Below are positions 1 to 64,000 of a stretch of DNA of 64,000 nucleotides, in pieces. The DNA comes from Ginglymostoma cirratum (taxonomy: Eukaryota). Made by a program: the position numbers and the translations under genes. Numbering within the stretch: the first letter of the stretch is position 1; the number at the start of each line of letters is the position of its first letter. The stretch is taken from NCBI GenBank assembly GCA_024137785.1, contig JAHRHZ010000013.1:12790707-12854706 (forward strand). Direction: 5' to 3'. Below the pieces are notes generated by a model, which worked only from the letters and a program-made list of their open reading frames with translations, had not been told where the DNA came from and ran no database searches.

Positions 1-3000
1 GTTGAGCTGCTTCGTGGATCACACAACATAGGAATATCCGTAAAACAAAGACAATTTTTTTAACCTACATTAGACCAAAGTGCTGGCGACGGTCGTGAAC
101 CGCTTGCTGCAGCTTCCCAACACCACCACCCACCCCCACCCCACACCTCCTCTTCCAACATCCGCTGGCTGTATGTACCCTTATTTCAAAATCTTTACGG
201 TTAACTGAAATACAATCTCTTTTCCTCGGTGTTGGGTCCTCTATATCCCAAACTTTGTTTAGATTTCCGTGCATTCCTTATGGAGAAGGAGAGATTCATT
301 CTGTCGCCTTTGAGCCAGCATTGACTATCTGGTCAGCGGAGTGTTACAGCGTCTCTGGCGGAGTGCTAAGGTCTAGAGCAAAATCGAGAACCATTCAAGT
401 CCAGTGTTGAGCCTCAGAAAGAAACCGTTTTGTGTTTCCTGTGCAGATGGCCTGAAATTAGAACTCAAATATAGATTCTATATTTACAAACTGAAGTTAA
501 GGCGCTCCGAAACTGCGCAACGTTTAAAAGGACAGTTCCTCTCTTGTAAATGTAGTTGTGTTTAAGCCTAGAGAGAAAAAAAATATAAAATCAAGCCACC
601 ATTAAAACGCCTGAAAGAATTTGCCAACAACCTTGGAATGTGCCGCTTCTTTCTGCGCTGCATAACGATTTATAGATGTGCACGAAATGTTTGATTTTAA
701 AATGGTATTGTTGAATTCGTTACAATTAGCACCATGCATTCTCAGACACAAATGAAGCACTATTTTCTCGCAAAAAAACCCGATAATTTATGAAATTTGG
801 TGAGTTGCCCGGTTTAGACTTACGTCTCAGGCTTTTTATTAACGTTCAACACAGGAAACTCGCATGTTCCTTACAAATTACAGCTCTGGAGCGACGTGTT
901 GTTAAAAAAAAAGACTACACACAGAGAGAAAGCTTTCAAAGTACGTGGATACAATTCACCAATGGTCTCAGGAAGAAATTAGTATCATCAATCGAAACCT
1001 GTACAGACTGTTCAGCAATAGTCAAAAATAGAGGAATTCACCCATTGTCATCTTAAAATCCACACCAGAGTACCGGAATTAACGCTATTGTCATTTTATA
1101 GCAAGGCGAGTGCAGTGATAATGAAGCTAGACTGCTATAGATGCATGTGTTGTTTGGAGTCGGTCAATTTACATTCAGATTTGTGCTAGTAACATGTGAA
1201 TTGTAAAATATTTTATTAATTCATGCAACTTTACAGCACTTAAGACTTCCTTCGAAACGCACGGCTCGCGTTCGCTTACAAACTGTGCTCAATACTTTGT
1301 AATACTACCCATCCAAGACTGTTATTTACTGAATGCACCTTGTAGCCAGACAGAAAAAAAAATCACAAATTAAGTCTTTTAAAAAAAATTTCAAACCTGG
1401 GCTCAAAGCGAACGGTTCGATTCAGAGACCACATTCGATAGGTGAAATTTTCTATCATTCTCATTGTATCGTTTAGAATAAAATCTAACTGCTGACGCCT
1501 TTACTTCCGTTCAGATAACATCTGTGTGAAGTTGCAAAGCCAATTTGTGGGCTTGCAGAATGCTATGACGACGCGTGTTCAAAGTGCTTTCATCATTTTC
1601 GAGTCTAATTGGCGTATAGCGTATAATTTGGCAAAGATTTACAAGATATATGTAAAACATAAAATAAGACTAACTAAATCCTGCAGGCATCTGCACGAGA
1701 GGATTCAAATCTAGCCGAGCCGGTCCCGTAGCCACATTCAAGGGTTTAGTTTCAGTAAAATCGTGATTGAAGAATATCTCAAATACCAAGTGTTATGTTG
1801 GATGTTGGTTGCTTACGAAAGGTTGAAACGCTTTCTGGTTCACCCGCATTGGTTCTAAATGAAATGTTCCATTTACAACTGTGCAAATGGACCGCATACA
1901 CCGGCTTTTCAAAGCCAAACCTCTAATTTGAGATTAAAAAGGGAAGTACAAAACTACTGTGGCTCCTTTCTTTTTTTTTACAAAGCCAATAAATCATATA
2001 AGCCTCGAGACAATTTTGCGGGCAACCGGTAAACAATAAAATTCTTAGTGAATGCCGAATGATATTCAAAGTGTAATTTTTTTAATGTTACCATTATACT
2101 TGGGAAAACATAACAGGAAGGAAGCGCACGAACTCACATTATTGTGTGTTTAAATTGAGAAAGGCTGTTCTTCATTAATAATATCTAAATAAAACCACAA
2201 TCCACAATTTACTCAAAAATGTAACAACTAAAGAAATATTTCCGATTTCTTGCCAAAGTGTATCGAATTACAATACTCCGCAAATGAAAGGAAAGGCGTT
2301 TGGCTAAAGGTCTGTGCTGAACTGCCTTTTAAAGAGGGCCTGGCCACTGTCAGCAGTGATGTTTTGAACAGCACAAACTTGACTGTGCTTTTTCTTTGTG
2401 AATCTTTAAACCATGCCGAAGACAGCTTTCAGCTTCTGCAATCATATTAGGATAACATCACGCCTGGAATGCACAACAGCCAACATTTTCCCGAAGATAT
2501 CCTTTTGTATCATGCTGAAGAAATAAAAATCGAGACAAATGTTTTTAACTCACGTAAAGTATCCTTCTACAGTACGCCATGCAGTGAAATACCCAACAAA
2601 GAGGATGATATGATTTAATATTGCAAATGTGTTATTTATTTTGTTCGAATTAAATGTGGATTATTTACAACTGTAATTTCAGTTACACGGGCACATAGGA
2701 AGTTGCATGTAAAAGCAGTTCCTACTAAAAGATTCTCACAGCGAATCTGCTGTACTTAGTACAACTTAGCAAGTCGACAATTCATATTTATAAATATTAT
2801 ATATATGTTATGTTAAATTAACTTAGTGTTGCATTCATAAATGAGCGCAGAATTTATCCTGTGACAAGGTTTACGTTGTGCCATCATCTCGATTCATATA
2901 TTTAAAATTAAGTAATTCTAATCGGATGGTCAACTCAAATCACTAGACCAACAGAATAGAGAGCCATAGTGTTTGTTTACTTGCTTTGCTTAGATTAAAG

Positions 3001-3885
3001 CTTCTGTTTGTCTCGTCTAAACAGCCAATATAATGGGACAAGTCTGCTTTCTGTGTTTAGTCTAGTTTCCTGCAGAGGCAGGAGCCGCCGACCGAGCAGC
3101 GCTTCCACTACACTCCGCCGAGGTCGCTGTTTCGAAGAACAACACAAATTTACGCGCCTAGGCGCCATGTAATGATCATAACCGAGGCCTTGTGCTTTCA
3201 AGTAATTTCTTTGTCTTGCACATAGCGGAATATATAGGCTTCAAATGCGTATCCCAAAGCGCTTGGCGTTTTCCCTTTCTATTTTAGATTTTCATCGGGA
3301 AGTACAGGATCAGTTATATATCAAACCTGCTCCGTTTAGGCGATGTGAAATTATCATGAAATATTCATCACTGACAAAGACGAAATCTGCAATGCATCGA
3401 TTACGCCGCTGTGTAGATGAAATTGCAGTTATTTGCAGTAGCATTGTGCCGACCTGCCTCAGTGTTTTAAAATAATCATTCAGCAGCGCATATGCACTGC
3501 CAAGTAATCTGAAATTGATCATATTTAATTTAAACGTGAACTTGATCGTTCTTAGAGAAAAAAAACAAATCTAACATATAACGTTACATTCATTAAACTC
3601 CACTTAACACGAGGTTAAGGAAGAATGATTCAATGTTTGCATGGCAGAGTATTAGAAGGCATGCTGCTCTTCGCAAAATAATATACAAAGTTGTACCAGT
3701 TTGAAAACGGTCTCTCGAAAAAAAAGCATTTGCTATTCATTTTTAAAAAGCATCGTTATTGTTGACAGAAAACATGCCATTTTACTGTTGGCCTTAGAAA
3801 ATCAAAACATTTCACTTATACGTGATTATTAAGTAACTGCGGTTTCTTTCCAAACCAGCGACAGAACTCACTGGCGAAGAGGATA

Positions 3886-3968
3886 ACTGCAGTAATTCAG
3901 GCAGTTTCGTGTTGTAGAGATAGACTTGAGCCCCAACAACATGAAACTACCTAAATCACACATCAGCT
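3886..3968 (-). ncRNA. mir-196: miR-196 precursor hairpin (HoxA-cluster copy, between HoxA10 and HoxA9)
   Basis: Plus-strand 3932-3953 CCCAACAACATGAAACTACCTA is the reverse complement of mature miR-196-5p, UAGGUAGUUUCAUGUUGUUGGG. The complementary 3p arm CUACAACACGAAACUGCCUGA lies at ~3897-3917. The position 3' of Hox10 is canonical. Confidence 0.97.
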
Positions 3969-5076
3969 CTATCTCAGCTCTTTAGATTCCTATCACTGTA
4001 CACACATAGGATAGTCTAAATGTAAATTCAACAAGCTTACCAAACCAAAAAAAATCACAGTATGTTGTTGCTCGTCACAACCTCGCATGCAGTTTACCAA
4101 ACACGAATTACATTGCTTTAACCTGCAATGTTGTGGGTCCCTGAAATAATTTCCCAAGTAATTCAGTTCTTGCGTTCCAGGCAGGAATCGTATTCAAATG
4201 AATGGATTTAATTGTAAATTCAGCACGAGAATAATTGTTGGTTCCCCACTAAAAATGGCGGGTTCTTTATTATCGCTGTGCAGGATTTCACGCGATCTGA
4301 ATGCATGTCATTCACTCTAGTGATGATAAGCCATAGCAACTTGTCTGCACTGCAATTATCAGGAGTTCAAGGTTTGTCCGAATAAAAGAGCTAGTCAGAT
4401 GACATAGCCTTTCGAGATAAATTTTCTTCCACACCCAACCCCCCCCCCCCCAAGCCTTGCTCCCGACCCCTCTGCCAAAAAAAATGGAAACTTCAACTCT
4501 TATTTGTGAAAAACACTATTTGAATTTTAAAAGATAATAGACACAAAATAATGAGAAATAACCTCTTACCTATCAGCTTAAAATATAGCATAATAGGCCT
4601 ATGCATTCGTTCATTTTACAGATCTTACCTTCATCGTAAATGTGTCCAAAGGTCTTATCTGCTGTTTTTTTTCGATTCCTCACTCTGTTCTGATTTTAGC
4701 CGATTAAAAGCTCTGAAAGTGTATTGTGCTCAGAGAAAGTCAATTTCCTACATCCGAGCCGTGCTCTGCTTCCTCTGTCTTCGTGGCTGTTCGCTCAACT
4801 GAAACCACTCGTCCAAGACAGCAACAACCCAGATATACTAGCAAGTCATAAAACTCAACAAAAGCCGACAAACGTTACAGCACCATTGCTATATAGCCCA
4901 GACAAATTACGACCGTCTAGGTAATATTTAAATAGATTGTAACGGTAATTGCCAGTCTTTACACCCACCATTCCTGCTGTAAGCTTCCTCAACAGATAAG
5001 GTAAGAAAGAAATCGAACACAAAATGAGATAAAACAATATGCATGTACCTATCTCAAAGCACTCCGACCAAATACG

Positions 5077-5082
5077 TTTATT
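5077..5082 (-). terminator. Candidate HoxA10 polyadenylation signal (AATAAA)
   Basis: Plus-strand TTTATT about 700 nt downstream of the stop codon, following an AU-rich UTR-like stretch. Not verified. Confidence 0.5.
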
Positions 5083-5773
5083 CATCTTTCATGAAAACAC
5101 AAGTTTTGTTAACATACACAGTGCAGCAGCAATAGGATTGAGCAATATTTGAGTCTTCAAGTGAAAGCATTTCATCTTTGCAAACCCAAATGAATCAATT
5201 CTTTTTTTTCTAAATGTGAAATAACGGCAGTGGATAAAAGGTCCGACGTTCAACTCTTCTGTCCGTGCAACAATGTTTCACATTTAAATGTGATCTGATG
5301 TTTCAGTTTATGGTATGTGATATCTTTACGTAACAACACACTTTACAGCATATTCACATTTAACTTCTATTAACATGTCAGTATACGGTAGGTACTTATT
5401 TTGGAATTATTTTAACAGCATGGGTCATCTGTATTCAGACATTACAAAGTTTGATTTACTTAGCTGATAATTGGTAATTAGCACAATTAAAAAGATTGTT
5501 GTCAGGTCCCCCTCCCCCCGTGGCTGTTTGGAAAAATCATCATACAGGGCGATAACTTCTGTTCATGCCTTACTTATCAGTGGCAACACATATTATTATA
5601 GTTACAGAAACAGACTACCGCCACAAATAAAACAAAACACGTAAATCGTAAATATCTACAACCAGCACAAGGCTGAGGAGTCAGAGGTAAGTGGAAAAGT
5701 TTTTAGTCTTTTAGTGACACTAGCACAGCTTCCCGATGTCCCTTTAAAATCTGTAAACCAGTGTTTGTGTTTA

Positions 5774-6048
5774 TCATGAAAAGCTGAAGTTAGCTGTAAG
5801 CTCCCGAATCCTGTTCTCACGGTTCATTTTCTTGAGTTTCATCCTGCGGTTTTGAAACCAGATTTTGACCTGTCTGTCAGTCAGGTGGACGCTGCGGCTA
5901 ATCTCTAGGCGACGCTCTCGAGTCAGGTACATGTTGAAGAGAAACTCTTTCTCCAGCTCCAGGGTTTGATGTTTGGTGTAAGGGCAACGTTTTTTTCTGC
6001 CACTCTTTGCAGTCAACCAGTTGGCCCCATTTTCAGCTTTCACCTCCC
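5774..6048 (-). CDS. hoxa10: HoxA10 exon 2 (homeodomain)
   Basis: Translates (G)[90 protein letters not shown]. Acceptor AG at 6050-6049 follows a long pyrimidine tract (plus-strand GA-rich 6060-6150). Phase 1 matches exon 1. Confidence 0.97.
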
Positions 6049-7404
6049 CTAGTAAGTAAAAGGGTGAGAAAGAGACAGAAAAAGGTAGAAAATAGAGAGA
6101 TAAGCAGATAGAGGCGAGATAGATGAAAAGAGAGGAAGAGAAGAAAGTTTATCATGTTTTGTAATGTAATCTTCAATACTTGTGGTAGGTTGGTGATTTT
6201 AGATGCAACTTTTATTCTACGGTTTCACTCGATCTACAAATATTTCAGTTCCGTCATGAAAAAGATAAAATGCTACGTCTTTGAATTAACAATATTAGTG
6301 GATTCCATTGCACTACCTTTTTTAGTTAGAATTGTACAATTTATCCTGTCAGCACCCACTGAGTACATACACTTAGGGCGTAAACAAATAAGATTTTCAC
6401 TTATTTTGTGACTGAAACGGATCTGTGGAATACATTGTGCAAGAGCGAGCTGTAGGCCCATTTAAATCGAAAATAAAATTAGTTTGAAATTCTGTTTGGA
6501 TGCTGGTATGTTCGTGTGATTTTAAATTAATTCCTAACCTTGTTATGTACTTGGGATGACACTATCTATTTATTTGGTTTTGCAAGAATCTCGTTCATAC
6601 TCCTATTTAATATCTGTGGATACTGAATTAATCATTAGTTATCCACTGAAAGAACTATTTTCGTGCAATTTTCAGTAAAAGTTCAATATTTTGCTTAGCA
6701 CCAGTAGGCGTGTCTTTCCCTCTTTCCTTCATTTCCAATTTATTTCAGCCGCGTGCCTCGCCATATTTAAAATCTATGCTTCACTACTGCTTTCGCCTGA
6801 GGAAATCAAGCAAACTGTTTCGTGCACGTAAACAACCCAAACTGAACAGACTGAAGTATTTTGCTCTTCGCTGGAATGTTTTTTAAGCTATTTCAAAGCC
6901 TCATCGGTTTACTTTATTTGAAATAACGTTACTTTTTTCCCCGAAAGTTCTATAAAGAGAAAACTAACCATCCTCACAGTTTGACGGCGTTTCAGTTGCA
7001 TTAATATAGTTTATTTGATCACCTGGATTTCAGACACAGCTAAAACTAACGACTAAAAACATTTAGAGCTTCAAATTTGTTCCTAATTATGTACTATGTG
7101 CAATAATTATGCACTGATAACTAGCATCAAATATCTCGCAAAAGAGTTCTACATCAGCCTTTCGTACTTTGAAAACTTTTTCTAAATTTTTCATGTTTTT
7201 TTTCTTGAAAAGATCTCTAGAACATAAAACATCCCTGGGTTCCTTCGAGTATTATTTATTGGCTGTGTTCTGTTTACTTTGGACCCTGTGTGCAAATATG
7301 TCCTTCTATGCGGTACGTTTAAATAACTGCCGAAAGGATTCGTGGTTTGTAACTTATCTGACAAGTTTAGACTGCGGCTACAATTGACTCCGGAGCGTGG
7401 GCTC

Positions 7405-7480
7405 GTGCTATAAACTATAGTAGGCATTAATTTTTACAGCATAGCTCACGCCCAAAAATAAAAAGTTCACAAGGTCAGAA
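7405..7480. promoter_or_regulatory. HoxA10 intron 5' element: homeodomain-type sites plus a perfect DR2 nuclear-receptor element
   Basis: TATAAA, ATTAAT and TTTTAC motifs at 7410-7440; AGTTCA-ca-AGGTCA at 7464-7477. Confidence 0.55.
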
Positions 7481-7579
7481 TAAAACCCTCTTTGTTATGC
7501 CTGTTGGCTGTACCTGCCACGTCTCCCCGCTTCTGAGTGCGAGCTGTATAAATTCCCCTCGGCCTTTTTATTTACCTAC

Positions 7580-8339
7580 CTTTTGTTTCTTTCTCAGGAG
7601 AGTGTTTACTGCTTTCTGAAGGGACAGGAGATGACTCTTCGTTCGCTGAAGAAGCCGGAGCTTCTGACTCTTCTCTTTCCGAACCGCAGGTTAAATGACC
7701 AGGGGATGTCCCTTCACTTCCTTTTCTCCCCAACTCAGTCGGGGTCGAAGCTGAAGAAGGGGGTGTTCCATATCGGATCTGGGATTGGGCTACAAATGGA
7801 GAGGTCCCAACCTGCCCCGTGTTGTTATAAAGTGTCTGTTTGGATGTCGGGTAAGCTTGTGACAGACGGAAATAGCCGGGGACAGGAACCCCGCCGCTAG
7901 TAGTAGTGTCACTATTGGAGCACGATTCTGATGTTAGCCTTGGGAACGTGGAAAGATCTGTTGCTGCTGAGCTTTTAGGGCATTTCTCTGAATCATACAA
8001 ACAATATGCATTCTCCTCTTTGATATTCTGGGGGAAGGAACATGCTGCCACTTGCTGGGTTGCAGGTTGCTCCATGCGACAGGACCTTGGGGGATCTGAC
8101 CAGACCTCCATCCCGCTCATGTAAGGATGAGAAGTCAGGACCATACTCTGAGAGTTGTTCTCGCTGCGTTTGCTGAGGGATGGGAAAAGTCCACAGTTCT
8201 GCGTGCCGTAAGAGAGCTCAGAGGCAGGCGGCAGGTATACACTGCTGTTGGGGTAATAGGCTCCTTCCCCGCCACGGCCCACGCTGATCAGAGAATCTAC
8301 TAAAAAGGAGTTTGCAGACGGACTGTCTGAGCATGACAT
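7580..8339 (-). CDS. hoxa10: HoxA10 exon 1
   Basis: MSCSDSPSANSFLVDSLIS...CSFPQNIKEENAYCLYD...VPVPGYFRLSQAY are Hox10/HoxA10 signatures. Donor AAAG|GTAGGT at 7580/7579. Spliced CDS is 760+275=1035 nt (344 aa). Confidence 0.96.
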
Positions 8340-8570
8340 TGTTGTGGGGTAATTTGGCGAAAGCAGAAGCTATCCAGTTCAGGCTGACATTTCTTGTGCA
8401 AACACGCTGAATATGATTAGAGATACCTCCGCAGCACGACAGGCGGGATGGGCCAATCGACTGACAGAGTTGGACAGAAGCCCCTCCTCCACGGAGGGCT
8501 GCGTCACTGGAACTGCAATAAGGTCACCATATGTAATCGGTAAACTGCAAAAGCGTCTAAATGCATCTTT
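8340..8570 (-). promoter_or_regulatory. HoxA10 5' UTR and proximal promoter
   Basis: Directly upstream of the ATG. Leader resembles the mammalian HOXA10 N-terminal extension; CCAAT at ~8452-8458 (plus strand). Confidence 0.6.
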
Positions 8571-11500
8571 ATTTACTCGGTTCTACTTTATTAGAAACAC
8601 GTCCTTCGAATAAAATAGGAAAAAAAGGGGAGCTCTAACATGTCACACGATATCAACGCAAGTTTCAGCAAATCCATAAAGCGGCCTTACTGAAACATAG
8701 CAGCAATCAGTTTCATGTATTAAATTACTTACGTATGAAGTTGACAGAAATGAAACTTTTAACTATACTATTATGCACTTTTCACCGCGAGCTAAGATTG
8801 CCTGGCATTTACAGGCGAGAAACCAGTAGTAATCTTGACTTTCACGGTCTGCCTGTGATTACCTATAATGGTTGCTGCTCCATTTTCACAGAAAGCACTA
8901 TCATGCGGATCAATATTGGAGCTTTATTTAATTTTTAAGTTTCAGGGCAATTCTTTCACGCGTCTGTTTCAGAATCACATCTAGACAGAAAGCCCCTAAG
9001 ATTGCATTTCTGGTTTGCTGTTTGCAGTCTAAAGTTTAACAGCTTAATGCAATGCGCTGCAGCTCTGTGGTTTAAGTGTAGAAGGTCAGTGACAACAAAC
9101 TAATAAAGCAACATAACCTATTCCTTTTCTCTCCTCGTCTATTTCACCAGCGTGGCATCTCGAGCATTGACCACTTCTGATATTTCATACTTACCATTTC
9201 AAGAAATCGAAAACATTTCTTTCACAATGCTTTAAGCATTGCGGTCTTCGATTGCCCGAGCTACAGTGGAGAGCATTTACCACATCTATAAAATCGATCC
9301 CATCATTTCGTCTTAAGAAGAAAAAACAAGACTGTTAAACTGAACTTTACAAGGCCCTTAACTACAAACCGGTCAAGTTTAACACAAGGCACGGAGACAA
9401 AACCTTCGTCCGCAGTTTCCCTCTCCACCCCATCAAAGGTAACTATTGAACTGAAGTGAACAGCAACAACAACAACAAAACTGCAAGTGCACTGTGTCCT
9501 TCGCAGAAAGGGAGCCGGAGCTTCGGGTTGTGAACTTTTCTTTCCAAGTGAGGTGGCGTTCAAGGACAAATGTAGACAAAGTGGCGCTAAAATTCTTAAT
9601 GTCGGTGCCGGTAGAAGTTAAGTGAGATAAAAATTAAGAACTGTTCCCTCTCCAGCAACCAGCTCCCACACCCCGCCAATGATTATCACGGCCAAAAGAA
9701 ACGTAGGTGTTTATTAGAATGTGCGCTCCATTTCTCTCCGAATTGGTGATTTTGCGGAATATCTGTACAATGTGACATATATCAATGCGACTCCGAAAAG
9801 GAGACATGTTATTTGTGTTTTGTTCGGCCACCTCTGCAATCAAGTGCAGCCAACAATGACGCTCGCAAATGTAATCTTTAGGTTGGTACCGGGAGTAAAC
9901 AGTGTGATTTCGCAGTGACAAAGGACTTAATCTTCAGTCTCTGGCATTGCTGCTTTTTACTACGAGTCAATTTGAAACCGTCCTCGAATTCTGGCCTCAC
10001 TACGAGGAAAAACCACTTCGGCACCATTATTTCTACTGTTGTTACTTTAACTCTGGCGCTGGATTAAAGTGCAAACAAAAAAATGCTGTTAATCTAAAGC
10101 AGATTATTCAAAATATCGTTTGTGGTAAAGTCAGCGGGATATGAAGGCCGGCTTTACACGCACCGTGTTTGCTAAGGGGCCGTCTCAGAGGATTCCTTAG
10201 TCTTGCTTGTTTTTTTTAGCACAAACAACTGCTTAGAATTATCACGGTCGTCCAGAAGACCTATAAAAACTTAAATGTGCTGTATCAAAAAAATGAAAAT
10301 ATTCCATTTTGCAGTCCCACTGTGCCTATGACACGTATGATCATGGGAGCATACAAAGATTTAATGGGAGGGAAATAACAATTGTCATCTATACCAGTCT
10401 CATATATAAAGACTCAAGCTACTGTACACCAGTGCTAACTAGCAGAAGCTATATATTGAAGTCAGAATATTTATCTGGTTCTTGTGGTAAACATATCATG
10501 GCTTTATATATTGATTCCATATTTGGATAATTTTATTGGTGTACTTTTGGATCGGCAATGGGCTTGAAGGTTTATAACCCAGTTTCCCAGTAAAACTGTA
10601 ATGTGGATAGTAGATTGGTCGCTGCAATTTCTAGGGGCACTGGAGTCCTTTCTGAAGTTTATTGATAGGAATGGGGTGAGGACCGTGTGACTGTTGTATA
10701 CAGTAAAAACACACGCCCTGGAAAGTAATTGAAGCAGCGAGGATTTTCAGGGAAAAGTTCCTTTCTGAGTTGCTAAGATGTCGTAACTACACACTGCGAT
10801 ATTGTTAACAGTCAAGAAATATGAGTAACTCTGCCGACAAGGAGACAGGCAAGATGAAATGACTTGATCGTAACATGACAAGAAAAAAATGTAAGAAATA
10901 GCTGTAGAAAACGTCTAAATCCGTATATTGTGCGATATTTCTGCGGCGTGTAACACGTTCCCCTTGACATAAGAAAGAATAACGAAGACCATTTTCTTTT
11001 CGTCAAGCTGTATTGATCCTGGTTATTACAAGAGTTCTCCATTTCTCCTCCAACGAGCCAGCAATAAACAAACGTCTCGAAACTCTGCATCAAATGAGGT
11101 AAATGATACGTTCTCCAGCTACTGACCAAAGAGCGAGCGTTGAAGGCGGTAGAGCGAGTGGTCATTCTGTAGCAAAAAACAGTGATTTCGAACCCTGAAC
11201 AGATCAGGATGACCGCACTCAGAGCTCGGTCTCGTTCTTAGCCTAGATCGTGAACTTAAGACTGAAAGCCAGACAGAATAAACCTTTCACTTTGTTTTGC
11301 TAAATAAAGACTCGAGAAGTATCGTATACTCACGCATGAGATTACTTCCAATTACCTATATCTAATTTCTTTAACAAAAATCCATGTAACACTTTGTGAA
11401 GTTTTAAGCGTAAAAAGAGCCTCACCCTTCAAGTGTACTGTAATTCGTCATTGTATGCGTGCGCTGTAAATTCCTTTCGGTCTACCAACTGGAACAAGGA

Positions 11501-14482
11501 GCTGCCATCTACAGACTCTCTTTCAACGCGTATCCTCTTGATTACAAAAAAACAAATCCAGTTCTCTAAGATGGTTTTACGCTGCTGGAAGGTCGAAGAG
11601 AGATGATTCTCCCGTGTTTTGAAACTAAGTCCAGAAACAATGGCGCCCTTTAACTTGCTCTGCATTAATCGGTTTTACAGTTAGGCATCTAAGACCACTG
11701 CACATTTTGTCCCTCAGAATGTTTTTGCAAAGAGATTTTTCAAAGTGTACTTTATGAACATGTGCAAGCTAAGTAGATGAGTAAACGCTGAAGACTGAAA
11801 AGCCTATGGTATTTGTGTTCCGTTCTTTATATACAATGTTAACAACATGAAATGTATTAAAACAAAACGCTACACTTTTTCAAAGTTAACTAAGAGGATT
11901 ATATCCAGATTTCACTCATGAAACACAAATTAATGAAGACAGGCGGCAGTCAGGACCGTTAAAATAAAAAAAACTTGTTGTTGTATTCACTTACCTCACT
12001 AAATCTGCAATTCTAATTATTTTTGTAAATTACTACCAAAGCATTCTAAAGCAGAAAACCGCTAACTGTCGCTAACCGCGAACTTACCACTCGGTGAAAA
12101 CAAAACAATGGCGTTAAAGCAGGGAGAAACAAATAACGTCGTTTAAATAATCTTTTTACATGTGCATTCCAAAATAAAGCTAACAGAACAGAATCAGTAA
12201 ACCCTAAAACCTGCTATGATAGACAGGAAGTCTGAATAAAATATACAGCAACAACAAAAACGAGTACAAAACTGCTTAACGCGTAGATATGGCAAAAATA
12301 TTCATCCAGAATTTAACAAAACATAATTGCTTCGACAAATTAATGAAAGTGCATTAAGTAAAATCTAAATATATTTTATTTGTTTTATTTTAATATATGT
12401 CAGTTCAGTTATTTACTTCCCTCACAATCATTTGTGAGGAAACTCTTTAAGAAATAAAGAAAAACAAAGAAATAGGGATGGAACTAAATGAATTGAAATG
12501 AATAAACTGCTTTTAAAAATAAACAGTAGGTAACATTTCGCAAGGTAAACTTTCTAAATGTGAAGTTAAATACCTATGGTCATAATGAAAATTATAGTCG
12601 TTTATGCATCATTTTATACTCCACCAACAGTTTCTGGCGATCAAGGTTGTTCAATTAAAAACTCTTCTAACAACTCAAAGAAAACGTTGTGGTGGAAATT
12701 GGGTGGAGGAACCTTGTTGTCAGGGTTTAAAATCTATTACCCAAACTGAATAGCGTGAATTGTTTCCTGTGCAATATTCTGAATGGCATGTTGTTACCGG
12801 TTCCTTTTAAAAAAACGAGAAGTCTTGGAATAGTTCAGATCTGAATTCCCCTTCAAGATTACAGGTGAAACTGTTCAGGTTGCAGAAACTATGCATAGCT
12901 AACAGGAGCAGAAACATAGAAAAGCGTTTACACGCTCAGATATACTCTTGCTTGTCGCTTTATAATAAAAGAGCTTTTGACTGAATTTTGTTGAAACACG
13001 CAGACAGCTTTCACTTATTTAAAAACATAAGCTTATGTTAATTTGTATTATTTACAATCAAAGCCTGAACTTCTGATTTTACTTGATATATTTTGATGTA
13101 ATCGAGTACACAGATTTTTCTCCCCGCTGACGGAATTTCTCACTGGCTTTCTTACCCTCTCTAAAGTCTCAGCCTCCCATCCAACCACACCGACCCCCAC
13201 CCCACCTCCCTAAAAAAGTGGCACAATTCAGTCGTTTAGGCCACGGTGAAGGTGACACAGCGGGGGTCAGGTCACAAGCCAAAAGAATGCCCATGTTGCG
13301 TATCACGTCGAAAATAAAGTCTCGGCGTAAAATATACAATTACAACAAATTTCTCACATTAGTCTCCTGTGTGGAACTGCACTGATTGGAACGCTATCAT
13401 TCAATAGTTTGATATCCCCCAACAAAGAAGTACTTGTGGTTTTGATACTCAATTTAAAGTCGTTCAAAACCATAACGGAACCACAACACTTTTAGGGGAA
13501 AATGCAGGATGACTTCAACAAATATGAACTGCGCACGTGATAGTTCTGTTTAATGTATAGCTTCAATGGTCCAGAATTAAGTAAACGTTAACATCCATTA
13601 ACATCTTCGATTACATCTCCCTCTTTCAAACAAAGAACGTACTGTAACCAGTGCTCCCAAATGTTTCAGTTTATTGCCGTGGAAACAAAGCTATCCTTTA
13701 CCGAAATGTTTTTAAGGTACATTATTGTCTTGCTGGCGTAATCCAAATTAAGTAGTTACATAGAGGAATTCTGTATGGAAAGAACTGCTTGTGGGAGCTA
13801 CTAACAAAATGCCTTCGAATCTGAATGATACTAAAACTTAGTAGTTCCACAGATGAACAACTGTGACAATGAGCTTTCACTGAAAAAGCAAAAGAAGGAA
13901 TTAACTAGCCTTTAAAAATTGACGAAAGTGCAATTAAACTTTGGAGTGTCTAGACAGTTCTATTTTCCGAAGAGTTAAATGAAAGTTCACAGCGGCAGGT
14001 CGTGGTTAATGTTTGTTCTATGGTTCCTCTTACGATTTTTATTCATTCTTCACCGTTGCAAAATACTGCCGGTCTCACTTGCAAAATCTTTATTTTTTTC
14101 TATGGCTTATTAGGAGAATCATTTAGTCATATATTAGTGAGACCCTAAACTATATAACGAAGGTTTATTCCTTGTATAGACCAAAATTGTTATTTCAGCA
14201 ACTGCAAAAGATGCAACTCTTTTTAGAATATTTTCCTGACAAACCTAAAGAGTAGTTGCTGAAAATGCCCTTTTTCAAATAAAAAAGGCCTTTTAATAAC
14301 TAGGTTACCACTGACATTGAGTGTCTATTGTAGGCGAAACACTGCCTTTAGCAATTGAGTCATATTATATGTTGTCTTGATTAACTTTTGATCTACAAAA
14401 CCATTTGCTCTGAAATACAAACGTGTACATTTTTAAAGAGGGAAAATCCAGAATCACTGGTGTGATGTGCAAGTGTTGACTC

Positions 14483-14500
14483 TAGACCCAGAGGGCGCTG
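14483..14500 (+). promoter_or_regulatory. CTCF-like motif between HoxA10 and HoxA11
   Basis: TAGACCCAGAGGGCGCTG matches the CCnnnAGRGGGCGC core, with an upstream TGCAAGTG. Mammals have a CTCF site in this interval. Confidence 0.65.
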
Positions 14501-17500
14501 TAACTTAAAGTGGGCTCAGCTTCCAAACTGCATGCAGAAAATATTGAGGCTCTACAGTTTCTTGGTGGGAATCTACTTAATGCCATGTATCAAACGCCAG
14601 ATATCATTCTAAGAAAATAATTAACATGTAAAGTTAGGAATTGCCATTTTTGTTCTATCGTCTAAAACAAAGGAAAATTCGGAAAAGCAGAAAATAATAT
14701 TGCAAATAAACACCGAACAGTATTCAGATTTAAAAACTCAGTAACTTGCAACTTAACCAAAGCAACGGATTAGATTAAACCCAGGCGACAATTCATGCTT
14801 AGTTTTTCTTTTTGCCATTTTTCTTACTAGATAAGCGCGGTGACGCAAACACACACACGAAGACATACTATGAAAAAAATACATTTTTACATTAATTTCC
14901 TTTCAACATATTGTTTTAAAGAGTTCAGCCTAATAATAGCTATCGGAAGTAGTATGTTTAGAGTAATTTTTATCACGACCGTTTATTCGAAATTATTTAT
15001 GTCGAAAGCAACGTTGAACTGAACAGATCTGACCTGTTTCTCGGCAGATGCAATTTAAGATCAACAAGTAGAATGCTCACATGAAATCTGTTTCCAAAAG
15101 CCACGCAAACCGTGTTTACTTTAGTTAATAAATTCAGAATTATATTATCGAACGTTTTCAGTTCAATTTTTTAGAGGAAGCTGTTTCTTTAAGGCCTTTA
15201 GAGATTAGCTGTATTGTATATTTATTTTTTAAAAATGAATTTCAAAAATATGTAGACAGATACATGCTGAATATATAACATTAATTTCTGCATTATGTGA
15301 CGCATGAAACGAAAAAAAACTGATGCTCTTTGATTTAAAAAAAGCGTGCAGCAAAGGAGAGTATTTCTTTCTATCTAGAAGTCAACGTTTAACCGAAGAG
15401 AAACGACGTTGTCCCACTAAGGCATATAAATAACAAAATTCAAATTAGTCCAGGCAAGCTTCCCGACGCACTCGAAGCTTTAACATTCAATCAATAGTTA
15501 AGAAACGAAAAAACCCGCGGGAACGGGTCATATTTTTAAATAAGCGGATTCTTTTTGTGCAAACCAGAGGCTCACAATAAGGGACGACAGCCTGCAATTT
15601 GCAGAAACGTGTTGTATATTGAACTTAATCGCCAAGATTAACAAACAAATATTTTGATTTTTTCTGATATTTTAAATAAAATTTCTGATTATTTAAGGAT
15701 CCAAATCTCGGTTCTTTAGAAACAAGCGTAATTTAGATTTGCAAATTAAACTGAGAGAAAAACAGATCTATCGCTGTTTTATGGCAGCGTTGCGCTGAAA
15801 TGTAATTGAATGGGGATCGGTCAATATAACGCAAAAACAGAAGTAAAATTAAAGGAAAGATAATGTAGGAGCTAAATTCTTGAATTAAACATTGCCTCAA
15901 TGACGAACAAATATGGCAATTCATTTTACATTTTGTTGTTGTAAAATGATTTCTTAGAAGTGTTTTATTTCTACAGTATTGTAAAATCGAAGCTTTCAAA
16001 ACTCAAGTCTACCGTGAAATAAAAACTGTGCGGCTCCCCTTTCCCGGAGGTTTTTGAGCGAAATAAAACGCATTTCGAAAGGAACTTTTATCCCTCCAAT
16101 CTTTAATTGTTTCACTAACTTAAACACAAAATCGGTGATGTTTCGTTGAGAGTTTAGTTACATTTATCAAGCCGATTGAAAAACCTGTAAAGTCTTAGAT
16201 GGATTTTGGTCCAACAAAACATCCACGTTGTATCTACATGGACTCTAATCACCTACCTTTGTTAGCAAAACGATTATTTTGAAGCTATTTTAGGACATTT
16301 CCAATGTATTGGATTTAATTTATCATTCGAAGTCCTTCAGCATTCAATTCGGATTTTAAAACGAACATGCTTCTTTTGGAACTCGTGCTTTGGAAAAAGG
16401 ACAGACCAAACATTTCTCCTTGCAGATTTTTGCTGCCCTACAGCGGCTTTGACATTGATCTAACTGGCGCCACCATGTGGTCTGAACGTCTTGTTGAAAT
16501 AATTCATTGTCACAGTTCTACGGTGTGGCAACACAAAAATCTACAAGGAGCCCGGAAAGACATCTCGACCGGCAGGGCCCCTAAAATCGAATAGTTTGAT
16601 TCCGTTAGCCGCATTTTGAATTTTGAACGTATTGCGGTACTTGGAACTGTGTAAAGAGCGAGGTAAAAAATTGGCTTTATGGCTTGTCCTGCTAGTAACC
16701 ACAGCAACAAAGACGGTCCCTTGTCATTTGCCTTGAATGCCACAGCCCCTTAATCCGGTACAAGGCTAGCCTCAACTCCCTCCTCCGTATAGTTAAAATA
16801 TACCCTCAAAGTTTTAATCGCAGCTAGAACTATTCAAAATTAAAACAACCTCACACACAGCAATAAACTTCCATGATAGCAGATCATAACTCGCTAGGAT
16901 CTCTGTTAGTCCTCTTGGTCAATCGCTTATAATTTGTATCGGATTCCGGCCACATCCGGCGGGAGTCTAACCAGTGGATGGAAGCTTCAGAGATGATTGT
17001 CCCTTCACCCCCAAAGGTTAGAGGTGACGTCCATGGCGCATCAGAAGTTCAAAGCCAGGAAACAAGCAGGAAAAGGGAATACAACCTGGCATTAAAATAT
17101 TGTAGTACAAATGAAAGGTATTACTGTACAATCATTGTTAAAATAGGTCCGTACAAATCCAATCAAACGTGATGGAGTGTGCTCACCCATTACAGAGATT
17201 AGATTGGCGATATTCTCTAAATTACAGGATCAATTTTTGTATCTGCAAAATAAACTACGTTTAGATTAATGCAAATTCTGGCAATGCCAACCGATTTTGT
17301 CAAGGTATGTGCCACGACGTTCAGTTTAGCCATGTAGAAGCGAACTGAGGTTACATGGTCATATATTTGATTTGAATTTCTAGGTCTTCCAGAAAATAAG
17401 CCAAAGAGAAGCATACCAATGGGTTTAGGATGAAGTGGAATGTTACCAGCTTTAATGATTGTTGATTACGTACATGAAACACACAATAATACAGTTCTTT

Positions 17501-18876
17501 GCAGGCATTTTACTTTTCGTCGTGAATACCCGGCAAAGTTGAAGAAGCCTACATGGACCGTTCTCAAGAAGAAAAACATGTTTATTTCTCAACCTCGAAT
17601 CCCACTGTGCGATCTCTGGACGCGTACATGCAAATCTTACACCCTTTTATTCAAACCGATAAATATAAATTATATACAAATGTTAAGCAAATTTTGGCAC
17701 CACATTTAGTTAATCATAATTTGATTAAAAATATTCCCGTAAAGGGAGTTGCAGTTCTTTTTTTAAAATCTAAGCGTTCAATGCAAAACAAAAACACCCC
17801 AGTGCATGGTGCATAGTCCAGCCATTTTAATATGTTTCAGTGTCTTGCAAATTAAACCAACTTTGCCGGAAAAAAAAGGATAAAGGCAAATACTTGACCG
17901 CTGTCATCTATCTTTTCATCTGAAAGTACAAGGAAACCACCTACATTTAATGAGGGTCCTGACGGAGACCACACAAACATTTAGATTCGATTGATTTAAT
18001 AAAAAAAGCTATTTTAAAAGGCTGGCATATGTTATCAGGTAACGAATACGCGATCTTTGTATAATGGGGCCTATAGGTATATCGGCCTATAAAAGATTAC
18101 ACGATGATGTACAGGAAATGTTACCATTGTGCAATAAAACACGTATGTGTTCAATGAAAATAATTTTCTGTCTTTGGTTCACACGGACAAAGATGGCTTC
18201 AATATTGTAAGTACTGCAGACTTGTCATCTTTTGAAGGAATCCGTGAAAATAATAGATGCATGAGCAGCAGTTCTTAAACTCTATTCCTATTTAAAACTG
18301 TCCATACACATTCATATTGTACCAAAAGAGCAAGATATTTACAATAATTTGTGCTCAAGAATGCCATTATGGGTAGTATCCTTTCTCTTTGAAAAGTTAA
18401 ACGTAAAAACTGCATTTGCAAATAACAACGCACAATATGTCAAGTACAAATAACCACTCACGGATTGCTTCAGCAAGCATAAAATAGCCCGTTTTCTATA
18501 ACTCCAAGCTATGTTTTAAACGGTAAAGTGTTTATATAGAGAGTACCACGCCAAAAAATGGTACAAACTTTACATTCCAAACAGAATTTAATTACACTTG
18601 CTTATTTTAGAGGCGAACATGAATTTGACGCAAAAAAACGCCTGTGATTCCCAGCAGCAGCCATCTTTTGAGAATGAATTCCAAGTTGCATATTTACATG
18701 CATACTCTCCGTTTGGGGTGATGAGGGGTGGAAGGGGAACTCCTCCTCATTATTTATAGAAAAAAAACACGGATTTATTGTAGAGATCTAGGTTTTAATC
18801 TGTCTTTTATACAGATAAATTTCAGTGTCCTAAGCAGTGATGAGCAGGCATTGTTTAGAGAACAGTCGCGCTAACA

Positions 18877-18941
18877 CACCCCCCCACCCCACCCCCACGC
18901 CCCCCCGCCCCCCCCCCCCCCCCCCCCCCCCACCCCCACCC
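18877..18941. repeat. Poly-C / C-rich low-complexity tract (poly-G on the HoxA11 mRNA strand)
   Basis: Near-continuous C runs, the longest over 20 nt. Confidence 0.9.
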
Positions 18942-19539
18942 TTACGGAAAGGTCAGTTACAAAAAGAACGAAGTTGGTTGCTACTCCTTGTAACTGAAGA
19001 TAAAAAATATATATCCAATAGTTGTGATTGATAGTGAGCGCCACTGAAAGCTTCCTAATCTAAAGCATGCGCACATTTTATTACTTTGTTTTTATATTGC
19101 AGCTGGTCCACAACAGTCAACTGGTTCTCCTAGGGCTCCAATACACAGGTCTGTATTCAAAACGATGCTGCACTCTCCTTCGAATTAAGACAAATCTGTT
19201 TCGCTGAACTAAATCCAAGCATTCACATTGGCATCTCAACAATTACCTCTCGAGACACCCTTTGTACAAAGCATGTAGATCACACAAGTGAGAATATAAT
19301 AATGTGTGTGCTATGTGAAACAAACGATGGTCATTAATTCCAGTTACTTTTTAAAGTTGAAACTTAGACGTCCCAGTTAGTTTTGCAAAGTTGTCGGGCC
19401 TGTCAAAACTGTACTAAAGTATCTGCTCTCAAACTCGAACTTGAGTTTATGTTTTACCTCTGCGTTCGGCCCTGGCCGCTTTCTTCGTAGAAGGAGAACA
19501 TAGGGCGGAGAAATTCCTCTTTGCAATCGCAGTCTAATT

Positions 19540-19772
19540 TCAGAGCAATGGATTCGTGGTGTAATACTGAAGGCGGTCCCTGTTTAACTTCTTTTCCTTC
19601 ATCCTCCTGTTCTGAAACCAAATTTTAACTTGCCGGTCGGTTAAGTTGAGCATCCGGGAAAGTTGCAGCCGCTTCTCTTTGTTGATGTAGACACTGAAAA
19701 AAAATTCTCTCTCCAGCTCCCGGATCTGGTACTTGGTATAGGGGCACCGCTTTTTGCGCGTACGCTGGCCAC
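19540..19772 (-). CDS. hoxa11: HoxA11 exon 2 (homeodomain)
   Basis: (S)[76 protein letters not shown]. Acceptor TTACAG| at 19773/19772. Confidence 0.97.
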
Positions 19773-20799
19773 CTGTAACAGGTAAACAGTGAGTTAAACT
19801 TTGGTCGTTGTCAGTGAGACGAACACTCAGCTCCCCGGGCGTCAATACATGCTTTACTCTGAACACTTTCAAATGGAAAGGGGAGGCAACTCTGCAAGAC
19901 TTCCAATTTTCATACAGCAGTTTTATTTTCTCTCTCAGCATTACCCGAAGTAAAGAATTGTCCACATAAAGCAATAGCTTTTTTTTTCATATTTTGCCAG
20001 GTCCTAGTGATAAAAGATGGCTGCCTCGATTTACATAGATTCAAATAGATGTGGACTTTTCAAGTTGTTACTGGGTTATAGTCTCATTCCAACCATATAT
20101 TTGTAAGTTAAAAATGAGGCTTCCGGAGTTAGACATTAACCACAATTTTAAAAAGGTACTTTTATTTTAAAGAGGGGGACAGTTCCGCGATGCGTGTATT
20201 TAAGACAGAAAATGGGACATTGAAAGGTGCAAAAAGTTTTAATTTATCCGGAAGAGCGTCACCTAAAAGGGGCTAGGGAATAGGATACTTGAGGTGCCTT
20301 TTTAGAGGCACTGAGAAGCAGGAATTAATTTTCTGAGGGGAGGGAACTTAATTCTACAGTCGTTCCGCATCGTAAGACTCAATATGAAGCAATCTTCAGA
20401 GATAACATTGTAGCCTTAAGACAGTGCCGATGAAATGCCCAACTATGAAATGTGATTATTAAATAAAATACTGTCACCCAGCCCTGAAATAAGTTTTTAT
20501 GATGGAAGCTCCATGCTAAGGGTATTGCAGTATTTATATACCTGTTAAAAATGTCATTTTGCCACATTATGTTTTAAAGCGGTTACTTATGGAACCGAAT
20601 ACAACCTATAAATAGAGTTTTTGTGTCAACACGTGTTTTATGGAATCACTGAGTTGCATTAATACGTACAAAGATCACCGGTAGCCAAAAGCAATTTTTC
20701 ATAAATTTACACCTAGTAATTTAATTGATCAGATTTTTTAACCCCAAACCCACTTTTTGAGATGCTGGTGGAGGGATTTTAATGCAGCGATTGGCTGGA

Positions 20800-20940
20800 G
20801 TTATTTCACGGCCAATTTCAAAGCTGGACACGTGATCCTGTCATTTATATAAAAAAAAGTTTTGTTGGGAAATCTACAGGCCATCCATAAACCCCCTTAT
20901 ATGCTTATAAAACAGCACATAAAATTTTTAACAGCAGCGC
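20800..20940. promoter_or_regulatory. HoxA11 intron element with clustered AbdB/Cdx-type TTTAT sites
   Basis: CCATAAA, TTATAAAA, CATAAAA and TTTTAT motifs, plus a CACGTG E-box and TGTCA, just inside the intron. Confidence 0.5.
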
Positions 20941-20988
20941 GCGAGATCGCAAAACTTTCTCTCACAAGTGGGCACTGACTCTACCTAC

Positions 20989-21598
20989 TGGAGTTGCTGC
21001 CTTTCTCCTCATTGTTGCCGGAAGAAGACTCCGGGCTGCTACTCCCGGGGCTCGTCTCCTTCTCCACAGACACTCTCGAGGTCTCCGAACTTGAAGTTGC
21101 CGCAGACGGCGCTTTATCTGGGCTCTTCTCCCCGCAATATTCCGACTGCTGATTCTCACTAGAACCGTAGGCAGTCTCGAAAAACTGGTCAAATCCTTGC
21201 GGCAAGACCCCGTTCCTCCCCACCGGGTTGTAGAAGCTGGAGGACGCGTTGGAGCTGGGGTGATAAACGCTGGCGCTATTTTTCATTAACATCTCGCCCA
21301 TGGTACTGGCAGGCAGACATTCTCTGTGCATCAGCTCCTCTGCGGAGTAGCAGTGCGGGAGGTTCCCCCTGTGATGCCACTTATTGGAAGGATCGATGGC
21401 ATAGTCTCTGAAGGTAACTTCTCGCACAGGTTGAACCTGGGGGATATTGGACGAGTAGGAGTATGTCATGGGGCGAGAAGCCGGCGTTTGGGGTAGAAAA
21501 GAAGGCAGACTGGAGAAATCCGGACCCGAGACATAATAGGTGCAGCTAGGCAAATAAAGATTAGAGCCACAAGAAACCCGCTCATCAAAATCCATCAT
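20989..21598 (-). CDS. hoxa11: HoxA11 exon 1
   Basis: [39 protein letters not shown]...[15 protein letters not shown]...[17 protein letters not shown]. Donor TCCA|GTAGGT at 20989/20988. Spliced CDS is 610+233=843 nt. The start could be 21598 or 21595. Confidence 0.96.
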
Positions 21599-21649
21599 CG
21601 CTTGCTTGGGGTCCCCTAGCGCAAGAATAGCTTGCATTCGCACAGCTAA

Positions 21650-21800
21650 ACATGGTCCTTAGATGCTGCTGCCTCTTTGAAGCTGATCCGCGGAGTAAAA
21701 ATTTGGAAACGTAAGCTGACGTGGAAATGTATCTCCATACATCGCAGGGACAGGGCAGTCATGTGACCAGATGCCTGGAGAAATTGACATGCATCACTTT
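21650..21800 (-). promoter_or_regulatory. HoxA11 5' leader and proximal promoter
   Basis: CTTTGAAG (TCF/LEF-like), TGACGTGG (CRE-like) and GTCATGTGAC (E-box) immediately upstream of the CDS. Confidence 0.55.
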
Positions 21801-24800
21801 GGATTCCCCCCTCGCACCAGGAGTGCAAAGCTCTTTACATCTCAGCTCTGCACATTTCGAAAGAGGGAAAGGGAAGCTCGAATTATACTGTGAAGGTGTT
21901 CAACCTTCACACCAGAGACGCATTTGGCACACTCACTTCACGGCGCTCCTACCAGCTGCGTTGCAGCCAGGGTAGACGCGAAATCACACTTAACAATTTC
22001 CACAGTGGAAATGTATCAGAAACTCTATTTCCTCGATCAAAATGCTTTTCGACCGATCTCTTCCATGTTGATTCTGCGGAATATTCGGCATTTTTATTGA
22101 CAAATAATCTCCCTTGCTTTCTCGTTTATTTTAGCCATTTTAAAATGAAAGGCGGTTATGTTTTGTGCTTATGTCGCCTACGCAGAACTTGTGAAATCAC
22201 AAACGAATAAAGACAAAGGTTCTATAAGAAATCTTACCGCCGCGTATTACGGCGAGATTGAAATCTTTAAATGGGGAGATCTTGTTTTCAGTAAAATAGC
22301 CTCCCATCTTTTCTGAAAATCTCCCATAGACCACACAGATGCGTGGAGAAGCAAAGTTAGACCGTACGTGAGTTCGACAAGGATCTAGTTTTTGTTTCTT
22401 TTTAGCTTATCTATCATCGTTAGATTACTCCTGCTGCAAAAAAAAACCCAATCCGGACATATCTGCCGAGTATGTGAGGCGGTCAGACTTTTATTTTCTT
22501 AACATAGTTGCTCTGCTACTGGTTTGTTATAAGCGGGCATGGTCACGTTCAACTTCATCACACACAAAACCCTGGCCCTGTCAGCAAATTACATAAAACC
22601 AGGTATCCACTTCGGTGGAAGATGCGAAATATTGGCGTAAAAATTCCCATGAGCAGCTTAATTTTACATTCGGACTTTTTTTTTTGCTTGTGGTGTATAA
22701 AAACGGATTCTGTCATTAAAACTAAGTTAAGGATGCAACAGCGAGAAGTGGACAAAAGCGGATAAAAGGGGTGCTGTTTTATTTGACATTGGCCGTGGGT
22801 ATATTTTTCCATATTTCAATAAAATGGCACCAAGGACAACTGAATAAGCATCAGACTCAGATTTAGTGCTGCCTGAGGTGTTTTTAATAGTTTTAGTTTA
22901 GTGCGGGTTACATTCATTGAAGAACGCCCAATAAAAAGCATTTTATTTCGGTGCACTATCTCCATGTAACAGTATTTATGATTTAAATACACCCAAAGAG
23001 TTAGAATGCCATGCGGTGAATCCTGATGTCTTGAAAAGAATAGGACTCTACAAAAGAGTTGAAGTTAAACTTTGCCTTAGAATTTGTCACAAATTAGCTT
23101 TTTGCTGTTCCAAAAACAACTGCGCAATGCCAAAACAAACAGGTTTCCTGGGAAAAAGGACCTTTGCCATAAACATTTGCCAGAAAGACCTTCTATTTAA
23201 ATTAAATTCCATGCAGTAAAAAGACGTCTGTACTTGGAACAGTGTTAATAACAAGTGGACAATTGAATCTTGCTTTTCCAACAGTTTCGTTATGATAAAT
23301 ACGGACCAATGCAAAATCTTCGAAATGCCTGTTTCAAAATTCTAGCCTGCTGTAACTGACCAAATCAATCGCTATTAAAGATAATGCCCGCGTAGGTAAC
23401 AGAAATCTCGGTTATTGAACATGCTGAAAATGTGAATCTAACAATGTACAATGTTCACGTCTTATCATAAAGTTCTGTAATATTCAGTGTAACACTATAT
23501 ATGCAGCACTGCCATTGTACATTGCATATAGCTCAAGAATTTACTTTACAACACCTCTAAATTGTTACTTACGGTCCTGATAGAAAATAAATTCATTTGT
23601 GTTACGCAGAACAGCAATGGAGACCCATAACACGCGAGAGGCTGCAAATCTGACATTTAAAAAAAATAGAAATGAAAGTGTCTTTAAAACCTAACTGGAT
23701 TGCTTTGTACTCAGACTTTTCTTTTAACCAGTCTTGGTATTCGGGACTATTTAACTGCGATATAGGATTTGTTTGAGAGTTTAGGATTTTTTTTGAAGTA
23801 AGGAAAGCCGAAAGACATTAGCACAATCTGTCGCTGTACGGATGGTCAAATTCCGACACATATAAAGTTGTCTTAATAATATAATTAAATACAGAACGCC
23901 TATGACAACCGAGAGCGGACGATTTAGATGGGCCTACGGTTTTAATAGCAGTTTTGACAACCAGCTCCTCTGGATCACCGGAGTAGACATTTTAGCTGAC
24001 CGGGGCGAGCTGAAGACGCCACCTACATGGGATCTTTGACGTTCCCAGCTAACATGAGCAATCAGGCGTTCCCCCCCCCCCCACCCAAAAAACCAAGAAG
24101 CCCGCTTTGTCTGATCAAAAGTCGGGATGAGTGTTAGAAAGAGCAATTTTTTAAAAACTGTATATTGGGCGTCATTCCTACATGTTGATCAAAATCTAGT
24201 TTCATACCCCCTTTATTTATCTTGAAGTGGGGGAAATTTCTCTATGAATATATTGTTGTGTCTTTGAACGCAGTTTGCCGATGCCGTTTCAAAGAGGATA
24301 GGGGCGCCGTAGCTATTTCATAACCTCCCGAACGAAAAGGGAAGCTGGCGATTGCATTTCCGATTAAGTAAAAGGCGATAAATGAATGGAGAGCTATTCA
24401 CTACCTTCTTCTCTTCGCCATTTTCTCTCCATCAGCTTTTTCCAATTCTCATCTATTGGGAGATCGCTCTTTTACAGTTACTTTCAATTACAGATTCACA
24501 ATCTAATTGATTCGAGCCGTCAGTTTAAGCCTTTAGCCTGTACTCATGTCCAAGACTGCGGTCGTATGAAGCTAAAGGAATTGTTCCAAAAATTAAACAG
24601 ACCTACCTTTCTGGAATAAGATCAGGTAAACGCTGCAGAGATTCCATTGCGATTTGATGGTGGATCAAATGTAATGTAAATACTGAAGTTTAAGGGGATC
24701 AGTGAATTATTGCGGCGCAGTCTATTTTCCTGCAGGAGTCCAAGTCAACGGGAGGGCTGAGACCCGGATGAAGTTGAATTTCTTTACACTGACATGTACT

Positions 24801-27800
24801 TCGAAGCTTTGTCGCAGCTCTTATCAGCAACGAAATCGAATTTAAAACCCTATTGTTAATGTTTGAAAATAAATTTAAAAAGCTAGCGACAAAAATAAGA
24901 CCGTGGTAAGACGAAGTCTTCACTCGAGGTATTTGACAGCTTTGCACTTTAAAGATGCAGTGCCTGCTTAACATTGAACTTCAACTTTGAAAAAAAGAAT
25001 GCTGCGCCAATGTAAGAAATGTACTTTTTGTAAAAAAAGATGAGAAATCTGTCGGGCGAAATGAAAGTTAAATCACAGTGACCATGGCTTAAAACAAACT
25101 TTCGGGAGAGCGAGAGAGAGGGGGAGAGAAATAGATAAATATTTGGACGAGCCCTGTCAACATTTGTGAAGTCGGTCGTGTCAGTAATTGCAATGAAACC
25201 GCGAGTTAGATATAATTTGTCGCGCATGGATTCATTCATTTTTAAATATCACGAACCACCGCGTACGAGTTTGATAACTATATTTGTGACCAGTAGATTT
25301 TTATGGTTGCCCTAAAGCTAATCAATACAGCCTGGAAACGGCCGGCCATTGTTGTCCTTTTACAAATTTTTCAGGAACTTCTCTTCGCATTAGTTTTCGG
25401 TCTTTCCCACGAGTTACATTGTCTGTTATTTCGCAAACGAAGTCACATATGGCTTAATTGCTTGCAACCGCAAAAACAATTTATAATACCGCAAAGCAAA
25501 TCAATTTTCTAACTTGAAATGCTTTCATTCATTTCTGCACTATCATTTTCATCCCCTAGATGGGATAAACGTTGCAAATGGGAAGAACACCTTCATGAAA
25601 AGCTGAACGTGGATATATCCCCATCCAGCCTCTACACGTACACTGAAAAATTCAACTGAAGCTAGTGCTGAGACAGCAACCGCTGCCTTTTGACGGAATT
25701 CTCCCACATTATTGTAAGACACGGTTATTCATTCACTAATAAAAAGTAGCTGGCTTTGAAATCGGCACGGTGAACTGGCAGCATCGACACGTGCAGACAT
25801 TTCGGAGAAAGAATGATTTTTCATTTTAAATCAAAAATTGTACAAATAAAAGCTTTTCTTAGCGCTGGTGGACGTCGAGTTGAGATGTTGTTGTGGAGGT
25901 TCTCCAGCTAGTTTGCATTTGTCTAATTGGCAAAACAAAACTTATGAATCTCAAAGTCTAAACTGGAAGTTATTGGCTTCGGCAGAGTTAATCTCTTATA
26001 ACGAAAATCGTGTTTTTGTTTTGCTGTCTGTGATTGTTTTACCGCCTCTTCAGTGGCAATGACAACAGTTAGTGTCGGCCATTTTTATGCCTAATGTCTC
26101 GGAAATTCCGCACAAAGTTCATTGAAGAGAAAGTACTTCGAAAAACGAGCATTTTATTGAGAGAAAATACTTACTATGTGTTAATAAACAACACTTCTTC
26201 AAGATTCAAAAGGCATTCGAAGTTTTGATAGGCACAGCCTCCAAATGGATGATACTTAAAGATGAAAACTAAGCCACAGTTGTGTGGGATTGTTCCTTTG
26301 TTAATTTTGTTGACCCCAGTAGATTTCTTGAAATGGTTCCGAAATAAGAGATTGTATAGAAAACATTGAGACCTAGAACTCAGCAAAATTAATACGCTAA
26401 AGGTATTCCCTAATATTATTTTTGCGTCCAATCAAAAACAGGCAGCACGACAATAACATCGTAGAGGCAGGAGCATTTAGTAAGGATTGGCAATGAAACT
26501 TGAAATTAATACACTTTGTACATAATAAATGAGCATTTTACACATTTTAAAAAAGCTGCAAGGACAATCATTTTAGTCTAAGATGATATACAGCTCTACG
26601 AGTATTTGAATGTATCGGTAGTTCAAGGGTGGGAATGCATCAAAATTGTTGCCGTAAACAATCAGGGCTTAAATCCTCGTTTATTTTTAGCTCCTGCATA
26701 ATTTCCTAATAAAACTATTGAAACACTTTCGCATGTTTTGTTAGAAAGTTTTGGATCATTATTTCAACAAATTCCCCTATCGGGAACATCCCGGTATTAA
26801 ATTGCCCAAAACATTACATAGAAAACGTTGGGCCGGCGCGTTCCTTTTTTCGAAGCACGCTACCCGCCAAAATAAAGAAGAAATTATTTAATCCCGAAAT
26901 TTCCCCTTTGGAATAATTGGAGCAATAGAACATTATATATTCAATACACTTGCATTTTGCTCGCAAGTTCACAAAGATGAAGTTTCACTTCTTAGTATTT
27001 CTGAGTCTATTGCGATTTTGTTTTGAAACATTATCAGTTTTAGGCGAAATGCTAACTTGAACAGATCCGGGAAGTTGATGTGATGTTTCTGAATTTGGCA
27101 TGCACGTTGTGAAATTTTCAAAAATGCAGTTATAACCGATGATCCGACACCAACGTTCCAGCTATGAGTTTTGGAAGCGGGATTAAAACTAAAACAAGTG
27201 CAAATGTGAAGGTTGAACAAATCCAACAATAGATTAATAATAATTTTCTACATTGTTTCTTTTCATAAAAGAAATTAAGATTAAACTTCAGCGGGCGCCA
27301 CTGCTCTAAAGCAATAGGGTAGCGAGGTCAACCAGCCATCAACATTGAAATTGCAGAAGGGAAGCACAGTTTTACTTGAATTAGCTGGTTTTGAACTTGA
27401 AGGAGCGTTACTTTGAACTTGGCTAGAGGAGCACAGCTCGGAATTTCCGAATTACCTACTTTAAAGGATCCGTACTCACCTCAAACGAGGGCAAAACTGG
27501 AACATGAGTAGGTGAGCTATTCCCCTGCATATTTCCGATAGATTCCTCCCACTTTGAAATCCACAATCTTTCAAAAAAAAAAGCCGGTACTGCACCATGC
27601 ACAGGTGCGGTGGGATCGCAAAGCTGTTTCTCTATCCAGTGCCTTGTTGGCGTACCCTGGCCAACTCAAAAGCGAAATTCTTCTAATTGCACCTAATCTT
27701 TGTCAAATTCGCATATTCCAAGCCTGTCGTGTGATTCTGTTGTCTCCCAGATGAACGTTCAGGACCCACACACGTAGCCTGTGTGACCACTAAACCTACA

Positions 27801-30800
27801 ATGTGACAAAATGACTGAATCCCTTTCAACTGAAAGAACATATGGGGTAACAATGAAATGCTGAACTTATACTCAATGTCAACAACAAAACTGACCGCGC
27901 CTGTGTGTACCAGAGAAAAAGGAGTGAACTGTGTTTTAATGAAAGCTGCAATTAATGAATTACATGCAGCTTCTTTGTTATATTTTATTAATGAGTTATG
28001 TAAATTACTTCAAATAACTGTGGTTCAGAATGCGATTTATATTTTCCTGCGAGTAGGACTTAGTAAATATTTTGAGTTCAATGGACAACACTCACATCAT
28101 AATATACTGTTTCATTTTGAAAACTTGTTTCCACACAGTTTTGCAAGCATTTACCATCGACACTTATGTTTGTTTATACTTTTACATGTAGAAGCACCAA
28201 GCTAAAGTTTTACTGCTTATTCATTAAGTATTTGAAATATTTACACTGACAACGAAAATGCCATGCTGTGACATTGCATTCGCATCTAAATATATTCAGA
28301 AGAACTCATATTCTAAATAAAAGTAGTAATGCACATCTTCGAAGTTGATGACATAAAATCTTTTGGCCTGTATTATTTGGCAAACAAGTAAACAAATCAC
28401 TACCGGGAAACCTTAACTATAAGACCACGTGAAAAATACAGATCCAAACCACTGAAAAGTTCACAATCAACATCAGAAATTAAACCTATTGAATCTAAGT
28501 ATGAAACAAAAACCTTTAAAAACCGAATTTATTTTGCTTTTCTTGACATGTAATCTCGTATCTGGAGGTACAAAAACGACTGAATCGGAGGCAATGATTT
28601 ATTTTATATTCAATTTAGAATAAGCGGTTAGTGGAACAGTCGGACTTGTGATTTTAAGGAACTCTGGAGTTATATGTCACATAAAATGTATCACGACAAT
28701 TTAAAGGATGTTTTGACGTGTGATATTAGAGTGCTAATTGGAATTGTACTCACGATCACACATCTGGGTATTCACCAAAGATATACTTAACTTTTGTAAA
28801 TACTCGAGTTTTATATTATTTATCAATGGCAACATGTTATTTAAAAATTCCAAAAAGTGGAATATATTTCACCGCTAAATATAGGCAAATCTATTAGTTG
28901 ATAGGTTAATTATGCCTTGTGTCAGTTTGAAAACTCAACACTCGTTACACAGATAGAAATGAAACATGAGGTACTCAGAATGATCTGCAACATTATCTGC
29001 CCCAAACATCATCGCAACTATTATTAGCTTAATATTATATGCGTGTGTATGAGCACACACTCATGTATGTATAAGTAGAAATATATAAAGGTAGGAATAT
29101 TAAATAAATCTTTTAGTGCCATATTTGTAATATATACCATGTACTATTCGTTTCGTATGTGAAATCTACACACATGAATTTCCCCAGAATATTATATATT
29201 TACATTTGTATACTTCCATTAATGTACGGGCACAATATTAATAATTGCATCTATACTTTAGCAGGTCGTACGTAAATATAATGTTCGATGTTGCACAATG
29301 GCGTGGCATGTATACTATGTCTTCTTCATTTTTTAAATGAGTGCCCTTACTTTTAAAAGTACAGTTCCGTTTTTGTCTTCTATAACAACTGAACTAGCTC
29401 ACTGATTATATATTTCCTGCTAAAGAATTCGTTTTTTCCGTTCCGTGTTGTGACCAATGTCTTAGGCGTATGCACTAATATTGCACTGCGGTCACATTCT
29501 GTACTAAATGAGGGGAAAGCAACGGGACAATTACTTATGTCCTTCACAAGTGTATCTGATTGAGCTGAAAGCAGATTAACTCAAAAAACACCAAATAATA
29601 TCGGGTCTTCTTTTAAAGTCGCTGTGATTCTAGAGTCTTGTGTTTCAAGTGTTAAATGGAACAACTGCGCTGTCAGTCCGGCGAAATTTCACTTAAAAAT
29701 TATAGACAGCCTTTTAAAAAAAAAGGCACCCTTACTGTTTCTTCGGAGTTGAGGCTGTGGACAGTATTGCACATTCATTTTAAGCAACCCTTCATTATTG
29801 GGTCCAGGTCAGGCATTTTAGACTGAAGATTATTTTGGAATGATCCACACTATCATGAAATAGGCATTTCCTCAGTCTACTTATCAAATTTTAAGCTTTA
29901 GATAAATTTATTGTACGATACTAAGTTAGCAAGAGAGATAAAAATATAAACCGTGGTTTGTAGTATATTCTACAATACATGATGCATGACCTCAAAATGA
30001 AAAGAGTAAAATAAATCCAATGAACCGTTTTTATCCATAAAAATACACATAATGAAGGCAAAAAGAACAACTACTCCAGCGTAATTTAATATGGGCAAAG
30101 ATACAGCGATGTGATTATTTCGATTTTTTTATTTTAAAAATGAAAATAAGACTGGCGAATTTAAATTCAAAACTATATTAGGTATATCTTAACGCGCCTT
30201 GGATTCTCGACAAGGGCTTCAAACCTTAATGTTCTCTAACACATTATAAAATGATGTGATCTTGTAATTATGAATAATTCAAGGCAGAAAGCCATTCAAA
30301 TTCGCTTGGCTATTGTTTCGTATATTTCTATAGAAATGTTAAGTCTTTTATGGCATTCGAAAGTGACATATGCGTGCGTCTCCGACTGCACGACACAGGA
30401 GATCATTACTGAAGCTATTTCACAGTTCAAATTCAATGATGCACATGCATTATTGTTTTTACAGTAAACTAGTTTAATCGCTCGTGATCGCCACAGTACT
30501 CATAAAAGGCACTTTTATTTACTGTAAATAGAGATTCACGGTTCAAGATGAATCATTGACACAGAAGAATTTGACGAATCGAAAGCTAAATGATTATACT
30601 GTAGAATGTCAGTTCCCATTGATTGCATCTCCTGCTTGCTGTGCTTATATCATTAGGGTAACATTGACAATATCATTATTTTTAGCTAAACTTTTATCTT
30701 GCAATATATTAATAACAAGCAATGCCTCGGGTAATCAGAAATTTGCCATTGACTTCTCACTGCCTATGTACAATGCTTTACCTTTAGTTTATTTTACTTA

Positions 30801-32258
30801 AATCTCAAGAACGACAAAAGAAGAAACAAAAATGCCGAAAAAGGTTTTTGCACGATTAGTTTCTTTGGAAGCGTAAATAATGGTCAATTTTAACAATAAA
30901 ATGAGCTGATTTAGTCGTACCAATCACAAATGGTTACGCTTAACTAATAAAACATTGATCAATTATTCCTTCATCTTCCCAGTAAATAGAAATCTTATGA
31001 TATACTTCAAATCTGTGCATCCAGAAAACAATGATCTCGGATCATTAGTCCAGTCTTGATCAGGAAGAATGTGGGTGGTTCTCTTCAAGTAGTTTCCAAC
31101 AAACATTTCAAGGGATTTTACAAGCGGGTGGTGTGATTGGTTTGAATGCGTCATGTGATGAATGTACAAGTTTTTTATTCCCACAACATTTTGACAAACC
31201 AGGATTCATTGCTGCAACGGGCAACTCCTGGATTGTGGCTTAGACTGTATTAAGAAAGGAGGCAAATGAAAATTAAATGAGTTGTTTTGTCTGGTCATTG
31301 CACAGTTCAACTTAAACGTAACAACCTCTCTTACTTACAAAGGCCAACCTGGTTAGCATAATCAGAACCAGTAAAAACGTATTTCTATATTATGCACGCA
31401 TGAATCAACGAAATTTCTGTCTGTGCAATTTCTGAATTTTCCCAAAACATATCGCTACAATATTTGGTTGCTGCAAAGGCAGATAAAAATGTCTAATTTT
31501 ATACAAAAAAATGAAACCTCGGCTACCATTATCCACATGGTATACTTGTACTGAACGCGGCCTGTATGTTTATAAACAAATACAATTCTTAAAATCTCGG
31601 GTTAATTGCAGCCATATTCCACAATACCACTGACGCAAAAATGCTTTAGCTTTCGTGATACTGTTTCTTTTTAAATGACATTTTTGATCAGTCATGAATT
31701 ATATGAGAATGAAAGTGAATTGACAAACAGTTTAGCAGATGCAGACAGATGGAACACAGAGATAGAGTAAGTAATGCAAGCGTGGAAGTGGACAGACAGC
31801 CTACAGGCAGATCAACTGTTCCTTCTAACTAAGAATTTTCCAAACGTGATCATGGTCAACTTTACCTGATTAGTTAATGTTTCCTTAGTTATTTTATTGA
31901 GGCTAAAATTAAAACCAACCGCAATGATCCATTTGCGAAATACATTTCCATATTTCTTTCTATTGATTTCACACCTTTGCACTTGTGAATCCAGTACGAC
32001 GCCTAAAATTGTTGATTAGTTTTAAAGGTTTTATTGTTAATACTAGTAAATGACTCCCTACTGGTCGTTCAAATTCGAACATTTCAAATAATTTCTCTGA
32101 ACATTTCCACAAGTTGGATAATGCGTTATTAGTTGTTAGAGTTACTGACCTACATCTGACAGCTCCATTTCGCCCTTTGCTCTTTGATCGTTGAAATAGT
32201 TATGTTTGCTTGTTCTCTCGCTCGGTCAATGCGTGAGTAAATGAATATCTACGGATTT

Positions 32259-32275
32259 AACAGTAGATGGCGCAC
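32259..32275 (+). promoter_or_regulatory. CTCF-like motif between HoxA11 and HoxA13
   Basis: AACAGTAGATGGCGCAC fits the CTCF core (CAGTAGATGGCGC). It lies just 3' of HoxA13, like the mammalian site in this interval. Confidence 0.7.
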
Positions 32276-33879
32276 TTGTTCTACCAATACACTTCATGAC
32301 TATTCATGAGTGGTTAATAGTCAAGGTCAAAGACTATCTGTTTTCGTCAAGGTCAAGGTTTAAGCCCCCCTCCCAACGCCCTGCCTCCATATTAAAGCCA
32401 AGGGGGGACCTTATATTTCCAATCGGAATATGGAGACCAATTCATTGCCTTTAAACTTTCAGCAAACGCTAATGCAAACTTGAGAATCCACTCTGAAAAG
32501 CGTTTTTACCGTCATAATCGTGATACTTTTACTGGTAGTAATGTTTTCGATTAGAAACAACAGGGAACATTCTCGGATACCTTTTGTTCTCAGTCCTGAT
32601 TAATTCTACGTACGAAAGCATGGTTCCGAGGTATTTTAGACCTTTACAGCAATGACGGAGTTGACATGAAGAATAAATCTGGGTTGGACCATTTTTATTT
32701 ACATTTTAGTTTAAAGGCTGTTAGTTGGAGTCATGTTTCTCAACAACAAAAAAATCGACGCTTGTGTTTATGAAGATCTTTTATTCGTGAAATATTTTCT
32801 TGTAACGCAAGTAATTCACTAGATGAAAAAGACAACAGGGTATACAAATTAAACAGCTGCAGCATAATGCAAGACATCTTAATTTCGTGATTATCATTCG
32901 TAATTTTTTTACTATTATTGGTATATATTAACTAAGCAGGAGGGTGCATGCAGATATAACATTGCAGTATTTTCAAAAAAAAAATACAATTGCACGCAGA
33001 TGTCATCATTTTTAGGAAGGAAGCTGAGAGCCTTAGGTCTGCGTGAAGCCTAATGCTATGTGAAGTGGGTAACATAACAAGCTGGCAGAAAAGACTTAAT
33101 ATTTAGTTAATTTACACGGGATGGGGTGGTTCTATGTTTGCAGACAGATCTTTCTTCTGCTGTGTAGAAAATGGCAATCTGGACTGCTATTTAATTTCCG
33201 AAAGTGTGGATGCTCATAATATATACATAGGTCGAAATGTAGAATGCTTGAATAGTACGTATTTACTTCCGCATATACATTGCTATTTAGAATATATTCT
33301 TCCTTCTACCTGTACATTAATATCTTTAAAGATAGCGCATCCCATCCAAAGAAAATGTAATGCGTAAACATACATTTTATTTTATATTTCACGATATATC
33401 CCATAGGTTACCTGAGGAAAAACTCTCATGCACTCTAGTGTTTTGTTAACCAGAACCTTTTCCAGCAAAACACATTTTCTTTAGGTGCTTTGATGAGGTT
33501 TGTGCGAAGGTACTGCATAAATCCAATTGGTACAATTATTGTTTTGAAAAGATCTGGTTTATATGCGGTCAATAACTAAGCCCGCAGGTTTGCTACATTT
33601 CAAAATAGTAACCTTTTTAGACTCTTGATTGGATGGGCTTGATTGCCTTTTGGCGAACATTAGCTTGTTTTCACAACATCATGATGCAATGTCTCTCCGA
33701 GATATTTACTTGTGTGCGTTTGCTTTTTTTTGTCAAGAAAAAGCAACGCGCAGGCAGAAAGAAAGAAAATAAATCTAGCATCAAGAAAATGAGCGGTGGT
33801 GAGGTTTTTTTTCTTCAGGCTGAGATCAGAAATTTGTAAAATGTTCAAATGAAGTCCGATTGGCTCTGGAATTGTCGCA

Positions 33880-34124
33880 CTAGCTGTTAGTTTTCAGTTT
33901 AGTGAGAACTTTCTTTTCTTTGACTCGTCTGTTTTGAAACCAAATAGTGACTTGTCTCTCAGAGAGGTTTGTAGATGCAGATATCCTTCTTCGTTTGTCC
34001 TTGGTGATGAATTTATTCGTGGCATATTCCCGCTCAAGTTCTTTCAACTGCACTTTGGTGTATGGTACTCTTTTCTTCCTACCACGCCGAAAAGAGCTCG
34101 CATCCGAGGGATGCGAAACCACGT
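33880..34124 (-). CDS. hoxa13: HoxA13 exon 2 (homeodomain)
   Basis: (D)[80 protein letters not shown]. Acceptor TCACAG| at 34125/34124. Confidence 0.97.
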
Positions 34125-34514
34125 CTGTGAAGAGGAAAACACACCTCACCATCCATAGCATTTAGCAGTCGTCACCAAAAACAAACATAAAAACGGTAAC
34201 TGACACCGGAGTCAAGTTCAAGTGCCGTGGGGGATATTATCTCGACTATACCCTGTGCAATAAAAATTTAGCCGAAAATATAGTTTTGAAAATGCATGAG
34301 GCTTGAGAAGTGATAATGAAAAATCATAATGATATTAACTGCATGATACCATAGCGGTGCTAGTACTGGGGCATCACGCGTATGCCTTCTTAATCATAAC
34401 CCATTGAAAACTTAAGACCCGTTAGCCGTATGTATTTACACCTCACAATGCTTTGTTCCCTTCTCTTTAACAGTTTGGAGTGACATTGTAAGACTCGTGG
34501 TTATCTATACTTAC

Positions 34515-35160
34515 CTGGCAAGCTTGATTTCCAGAGGTGGGTGGCTTGAGGTTGCTCTTTCGAGCAGCAGACTTGCCCGTTCCACCCATTGGTAATTGCC
34601 CAGGGCTGGTAGCTCTCCATGGATAATAGTGTTTCATGTCTCGGTTCCCCCGGAGTGCTGATAGTGGGAACCACAGGTACGTCCAAATAGCTGGGCATGG
34701 GTTGGTATGGCCCCGCGTAACCTTGGTAGAAAGCGAACTCCTTAGCTCTGGAGGTGAATTCCTCGCCGGCGGACGTGTCCATATACTTGTCGGCAGGATA
34801 GCCAGACAAGGTAGAGGGCTGAGCACAGGACTTGATGCTGCTATGGTGGCTCATGCGGCAGGGATAGTAACTGCTCCCAAAGTATCCATAAGGAAGGGCG
34901 GCACTGGACGAAGTTTGAGCAGGACAAGGACTACACTGTTTGACAGGTTCAGAGATGCCAGAGGCTGGCACTTCACTCGACGAGTAGGCAGAGCTGGGAG
35001 CTAGGGATGCTGGATGGGTCATCAAATTCCTGCATTGATTTGCTGTGAAGTTCCCTCCCGAAAATCCATCCATGTTTTTATTAATTTCATCCAAACTGTT
35101 GTCGTAGACGAACATTACCGTGTCGATCCAGCGGGGATGAAGTATCACGGACGCTGTCAT
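34515..35160 (-). CDS. hoxa13: HoxA13 exon 1
   Basis: [22 protein letters not shown]...ANQCRNLM...[15 protein letters not shown]...[15 protein letters not shown]...[14 protein letters not shown]. Donor CCAG|GTAAGT at 34515/34514. Spliced CDS is 646+245=891 nt (296 aa). Confidence 0.97.
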
Positions 35161-35269
35161 ATCACGTCCAACATTGAGACTAGTGGCCGTTTTAAAAGCC
35201 CCTAAGACTGAAAAGAGATACTGAATCTCTGAGACTTAGCAGCATTGACGAGCCAGTGTCGCTGAAGCC

Positions 35270-35330
35270 TGCTTCCTCATTGGCTGCGAGGTGACCACGT
35301 GATATGCAAAGTAGACGGTAAATATATGAA
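35270..35330 (-). promoter_or_regulatory. HoxA13 proximal promoter (CCAAT box plus E-box)
   Basis: CATTGGCTGC (CCAAT on the minus strand) and GACCACGTGA about 120-140 nt upstream of the ATG. Confidence 0.6.
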
Positions 35331-37483
35331 GAATTAAAAAGGTACATTCTCCATTAGTTCAACAAAGCAACATTGGGCTATTTACATAAATGAGCAACTG
35401 GAATAAATCACGCTTACTAACATATCTGGCTACTAACGGTGCACAAAATAAGCCAGTGATGTATGAACATCACATAAATGAATAGACAGAAAATAGGGCA
35501 ATATTTTGCATGTGCAGAAAACAAGACAATCCAAAACTGCTAGCATTTTTATTTGCATGTAACGGGATGAATAATGAACATAATTATAGGCTAGATCACA
35601 TTAAATATTTTACAGTTTGGTGAAGGTATTTTTGTGTGGTTGATTATTGTACCTGTGACTGTGGTTACTTTTATATAAATGTTCATACAATCCACCCTTT
35701 TGCAACCTATATTTCTGACCAACGAAAGGCGCTTTCTTCTAAAATACTTTGTCGCTTAAGCAAAATCTGACAGTAGGATGGCCTAAAACCACACTTTCCC
35801 AGTTCATTTTTTTTTTGCATTTCACTTCATAAATAATATCTTCAGGTACTTGAAACCAATAAGAAATTAACTTTTAAAGAACTAAGTAGCAGCAGAATTT
35901 TATAGTGTAAAGGAAACATCTGTATGACCTTTGTCTTGCTTCATGACATAACTCGTTAAACCAAATGGCAATAATGCCATAGAACAGCCCGAAATTATTC
36001 CAGAGCTACACTTCTTAAGCCGTGATAATTATTTGAGGGAATACATCTCTTCATTCTGGATATACTGTTTGCCGTTAAACTAAGCACCAGAACAAAGTTT
36101 ATTAAAATGAATCACTATGCAGGTTGGAAATCATCTTCTACAGCAACCAGTTAATTTGAATTTCTACTTACGCGGACCAAATAATGCTTTTACTTGCTAT
36201 GGTGAGAGCAACATTTCTGGCCAGTCACAAATATAGATACATTCGGATCAAAAGACATTTATAAGACAGATAAAGATATCCACTAATTCTTTGTTTGCCG
36301 TTTGCCATCCCTGATACAAAAGTACTTAAATAAATGTCAGCGTTCTTACTTCCCCCGCTAATGCAGCCGATTCGTGTCAATTTACTTGCTGCAAAATATG
36401 CATTCATTGAGCAAGAACATAACTCACATAACTGGCTTTTACATTGAAATATCAGTGCAAGGATTTTATGAGTACCTGGCGCAATTAAATACATGGAAAA
36501 GGGATAAACGGTGAATTATTTAACAATAGCTGGCACGTTGTTAAATGAGCAAAAATGCATAAATATGATTTGTTTTATAATATGTAGCACATTGTTAAAA
36601 ACGCTATTTAATCGATAAATATTAAGCTTTTTCTAAATGGATTTGAAATCAATTTGCAGTTATTTGCGGAAAAATATAGGGACAAACATTCTTCCCACAG
36701 TCATATGCTGCATGCTGAGAAGCAGTTGCTGCTGAAAATGCATACAAAAAGCAAAAACATAGCCGGTATTGTCCGGTTGGTGTAGATATTGATTTTTGGT
36801 ACAATTTCAGTCACTTACTCATCTACCAAGCACTATAATGTATACAATGATAACCAGGTTGTAACAAACGAACAGTTCAAGCTTGTTTCATTCAACTGTT
36901 TGCTCTAAGTTGTTTTTTTTCTGTAACAGGATTCAGTGGCAGTGGTAATGCAGCAGTTCAGAACAATCATTTTACAATAAAATGCTCCTATTATGTTCTT
37001 TCCAATTTTCCCTCTCTCGCTCTCACTAAGTCTTTAACTGCCCTTTCCTGTTTATCTCTCCCTTCCCTTGTTTTCTTGTATCCATTCGAAATGTCTTGCC
37101 CCTATTTTAGTACAGGAATCATCCAATCGCGTGAGAAACAGCTGCCCACTGTTCCTCCAAACTTCTTTTAGAAATTGGAAGTGATACGAACCTCGATGAT
37201 TTAGGAGCCCTGATTCCGAGCTGCTGCTGACCATCGTTATTGGAGCGGAGACGCTGAATTCCAATTATGTCGAAGATAAACATTCTCCGACGACTAACGT
37301 GCCACAGTACGGCGAAATTAAAGCGTCTCTCCAGCGAATCCGGAATTTTTTATACAGTATCCCCCTTTCGAAACATTGGCTGCGAATTATCATCTTTTTC
37401 TGGATTATAGTTGTGTAAACATATTGAAGTAATTTCACAACAGCGAACCTCGGAGAGAAATTATGACAAATCAAGTCGGAAAT

Positions 37484-37487
<4 letters not shown>

Positions 37488-37514
<27 letters not shown>
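37488..37514. repeat. (TG)n microsatellite
   Basis: About 13 perfect TG units. Confidence 0.95.
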
Positions 37515-40500
37515 CCTTAATGTGTCTCAAATTCCATGACCGACTTATTCAATGAGTGTTCATACATTCTGTAATTGACTGATGATTGTGTGATAACATC
37601 ACTCGTATTGGAGTAGATCTGTCACTAACTAACAATACTTCGCTTCCCTGTTATTATTAGTAGCTGAAACTCCCTAATCTGAATCTAATATAGTGGCTAT
37701 AGTTTGATTTTCGCCGCATCTGCAACGTTAATCTCAGAGTATATACCGAACATAAATCACATTTAAAAATACATTTGCTTTTCCAGTGACCGGATAAAAT
37801 ACGGTAAAACTGAGCCCGGTTGCGCCGTCCTGGATTATGCTTTAAATTGAAATGCATTGGGATATCAGATTTGCATGGCGTCGCATTTAATCCTCCATTC
37901 TTGAATTAAAAGAACATTGCCCCTCCCCCAAAAAGGGCATATTACATTGAAACAAGCATTCGACTGCATATTTAGCTGATAGGTGAAATTTCCAATGCAA
38001 TCCATTTTTTTAAACGGCCACATTGCGGATTATACTACAAAATGGCAGCAACCAAATGGGCAGCTCTTTTACATACGGGTTAGACACGGCTAAAGGCCAA
38101 GGTCAAGTTGAAAGTTACAGTCTAGCCAATGTGAGTGCTGTCATTCACGCGTTGACGACCCTGTCTGAATTCTTACAAAGGCAAGCCGTGAGAATTGACT
38201 TTTTCATTGCCGTTTTGTTTGTTTTCTTTTGTTTTTTTACTCACAGCACTCCAAATGAAAAAAAAATTCTACTGACCATACCGTCTTCATTTCCAGGCTG
38301 TTTCTGCATGGCTGGTAAAAGGATGTGAAATGGTTGCAGTCGTTTTCAGATACATTGCAAATTATGTAGCATTGCATCCGGTTTAAATGTACTGTTTACA
38401 AAACCTCTTGTCTCGAGCTGCCAGTTTGCACTGGAAGGCCGTCAGTATTATTGGAAAAGGTAGGGGTATTCTATAGAAGATCGTATTACGCCAAAGTACT
38501 GACGATGGTACTATCGTATAAAGTGTTACCTCCAAGAATTGGTTTCAAACTATCTACAGATCAGGACATCACCAGTAAGGAGTATCTGTCCAGAGAGGTA
38601 TTGTACGCTGTTATTTCAGACATTCAAATGAACTGTAATGAATATATTTTAGCATGATAATTCAAATGCGTCTTTTTAATAATGATTGACTACTTTTCGT
38701 TTAATAAAATCAACCTATGCACTTAAAGCATATCACAGAATCCCTGTGTTTCATCTCTCGATGTACGTCAGCTCTGTGTTTTCAGCCTAGTCGTGATTTG
38801 TTCTGTCTGACTACTAGTGTAGATTAACATCATATAGGTGCGCTTTATAAGCGCGTGCAATCAAATCGGTCGCTGCGGTAAAACTGAGTGGGATAGGTAC
38901 CTAGTTGTACAGATTATTTCGTAATTTAGCGTCACCTAAAACGTGCTCAAGAATTATTCCTGAATAAAAGAGAGTTTACATATTAATTATTTTATTGCAT
39001 CTACATAGGGTTAACATGTACCAGTTTTTGAGATTACTGTGATCTTGATGTACCATTTTCATCTCATGAAAGTACTTTCATGATTCAGGAAGCTTGTGTA
39101 TGTTAATTCCTCAAATTCTTCATTATGAATGGGAATCTGCGTGTTTGATCTTCATGTCTGCGAATATTTTATCAATCGTGATTAATTTGAGAAGTATTGG
39201 CTTTAAAGAATTAACTGTTTAGCAATTGGAACGGGAACTTATTGTGCGCTTAAGCATTCGTCTAAGGTAAAAATGGAACGATAAGATGTTGTGTTTCCTT
39301 TTATGTGAAAATTATGCAATAAGTTTAGACTATAGTCTGGAAATGTTTATCATATGAAACGACAAAACGTTAATTGCATTCATTATTCTTAGCTCAGAAC
39401 ACTTCTAAAACCCTTTTGTGGCAATTTGTTTCTGCTTCTACATTGTATTTGTTCCCAGATTTGCTGATGGCTTATGCATGATTTCCAAACAAATATACTT
39501 GAAATGAAAATAACATCCATGAACTCTACACTACGCGATTAATTAGACAACACAATCGTGCATTGTATATTTTCATTGTTTATTCCATTTATTTGTTAGT
39601 AATCATTCACCAATAATTTATTTTAAAAAAACCTCAGTGATTAATTCAAATAAATAACTGAATGGGTGTAGTTTTGATTGCTGATTTTCTACAATGTAGG
39701 ACATATGCCACATCAGTTAGACTCTAATATTATTTGTCCTTTACTCACGGTTATTACAAGTATCTCAAATCTTGGATAACACGGATTACTATTGTGAAAC
39801 AATCATAAACAAAAACAGCAAAGAGGGTTTTACTTTTATTCTTGTGTTGTTCTATTACAGAGGTATTCCTTATGTTAAAATGTTTTCTAGGCTTTGGCTA
39901 AACTAATCACAATAAGGTATTACACCGCTGCATTGATCATTACCCCGAAACAATTGACCAAATAGTATGTTATGCATGTATCCTATCATCCGTATTCTGA
40001 ATTTACATGTAATATCTGCAATTCTATTAACCAAGTTATCCTGCAAGCATCCACCGTACTTTCCTGAAATATTTTTAAATTGTATCCTGGACCCCGACTG
40101 AGACCCATCAAAATGCTTAATCAAAATCTTGCTGTCCATTGACTACCTACTTTACTATAACGTCGTATGCGTAAAAATAAGTATATTTGCATTATGCATG
40201 GATTGTTATTCTTCTCCTTTTATCCTCTAATGCTAGCACATCCGAGTACATTCAGTCTTCATTGTGAGTGCTATCTCCTGACTCCTATCATGAACCAGCT
40301 ACCTATGATAGACTGTGTAGATGTATCATATTATTTTTGGGGAACAGCTTTCAACTTACAAGGATTGCGTTTGGCATAATGGCCATATCAATATTTCATT
40401 GAGCTTGTTTCATTTTTATTATCGAGTCGTTTCGGGATGCAGCGATTGTACGAGTATTTTGCATATGTGCTTATGTTGGTCTCAATGGTCAATGGAACAC

Positions 40501-41219
40501 ACCCAGAGATATTATGTTAAAAGGCTAATAACTTTGTTGTTCACATTTACTGATGCCAGTCCACCATTCGAAATAAAATAATGTATTTTTGTCAAATATA
40601 ATTAAAGGACAATGTACTGTTCTTCAGTTATTGTCACTGATATATTTGACTTATTGGTACACATCTGTCAAGGTGTTTCTTATTGGTGTCACTGGCTAAC
40701 ACTTTCGACTGTACCACCTTCACTAAGCACAATAGGTGTGCACATTTATGTTATTACAAAATAAAATTGTATGAACATTTAAGTAAGTCAGGTGCATTGC
40801 AACAACTGTTCATGAAACTGCTGCAACAGACTTATCATCAGCTTAAAATGAACGTAGTAGTGAGAATGCTTTTGTGAAACAATAGAAAACGCAACCATTT
40901 TTAGTAGAGCTATTCTAATATATTCTGACAATGATCAACTAAAACTATTCAAACTACATGAAATCTTGATATAGACAATTACGAATTTAGACCATGGCTT
41001 ATTAGCCGTTCCATTCAAAATGCGCCTCTCATTTAAAATGATTCAAACAATGTTAATTTCCTTCAAAAGAAGACTTACCTCGTTCCTGCTTTAAATCTAA
41101 GCGCATTGTCACTTCCTCATTTTGACCTAATTAATAAACATTTATCAAAAAAAAATCACACATCGAGATATTTTAATTGTAAGGGTCCAACTTTAGTACT
41201 GAAGCCCACAACTAAATTA

Positions 41220-41290
41220 TTTATCCTAATTTGCTGGCGGCGATTGAGCCTTATTGGTTCGTGATGCTGATATCGAAACCAGATTTGTAC
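41220..41290 (-). pseudogene. hoxa14: HoxA14 pseudogene, last exon (3' part of the split homeobox)
   Basis: After acceptor TTACTCTTGATAG| (41291/41290) it reads VQIWFRYQHHEPIRLNRRQQ, a decayed helix 3 (compare VKIWFQNQRQKEKK). An intron at Q|VKIWF is characteristic of Hox14 genes. Confidence 0.8.
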
Positions 41291-41393
41291 CTATCAAGAG
41301 TAAATGCTGTCGAGTGAGGTCTCAAGAAAACAAAGCTCATTTGATTTTAAGTCCGCCTGGAATACTTCTCATTTTGAATCTTCTAATATTTAT

Positions 41394-41540
41394 CTGTTCC
41401 TCTGATTCCTCAAGTTTTTTTAAAGTAATTTTTTCGCTAATGTTACATTGCAATCGTTTGATAGCAGATTTCCTGGAAAGCACAATCGAGTTGTGCAGTC
41501 TGGGCTTTGCGGTGATGGATTCTTTTCTTCTCCTGTGTAT
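41394..41540 (-). pseudogene. hoxa14: HoxA14 pseudogene, middle exon (5' part of the homeobox)
   Basis: From 41535 it reads QEKKRIHHRKAQTAQLDCAFQEICYQTIAM* (helix 1 pattern KKR....K.Q.A.L..AF.E). After a frameshift it reads NISEKITLKKLEESEEQ (compare NIS.KLGLTERQ), followed by ATAAAT, a mutated GT donor. In-frame stop at 41445-41443. Confidence 0.75.
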
Positions 41541-43649
41541 ACTGGGCTCGTGGGTGGGCAGAAAAGGGTGAATGAACACTCTGGGCTCCAAACGAATAAT
41601 TTCACCTTATTCGATTTCATTACTTTTATTATTATGTTTTTATTTGTTACCTCCGACTTTAAAGTGTATGTAAGAACCGTTCATCTTTTTAACTAAATAT
41701 ATGTAAAGTTCCATACTGACTTTTTCCGGGATGACAAAGCCCAATGCATACAGATAAAGATTTCCAGTACACATATGAATGCTCAGATGTCAGCTTTGAA
41801 GTAACTTGAATTTACGATCTCAAACCACCAACATTCCATAAACAACTGCTACCTCAAACTCTATATATGGTTTGAAATTCATGTAAGACGTGTATCTTTT
41901 CAAGTTACAGTAATAAACGCACGCAAGAAGATGCAATCATTATGCGAAACCATGTATGCATTCTGTGTTAAAATGACGAATGCCAACTTTCACAGTTTGA
42001 GTGTATAAAAACTTCATTGGTTTGATGACATTCAAATCAAGGCCAACTAGAAAACAAGAAAAACGATATTATTTCACTGTGATCTAAATGGTGTCCGCAC
42101 TGCGTGAGCGCAGCTCTTTCTTACATTTAGCAGGTAAAATGTCAAAACTAAAACATCGGTTAGTTTCTGTTAACGCATTGTAAATGCTTACAATTTTTAG
42201 ACGTTACTTACAATTTCATAATCCTTAACAAGATATATTTTATATATGTTTTATTTATTTTGTTTTAACGGCATATCTTTTGCGTTGGCACTATCTTCAA
42301 TCACAGTCTAATCTCTATTACATAGCTCGCTTTGCGCCAAATGCTAAGTCAGATATTTCATATTAAAATATGACCGCATACATATAGTTTGAGAATCCGG
42401 ACGTTAGAACTCCAAACCAAAGTGTCTTGGCAGTAATCACTACGAACTATTTTCATTTTTCATTCCTAATATTTGATTGTTTGTTATTACCATACAGATA
42501 AGTAAAATACAATTTGCTAGAAGGTATTACAATAAATACTGGTGCCATGTTCCCTCGATACCTTTCGATTTTGCATCACTAAATATATGTTAATTAAGAT
42601 GTATCTTGCACCTTGTTAAATAATTAATCTTCGGAGAACAACGTCTTGTTTAGGTTTAATGAATGGGCCATTGTATTATTTAAGATGTACTTCAACACGC
42701 AACTGCGAAATGTATTTCTATACGAATATCATTCGGTTAAAGTCAATTCACCGGGTACTTAGGAACAATTTTCACCATGACACTGGATATTTAAACAAAC
42801 TAATTCTCTATGTCAGGCTTCGGCTCTCACTATAAACATAACGAAATAAACATCTGCACATTTTCGTTGACAACCGCCTCTGAAAATCTTCAATGACTTT
42901 TATAAGTTTCAGTGATGGAAGTAGCATAAAAGGATAACCGGTTTAATTTCTCGTTTTCTAGGTTGCAAGCGAAATGTTTCCCGAAAAGTAACAAATGTCT
43001 CATCACCCACCCCAATGAACTGTTTAAAATTATGTCGTATATTAAATCATAAAATGAAAATCTGTTAATATCGTTTTGGGCACTTGAGTGGAGGATAGCA
43101 TCAACATAAAGTTTTACTGTCGCTGTTAGGCTGAGACGTTTCTTCTTGTGAATTTATGATACCCGAAATGCAACACACTGACAATATTATACCACACACG
43201 ATCTTAGACATGAACGGGGTACTTAGTTGTTTCAGTGAATCAAGCAGAGACTGCAATATTCAGCAGATGATTAAAATGAAGTGTTCCACACCGAAAATGG
43301 ACTTAATATCAGGCAGGACAGAGCAAAAAGTAATTTAATAAGTATTCAATGTGACAAAAGATAAATGAGAACTAAAGCAAAGAGAAGGCACAGACAAGTA
43401 TAATTTGACCTAGCCATTTTATTGATGCGGAGTTATTTAAGTACATAAACCTGCTCTGTGAATATTTCTGCAAAATAGCACAGGATTCATCTTATTTTGT
43501 CGTTTCAGTCAAATATCTATTTAGCAAACATTTCTAAATGAAACGTAATATGATAATACGCCCATTGCCCAATGTTATTAAACTGATTAGAAATTGATGC
43601 CAGTCACTATAATTTGTTCTGTTTTTAGCCACTTAATGAGGGAGGGTTA

Positions 43650-44090
43650 TGAATTACTCAGTCGTTGGGAGTAAAGAATGAGTGATGGTAACGGGTTATC
43701 CTCGGGCCTGGTTCATTAGTATTCGTCTTAGTTTGACCAGTGAGATTAGAGGGTCGTGGGAACCTAGAGCTTCTTGATAAGCACGGGTGACCCTGCACAT
43801 CAGCCCAGGCTTAGGTCGGATAAGGAGCTTTCGAGAATAACTGGAAATCACAACCACTCAAATGGTGCGAGTAGCAGGAACTCCACAATCACAAGACTAT
43901 AGACAACGCAAGTATAACAGAAATGGACCAGTTCTAAATCTGAAACGCGCATTGGGAATGATAATGCCCGACACTCCGATTAGCAGGAGTGAAATTCAAG
44001 TACGTGTATTCCAGATTACCAAACAAAATCATTTCTGTTTTCCCTGTAGTAGCGCAGCTTTCCCACTAGATGTCTGTGGAGCTACTTGAA
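43650..44090 (-). pseudogene. hoxa14: Probable relic of HoxA14 exon 1
   Basis: Ordered fragments across frames resemble Hox13-type exon-1 motifs: APQTSSGKAALLQG (44082), FGN (44023), PY.....ADV (43825-43796) and SHDPLISL (43761-43738). Compare HoxA13 [18 protein letters not shown]....[11 protein letters not shown], with similar spacing. Boundaries are approximate. Confidence 0.45.
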
Positions 44091-47038
44091 GACTTTCAAG
44101 AATATCATTTTTCTTAGTTTTGTCTCGAAAAATTACAGAGGCTTTGGTTCTGATTTGGATATATCTAGGTTAACAGCTTCTATGTACAGAACGCAATCTT
44201 TCGTCATGCAGCAAAAAAGACACAAACATTCCTGTCACAAGACATATACTTACGCACTTACGCAATGGATCATTCTGTTACAATGAGTGTGTTTAAATAG
44301 CAAGGTAAAGCAGTAAAGACGCCTCCGGTTAATCTTCAAGCTGTTCGAGTCAAGGACACAGAGGCGGTAACCGCATTAACTTTGCAAGATACAAAGGGTG
44401 ATCCAAGATCAGAAGTGCTAACTTGCATGGAAATCCAGACGCACATTTGCCTTTGAACAGAATTGTGCAGTTCACCTAACGTGGGTATAACCGTCTATGT
44501 TGGAGCAGTGTATATGAAATATGGTTGGACAAATGGATCTGATCCAGCTAATTCAGCACTGAGACATAGGAAGTTTGAGATTTATTGGTCGTTACAATGG
44601 GCAGTGCACCTCGGCTTTCAACAAAGATACTTACATTAGACTTTTGAACAAATATTTAGTCTCTAAGTCATAAAGTGCTTCGTGCCGACTGAATGTGGTG
44701 TCCTTGGCTTCCAAGACTAGTTTACACTTGCTTAGTTATTCCCTCTCCTTGCTGTGCTTTTCATTAACATTGTCTGCTCGGCTGCCCTGGTGAGTCCGTC
44801 TCTTCAAACCAATCCCCAATCTTTCAGTAGCACGTTTATGTGAGATGGTGGACCTGGCGCTAATTTCGATTGTGGCCTTCAGCTTTATTTCCGTTGAACT
44901 GCAGTGAGAAAGCACAACCATCGCCCACTGTGTGTGACTACAGCGTGATTTAATTCAGCCTTCAGGCTTCGTTTTAATTAATCTTAGTAAAGCAAATAAT
45001 TGCCGAAGTTTTCAAGGAGAGGCATTGGGCTAATCAACAATTTCTGTCACCAACAACTAGGGCTTGAATACATGCTTGCAGAATTTATCCATGATTAGTG
45101 CTGCTGTTTTGCAAGTCTTGGAAATTCGGAGACAATTTGAAAGATTATTTTGCCGGAATTTAGATAGCGCCTTGAACTATTTATTCTTTTCTTGGCGACA
45201 TTTTTGTTTGATCAAAACAGTGATGTCCCGTGTATGTTATATATTATTATATATATTATACATTTGAAATGATGTGTACGTAGGAGTGAGAAGGGAGAAC
45301 AATCCACGCTGAAGTGAAATAGGGATCAGTACCGGCGGGACAGATTGCAGTTTTTGCTACTGTTGGTTTCTGATCGCATCGATCACGCTTTGCAAAATGC
45401 CGATGTCGTCAACTTTTTGTGAGACGATAGGGAATGGTTCTGTCGAATAGAAATTCGAAACATATCAGCGAAAACATGGATGCACGGCCAAACGTCCTCG
45501 CAGACGATTGGCTGCAAAGCAATCGACCATGTCAGGAAGGTGTTTTACTGCCACTCAGTGTGCCATGAACAATTAAGAGCAAGGTACCCAATGCTGAGAT
45601 TATTGATCCTTTCATCATTGCTGATACCTCTTTACAGTCAATAGTGAGGCACAACACTCCTACATTTTCGTTTTGTTTGATGTGTTGCTCCTTACCAATT
45701 CTAATTCGCCAGTGTTTTCTCTGCTCACAAGTAAGTTGCAACAAGATGTGTGCTGGTCACTGAATGATCATTTCATGCATTTATTTGAATAGCTTATATG
45801 CGTTGCATTCACATTTCCGAGATTTTATTAATGCCATCATTTCAGGTTACGCTCGTAAAATCTTAAAACGAATGGAATTTTCAGTTCAAACGTGTGGTTA
45901 CTTCCACATTGCCATGCACCCCAGGAAGTCAAAAATTTCTTGAGTGACTGTGTTACCATTACAAGCTATAAAAACAAAGCACTAAAAGCTATGAATCATT
46001 GTGCAGATTAATGTCAGTATATAGAGTAAATGAAACAGGAGCATTTCAGTTTTGTATTCAATCATTGTGGAAATATTAAAGTTATATATTAATTAGTTAT
46101 ACTTGTTAAATAGTCACACATCGCAGTGTCCTATTGACTTCACTATATGCACTGTAAAAAAAATCCACTTATACCAAGTGGAAGCACATATTTCTATTTG
46201 TTAGAAATCTCATTTATATCCTGAACTTTATGTCTTTATAAAAATGCTGCTATGTGAAGCACCGACCCTCATTAACAGTTTTCAGTTGACTGAATGGTGG
46301 TTATCATTAAAATTACTTTTTTTTGACAATTCAGCAGTCTACCTGGTAGATTTTGCGAGCCATGCAAATTTGAATAAGCATACTTTAATTGATTTATACA
46401 GAGATGAAAGTCTGTTTTTAAAATAAAAATAATTTCCTTTAACAATGGAGAATTTTAGGCACTTAAGTCATTTCCACGCGCATCTTGTCCGAGAATTATA
46501 ACAAATTATTTTAGTAGGAACTTGCATTAATGCCTGGACGCCTCTCAAATTGAACTGCAGCCCAAAAATGTCGTCGATCAATTCAGAACCGACCTTGCGA
46601 CTGTTCGCAGTCCCCTGAAATTCTAATTTAGCTTCTTAGAGGTGAAATTAAATAGCCTCAATTGAAGTCCGGTTGGTTCCCTTAAGAAACCAGACAGCGC
46701 GTTACACACTTTGATCTTCATTCGCTGAATATGTTACGTGGATTATTTAAGGGATTCCACTTTAGAAAATAATAACAATTAGGGATGTGTCAATATGATG
46801 CACATTTCCAATAATCTTGCAGTGATAACTCGCAATTAAGCCAATATAAAAAACCTTAAGCTTAACGTGTTCGTTTCTATTATAGCGCTGTGCAACAACT
46901 CCAAAATATACATATTCAATTCTCTTTGGTGACGATAAAGGCAACTTCTCTGATGAAAACGGTTTAAGTGGCATGAGGAAGCAGTGTAAAAACGGGGCAA
47001 CTGGGGTTGGTTTTCCTGATTGTTCAGTAACTCAGATC

Positions 47039-47055
47039 AACAGTAGGGGGAGCAC
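47039..47055 (+). promoter_or_regulatory. CTCF-like motif at the 5' boundary of the cluster
   Basis: AACAGTAGGGGGAGCAC, in the same orientation as and very similar to the 32259 motif, within a small GC-rich patch. Confidence 0.6.
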
Positions 47056-47869
47056 AAAGACAGGGAGTGACACCGGAGCTCCGAGGGCGACTAACCGGGG
47101 CATCAAGAACCGAAATGGAGAGAGAGCTGCGTTGTACTTCTAGAAGGATACAGGCAAGCGATGGAGAACGTGTGTCTGTCTGTTTCTTAATTCTATGGTA
47201 GCATGCTCTTTTTTAGCCTCCGAACTGTTTGAACTACTGTGTAAACATTACTTTTCAAGCCTCTCTTTCAGAATTATTTCAATGCTGTACAGACCACTGT
47301 AATTCATTACACAGGACATGATAATGGAAGCATATGTTACGGTTCAAAGATCATTTCATCATTACATGCTAAGCCTCTCTACTGTAAAATGATTTATAGA
47401 AAGCATACTAACAATAGTGGCAAAATATAATTGACAAAAGATGGCCATTTTCGATAGATGGGGATTGACCTTTATGGTGTATATGTTTCTTTCAGTTACG
47501 AAGATCATTACCTTAGGATGAACTCTGAAGACACCAAGGCGTTTTAATCGCACTCACTTCACTGTTTATCTGTCAGCTGCTGTTACAACAGGGAACTAAT
47601 TAAGGGTGGACAATTAGAATCGCCCAGAGGGAAGCCGGCTCAAACCCATTCAGTCTCACATCATAGTGTTAGGGGACCGGGAAATTGGTTCTCAGCCAAT
47701 CTCAGAAACTCTGGCAAGAAGGCCAGCTAAGGGGTACTCATTCAGCCAATCTTATACTCGGATATCCTTAACAGCTTGTTTTTCTATTAGACTTTTAAAG
47801 CAGGAAAACATCCCAAGTGCTCCATTGGAATAGCCATCAAATAGCAGAGCCGGGCGAAAAGTCGGAATC

Positions 47870-48290
47870 AAAGCCTCGGTGGAATGGGTCATTTCAAAGT
47901 AACATCTCAGAAGAGGAGAGACGTGGAAGAGCGGAGAGGTGGCGAGGTTTAGCAAAGATATTTCAGAGCTTCGGGTCCAGACTAGTGAAGGCACAGCCAT
48001 TTGGGAGGGATAGCAATGTGAGGAAGCACAGTCAGAATTGAAAGTCAGAAACTGAAAAGACACAGGGTTCTCAAAGAGCAAAGGGCGACAGGAGGTAGCA
48101 GAGAAGACAGATGACGCCAGAGAGGAGTTTGAACATAAGAGCTGAAGATTTTAATTTGGAGACATGACAAGAGTAATCTAGACCAGTGAGCACGGGAATG
48201 ACAAATGGACAAGACTTAGGATGAGCAACATAGGGGCACAAAATAATTTTTAAATGAGCTCAAGCTTTTGAGTGTGGTGGGGGTGGAGGG
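47870..48290 (-). mobile_element. Decayed L2-clade LINE 3' fragment
   Basis: Minus-strand reading gives remnants of the L2 ORF2 C-terminus (GGRAFS..GP.LWNSLP-like segment around 47960-48010) and 3' tail. Confidence 0.55.
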
Positions 48291-48579
48291 AGGTGGTATC
48301 AGATGGAAGGTACCCCACCAGAGTTTGAAAGACATGCGAGGACCACATGACAGATGTAATGACAATTTGCTAAACTTGTATTTTGAAGACTACAGTCCCA
48401 ATGCAAACTGATATATATGGCAATATATTGGTATCTGGCTAACACCACCGACTGCTCTGAAGTTTGCGGCAATATATACATGATTTTATACAGGAGAGAC
48501 TTTTGGTTCCTTCATCCGCAAATAGCTTGGGTATCTCTAATACATCATGCTGAAAGTATATTGTGAAACTAAAGCAAAA

Positions 48580-48886
48580 CATAGAATAGAATCCCTACTG
48601 TGTGGGAACAGGCCCTTCAGCCCAACAAGTCCACACTGACCCTCAGAGCATCTCACCCAGATCCATCCCCCTATAACCCACCTAATCCACACACCCCTGA
48701 ACACGGTGGGCAGTTTAGCACAGCCAATCCACCTAGCCTGCACATCTTTGGACTGTGGGAGGAAACTCATTCAGACATGGGGAGAATGTGCAAACTCCAC
48801 ACAGGCATTCACCAGAGATTGGAATGGAACCTGGGTCTCTGGCACTGTGAGGCAGCAGCACCAACTGCTGAGCCACCATGCCACCC
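48580..48886 (-). mobile_element. tRNA-derived V-SINE (HE1-like elasmobranch SINE)
   Basis: Minus-strand head GGTGGCATGGTGGCTCAG...GACCCAGGTTCCATTCC (A/B boxes), V-domain TGTGTGGAGTTTGCACATTCTCCCC...GTTTCCTCCCACAGTCCAAAGATGTGCAGG, and CR1-type tail TTGGGCTGAAGGGCCTGTT...GATTCTATTCTATG. Confidence 0.85.
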
Positions 48887-48889
48887 TTT

Positions 48890-49105
48890 CTGAGACAAAT
48901 TCAGCAGGTCTGGTAGCATGTGCAGAGAGAGAAACAAAGTTAACATTTCAGGTCTCGGGATCTGAAGAAGGGTCTTCTGAAGAAGTCTCTCTAGACTTGA
49001 TAAGTAAACTTTGTCTTCTTTCTCCTCAGATGATGCAAGACCTGCTGAGTTTTCCAGCAATTTTTGATTTTGCTTCAGATTTTCAACACCCACAGTTTTT
49101 TGTTT
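48890..49105. mobile_element. Decayed palindromic non-autonomous element (same family as 61740-61966)
   Basis: TCAGCAGGTCTGGTAGCAT...GTTAACATTTC is inverted to ...GATGCAAGACCTGCTGAGTTTTCCAGCAA, with central CTGAAGAAGGGTC. Its left end abuts the SINE. Confidence 0.65.
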
Positions 49106-50176
49106 TTCTTGAAAGTATATTTTGCCTGGAACCAACATTGCAAGGGAGCCCAGTGCACTCAAGTGTGAGATCAGAACCTGGTTACTTAACCCTGCTGGTA
49201 TTTCTGCCTTTCTGTGCATACTAAAATTTTATCATATTCATGCAATGTAACAGTATAAATTCCTCCTTTGGTATATGCAGACCACTTAACTAATGCTCAG
49301 CTAATCATGTACACTCAATCCAGGAAGAGTACAATTGGACCAGATGCAGGTATACACAAACAATCTAATGGACAAAGTTTTGGAAGACCATTTGGGAGAC
49401 TTCCAACTTGATGCCCAAGTAATGTCACGTAAAATAATATCAGGACTGTAGTTTATGAATCACTGGTGTGATTTCTTTCTTGCAGCCGAAGAATATGGAG
49501 GCTCCAATTCTAATCCCTGGCTAATCTCATTTGTAAGATCCTGAAAGCAAATCTTGACAAATTACATTTCGTTATCTCAGACCTTTGATATTTTCAGATT
49601 GCATGGAACTAGAGAACTAATTGCCACCTAATGTCACAAAGTACATAAAGATAAAGTATTGAAGGACGATATAGCTAATACTCATTTAATAGCAGCAAGG
49701 CTGGTTTCAAACAGTCAGATACTTAAGACTTAATTCATCTTGTACAATACCAATTGGTTAAAAATTGGATGATCAAATAGGTATTATCTAACAATACAAA
49801 TGCATTCTTTTAAAGGGGAAAGCAGCAGGTTCCAATTCCAACAAATTTCATCCACAGTGTACTGAAAAAGTTTTAGAAATCTAAGATCCATTCAATCTGA
49901 CAAAATTAATAGGAGTGAACTATCATAGGTTCAGTGATCAGCCAGATGAGGGGACACAAGGGGCTTGGTTTTAAGTAAATTTAATGATTTGACTGAGAGA
50001 GGGCTTGGGGTAGGGTGGGACTGGTGAACATTACTTAGGAATCCAGGGCAAATCAAATAATGTCCCAGATCTTTGTGATTCACCTCAAAAGATTTCAGTT
50101 TAATGGCATATTCAAAAGACGATTACTTGCTCAAATTAATAGATTTTGTCAAAGGCACAGCCTTCTGACTCAAGAT

Positions 50177-51456
50177 TATCAAGCAGCACCTGCTGAGCAA
50201 CGACCTGCTCAGTGATGCCCAGTTTGGGTTCCGCCAGGGCTACTCAGCTCCTGACCTCATTACAGCCTTGGTACGAACATGGACAAAAGGGCTGAATTCA
50301 AGAGGTGAGGTGAGAGTGACAATCCTTGACATCAAGGCTGCATTCGACCGAATGTGCCATCAAGGAGCCCGATAGGTATCTGGGGGCAAACTCGCCGGTG
50401 GTTGTATTCATACCTGACACATAGGAAGATGGTTGTTGTTGTTGGAGGTCAATCATCTCAGCTCCAGGACATCTCTGCAAGAGTTCCTCAGGGTAGTGCC
50501 CTCTGCCCAACCATCTTCAGCTGCTTTATGACCTTCCTTCCATCATAAGGTTAGAAGTGGCGATGTTCGCCAATGATTGCATAATGTTCAGCACCATTTA
50601 TGTCTCCTCAAATACTGAAGCAGTCCATGTTCAAATGCAACAAGATCTGGACAATATCCAGACTTGAGCTGACAAGTGGCAAATAACATTTGTGCCACAC
50701 AAATGCCAGGCTATGACCATCATCAATGAGAGACAATCTAACCACCACCCCTTGACTTTCAATGGTGCTACCTTCACTGAATCATGCACTATCAACATCG
50801 TGGGTGTCATCATTGACCAGAAACGCAACTGGACTCATCACATAAACACAGTGGCTACAAGAGCAGGTCGGAAGCTAGGAATACTGTGGCAAGTAACTCA
50901 ACTCTGGGCTCCTCAAAGCCTGCCCACCATCTACAAGACACAAGTCAGGAGTGTGGCGGAATACTTCCCACTTGCCTGCATTAGTGCAGCCCCAACAACA
51001 CTCAAGAAGCTTGACACCATCGAGGACAAATCAGCCTGCTTGATTGGCACAACATCTACAAGCTTCAATCCTTTCCACTATCAATGCTCAGTAGCAGCAG
51101 AGTGTACTATCTACAAGATGCACTGCAGAAATTCACCAACAATCTCAGATAGCACCTTCCAAACCCACAACCACTTTCATTCAGAAGGACAAGGGCATCA
51201 GACATATGGGAACAGCACCACCTCCACGTTCCCCTCCAAGCCACTCACCATTCTGTCTTGGGAATATATCACCGTTCCTTCACTGTCGCTGGGTTAAAAT
51301 CCTGGAATTCCCTCCCTAATGGCATTGTGGGTCCACCTACAGCAGATGGACTGCGGCAGTTCAAGAAGGCAGCTCACCACCACCTTCTCAAGGGCAACTG
51401 GGGATGGGCAAGAATGCTGGCCAGCCAGCGATGCCCACATCCCACAAATGAATAGA
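50177..51456 (+). mobile_element. 5'-truncated CR1/L2-group non-LTR retrotransposon, disrupted RT ORF2
   Basis: IKQHLLSNDLLSDAQFGFRQGYSAPDL...LDIKAAFDR...VPQGSALCP..FS...MFANDC (FADD motif decayed)...IYKTQVRSVAEY...SWNSLP, with stops and frameshifts. The 3' tail ends ATCCCACAAATGAAT. Confidence 0.9.
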
Positions 51457-52699
51457 AAAAAAGGGAGAAAATGCTAAAGAAAATGACTAATTCAACACTT
51501 GGCAGGTGAACAAAGGGACTTAAGAGTTGGTTCCATGCTTGTGCACAATAACATCCACAGGGGTGTAATGCGGGAAATTTTGTGCACTGAACCTGTGGTT
51601 TTTCATTCATTCAATTTAATAGATGGAAAATCACAGTCTGCGCACCTACAATTTCCTGCACTATGCTTTTTGTGACTGTTGTTTCCTACTGGGACTGCAA
51701 AGTCGGCCCTTTAGGGTCCAGAAGTCATTAAATATTAACTCTCAGATGCAAAGAGAGCCATTTACATGTTCAAAGAATTTTGGACCTCACAGGAAAAGGT
51801 ATGATACTTAAATGTAAGAGATTAGGAAAGTGCTACAGGGATCTGATTTGAAATATTGTGCTCAGTTTTGTGTGCTTTTGACAAATTTGGAACACTTTAT
51901 ACACACATTGTTATTGCTATTGTTGTTCCTTTTGTGGTAACTGTTAACACTTCAACTGCTGCCGCTGTCATGTTCTGCTTTTTGAGGCAGAAATTTAATT
52001 GATTCTAATAAAGAAAAGGTTGGTCTATTCAGCTTCAGAACTTGAGACCTTGTCTGTTTGAGGTGAGGGAAACTCTGATTGTAAGTTCCCTTTCTGTTTC
52101 ATCATATCATTAATATTTTACACCTTCACTAATATGCAAATTATCAAGCTGGATTCACTCAAACTAAAACTGAGCAATGCTATCTTTTTTAGTTTTAAAA
52201 GATCTTTAGAGCTTTGCTTCCCAAGAATAGCTCATATGGTCAAGGAAGAGGATGAGATATTCCTGACCAAAATAATACATTTGAACAATAGGGAGATTAA
52301 TTCAATTTATGGCTCACACATGTTTTTGCTTATATTGCGGCACTTAGTAGCAGGTTGTGTCATACCAATCAGACCAGATTCATAAATTACATTTCTGAGG
52401 GGAAGAGGCTAATGCATAAAAATCTGTAGTCGATATAAGTGAAGACTAAGTGCACAATGTAATATTAATCGGACCAGCATATGAATGTGACTGATGTGCA
52501 CAATTATAATGGGGATCAGGTGTGAACGAAAATTAAACATTATAGTGCACCACACAGTCAGCTTGAGTTATTGTGCTTTTATTTGTGAGCCTAGTCATGG
52601 GCACTCTAAGGATAATTGTGGTCAGTAAGATATTTTAAATTTTGGAATGAGACAGGTGTACATTGTGGAACAGGTTGCTTGCAAATGCTTTGTGGTATT

Positions 52700-52950
52700 G
52701 ATTAGATTACACAGTGCACAAACAGGCCATTCTCCAATGGTCCAAGCTAGTGTTTGTACTCCATGTGAGTTTTCTCCCAACCCTCTTCATGTAACCCTAT
52801 TCATAAGCACTTTTATTCTTTACTCCTTCCTGTGTCTATTTAGACTTTCCTTTAACTGCATCTATGCTATTCACATGAGATGGTTCTTGTGGTAGTATGT
52901 TCTGCAATCTTTCTACTCTTTGGTAAAGAACTTCTCCTGAAATTCCACCT
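52700..52950 (-). mobile_element. Decayed CR1-like LINE 3' end
   Basis: Plus-strand ...ACAGGCCATTC...CTTTAACTGCATCTATGCTATTC...GGTAGTATGTTC...GGTAAAGAACTTCTCCTGAAATTCC is the reverse of a CR1 C-terminus/3' UTR; it resembles 58790-59000. Confidence 0.6.
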
Positions 52951-55021
52951 GGAAACACATGGGCCAACAAATTTGTGTTGGTGTAACTTGGTATTTTCCT
53001 TCATTGTGTAATTTCCTCCAACATCTGTTCCCACACGCTCTAGACTTTCAATGGAATAATTTGAACATGGTTACCACTGTCTGCCAGATGATGTTTCATT
53101 ATTCTCACTTTGAGAAATAATAATAAAATGGAAATGTTAGAAGCAATCCTCCTTGCGCCCTCCTAATTCAACCACAATTATTAAACAAAGTACTCAAGAA
53201 TCATGCTGCTCCATCACTAAGCCAAAGACTACCTTTCCTGCCATTACATGTACTGTTGATTTTTTGGGATATTGTCAGACCGGTTTATTCCTCATATAAT
53301 ACTTGGACATGTGCAAGTATGTATTGAGAATTCTTGTTGCTTTTTTATAAGTTTATACAAGTTTTGCTTCCATACTGGCCTCCTACCTTTATGTGGATTC
53401 ATTCCTTCATGTCCTTTGTTAGCAGCCCTCTATTGACAGCTGAGAGACATAACCATCCTTCCGTGAAAAAGGTCACCATTAGGTCCAATGTCTGTCAGGA
53501 GGCCCCTTAAACAGTGAACATTCAACTGGCCTCCAAGTTTTAGTGGGGTCTTGCCACAAGTTCAGGTAGTTGTGGAAATTATGACATATATTCCAGCTGG
53601 GTTCACACTCAGATCTGAAAATCTACATGAGTTCATATGTGGATGAGGAATGTATTTCAGTGCAAAATTAACATAATACATTGCACCCTACATTTTGCAA
53701 ATGTCAATGCCATGAGCAACAAGAATATCAAGAAAAAAATCAGGAAAATAATTTAGTGTGAGATTCTCAATGTGCCACTTTTCCAGAAGGTTAATTATAG
53801 GGAGCTGGGAGGTTTGACACCTTTGAAATGCATAGCTCCTGATTAAATGGCTAAAATATATAATTAGGATGTTATGTCAAGTTATAGGAGTTTAGGCCAG
53901 GCTTCACCCACAGACATGTCTCCTAAAGTGAATATTGTGAGTGTTAAACAGGCAAAGCATGTTTAGTACTTCAAAGTGCAAATTTTTTTTAACTGGAATG
54001 TTTTCCTTTTCTGTATTAACTATTTAGTAAAGTTATTTTGGTATCTTTGCTACCACTTTTTTGCAATCTTTCAATTTTCTGTAGTGTGCTTGTAGTTACT
54101 ATTCGAATTTCCTATAGTGATATATAACATTCAAATAGTAAGGGAAGATGGGAATTATTATATCAAGTTTTATATTTTTCATGATTGAAATAAGGAAAGA
54201 TAAGGGAGAACATTTGCATTTATATGCCTGCCATAAATTTGGAAACCATGATCATTGGTCATATTATTTATACTGGACACATTTTGAGAAGCCTCACTAA
54301 TTCTGTTTCATTTCAGACTCAGAATTTTGTTATGGTGTTGGAGGTCTTGCCTGTGCACTGCCTCTTCCAGAGAAGGCCCACACAGCAGTCAGGCAGTGGT
54401 ATGGCCATTGGCAACACGTTTCCTTGGAATCAAGGGCTTGCAGAAATGGTGTCCAATAAGAGTTCCCAGTCAATCACAGGTTATCCTTGCACTCACTATT
54501 ACCACAGAGGAAGCCATCACTGCTGGAGATAAACCCAACCTCCCACTCCACAAAGTTCCAGAACAAACATAAGTGATTCAGGGGGAAGGTGCAGGTCAAA
54601 GGTCATCACAGACCTGCCTGCAGCTGGGTTACTCCAAGTGGCAGGAAGGGCTGAAGGGGTAGGTGGGAGCTGAGGCCTTTGAGTGGCTTTTCATTGGTCA
54701 CCACAGGACCTCAATTGGAGGCAGGGCTGACATGTTAAATATGAACTTTCCCACCAGGATTTAATTCTTGGGGAAGCAGGAAAGCAGTGGGGTTCAGGTC
54801 CACCATCAACCTACTGGATTAAATGCTGTACCTACCTCCAAACTCACCGTCTCCAGGAACAAATGTTTCCAATATCTGCCTGAACAATTCTACCTTCTAC
54901 AGTTTGACTTATAAATGGCTCTATGTGTTAGGATTGCTCTTACAGTTGCTGTGAGGATCATCACAGAATTAGGTTCACAGGATCCAAAATGAGGCATCTT
55001 CCCTGTTAAATCACTCCCCAT

Positions 55022-55412
55022 AAGGGGATGCGGTAAATACTGGTTATGTTACTGAAGTAGCAACCCAGAGGCTTAGAAAATGATTCAGAGTTGAAATCCT
55101 TCAACAAATAGAGACTTTAAGTTCAGTTAACTAAATAAATCTGAGATAAAAAGCTGGTGTCAGTAATAGTGACTAATTCATTATTGGTTAATTGTAATTG
55201 TAAAATCTCACCTGGTTAACTAATATTCTTTGGGGAAGTAAATCTACTTTCCCAACCTGATCTGTCCTCTCAATGAGTCCAGATCTACAGAATCTGGATG
55301 ATTTTTTTTATCGCTCCCTTTAACAGATCAGTAAACCAATCAGTCGTCTGAATGACAAATGGGGATCAGCAATAATTAATGTCTGGCCAATGATGACTTC
55401 AACCTGTGAAAG
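55022..55412 (+). mobile_element. Old degenerate tRNA-derived SINE (same family as 57385-57715)
   Basis: Colinear similarity to 57385-57715 (CCAGAG..., AAATCTG, ACTAAT..CTTT.GGGAAG, TGA.TCCAGA.CTACAG, GCAATAA tail). Confidence 0.6.
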
Positions 55413-55489
55413 TTTTTTTTTAAAAGCTGCAAATGATCACTTTCACAATCTTAACATCAATAAGTCGAAAAGACAAAATGCTTTGAAAA

Positions 55490-55765
55490 GAAAATAACTT
55501 GATTTGCATGGTACCTCTCATGTAGGACGTGCCAAAGCACTTTCCAGCAAATTAAATGTTTCTGAGTGTAGTTATTACCATAATGTGGGAAACAATGTCA
55601 TTTAACTTGTATTCAGTATGGCCCACTAACAGCCATGAAATAATAACCAGGAAACCTGCTTCAGCAATAGCCAAGGAATAAATGTTGGCCACAATAAAGG
55701 AGAAAAGGCTCCCACTCTTCAAAGAAACAGGCCAAGGGACCATTATTACCCACCTGACAAGATCT
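55490..55765 (-). mobile_element. DeuSINE-like fragment (Deu core plus L2-like tail)
   Basis: Minus strand reads CAGGTGGGTAATAATGGTCCCTTGGCCTGTTTCTTTGAAGAGTGGGAG...GTGGCCAACATTTATTCC, resembling the Deu domain. It ends in an AAAGTGCTTTGG...GTACCATGCAAATCAAGTT L2-type tail. Confidence 0.5.
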
Positions 55766-57384
55766 AGGATTTCTCCTCCTCCTAACAAGCTTCAAAATGT
55801 CCAAGACGTTAAAATTAGCTATCACAACCCCTCATAATAACTCTATGTTCAACAGGAGCACATTGTATCATTTACTGTCATTTATATAGAAAGTACATTC
55901 TGCACATCAGAGACTATTGTCCAGGAAACAATATAACACTTTTAATATGTGACGGAGCATAGATCCAGTATTTTCGAAAGAAGGAGGTACACATGGTGGA
56001 TGACTGTGAGGAAATCAGGGCTGGCCTGAATATCGGTGGTACTGCTTCATTGACAAGCTGTCTAAGAGAACAGGAATGGAAGTCTAAACATTTATATCTC
56101 TCCCACAGCTGACAATTTTACCAACAAGATTAGTGTTTTGTCCTACATACAAAATGATTTGCACTCACAATGCAGGAAATGATGCCTTCATGAAAGTTTG
56201 GGTGTTCTTAACTATGGTTTATGTCACACTAGATGGATCAAATAAAAGAATGTGTCCTCCAACGAAGTGTATACTTATTCACTCTGATATCAACAGATCG
56301 ATGGTTAATTTTCAGCCAGGTAGGAAGGACTTGGATTGCTGCCTTCACTCAGTCTGTGATTTCTCACCATGTAGCTTTCACTTTTGCTTTTACTGGAGCA
56401 GGGCTTTAGTTCTAAGTCTGAAACCTTTGATGCATTTTCAGCCAAACAAGCTCCAACCCTGCCACATCAAAGGGAACAATTCTGTCCAGATGTCTCCACC
56501 GTGCCATTGTAAGCAATTAGCTCACTTTTCTGCCATTTCTACAAGCTAGCTTTTAATGGTAATTTGGAACCCTTTAAATGCTGTTACCTAGGTAGATTTT
56601 ACACTTTTGAGCCACATCTATCAGCAGACAGACTCTCTTTACGCGTGTCTTTGCCTATTCAAATTAGGAGAAGGGAATCCCAGTGTAAAATTCTGGCAAC
56701 CATGGGTCTGCACAACTCTTTTGCCTTAGAAAATCATCTTTTTTAAATTAAAAACTGTTATAAAGTTAATTTGTAACTTTTGACACCAAAAATTTAAAAT
56801 AGGCATTTGCAGGAACCTTAAGCATTTTCTAAACTACAAACAGTTAATTATTCTGAGCACATTCACCCCCACAAATATAATTTGTTCGGTTTTTCTCACT
56901 ACATGTATCATTACATCTCTGCAGTCAGTCACATAATGGATAATTTTAACATTTCATTATTAAAGTATGCCTTCAGTCACCTGCTACCTATTCTCTCAAT
57001 CAACAAAGTTAAAGAGCACATTGCCTTTTTGCTGCAAAGATTGAGACCATTTGTTCAAATGCCCTTGCTACTTTCTATATTTCTTCAGCTATCAAGCCAA
57101 ATTTCACCTAAATTCTCCCTTCACCAGCCGTGAACCCACAAATTCTCTAATTTGTCTCCTATCTTCCCTCTTGCCGTCCCTGAGCATTCACAAACTGTCT
57201 TCAGCCTTTAACTTGTTTGACAACCTTCAATATCTCTCTTCAAATCTCCTAATGGGACTGTCATTGTCTTGATTACCTTTCTATCTCTCAAGTTGATTCA
57301 AGAGAATTACCTACAATGGTTTTCCTTCCTATTCCTGCATTAGTACAAGAGTCCACATTTAACCGTTTTCTATTTCTGATAGTG

Positions 57385-57715
57385 GGAGGTGATGCTCTAG
57401 CGGTATTATTGCTACATTACTAATCCAGAGATCCAAGTAACGTTCTGGGGACCCAGGTTCAAATCCTGCCATGGCAGATAGTGAAATTTGAACTCAATAA
57501 AAATCTGGAATTAGAAGACTAATAATGACCATTGGTTGATTGTCAGGAACAATTCATGTGAGTCACTAATGCCCTTTAGGGAAGAAAACTGCTATCCTTA
57601 CCTAGCCTGTCTTACATATGACTCCAGACCTACAGCTATGTGGTTCACTCTGTCCTCCGGGCAATAAATGTCGATCTAACCAGTAATACCCATATTCTGT
57701 GAATGAATATAAAGA
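57385..57715 (+). mobile_element. tRNA-derived SINE with a LINE-related tail
   Basis: B box GGTTCAAATCC at ~57457. Tail GGGCAATAAATG...CCAGTAATACCCATATTCTGTGAATGAAT resembles the 3' end of the LINE at 51400-51456. Confidence 0.75.
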
Positions 57716-58204
57716 AAAGTCCACCCACTGCCCTTCAGTGATGTCACCTGAAAACACAGTGTTTTATGACACTCAACTGTACTTCTCCATCAGTTCTCTC
57801 AATTGCTCTACTGTCTGACTTTTCGCACTAGTTGATTGATATCCAGTATTGGGTGAGAAGAAATTCCCTCTAATTTAGTTTGTAGAAGATCAAAACTATT
57901 GACTTTGGTCCCTCTCACAAATTCTGTCGCATCATTAATGACTCCATCCATTGAACTAGAAAGTGGCTAATGCTGAACCAAACTCCTCATAATCATGGTG
58001 TCCTTTTTTACACCAAGTTGAGATTCTTATCTGATATCCTCTCCAGTACCATATGTAACCATGCCTGTTGCCAACATGATTCAGTTCATCCTCTCCATTC
58101 CTTTCTTATAACCTCCAGGTTAGACCATTAAAATGTTATCCTGTGTAACTCTTAACTTACACTTCCATTTAAATTGAGCCCATTCACAACTGCTGCCCAT
58201 ATCT

Positions 58205-58775
58205 TTGCATGCCCACAAACCAACAACCAACCTGTGACAGCTACTGATGATTGTAAAGGATCCCATACCCACAACCAATAAAACTAACGTAGTATACAAA
58301 ATACCATGCAAGGATTGTGAGAAACATTAAATAGGCCAAATGGAAGAAAACTGACAAGAAGGATACACGAACACCAACTAGCCACCAAGAGACACAACCA
58401 GCTCTCACTGGTCTCAGTACACATGGACAAAGAAGGACACAAATTCAACTGGGGCAACACATCCATAATAGCACAAAACAAACAGACAGGCCAGGGAATT
58501 CCTGGAGGCCTGGCATTCCAACTGGAACTCTATCAACGAGCACATTGAACTGGATCCGAAATACAAACCACTGAAAAACAGAGCTGGAAGTGATGCCAAC
58601 CACCCCAGCAAACCGAGGCAAACTAATAACAAATGGGACAGATCACTAATGCTTCACCGGAGGTGCACTGATGATGTTACTTAGCACGGTGATGAAACGT
58701 CTGCACCCAAACACACTGGCTCGGCGAGCAAGTCTACAACCTCATTCACAACCAGAGCTACAAATCTTCTCAAAA
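58205..58775 (+). mobile_element. Penelope-like element 3' end: disrupted GIY-YIG endonuclease plus terminal repeat
   Basis: KDPIPTTNKTNVVYKIPCKDCEKH*IGQ / GRKLTRRIHEHQLA...HMDKEGHKFNW / AREFLEAWHS is the typical PLE GIY-YIG with CxxC, carrying a stop and frameshifts. Confidence 0.9.
58662..58707 (+). ncRNA. Minimal type I hammerhead ribozyme in the Penelope terminal repeat
   Basis: GGTGCA-CTGATGA-T-GTTAC(ttagcacg)GTGAT-GAAAC-GTC-TGCACC: stem I GGTGCA/TGCACC, conserved core boxes, palindromic ACGT stem III, GUC cleavage site at 58699-58701. Confidence 0.75.
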
Positions 58776-58779
58776 TATT

Positions 58780-59000
58780 TAATTAAAAGTCTGTCTATCT
58801 CAGCCTTGAATATACTTAATGCCCCAACCTCGGCAGTCCTCTATGGTAAAGAAATCCATGGATTAACTACCCACTGAAAGAAGAAATTCCTCCTCATCTC
58901 TGTCTTAAATGTGGGACTCCTAATTCTGAAATTATGCCCTCTAGCCCTAGAACCTCCCAAGAGGGAAACAACCTTTCCACAGCTACCCTTTCATGTCTAC
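58780..59000 (-). mobile_element. CR1-like LINE C-terminal fragment
   Basis: Reverse complement encodes a decayed ...FP...SR.RGHNFRI....F.TEMRRNFF.Q-type CR1 C-terminus. Confidence 0.7.
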
Positions 59001-59167
59001 TAAGAATATTGCATGTTTCATGCCATTTTCCAGTCCCCCATTATTCTTTCTCCAGTCTAATTCTCAAAAGGACCATGTGCACTTAGCTATTGTCTTCCTT
59101 TTTATATCTATTGCTGGCCATCTTGATGTTACTTGCACGTTTGCCCGCAAAGTTTATTTTCTCTTCT

Positions 59168-59332
59168 GGAGGTTTATGAAATCACAAGGGACATGGATAG
59201 GGCGAATAGCCAAAATCTTTTTCCCAGGGTGGGGGAGTCCATAACTGGAAGGCACACATTTAAGGTGAGAGGGGACAGATTTAAAAGGGACCTGAAAGTC
59301 AACATTTCCACACAGAGAGTGTTGCGTATGAC
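59168..59332 (+). mobile_element. CR1 LINE ORF2 C-terminal fragment (opposite orientation, nested)
   Basis: EVYEITRDMDRANSQNLFPRVGESITGRHTFKVRGDRFKRDLKVNISTQRVLRM resembles CR1 EVYKIM.G.DR....LFP.....TRGH..K......F.......F.QRVV. Confidence 0.8.
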
Positions 59333-59404
59333 TTTGACTCTGTAAATAAGGTTGCCTCTTATTCTTCCATATTCCAATAAGTGCTGGCTTAATTAATGCT
59401 ACTT

Positions 59405-59950
59405 CTCCTTATAAGACAGTCCCTCTAATGCTGGTATCAGGCTAGTGATCCTCCTCTAGACTGCTTGCAATGCCAATATATTTTTACTTAAACAAGGGGC
59501 CCAAAACTGTTTACAGAAATCCAGCTGTAGTCTGACTATTGTCTTGCATAGATTTAGCAAAACCTCCTCACTTTCATACTCCATCACCTTTAAAAAATGG
59601 CCAAAATTCCATTTGTCTTCCCTATTATCTGCTGAATTTGGATGTTAACTTTTTATGGTTCTTGGCAAAGACTTCCAAAACCCTCTGTTCTGTAGCTTTC
59701 TGCAGTCGATCTCCATGTAAATAATACTCAGCTCCTCTATTTGTCCTACTAAAGTGCATAACCTCATATTTTCCCGCATTATATTCCCTCTGCTAAGTTC
59801 TTGCCCACTCACTTAACCTGTCTAGATCCATTTGCATACTCTTTGTGTCTTCCTTGTCATTTACCACTCTGCTTATTTTGAGTCACCTGCAGACTTGGCT
59901 ATAGTACATTCAGTTCCCTCATCCAAGACATTAATGTGCGAGGTAAATAG
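59405..59950 (-). mobile_element. CR1-like LINE RT fragment (continuation of 58780-59000)
   Basis: Minus strand gives INVLDEGTECTIAKSAGD (decayed KFADD)...RPQL.FC.QFWAP...LQAV.RRITSLIP-like CR1 RT motifs. Confidence 0.75.
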
Positions 59951-60799
59951 TTCTGTTGGTCAGCACATACCTGGATAATTTTCCACCTTATATGAAGGGC
60001 ATAATAGAACGCTAGGCTGGAGCTGAGAAGTATGGAAGGAATAAACTAAAGACTTATATTTATATATATATTAATATATTGCAGTCATATCAAGGCGCGG
60101 GTTATGGTCACAATTGAGGTTGCAGAAGCTGCAATTGAGATCATGAGAGTACCATCTTCTGAGACTGTGTCTCACACTGAGGCCCAGGCAGCATCTGGCC
60201 CTACTCTTGTTCTGCTTATCTCTTGATCTCAGGATTTTCTTCTTCTCAAGAACAGTTAAAAATGTTGCCAGCAGGGCTACAGAAACACACTGGCTCTGGT
60301 TTTCTGAACTCCTACATCTCATTACCAGCTGGCTGAATATTTTCAGTTGGCAGTGGAGGGTGCAGGAGGAGACATGGTCTGATTACAATGGGTCATGACC
60401 AAAGATCATTAACCCAAATCACATAAAGATATATCAAAGTTTTAATTACAACATGCGTTCTTTTCAAAAGATTGCTGCCATAATTATGATGATGGTAGAT
60501 AAAAATTTAGTAGCTGGAGAGGAATTCTGGAACTTCACACCTGTACAGAGTCAAGGAAACTTCAAACATAATAAAAAAGAAAATGAGAGGCTGACTATTC
60601 AATCCTGTCTCAGCAGAAGGCCATCTCTTGTGGATATATTTCTGTTTTACCTTTCAGTGACACACGCAAAATTGGGGGAAAGAAGTGGGCTTCATATCCG
60701 GTCTATGTGTGCTAGTAGCCTGACACCCTAGTGTGTGGACCAATGTGCTGTGAAAGTCACAGCTTTAACAGCAACCATTAAAGAACTCTGTACTGCAGG

Positions 60800-61365
60800 T
60801 AAAGAAAGGGCAAAGATTCTCTCTTATTTTGTATGCTCCCTTTCAGTTACTGTCAAAAGTAACCAGGTCAACCAGGAATTTCAATCAACTTGCAAAGTCA
60901 AGAATCTTGAAATTAAAAACTTAGCTACTAATGTCAAAATGACTGCTGCTATTCACTGCAACAGCTGCAATATTTGCACAGCTACTCTTTATGAACAACT
61001 TAGTGACCTTTCTGTATTTTATTTAACTTTGAGGTATCTTTGGGCTTACTTCTTATTTGCAATCTGTGTGAATGCATGTTGTGTTAGTATTTTGTCTCAT
61101 ATTTAGTAACCAATAAACTTACTCTTTTGTTAACTTAAAAAGACCTGATTAAATTAGCTTGTTTTAAACCGTAAATTGATTCGATCTTGAAAAAGATATC
61201 CACGTGCGAAAGGGACTCTTTTCAAATGTTGTGACCAACCGAGGGGACGGATGGATGCAGAAAGGGAGCCAATTCATCTCACCTCACCCAGGTACTTAAT
61301 GATTTAGGGTATCCTATCTGAAATCACAATAAATTGGGGTCGTCGTCCTAGGACAGGCTGTAACA
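60800..61365 (+). mobile_element. Probable 3' part of the 5' LTR of the Gypsy element
   Basis: AATAAA at ~61112, ends ...TGTAACA followed by a PBS-like AATTGAGGG. The LTR start could not be located. Confidence 0.4.
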
Positions 61366-61739
61366 AATTGAGGGTTAGTGTTCATGATTTGAACCCACAA
61401 AGTGAAGTGAATAAATTCTCACTTTGAATCCAATTTTGTTTTTAAAAAACCCACAAAAAGACTTTATTGATTTATTATGGGAGTGAGGTAAATGCTGGGA
61501 GGGTGGTGCCAAAATGAAACATTAGGCCAAGAAACTTCTGTGTTTTAACTGATGGAAGATAGGACATGTCCAGTTTAACTGCTGGAGGTACACCCAAAAA
61601 ACAATGGGATTTAATGAGACACATACACCCAACGAAGAGAATGGGAGCCATTCAAAAAGCATAGAAGACTAGAATATGAATCCCTGTAAAGGCACATGCA
61701 AGTTTGGGAATGACTTTAAACAAATTGTTGAGAATTAAA

Positions 61740-61966
61740 AACTGAAAGAAATGTGGATGCTGTGAATCAGGAACAAAAACAGAAGTTGCCGGAAAAGCTC
61801 AACAGGTCTGGCAGCATCTGTGAAGACAAAAATCAGAGTTAATGTTTCGGATCTGGTGACCCTTCCTCAGAACAATCACTGGACCCGAAATGTTAACTCT
61901 GACTTTTTCTTCACGGATGCTGCCAGACCTGCTGAGCTTTTTCAGCAACTTCTGTTTATTTGCTGA
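61740..61966. mobile_element. Palindromic non-autonomous element (inverted Penelope-type terminal repeats) inserted in the Gypsy element
   Basis: Arms of ~80 bp, AACAGAAGTTGCCGGAAAAGCTCAACAGGTCTGGCAGCATC...GGTGA and TCACTGGACCCGAAATGTTAACTCTG...CAGCAACTTCTGTT, separated by ~16 nt. Confidence 0.8.
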
Positions 61967-61989
61967 GAATTAACTCGGATTTTGTAGCC

Positions 61990-64000
61990 AAAGGAAGGGT
62001 TTCAATGTTTCGCCTGTGTGAGGCGAGCAACTCCGTGGTGTTATTGAGGGATAGCAGGATCATAGAAACACTGCAACTAGGAAAAGGAATGACCTGGCCA
62101 GCAGAAAGTGCAGTCCATGCCAGGGTGTGTTCAATGGGATTGTAGGAAGGTTCATGCCCATTCCCCAGTGTGGGCTGCAACTGGAGAGTGACCTTGTGTT
62201 GGGACCAGTGACCATGAGAATTGTCCCTAGTTTGCTTGTGGATTGGGTTGACCAGTTCTTCAGCAGTCACCTGAGAGGATCAAAGTCTAATCCAAGCCCA
62301 GTCAGATCAGGGAAACTGAACAGCTATAGGAGAAAGAGCTGAGCATTCTTGCTGGCTGCGTGGTCACATGATTAGTGGCCAGATAAACTCAGCCAGTGAA
62401 GGATGTAGTGAGCATTGAAAACAAAAGACTCTCTGATACGGTTATTGAAAACCTTTTTCAAAAGTCTAGAACATACCGTGGATCTAATGAATAGAACCAA
62501 CCCCTAAGTAGTAGCCTAACAAGATAATTCACTGTTAAAAACACGAGCTCAGACTGATTAGACTGAAGCTGAAGCAGTCCCTGAATGTTATTATGGTAAA
62601 AATGAGGTACTGATGAGGAGATGGAAATCCCTCACAGACCTACAAATGAGGAGTGAAGAGTGATCCGCTAGGTAGTGGTGTTACCATGGTACCATAGGAA
62701 ATTAGTGTGCCAATGGCTGCTCACATTCACAAAGCATATGTCCACATCAACCACAGCTCCCTAAGGATGTGGTAAGGTTTTGTTGAATCTGCCTTGAACC
62801 TGGGGGAAAACCCCAAGCTGCAGTAGACCAACCCCTTTGATTCCTGTGCTGGGTATTGAGGAACCATTCAGTAGGGTGTTAATGGACTGTGTGAGGCCCC
62901 TGCCCCAAACAAAAGCAGGATGTCTTTCCATCATAGATGTGTCTAACCTTTTCCCAGGGGCTGTTCACTTGAGGTCCATATCTGCCAAAGCAATGATGAA
63001 GAAATTGACCCAATTCTTCACTATATTATTGACTACTGAGATCTAGTCAGACATGGCTCAAATTCCTTGTCCAAATTATTCCAGGATGAAATCAGTAACT
63101 TGGTTGCAATTCAGTGAAGTTCTTCACCATATCCCATGCAGCCACAACTGGTGCTAGAACAGTACAAGTACACTCTAAGAACGATAGTCAGGGCACACAT
63201 CCATCAGTACCTCCATGACTAGGATAAAGAATATATTTCCTCCTGTTCACTATCAGGGGATCACCCAAGGAGTCCTCCAGTTTTACTACATTTGAATGAG
63301 TTGCAAGTTACAAATAGATGTCTTTAGAACAGAACGAGGTGGGCTCTTGTGGCTTGGTGGTAGTGAACCTACCTCTGATCCAGAAGGTCCAGGTTCAAGT
63401 CCCACCTGCTCCAGTGGTGCGCCATAATATCTCTGAACAGGTTGATAAGAAATTAGCCAGAACAGGAGGAGTAAGTCTCCACGTTAAACTACATAATGAA
63501 ATTTTGAGTGACCCTTGCAAGCCTGAGAACACTTGAAAATCTCTCAGATAATGATGAGAAAACTGATCTGGGCATGAACCTTTCAGTGAGGAGACAATTA
63601 TTAGTCCTCCTACAAATATCAGATGAACCCATGAATATCAGTTTCAGGGGTCTGTATAGAATATCCAAGAAATTTGGAGAAGTGAAATATCTGATCGTAT
63701 CATAAAACAATACCATCACCGAGAATGGGAAAGGCAGTTAACAGTTGACCCATTGCCATTGACCTAGAGTACAAGGGTAAAAGTGGGGATGAATTGGAAG
63801 GAGATATGGATGAGGCCCACATTGAAACTGCAATCACCTGGCAAATGAATTCAAAACTACTAAAAACCATAAAATCCTTACTCACTCTATTCATGCAGAA
63901 AAGCAAATAGTCTTAACAAGGTTAGTCACTGCATTTATGGATTTATGCAGACAAGCCAGGCTATGCCATTCTGTCTCAACATGATGTGAATGTGGGCATT
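61990..64000 (+). mobile_element. Decayed Ty3/Gypsy LTR retrotransposon pol, Gmr1-type order (protease, integrase, RT)
   Basis: Protease VVLLRDS...LESDLVLGPV...VD (62030-62280). Integrase PLIPVLGIEEPFSRVLMDCVRPLPQTK...FPGAVHLRSISA (62830-63040) with GPY-like LLVLL...FRGLYRI..K...VKY (63590-63700). RT N-terminus LVTAFMDLC/DKPG...HDVNVG (63920-64000). Many stops. Confidence 0.85.
63338..63455 (+). mobile_element. Short tRNA-derived SINE inserted in the integrase region
   Basis: A box TGGCTTGGTGG and B box GGTTCAAGTCC; it interrupts the Gypsy pol remnant. Confidence 0.6.

Follow-up and report, generated by a model that had tools for sequence, protein, structure and literature searches.

A probable HoxA14 pseudogene with a split homeobox, 5' of HoxA13 in a shark HoxA cluster

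Hox14 genes are described as having three exons and the helix-3 motif WFQNQR (PMC3509897), and their homeodomain carries a conserved split (PMC8423624). The homeobox intron responsible is reported to occupy one position common to Hox14, lamprey Hox13-beta and Abd-B, and to have been retained, among gnathostome Hox genes, by Hox14 only (PMC3707753). Coelacanth, lungfish and caecilians are reported to have an intact HoxA14, and turtles and crocodilians to keep pseudo-exons of it (PMC3038165, PMC7875771, PMC11600591), and the sterlet is described as having a hoxd14 pseudogene (PMC7269910). For cartilaginous fishes, the elephant shark (Callorhinchus milii) is reported to hold HoxA14 and HoxB14 pseudogenes beside an intact HoxD14 (PMC3707753), and group-14 pseudogenes are noted in several species, possibly as the outcome of independent losses (PMC3509897). 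Mulley et al. give the Hoxa14 gene as absent in skate and horn shark, and the part of their paper that treats it mentions no remnant (PMC2746220). HoxA14 pseudogenes have already been reported in cartilaginous fishes, and the remnant described here adds one more case. Powers and Amemiya (2004) reportedly described a HoxA14 pseudogene in horn shark, at the same cluster position in a shark, which is probably the direct orthologue of ours; their paper is cited for group-14 pseudogenes of chondrichthyans in PMC3509897, which gives neither cluster nor species.

We read the present locus as, very probably, a unitary pseudogene of HoxA14 decaying in place. It resembles the elephant shark case as a dead group-14 gene in a cartilaginous fish retaining HoxD14 (PMC3707753), the difference being that the present remnant is in a shark. 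With the intact HoxA14 described from coelacanth, lungfish and caecilians it shares its place at the HoxA 5' end, a split homeobox and Gln52; those genes, however, have three exons and WFQNQR, whereas the remnant has lost its frame, its donor and an intact helix 3, and searches recovered no exon 1. The Hoxa14 pseudo-exons of turtles and crocodilians and the hoxd14 pseudogenes of bowfin, gar and sterlet are, as described, also decaying in place in slowly evolving genomes, in independent lineages. The bowfin hoxd14 is reported to be expressed and to keep both WFQNQR and its splice junction (PMC8423624), whereas the remnant keeps neither intact.

The window, by which we mean the whole 64,000-nt stretch of DNA that was analysed, is recognisable by its gene content as the 5' portion of a HoxA cluster from a chondrichthyan, most likely a carpet shark. 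Six-frame translation yields intact homeoboxes for HoxA10, HoxA11 and HoxA13, each on the minus strand; the window has no other intact helix-3 motif of a homeobox. Exon 1 of HoxA10 (8339-7581, minus) matches the named HoxA10 of Stegostoma tigrinum (zebra shark) at 252 of 253 residues (next match 66%); exon 1 of HoxA13 has 94% identity to the named HoxA13 of Mobula birostris (next match 78%), and the HoxA13 homeodomain is recognised by Pfam with an E value of 1.3e-20. A mir-196 precursor (3889-3962, minus, 78.6 bits) lies where a HoxA cluster should have it, on the downstream side of HoxA10, and is the only Rfam match over the window, the remnant locus having no family. Evx1 would fall outside the window end. 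The sole mismatch of HoxA10 exon 1 to the zebra shark protein, at position 38, would suit a close relative or a variant.

A preliminary description of this DNA had proposed that two minus-strand segments about 6 kb upstream of HoxA13 rebuild a homeodomain around a 103-nt intron. We searched both strands of the window, with the three real homeoboxes masked, using a spliced, frameshift-aware aligner that was written after the candidate had been seen and a profile of 15 posterior homeodomains (3 from the window, 7 named HoxA13, 5 divergent and unnamed, none of them Hox14). The proposed locus is the top match of the masked 64-kb window, scoring 42.9 against 25.5 for the next, and its boundaries proved exact to the base, with the AT..TAG interval at 41393-41291 and VQIWFRYQ reading from 41290, which is 6130 nt from the HoxA13 ATG. 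The features referred to below are:

6001, 19761 and 34083, minus strand: homeoboxes of HoxA10, HoxA11 and HoxA13, respectively, from helix-3/homeodomain matches
33880..35160, minus strand: HoxA13, the intact neighbour gene, from its exon 1 match and Pfam homeodomain
41536..41580, minus strand: tentative intron 1 acceptor region, a pyrimidine-rich tract with an AG at 41548-41547 and other AGs nearby
41394..41535, minus strand: first homeobox exon, decayed, covering homeodomain residues 1-44, from the spliced profile alignment
41443..41445, minus strand: TAA stop, met first, after 30 codons, in the frame that carries residues 1-27
41291..41393, minus strand: fossil phase-0 intron of 103 nt between residues 44 and 45, from the best split and splice motifs
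41156..41290, minus strand: last exon remnant, reading VQIWFRYQH..., with 44 open codons to a TGA

The first homeobox exon remnant retains K3, K4, R5, K10, Q12, L16, F20, Y25, T27 and Q44. It is read in two frames. The first opens at 41535 with QEKKR, covers homeodomain residues 1-27 and is identical to the HoxA10 of the window at 10 of these 27 residues (including R5, Q12, L16, F20, Y25 and T27). The second, offset by one base, includes NIS and runs to the Gln codon at 41394 (NIS..EEQ). The fossil intron begins ATAAAT, ends TAG and has a branch-like CTCAC with its A at -25, and the last exon remnant then supplies residues 45-60 (41290-41243), in which W48 and F49 are kept. If the AG at 41548-41547 served as the acceptor, intron 1 would tentatively be of phase 1, as in HoxA13. 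A shifted minus-strand frame (41606-41340), open for 89 codons, runs into the fossil intron without an early ATG and is probably incidental.

From T27 to column 36 there are 34 nt where 24 are expected, a net gain of 10 nt in helix 2. This bears out the frameshift of the preliminary description and refines its position: we place it after 41455, because agreement of the first frame with HoxA10 extends to Y25 and T27, an agreement that also led us to drop a frameshift right after residue 22. Two indels, a short deletion and a longer insertion, appear more likely than a single 10-nt insertion, since NIS fits columns 33-35 (score +6.3) and the single insertion scores poorly (columns 28-35 all negative, best -7.5). 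The TAA that had been counted as a lesion in its own right is present, but it shares bases with the AAC codon that opens NIS (41444-41436) and so is probably a by-product of the frameshift. At the donor, CAG/ATAAAT (boundary at the slash) agrees with 7 of 9 consensus positions and wants the G of GT; agreement at this level occurs at 60 of 12831 nearby positions, and the intron-side part alone (a 4/6 match) at 6.5% of random positions. The AT of the claimed GT>AT change is directly seen, whereas its descent from GT is our inference. No replacement GT donor above 6/9 consensus occurs in 41600-41291. Helix 3 bears out the change of WFQN to WFRY as Q50R and N51Y, to which R53H is added, each a change of one base.

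Read as WFRYQH, helix 3 stands three base changes from WFQNQR and four from WFQNRR. Its codon 52, overlooked in the preliminary description, is CAG (Gln), where all 15 comparator homeodomains have Arg. We give it modest weight as a trace of the diagnostic Hox14 Gln, a single residue that is one G>A step from an Arg codon. An intact Hox14 gene was rejected on the strength of these three changes from WFQNQR, the net +10 nt, the stop at 41445, and an AT donor with no good GT replacement.

Losing N51 and R53, both in helix 3, would abolish DNA binding by a homeodomain. The remnant would yield no working protein, since intron 2 is unspliceable as a GT-AG intron, the stop comes after 30 codons and before helix 3, and N51 and R53 are lost. 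Invariant homeodomain residues survive at 9 of 23 positions, and first and second codon positions have changed at 14 of 42 sites over 21 invariant columns, for a Jukes-Cantor (JC) distance of 0.44 (95% CI 0.25-0.78) that assumes the ancestor carried the invariant residues and is uncalibrated by a neutral rate. With decay at approximately 0.44 substitutions per site, the loss of HoxA14 is old, a statement about distance that does not translate into an age in years.

Exon-1 queries from Hox13, HoxA11 and HoxA10, none of them Hox14, found nothing significant as an exon 1 remnant. Further upstream on the minus strand, an ATG at 45092 and a GT donor at 44634 enclose 458 nt (45092-44635) whose size and place would suit exon 1. 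The donor agrees with 8 of 9 consensus positions, the best within 5.9 kb upstream, and the ATG frame has 5 stops, as few as are found in 8.6% of comparable frames. As evidence, the candidate exon-1 end at 44634 was rejected, its similarity to Hox13 exon-1 ends scoring 15.7, below the shuffle mean of 22.3.

Of the other explanations, the one that survives best would add to the HoxA14-pseudogene reading: that the HoxA14-derived sequence is kept as a transcribed pseudogene or a regulatory element. The precedent is the bowfin hoxd14 pseudogene, reported as still transcribed, spliced and regionally expressed, but its split junction is described as preserved (PMC8423624) and the donor here is dead. 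CpG observed/expected ratios of 0.75-1.24 across 41.2-43.2 kb would suit such a role, but equally high values occur elsewhere in 33-48 kb. As decay looks heavy, the Hox13, HoxA11 and HoxA10 queries recovered no exon 1 and Rfam has no match at the locus, we consider a retained role of this kind unlikely.

The remnant lies 5' of HoxA13, on the Hox (minus) strand and within the HoxA cluster. When the intron position was freed, the best of 55 placements was after residue 44 (score 42.9), followed by 34.4 for the next and 34.7 with no intron. We take the homeobox intron position of Hox14 to be 44/45, and on that assumption the intron sits as in Hox14, as had been proposed. Dlx genes are also reported to have an intron at 44/45 (PMC3199776), so the position by itself does not single out Hox14; the K3-K4-R5 arm and the place of the remnant, however, are those of a posterior Hox gene. 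Being a posterior homeobox that is split, carries Gln52 and lies immediately 5' of HoxA13, the remnant is best read as HoxA14, and the identification first made in the preliminary description gains support from the same features. It is position, intron and a single residue that carry the name; among the best 150 of 9987 representatives listed, and among 3 short proteins, there was no Hox14 with which to compare the remnant. In the HoxA cluster of the ancestral gnathostome, HoxA14 would have been the Hox gene at the extreme 5' end.

One alternative is that HoxA13, or some other posterior Hox gene, was duplicated in tandem long ago and the copy decayed, its interruption being either an ancestral intron or a chance 103-nt insertion. 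Lamprey Hox13-beta is reported to have the same intron, but gnathostome Hox13 genes are described as lacking it (both PMC3707753), and against a chance insertion the 103-nt interval has donor-like and acceptor-like ends. Q52 is reachable from an Arg codon in one step and the comparison set is without Hox14, both of which leave room for a duplicate. In single-paralogue profiles, however, the remnant score is reached by 0 of 100 shuffles with HoxA11, 2 of 100 with HoxA10 and 24 of 100 with HoxA13, so that the HoxA13-only profile does no better than shuffles. At the nucleotide level, the last exon aligns significantly with HoxA10 and HoxA11 (1 and 0 of 1000 shuffles) and not with the HoxA13 homeobox (59 of 1000); the first homeobox exon gives no significant alignment with any of the three (384, 817 and 112 of 1000, the last being HoxA13). 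Since HoxA13 is the paralogue that fits the remnant least well, a decayed copy of that gene is disfavoured, and we regard a tandem duplicate of any kind as very improbable beside the HoxA14 pseudogene.

Dinucleotide shuffles of the whole window on two strands never reached 42.9 (0/60 and 0/300; Gumbel p 0.006), and when only the minus strand upstream of HoxA13 was shuffled, it was reached once in 500 (Gumbel p 0.0009). The remnant was the best match in 11 of 11 profile or penalty settings, with 0-2 of 100 shuffles reaching its score in 10 of them; the eleventh used the HoxA13-only profile. Residues 1-21 alone are the top upstream match (reached by 1 of 100 shuffles), whereas residues 45-60, the last exon, do not on their own rise above shuffles of 28.8 kb (42 and 27 of 100), so that the signal resides in the combination of exons. 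Aligned codons lie at most one base from a residue of the window's HoxA10, HoxA11 or HoxA13 in 40 of 52 cases overall and, for the last exon, in 15 of 16. The mean codon distance to paralogue residues is 0.85 against 1.45 +/- 0.10 for codon-order shuffles (0 of 10000), a comparison in which the blocks were chosen after inspection. Searches with tblastn using the three homeodomains of the window gave E values of 0.74-2.7 at the remnant, not significant, and Pfam assigned a family to none of three remnant translations. A degraded homeobox of posterior Hox type, with K3-K4-R5, K10, Q12, L16, F20, W48 and F49 kept, nevertheless stands above chance. Resemblance by accident in AT-rich intergenic DNA is very improbable: the negative tblastn and Pfam results, a whole-window Gumbel p of only 0.006 and the commonness of lysine- and arginine-like codons in A-rich DNA would allow it, but none of the 360 whole-window shuffles reaches the score, and strand, place and intron position are all as expected, only the split having been imposed in the first scan and later freed. 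A repeat origin was rejected: the locus holds no tandem repeat, and its best match elsewhere in the window, at E 0.11, is not significant.

HoxA14 may have become dispensable while cartilaginous fishes retained HoxD14, whose retention is reported (PMC3707753, PMC3509897). The remnant may still be legible because chondrichthyan HoxA clusters, as described by Mulley et al., change slowly and hold few repeats (PMC2746220). As an unannotated fossil it supports the presence of HoxA14 in the jawed-vertebrate ancestor, with lineages keeping different group-14 copies, a view already in print. A full-text literature search, whose coverage excluded key primary papers, found no description of a HoxA14 remnant in a carpet shark, which does not imply absence from print. 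What is added are base-level lesions from one more shark lineage, which, set against other cartilaginous fish genomes, can serve to count and date the loss; the suggestion in the preliminary description that the lesions could date it is reasonable, given other genomes.

One such comparison concerns the AT donor and the helix-2 indel. That both are common to sharks, rays and chimaeras, with a single death of HoxA14 before the holocephalan-elasmobranch split, is a doubtful proposition, although a decay of 0.44 (0.25-0.78) substitutions per site is compatible with a single early loss. The split is put at no less than 375 Myr, that is at least 375 Myr ago (PMC2746220). Were the loss single and early, the remnant would be among the oldest readable vertebrate pseudogenes, its survival might reflect a regulatory or non-coding role like that of bowfin hoxd14, and the independent group-14 losses suggested for cartilaginous fishes (PMC3509897) would be contradicted.

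Long frames at 48600-51300, at the edge of the repeat-poor cluster, resemble what we take to be LINE retrotransposon fragments, and the segment 48901-49107 has two diverged copies near 61737-61964. A strong negative GC skew (-0.16 and -0.21) marks 56000-60000, unlike the remaining window.
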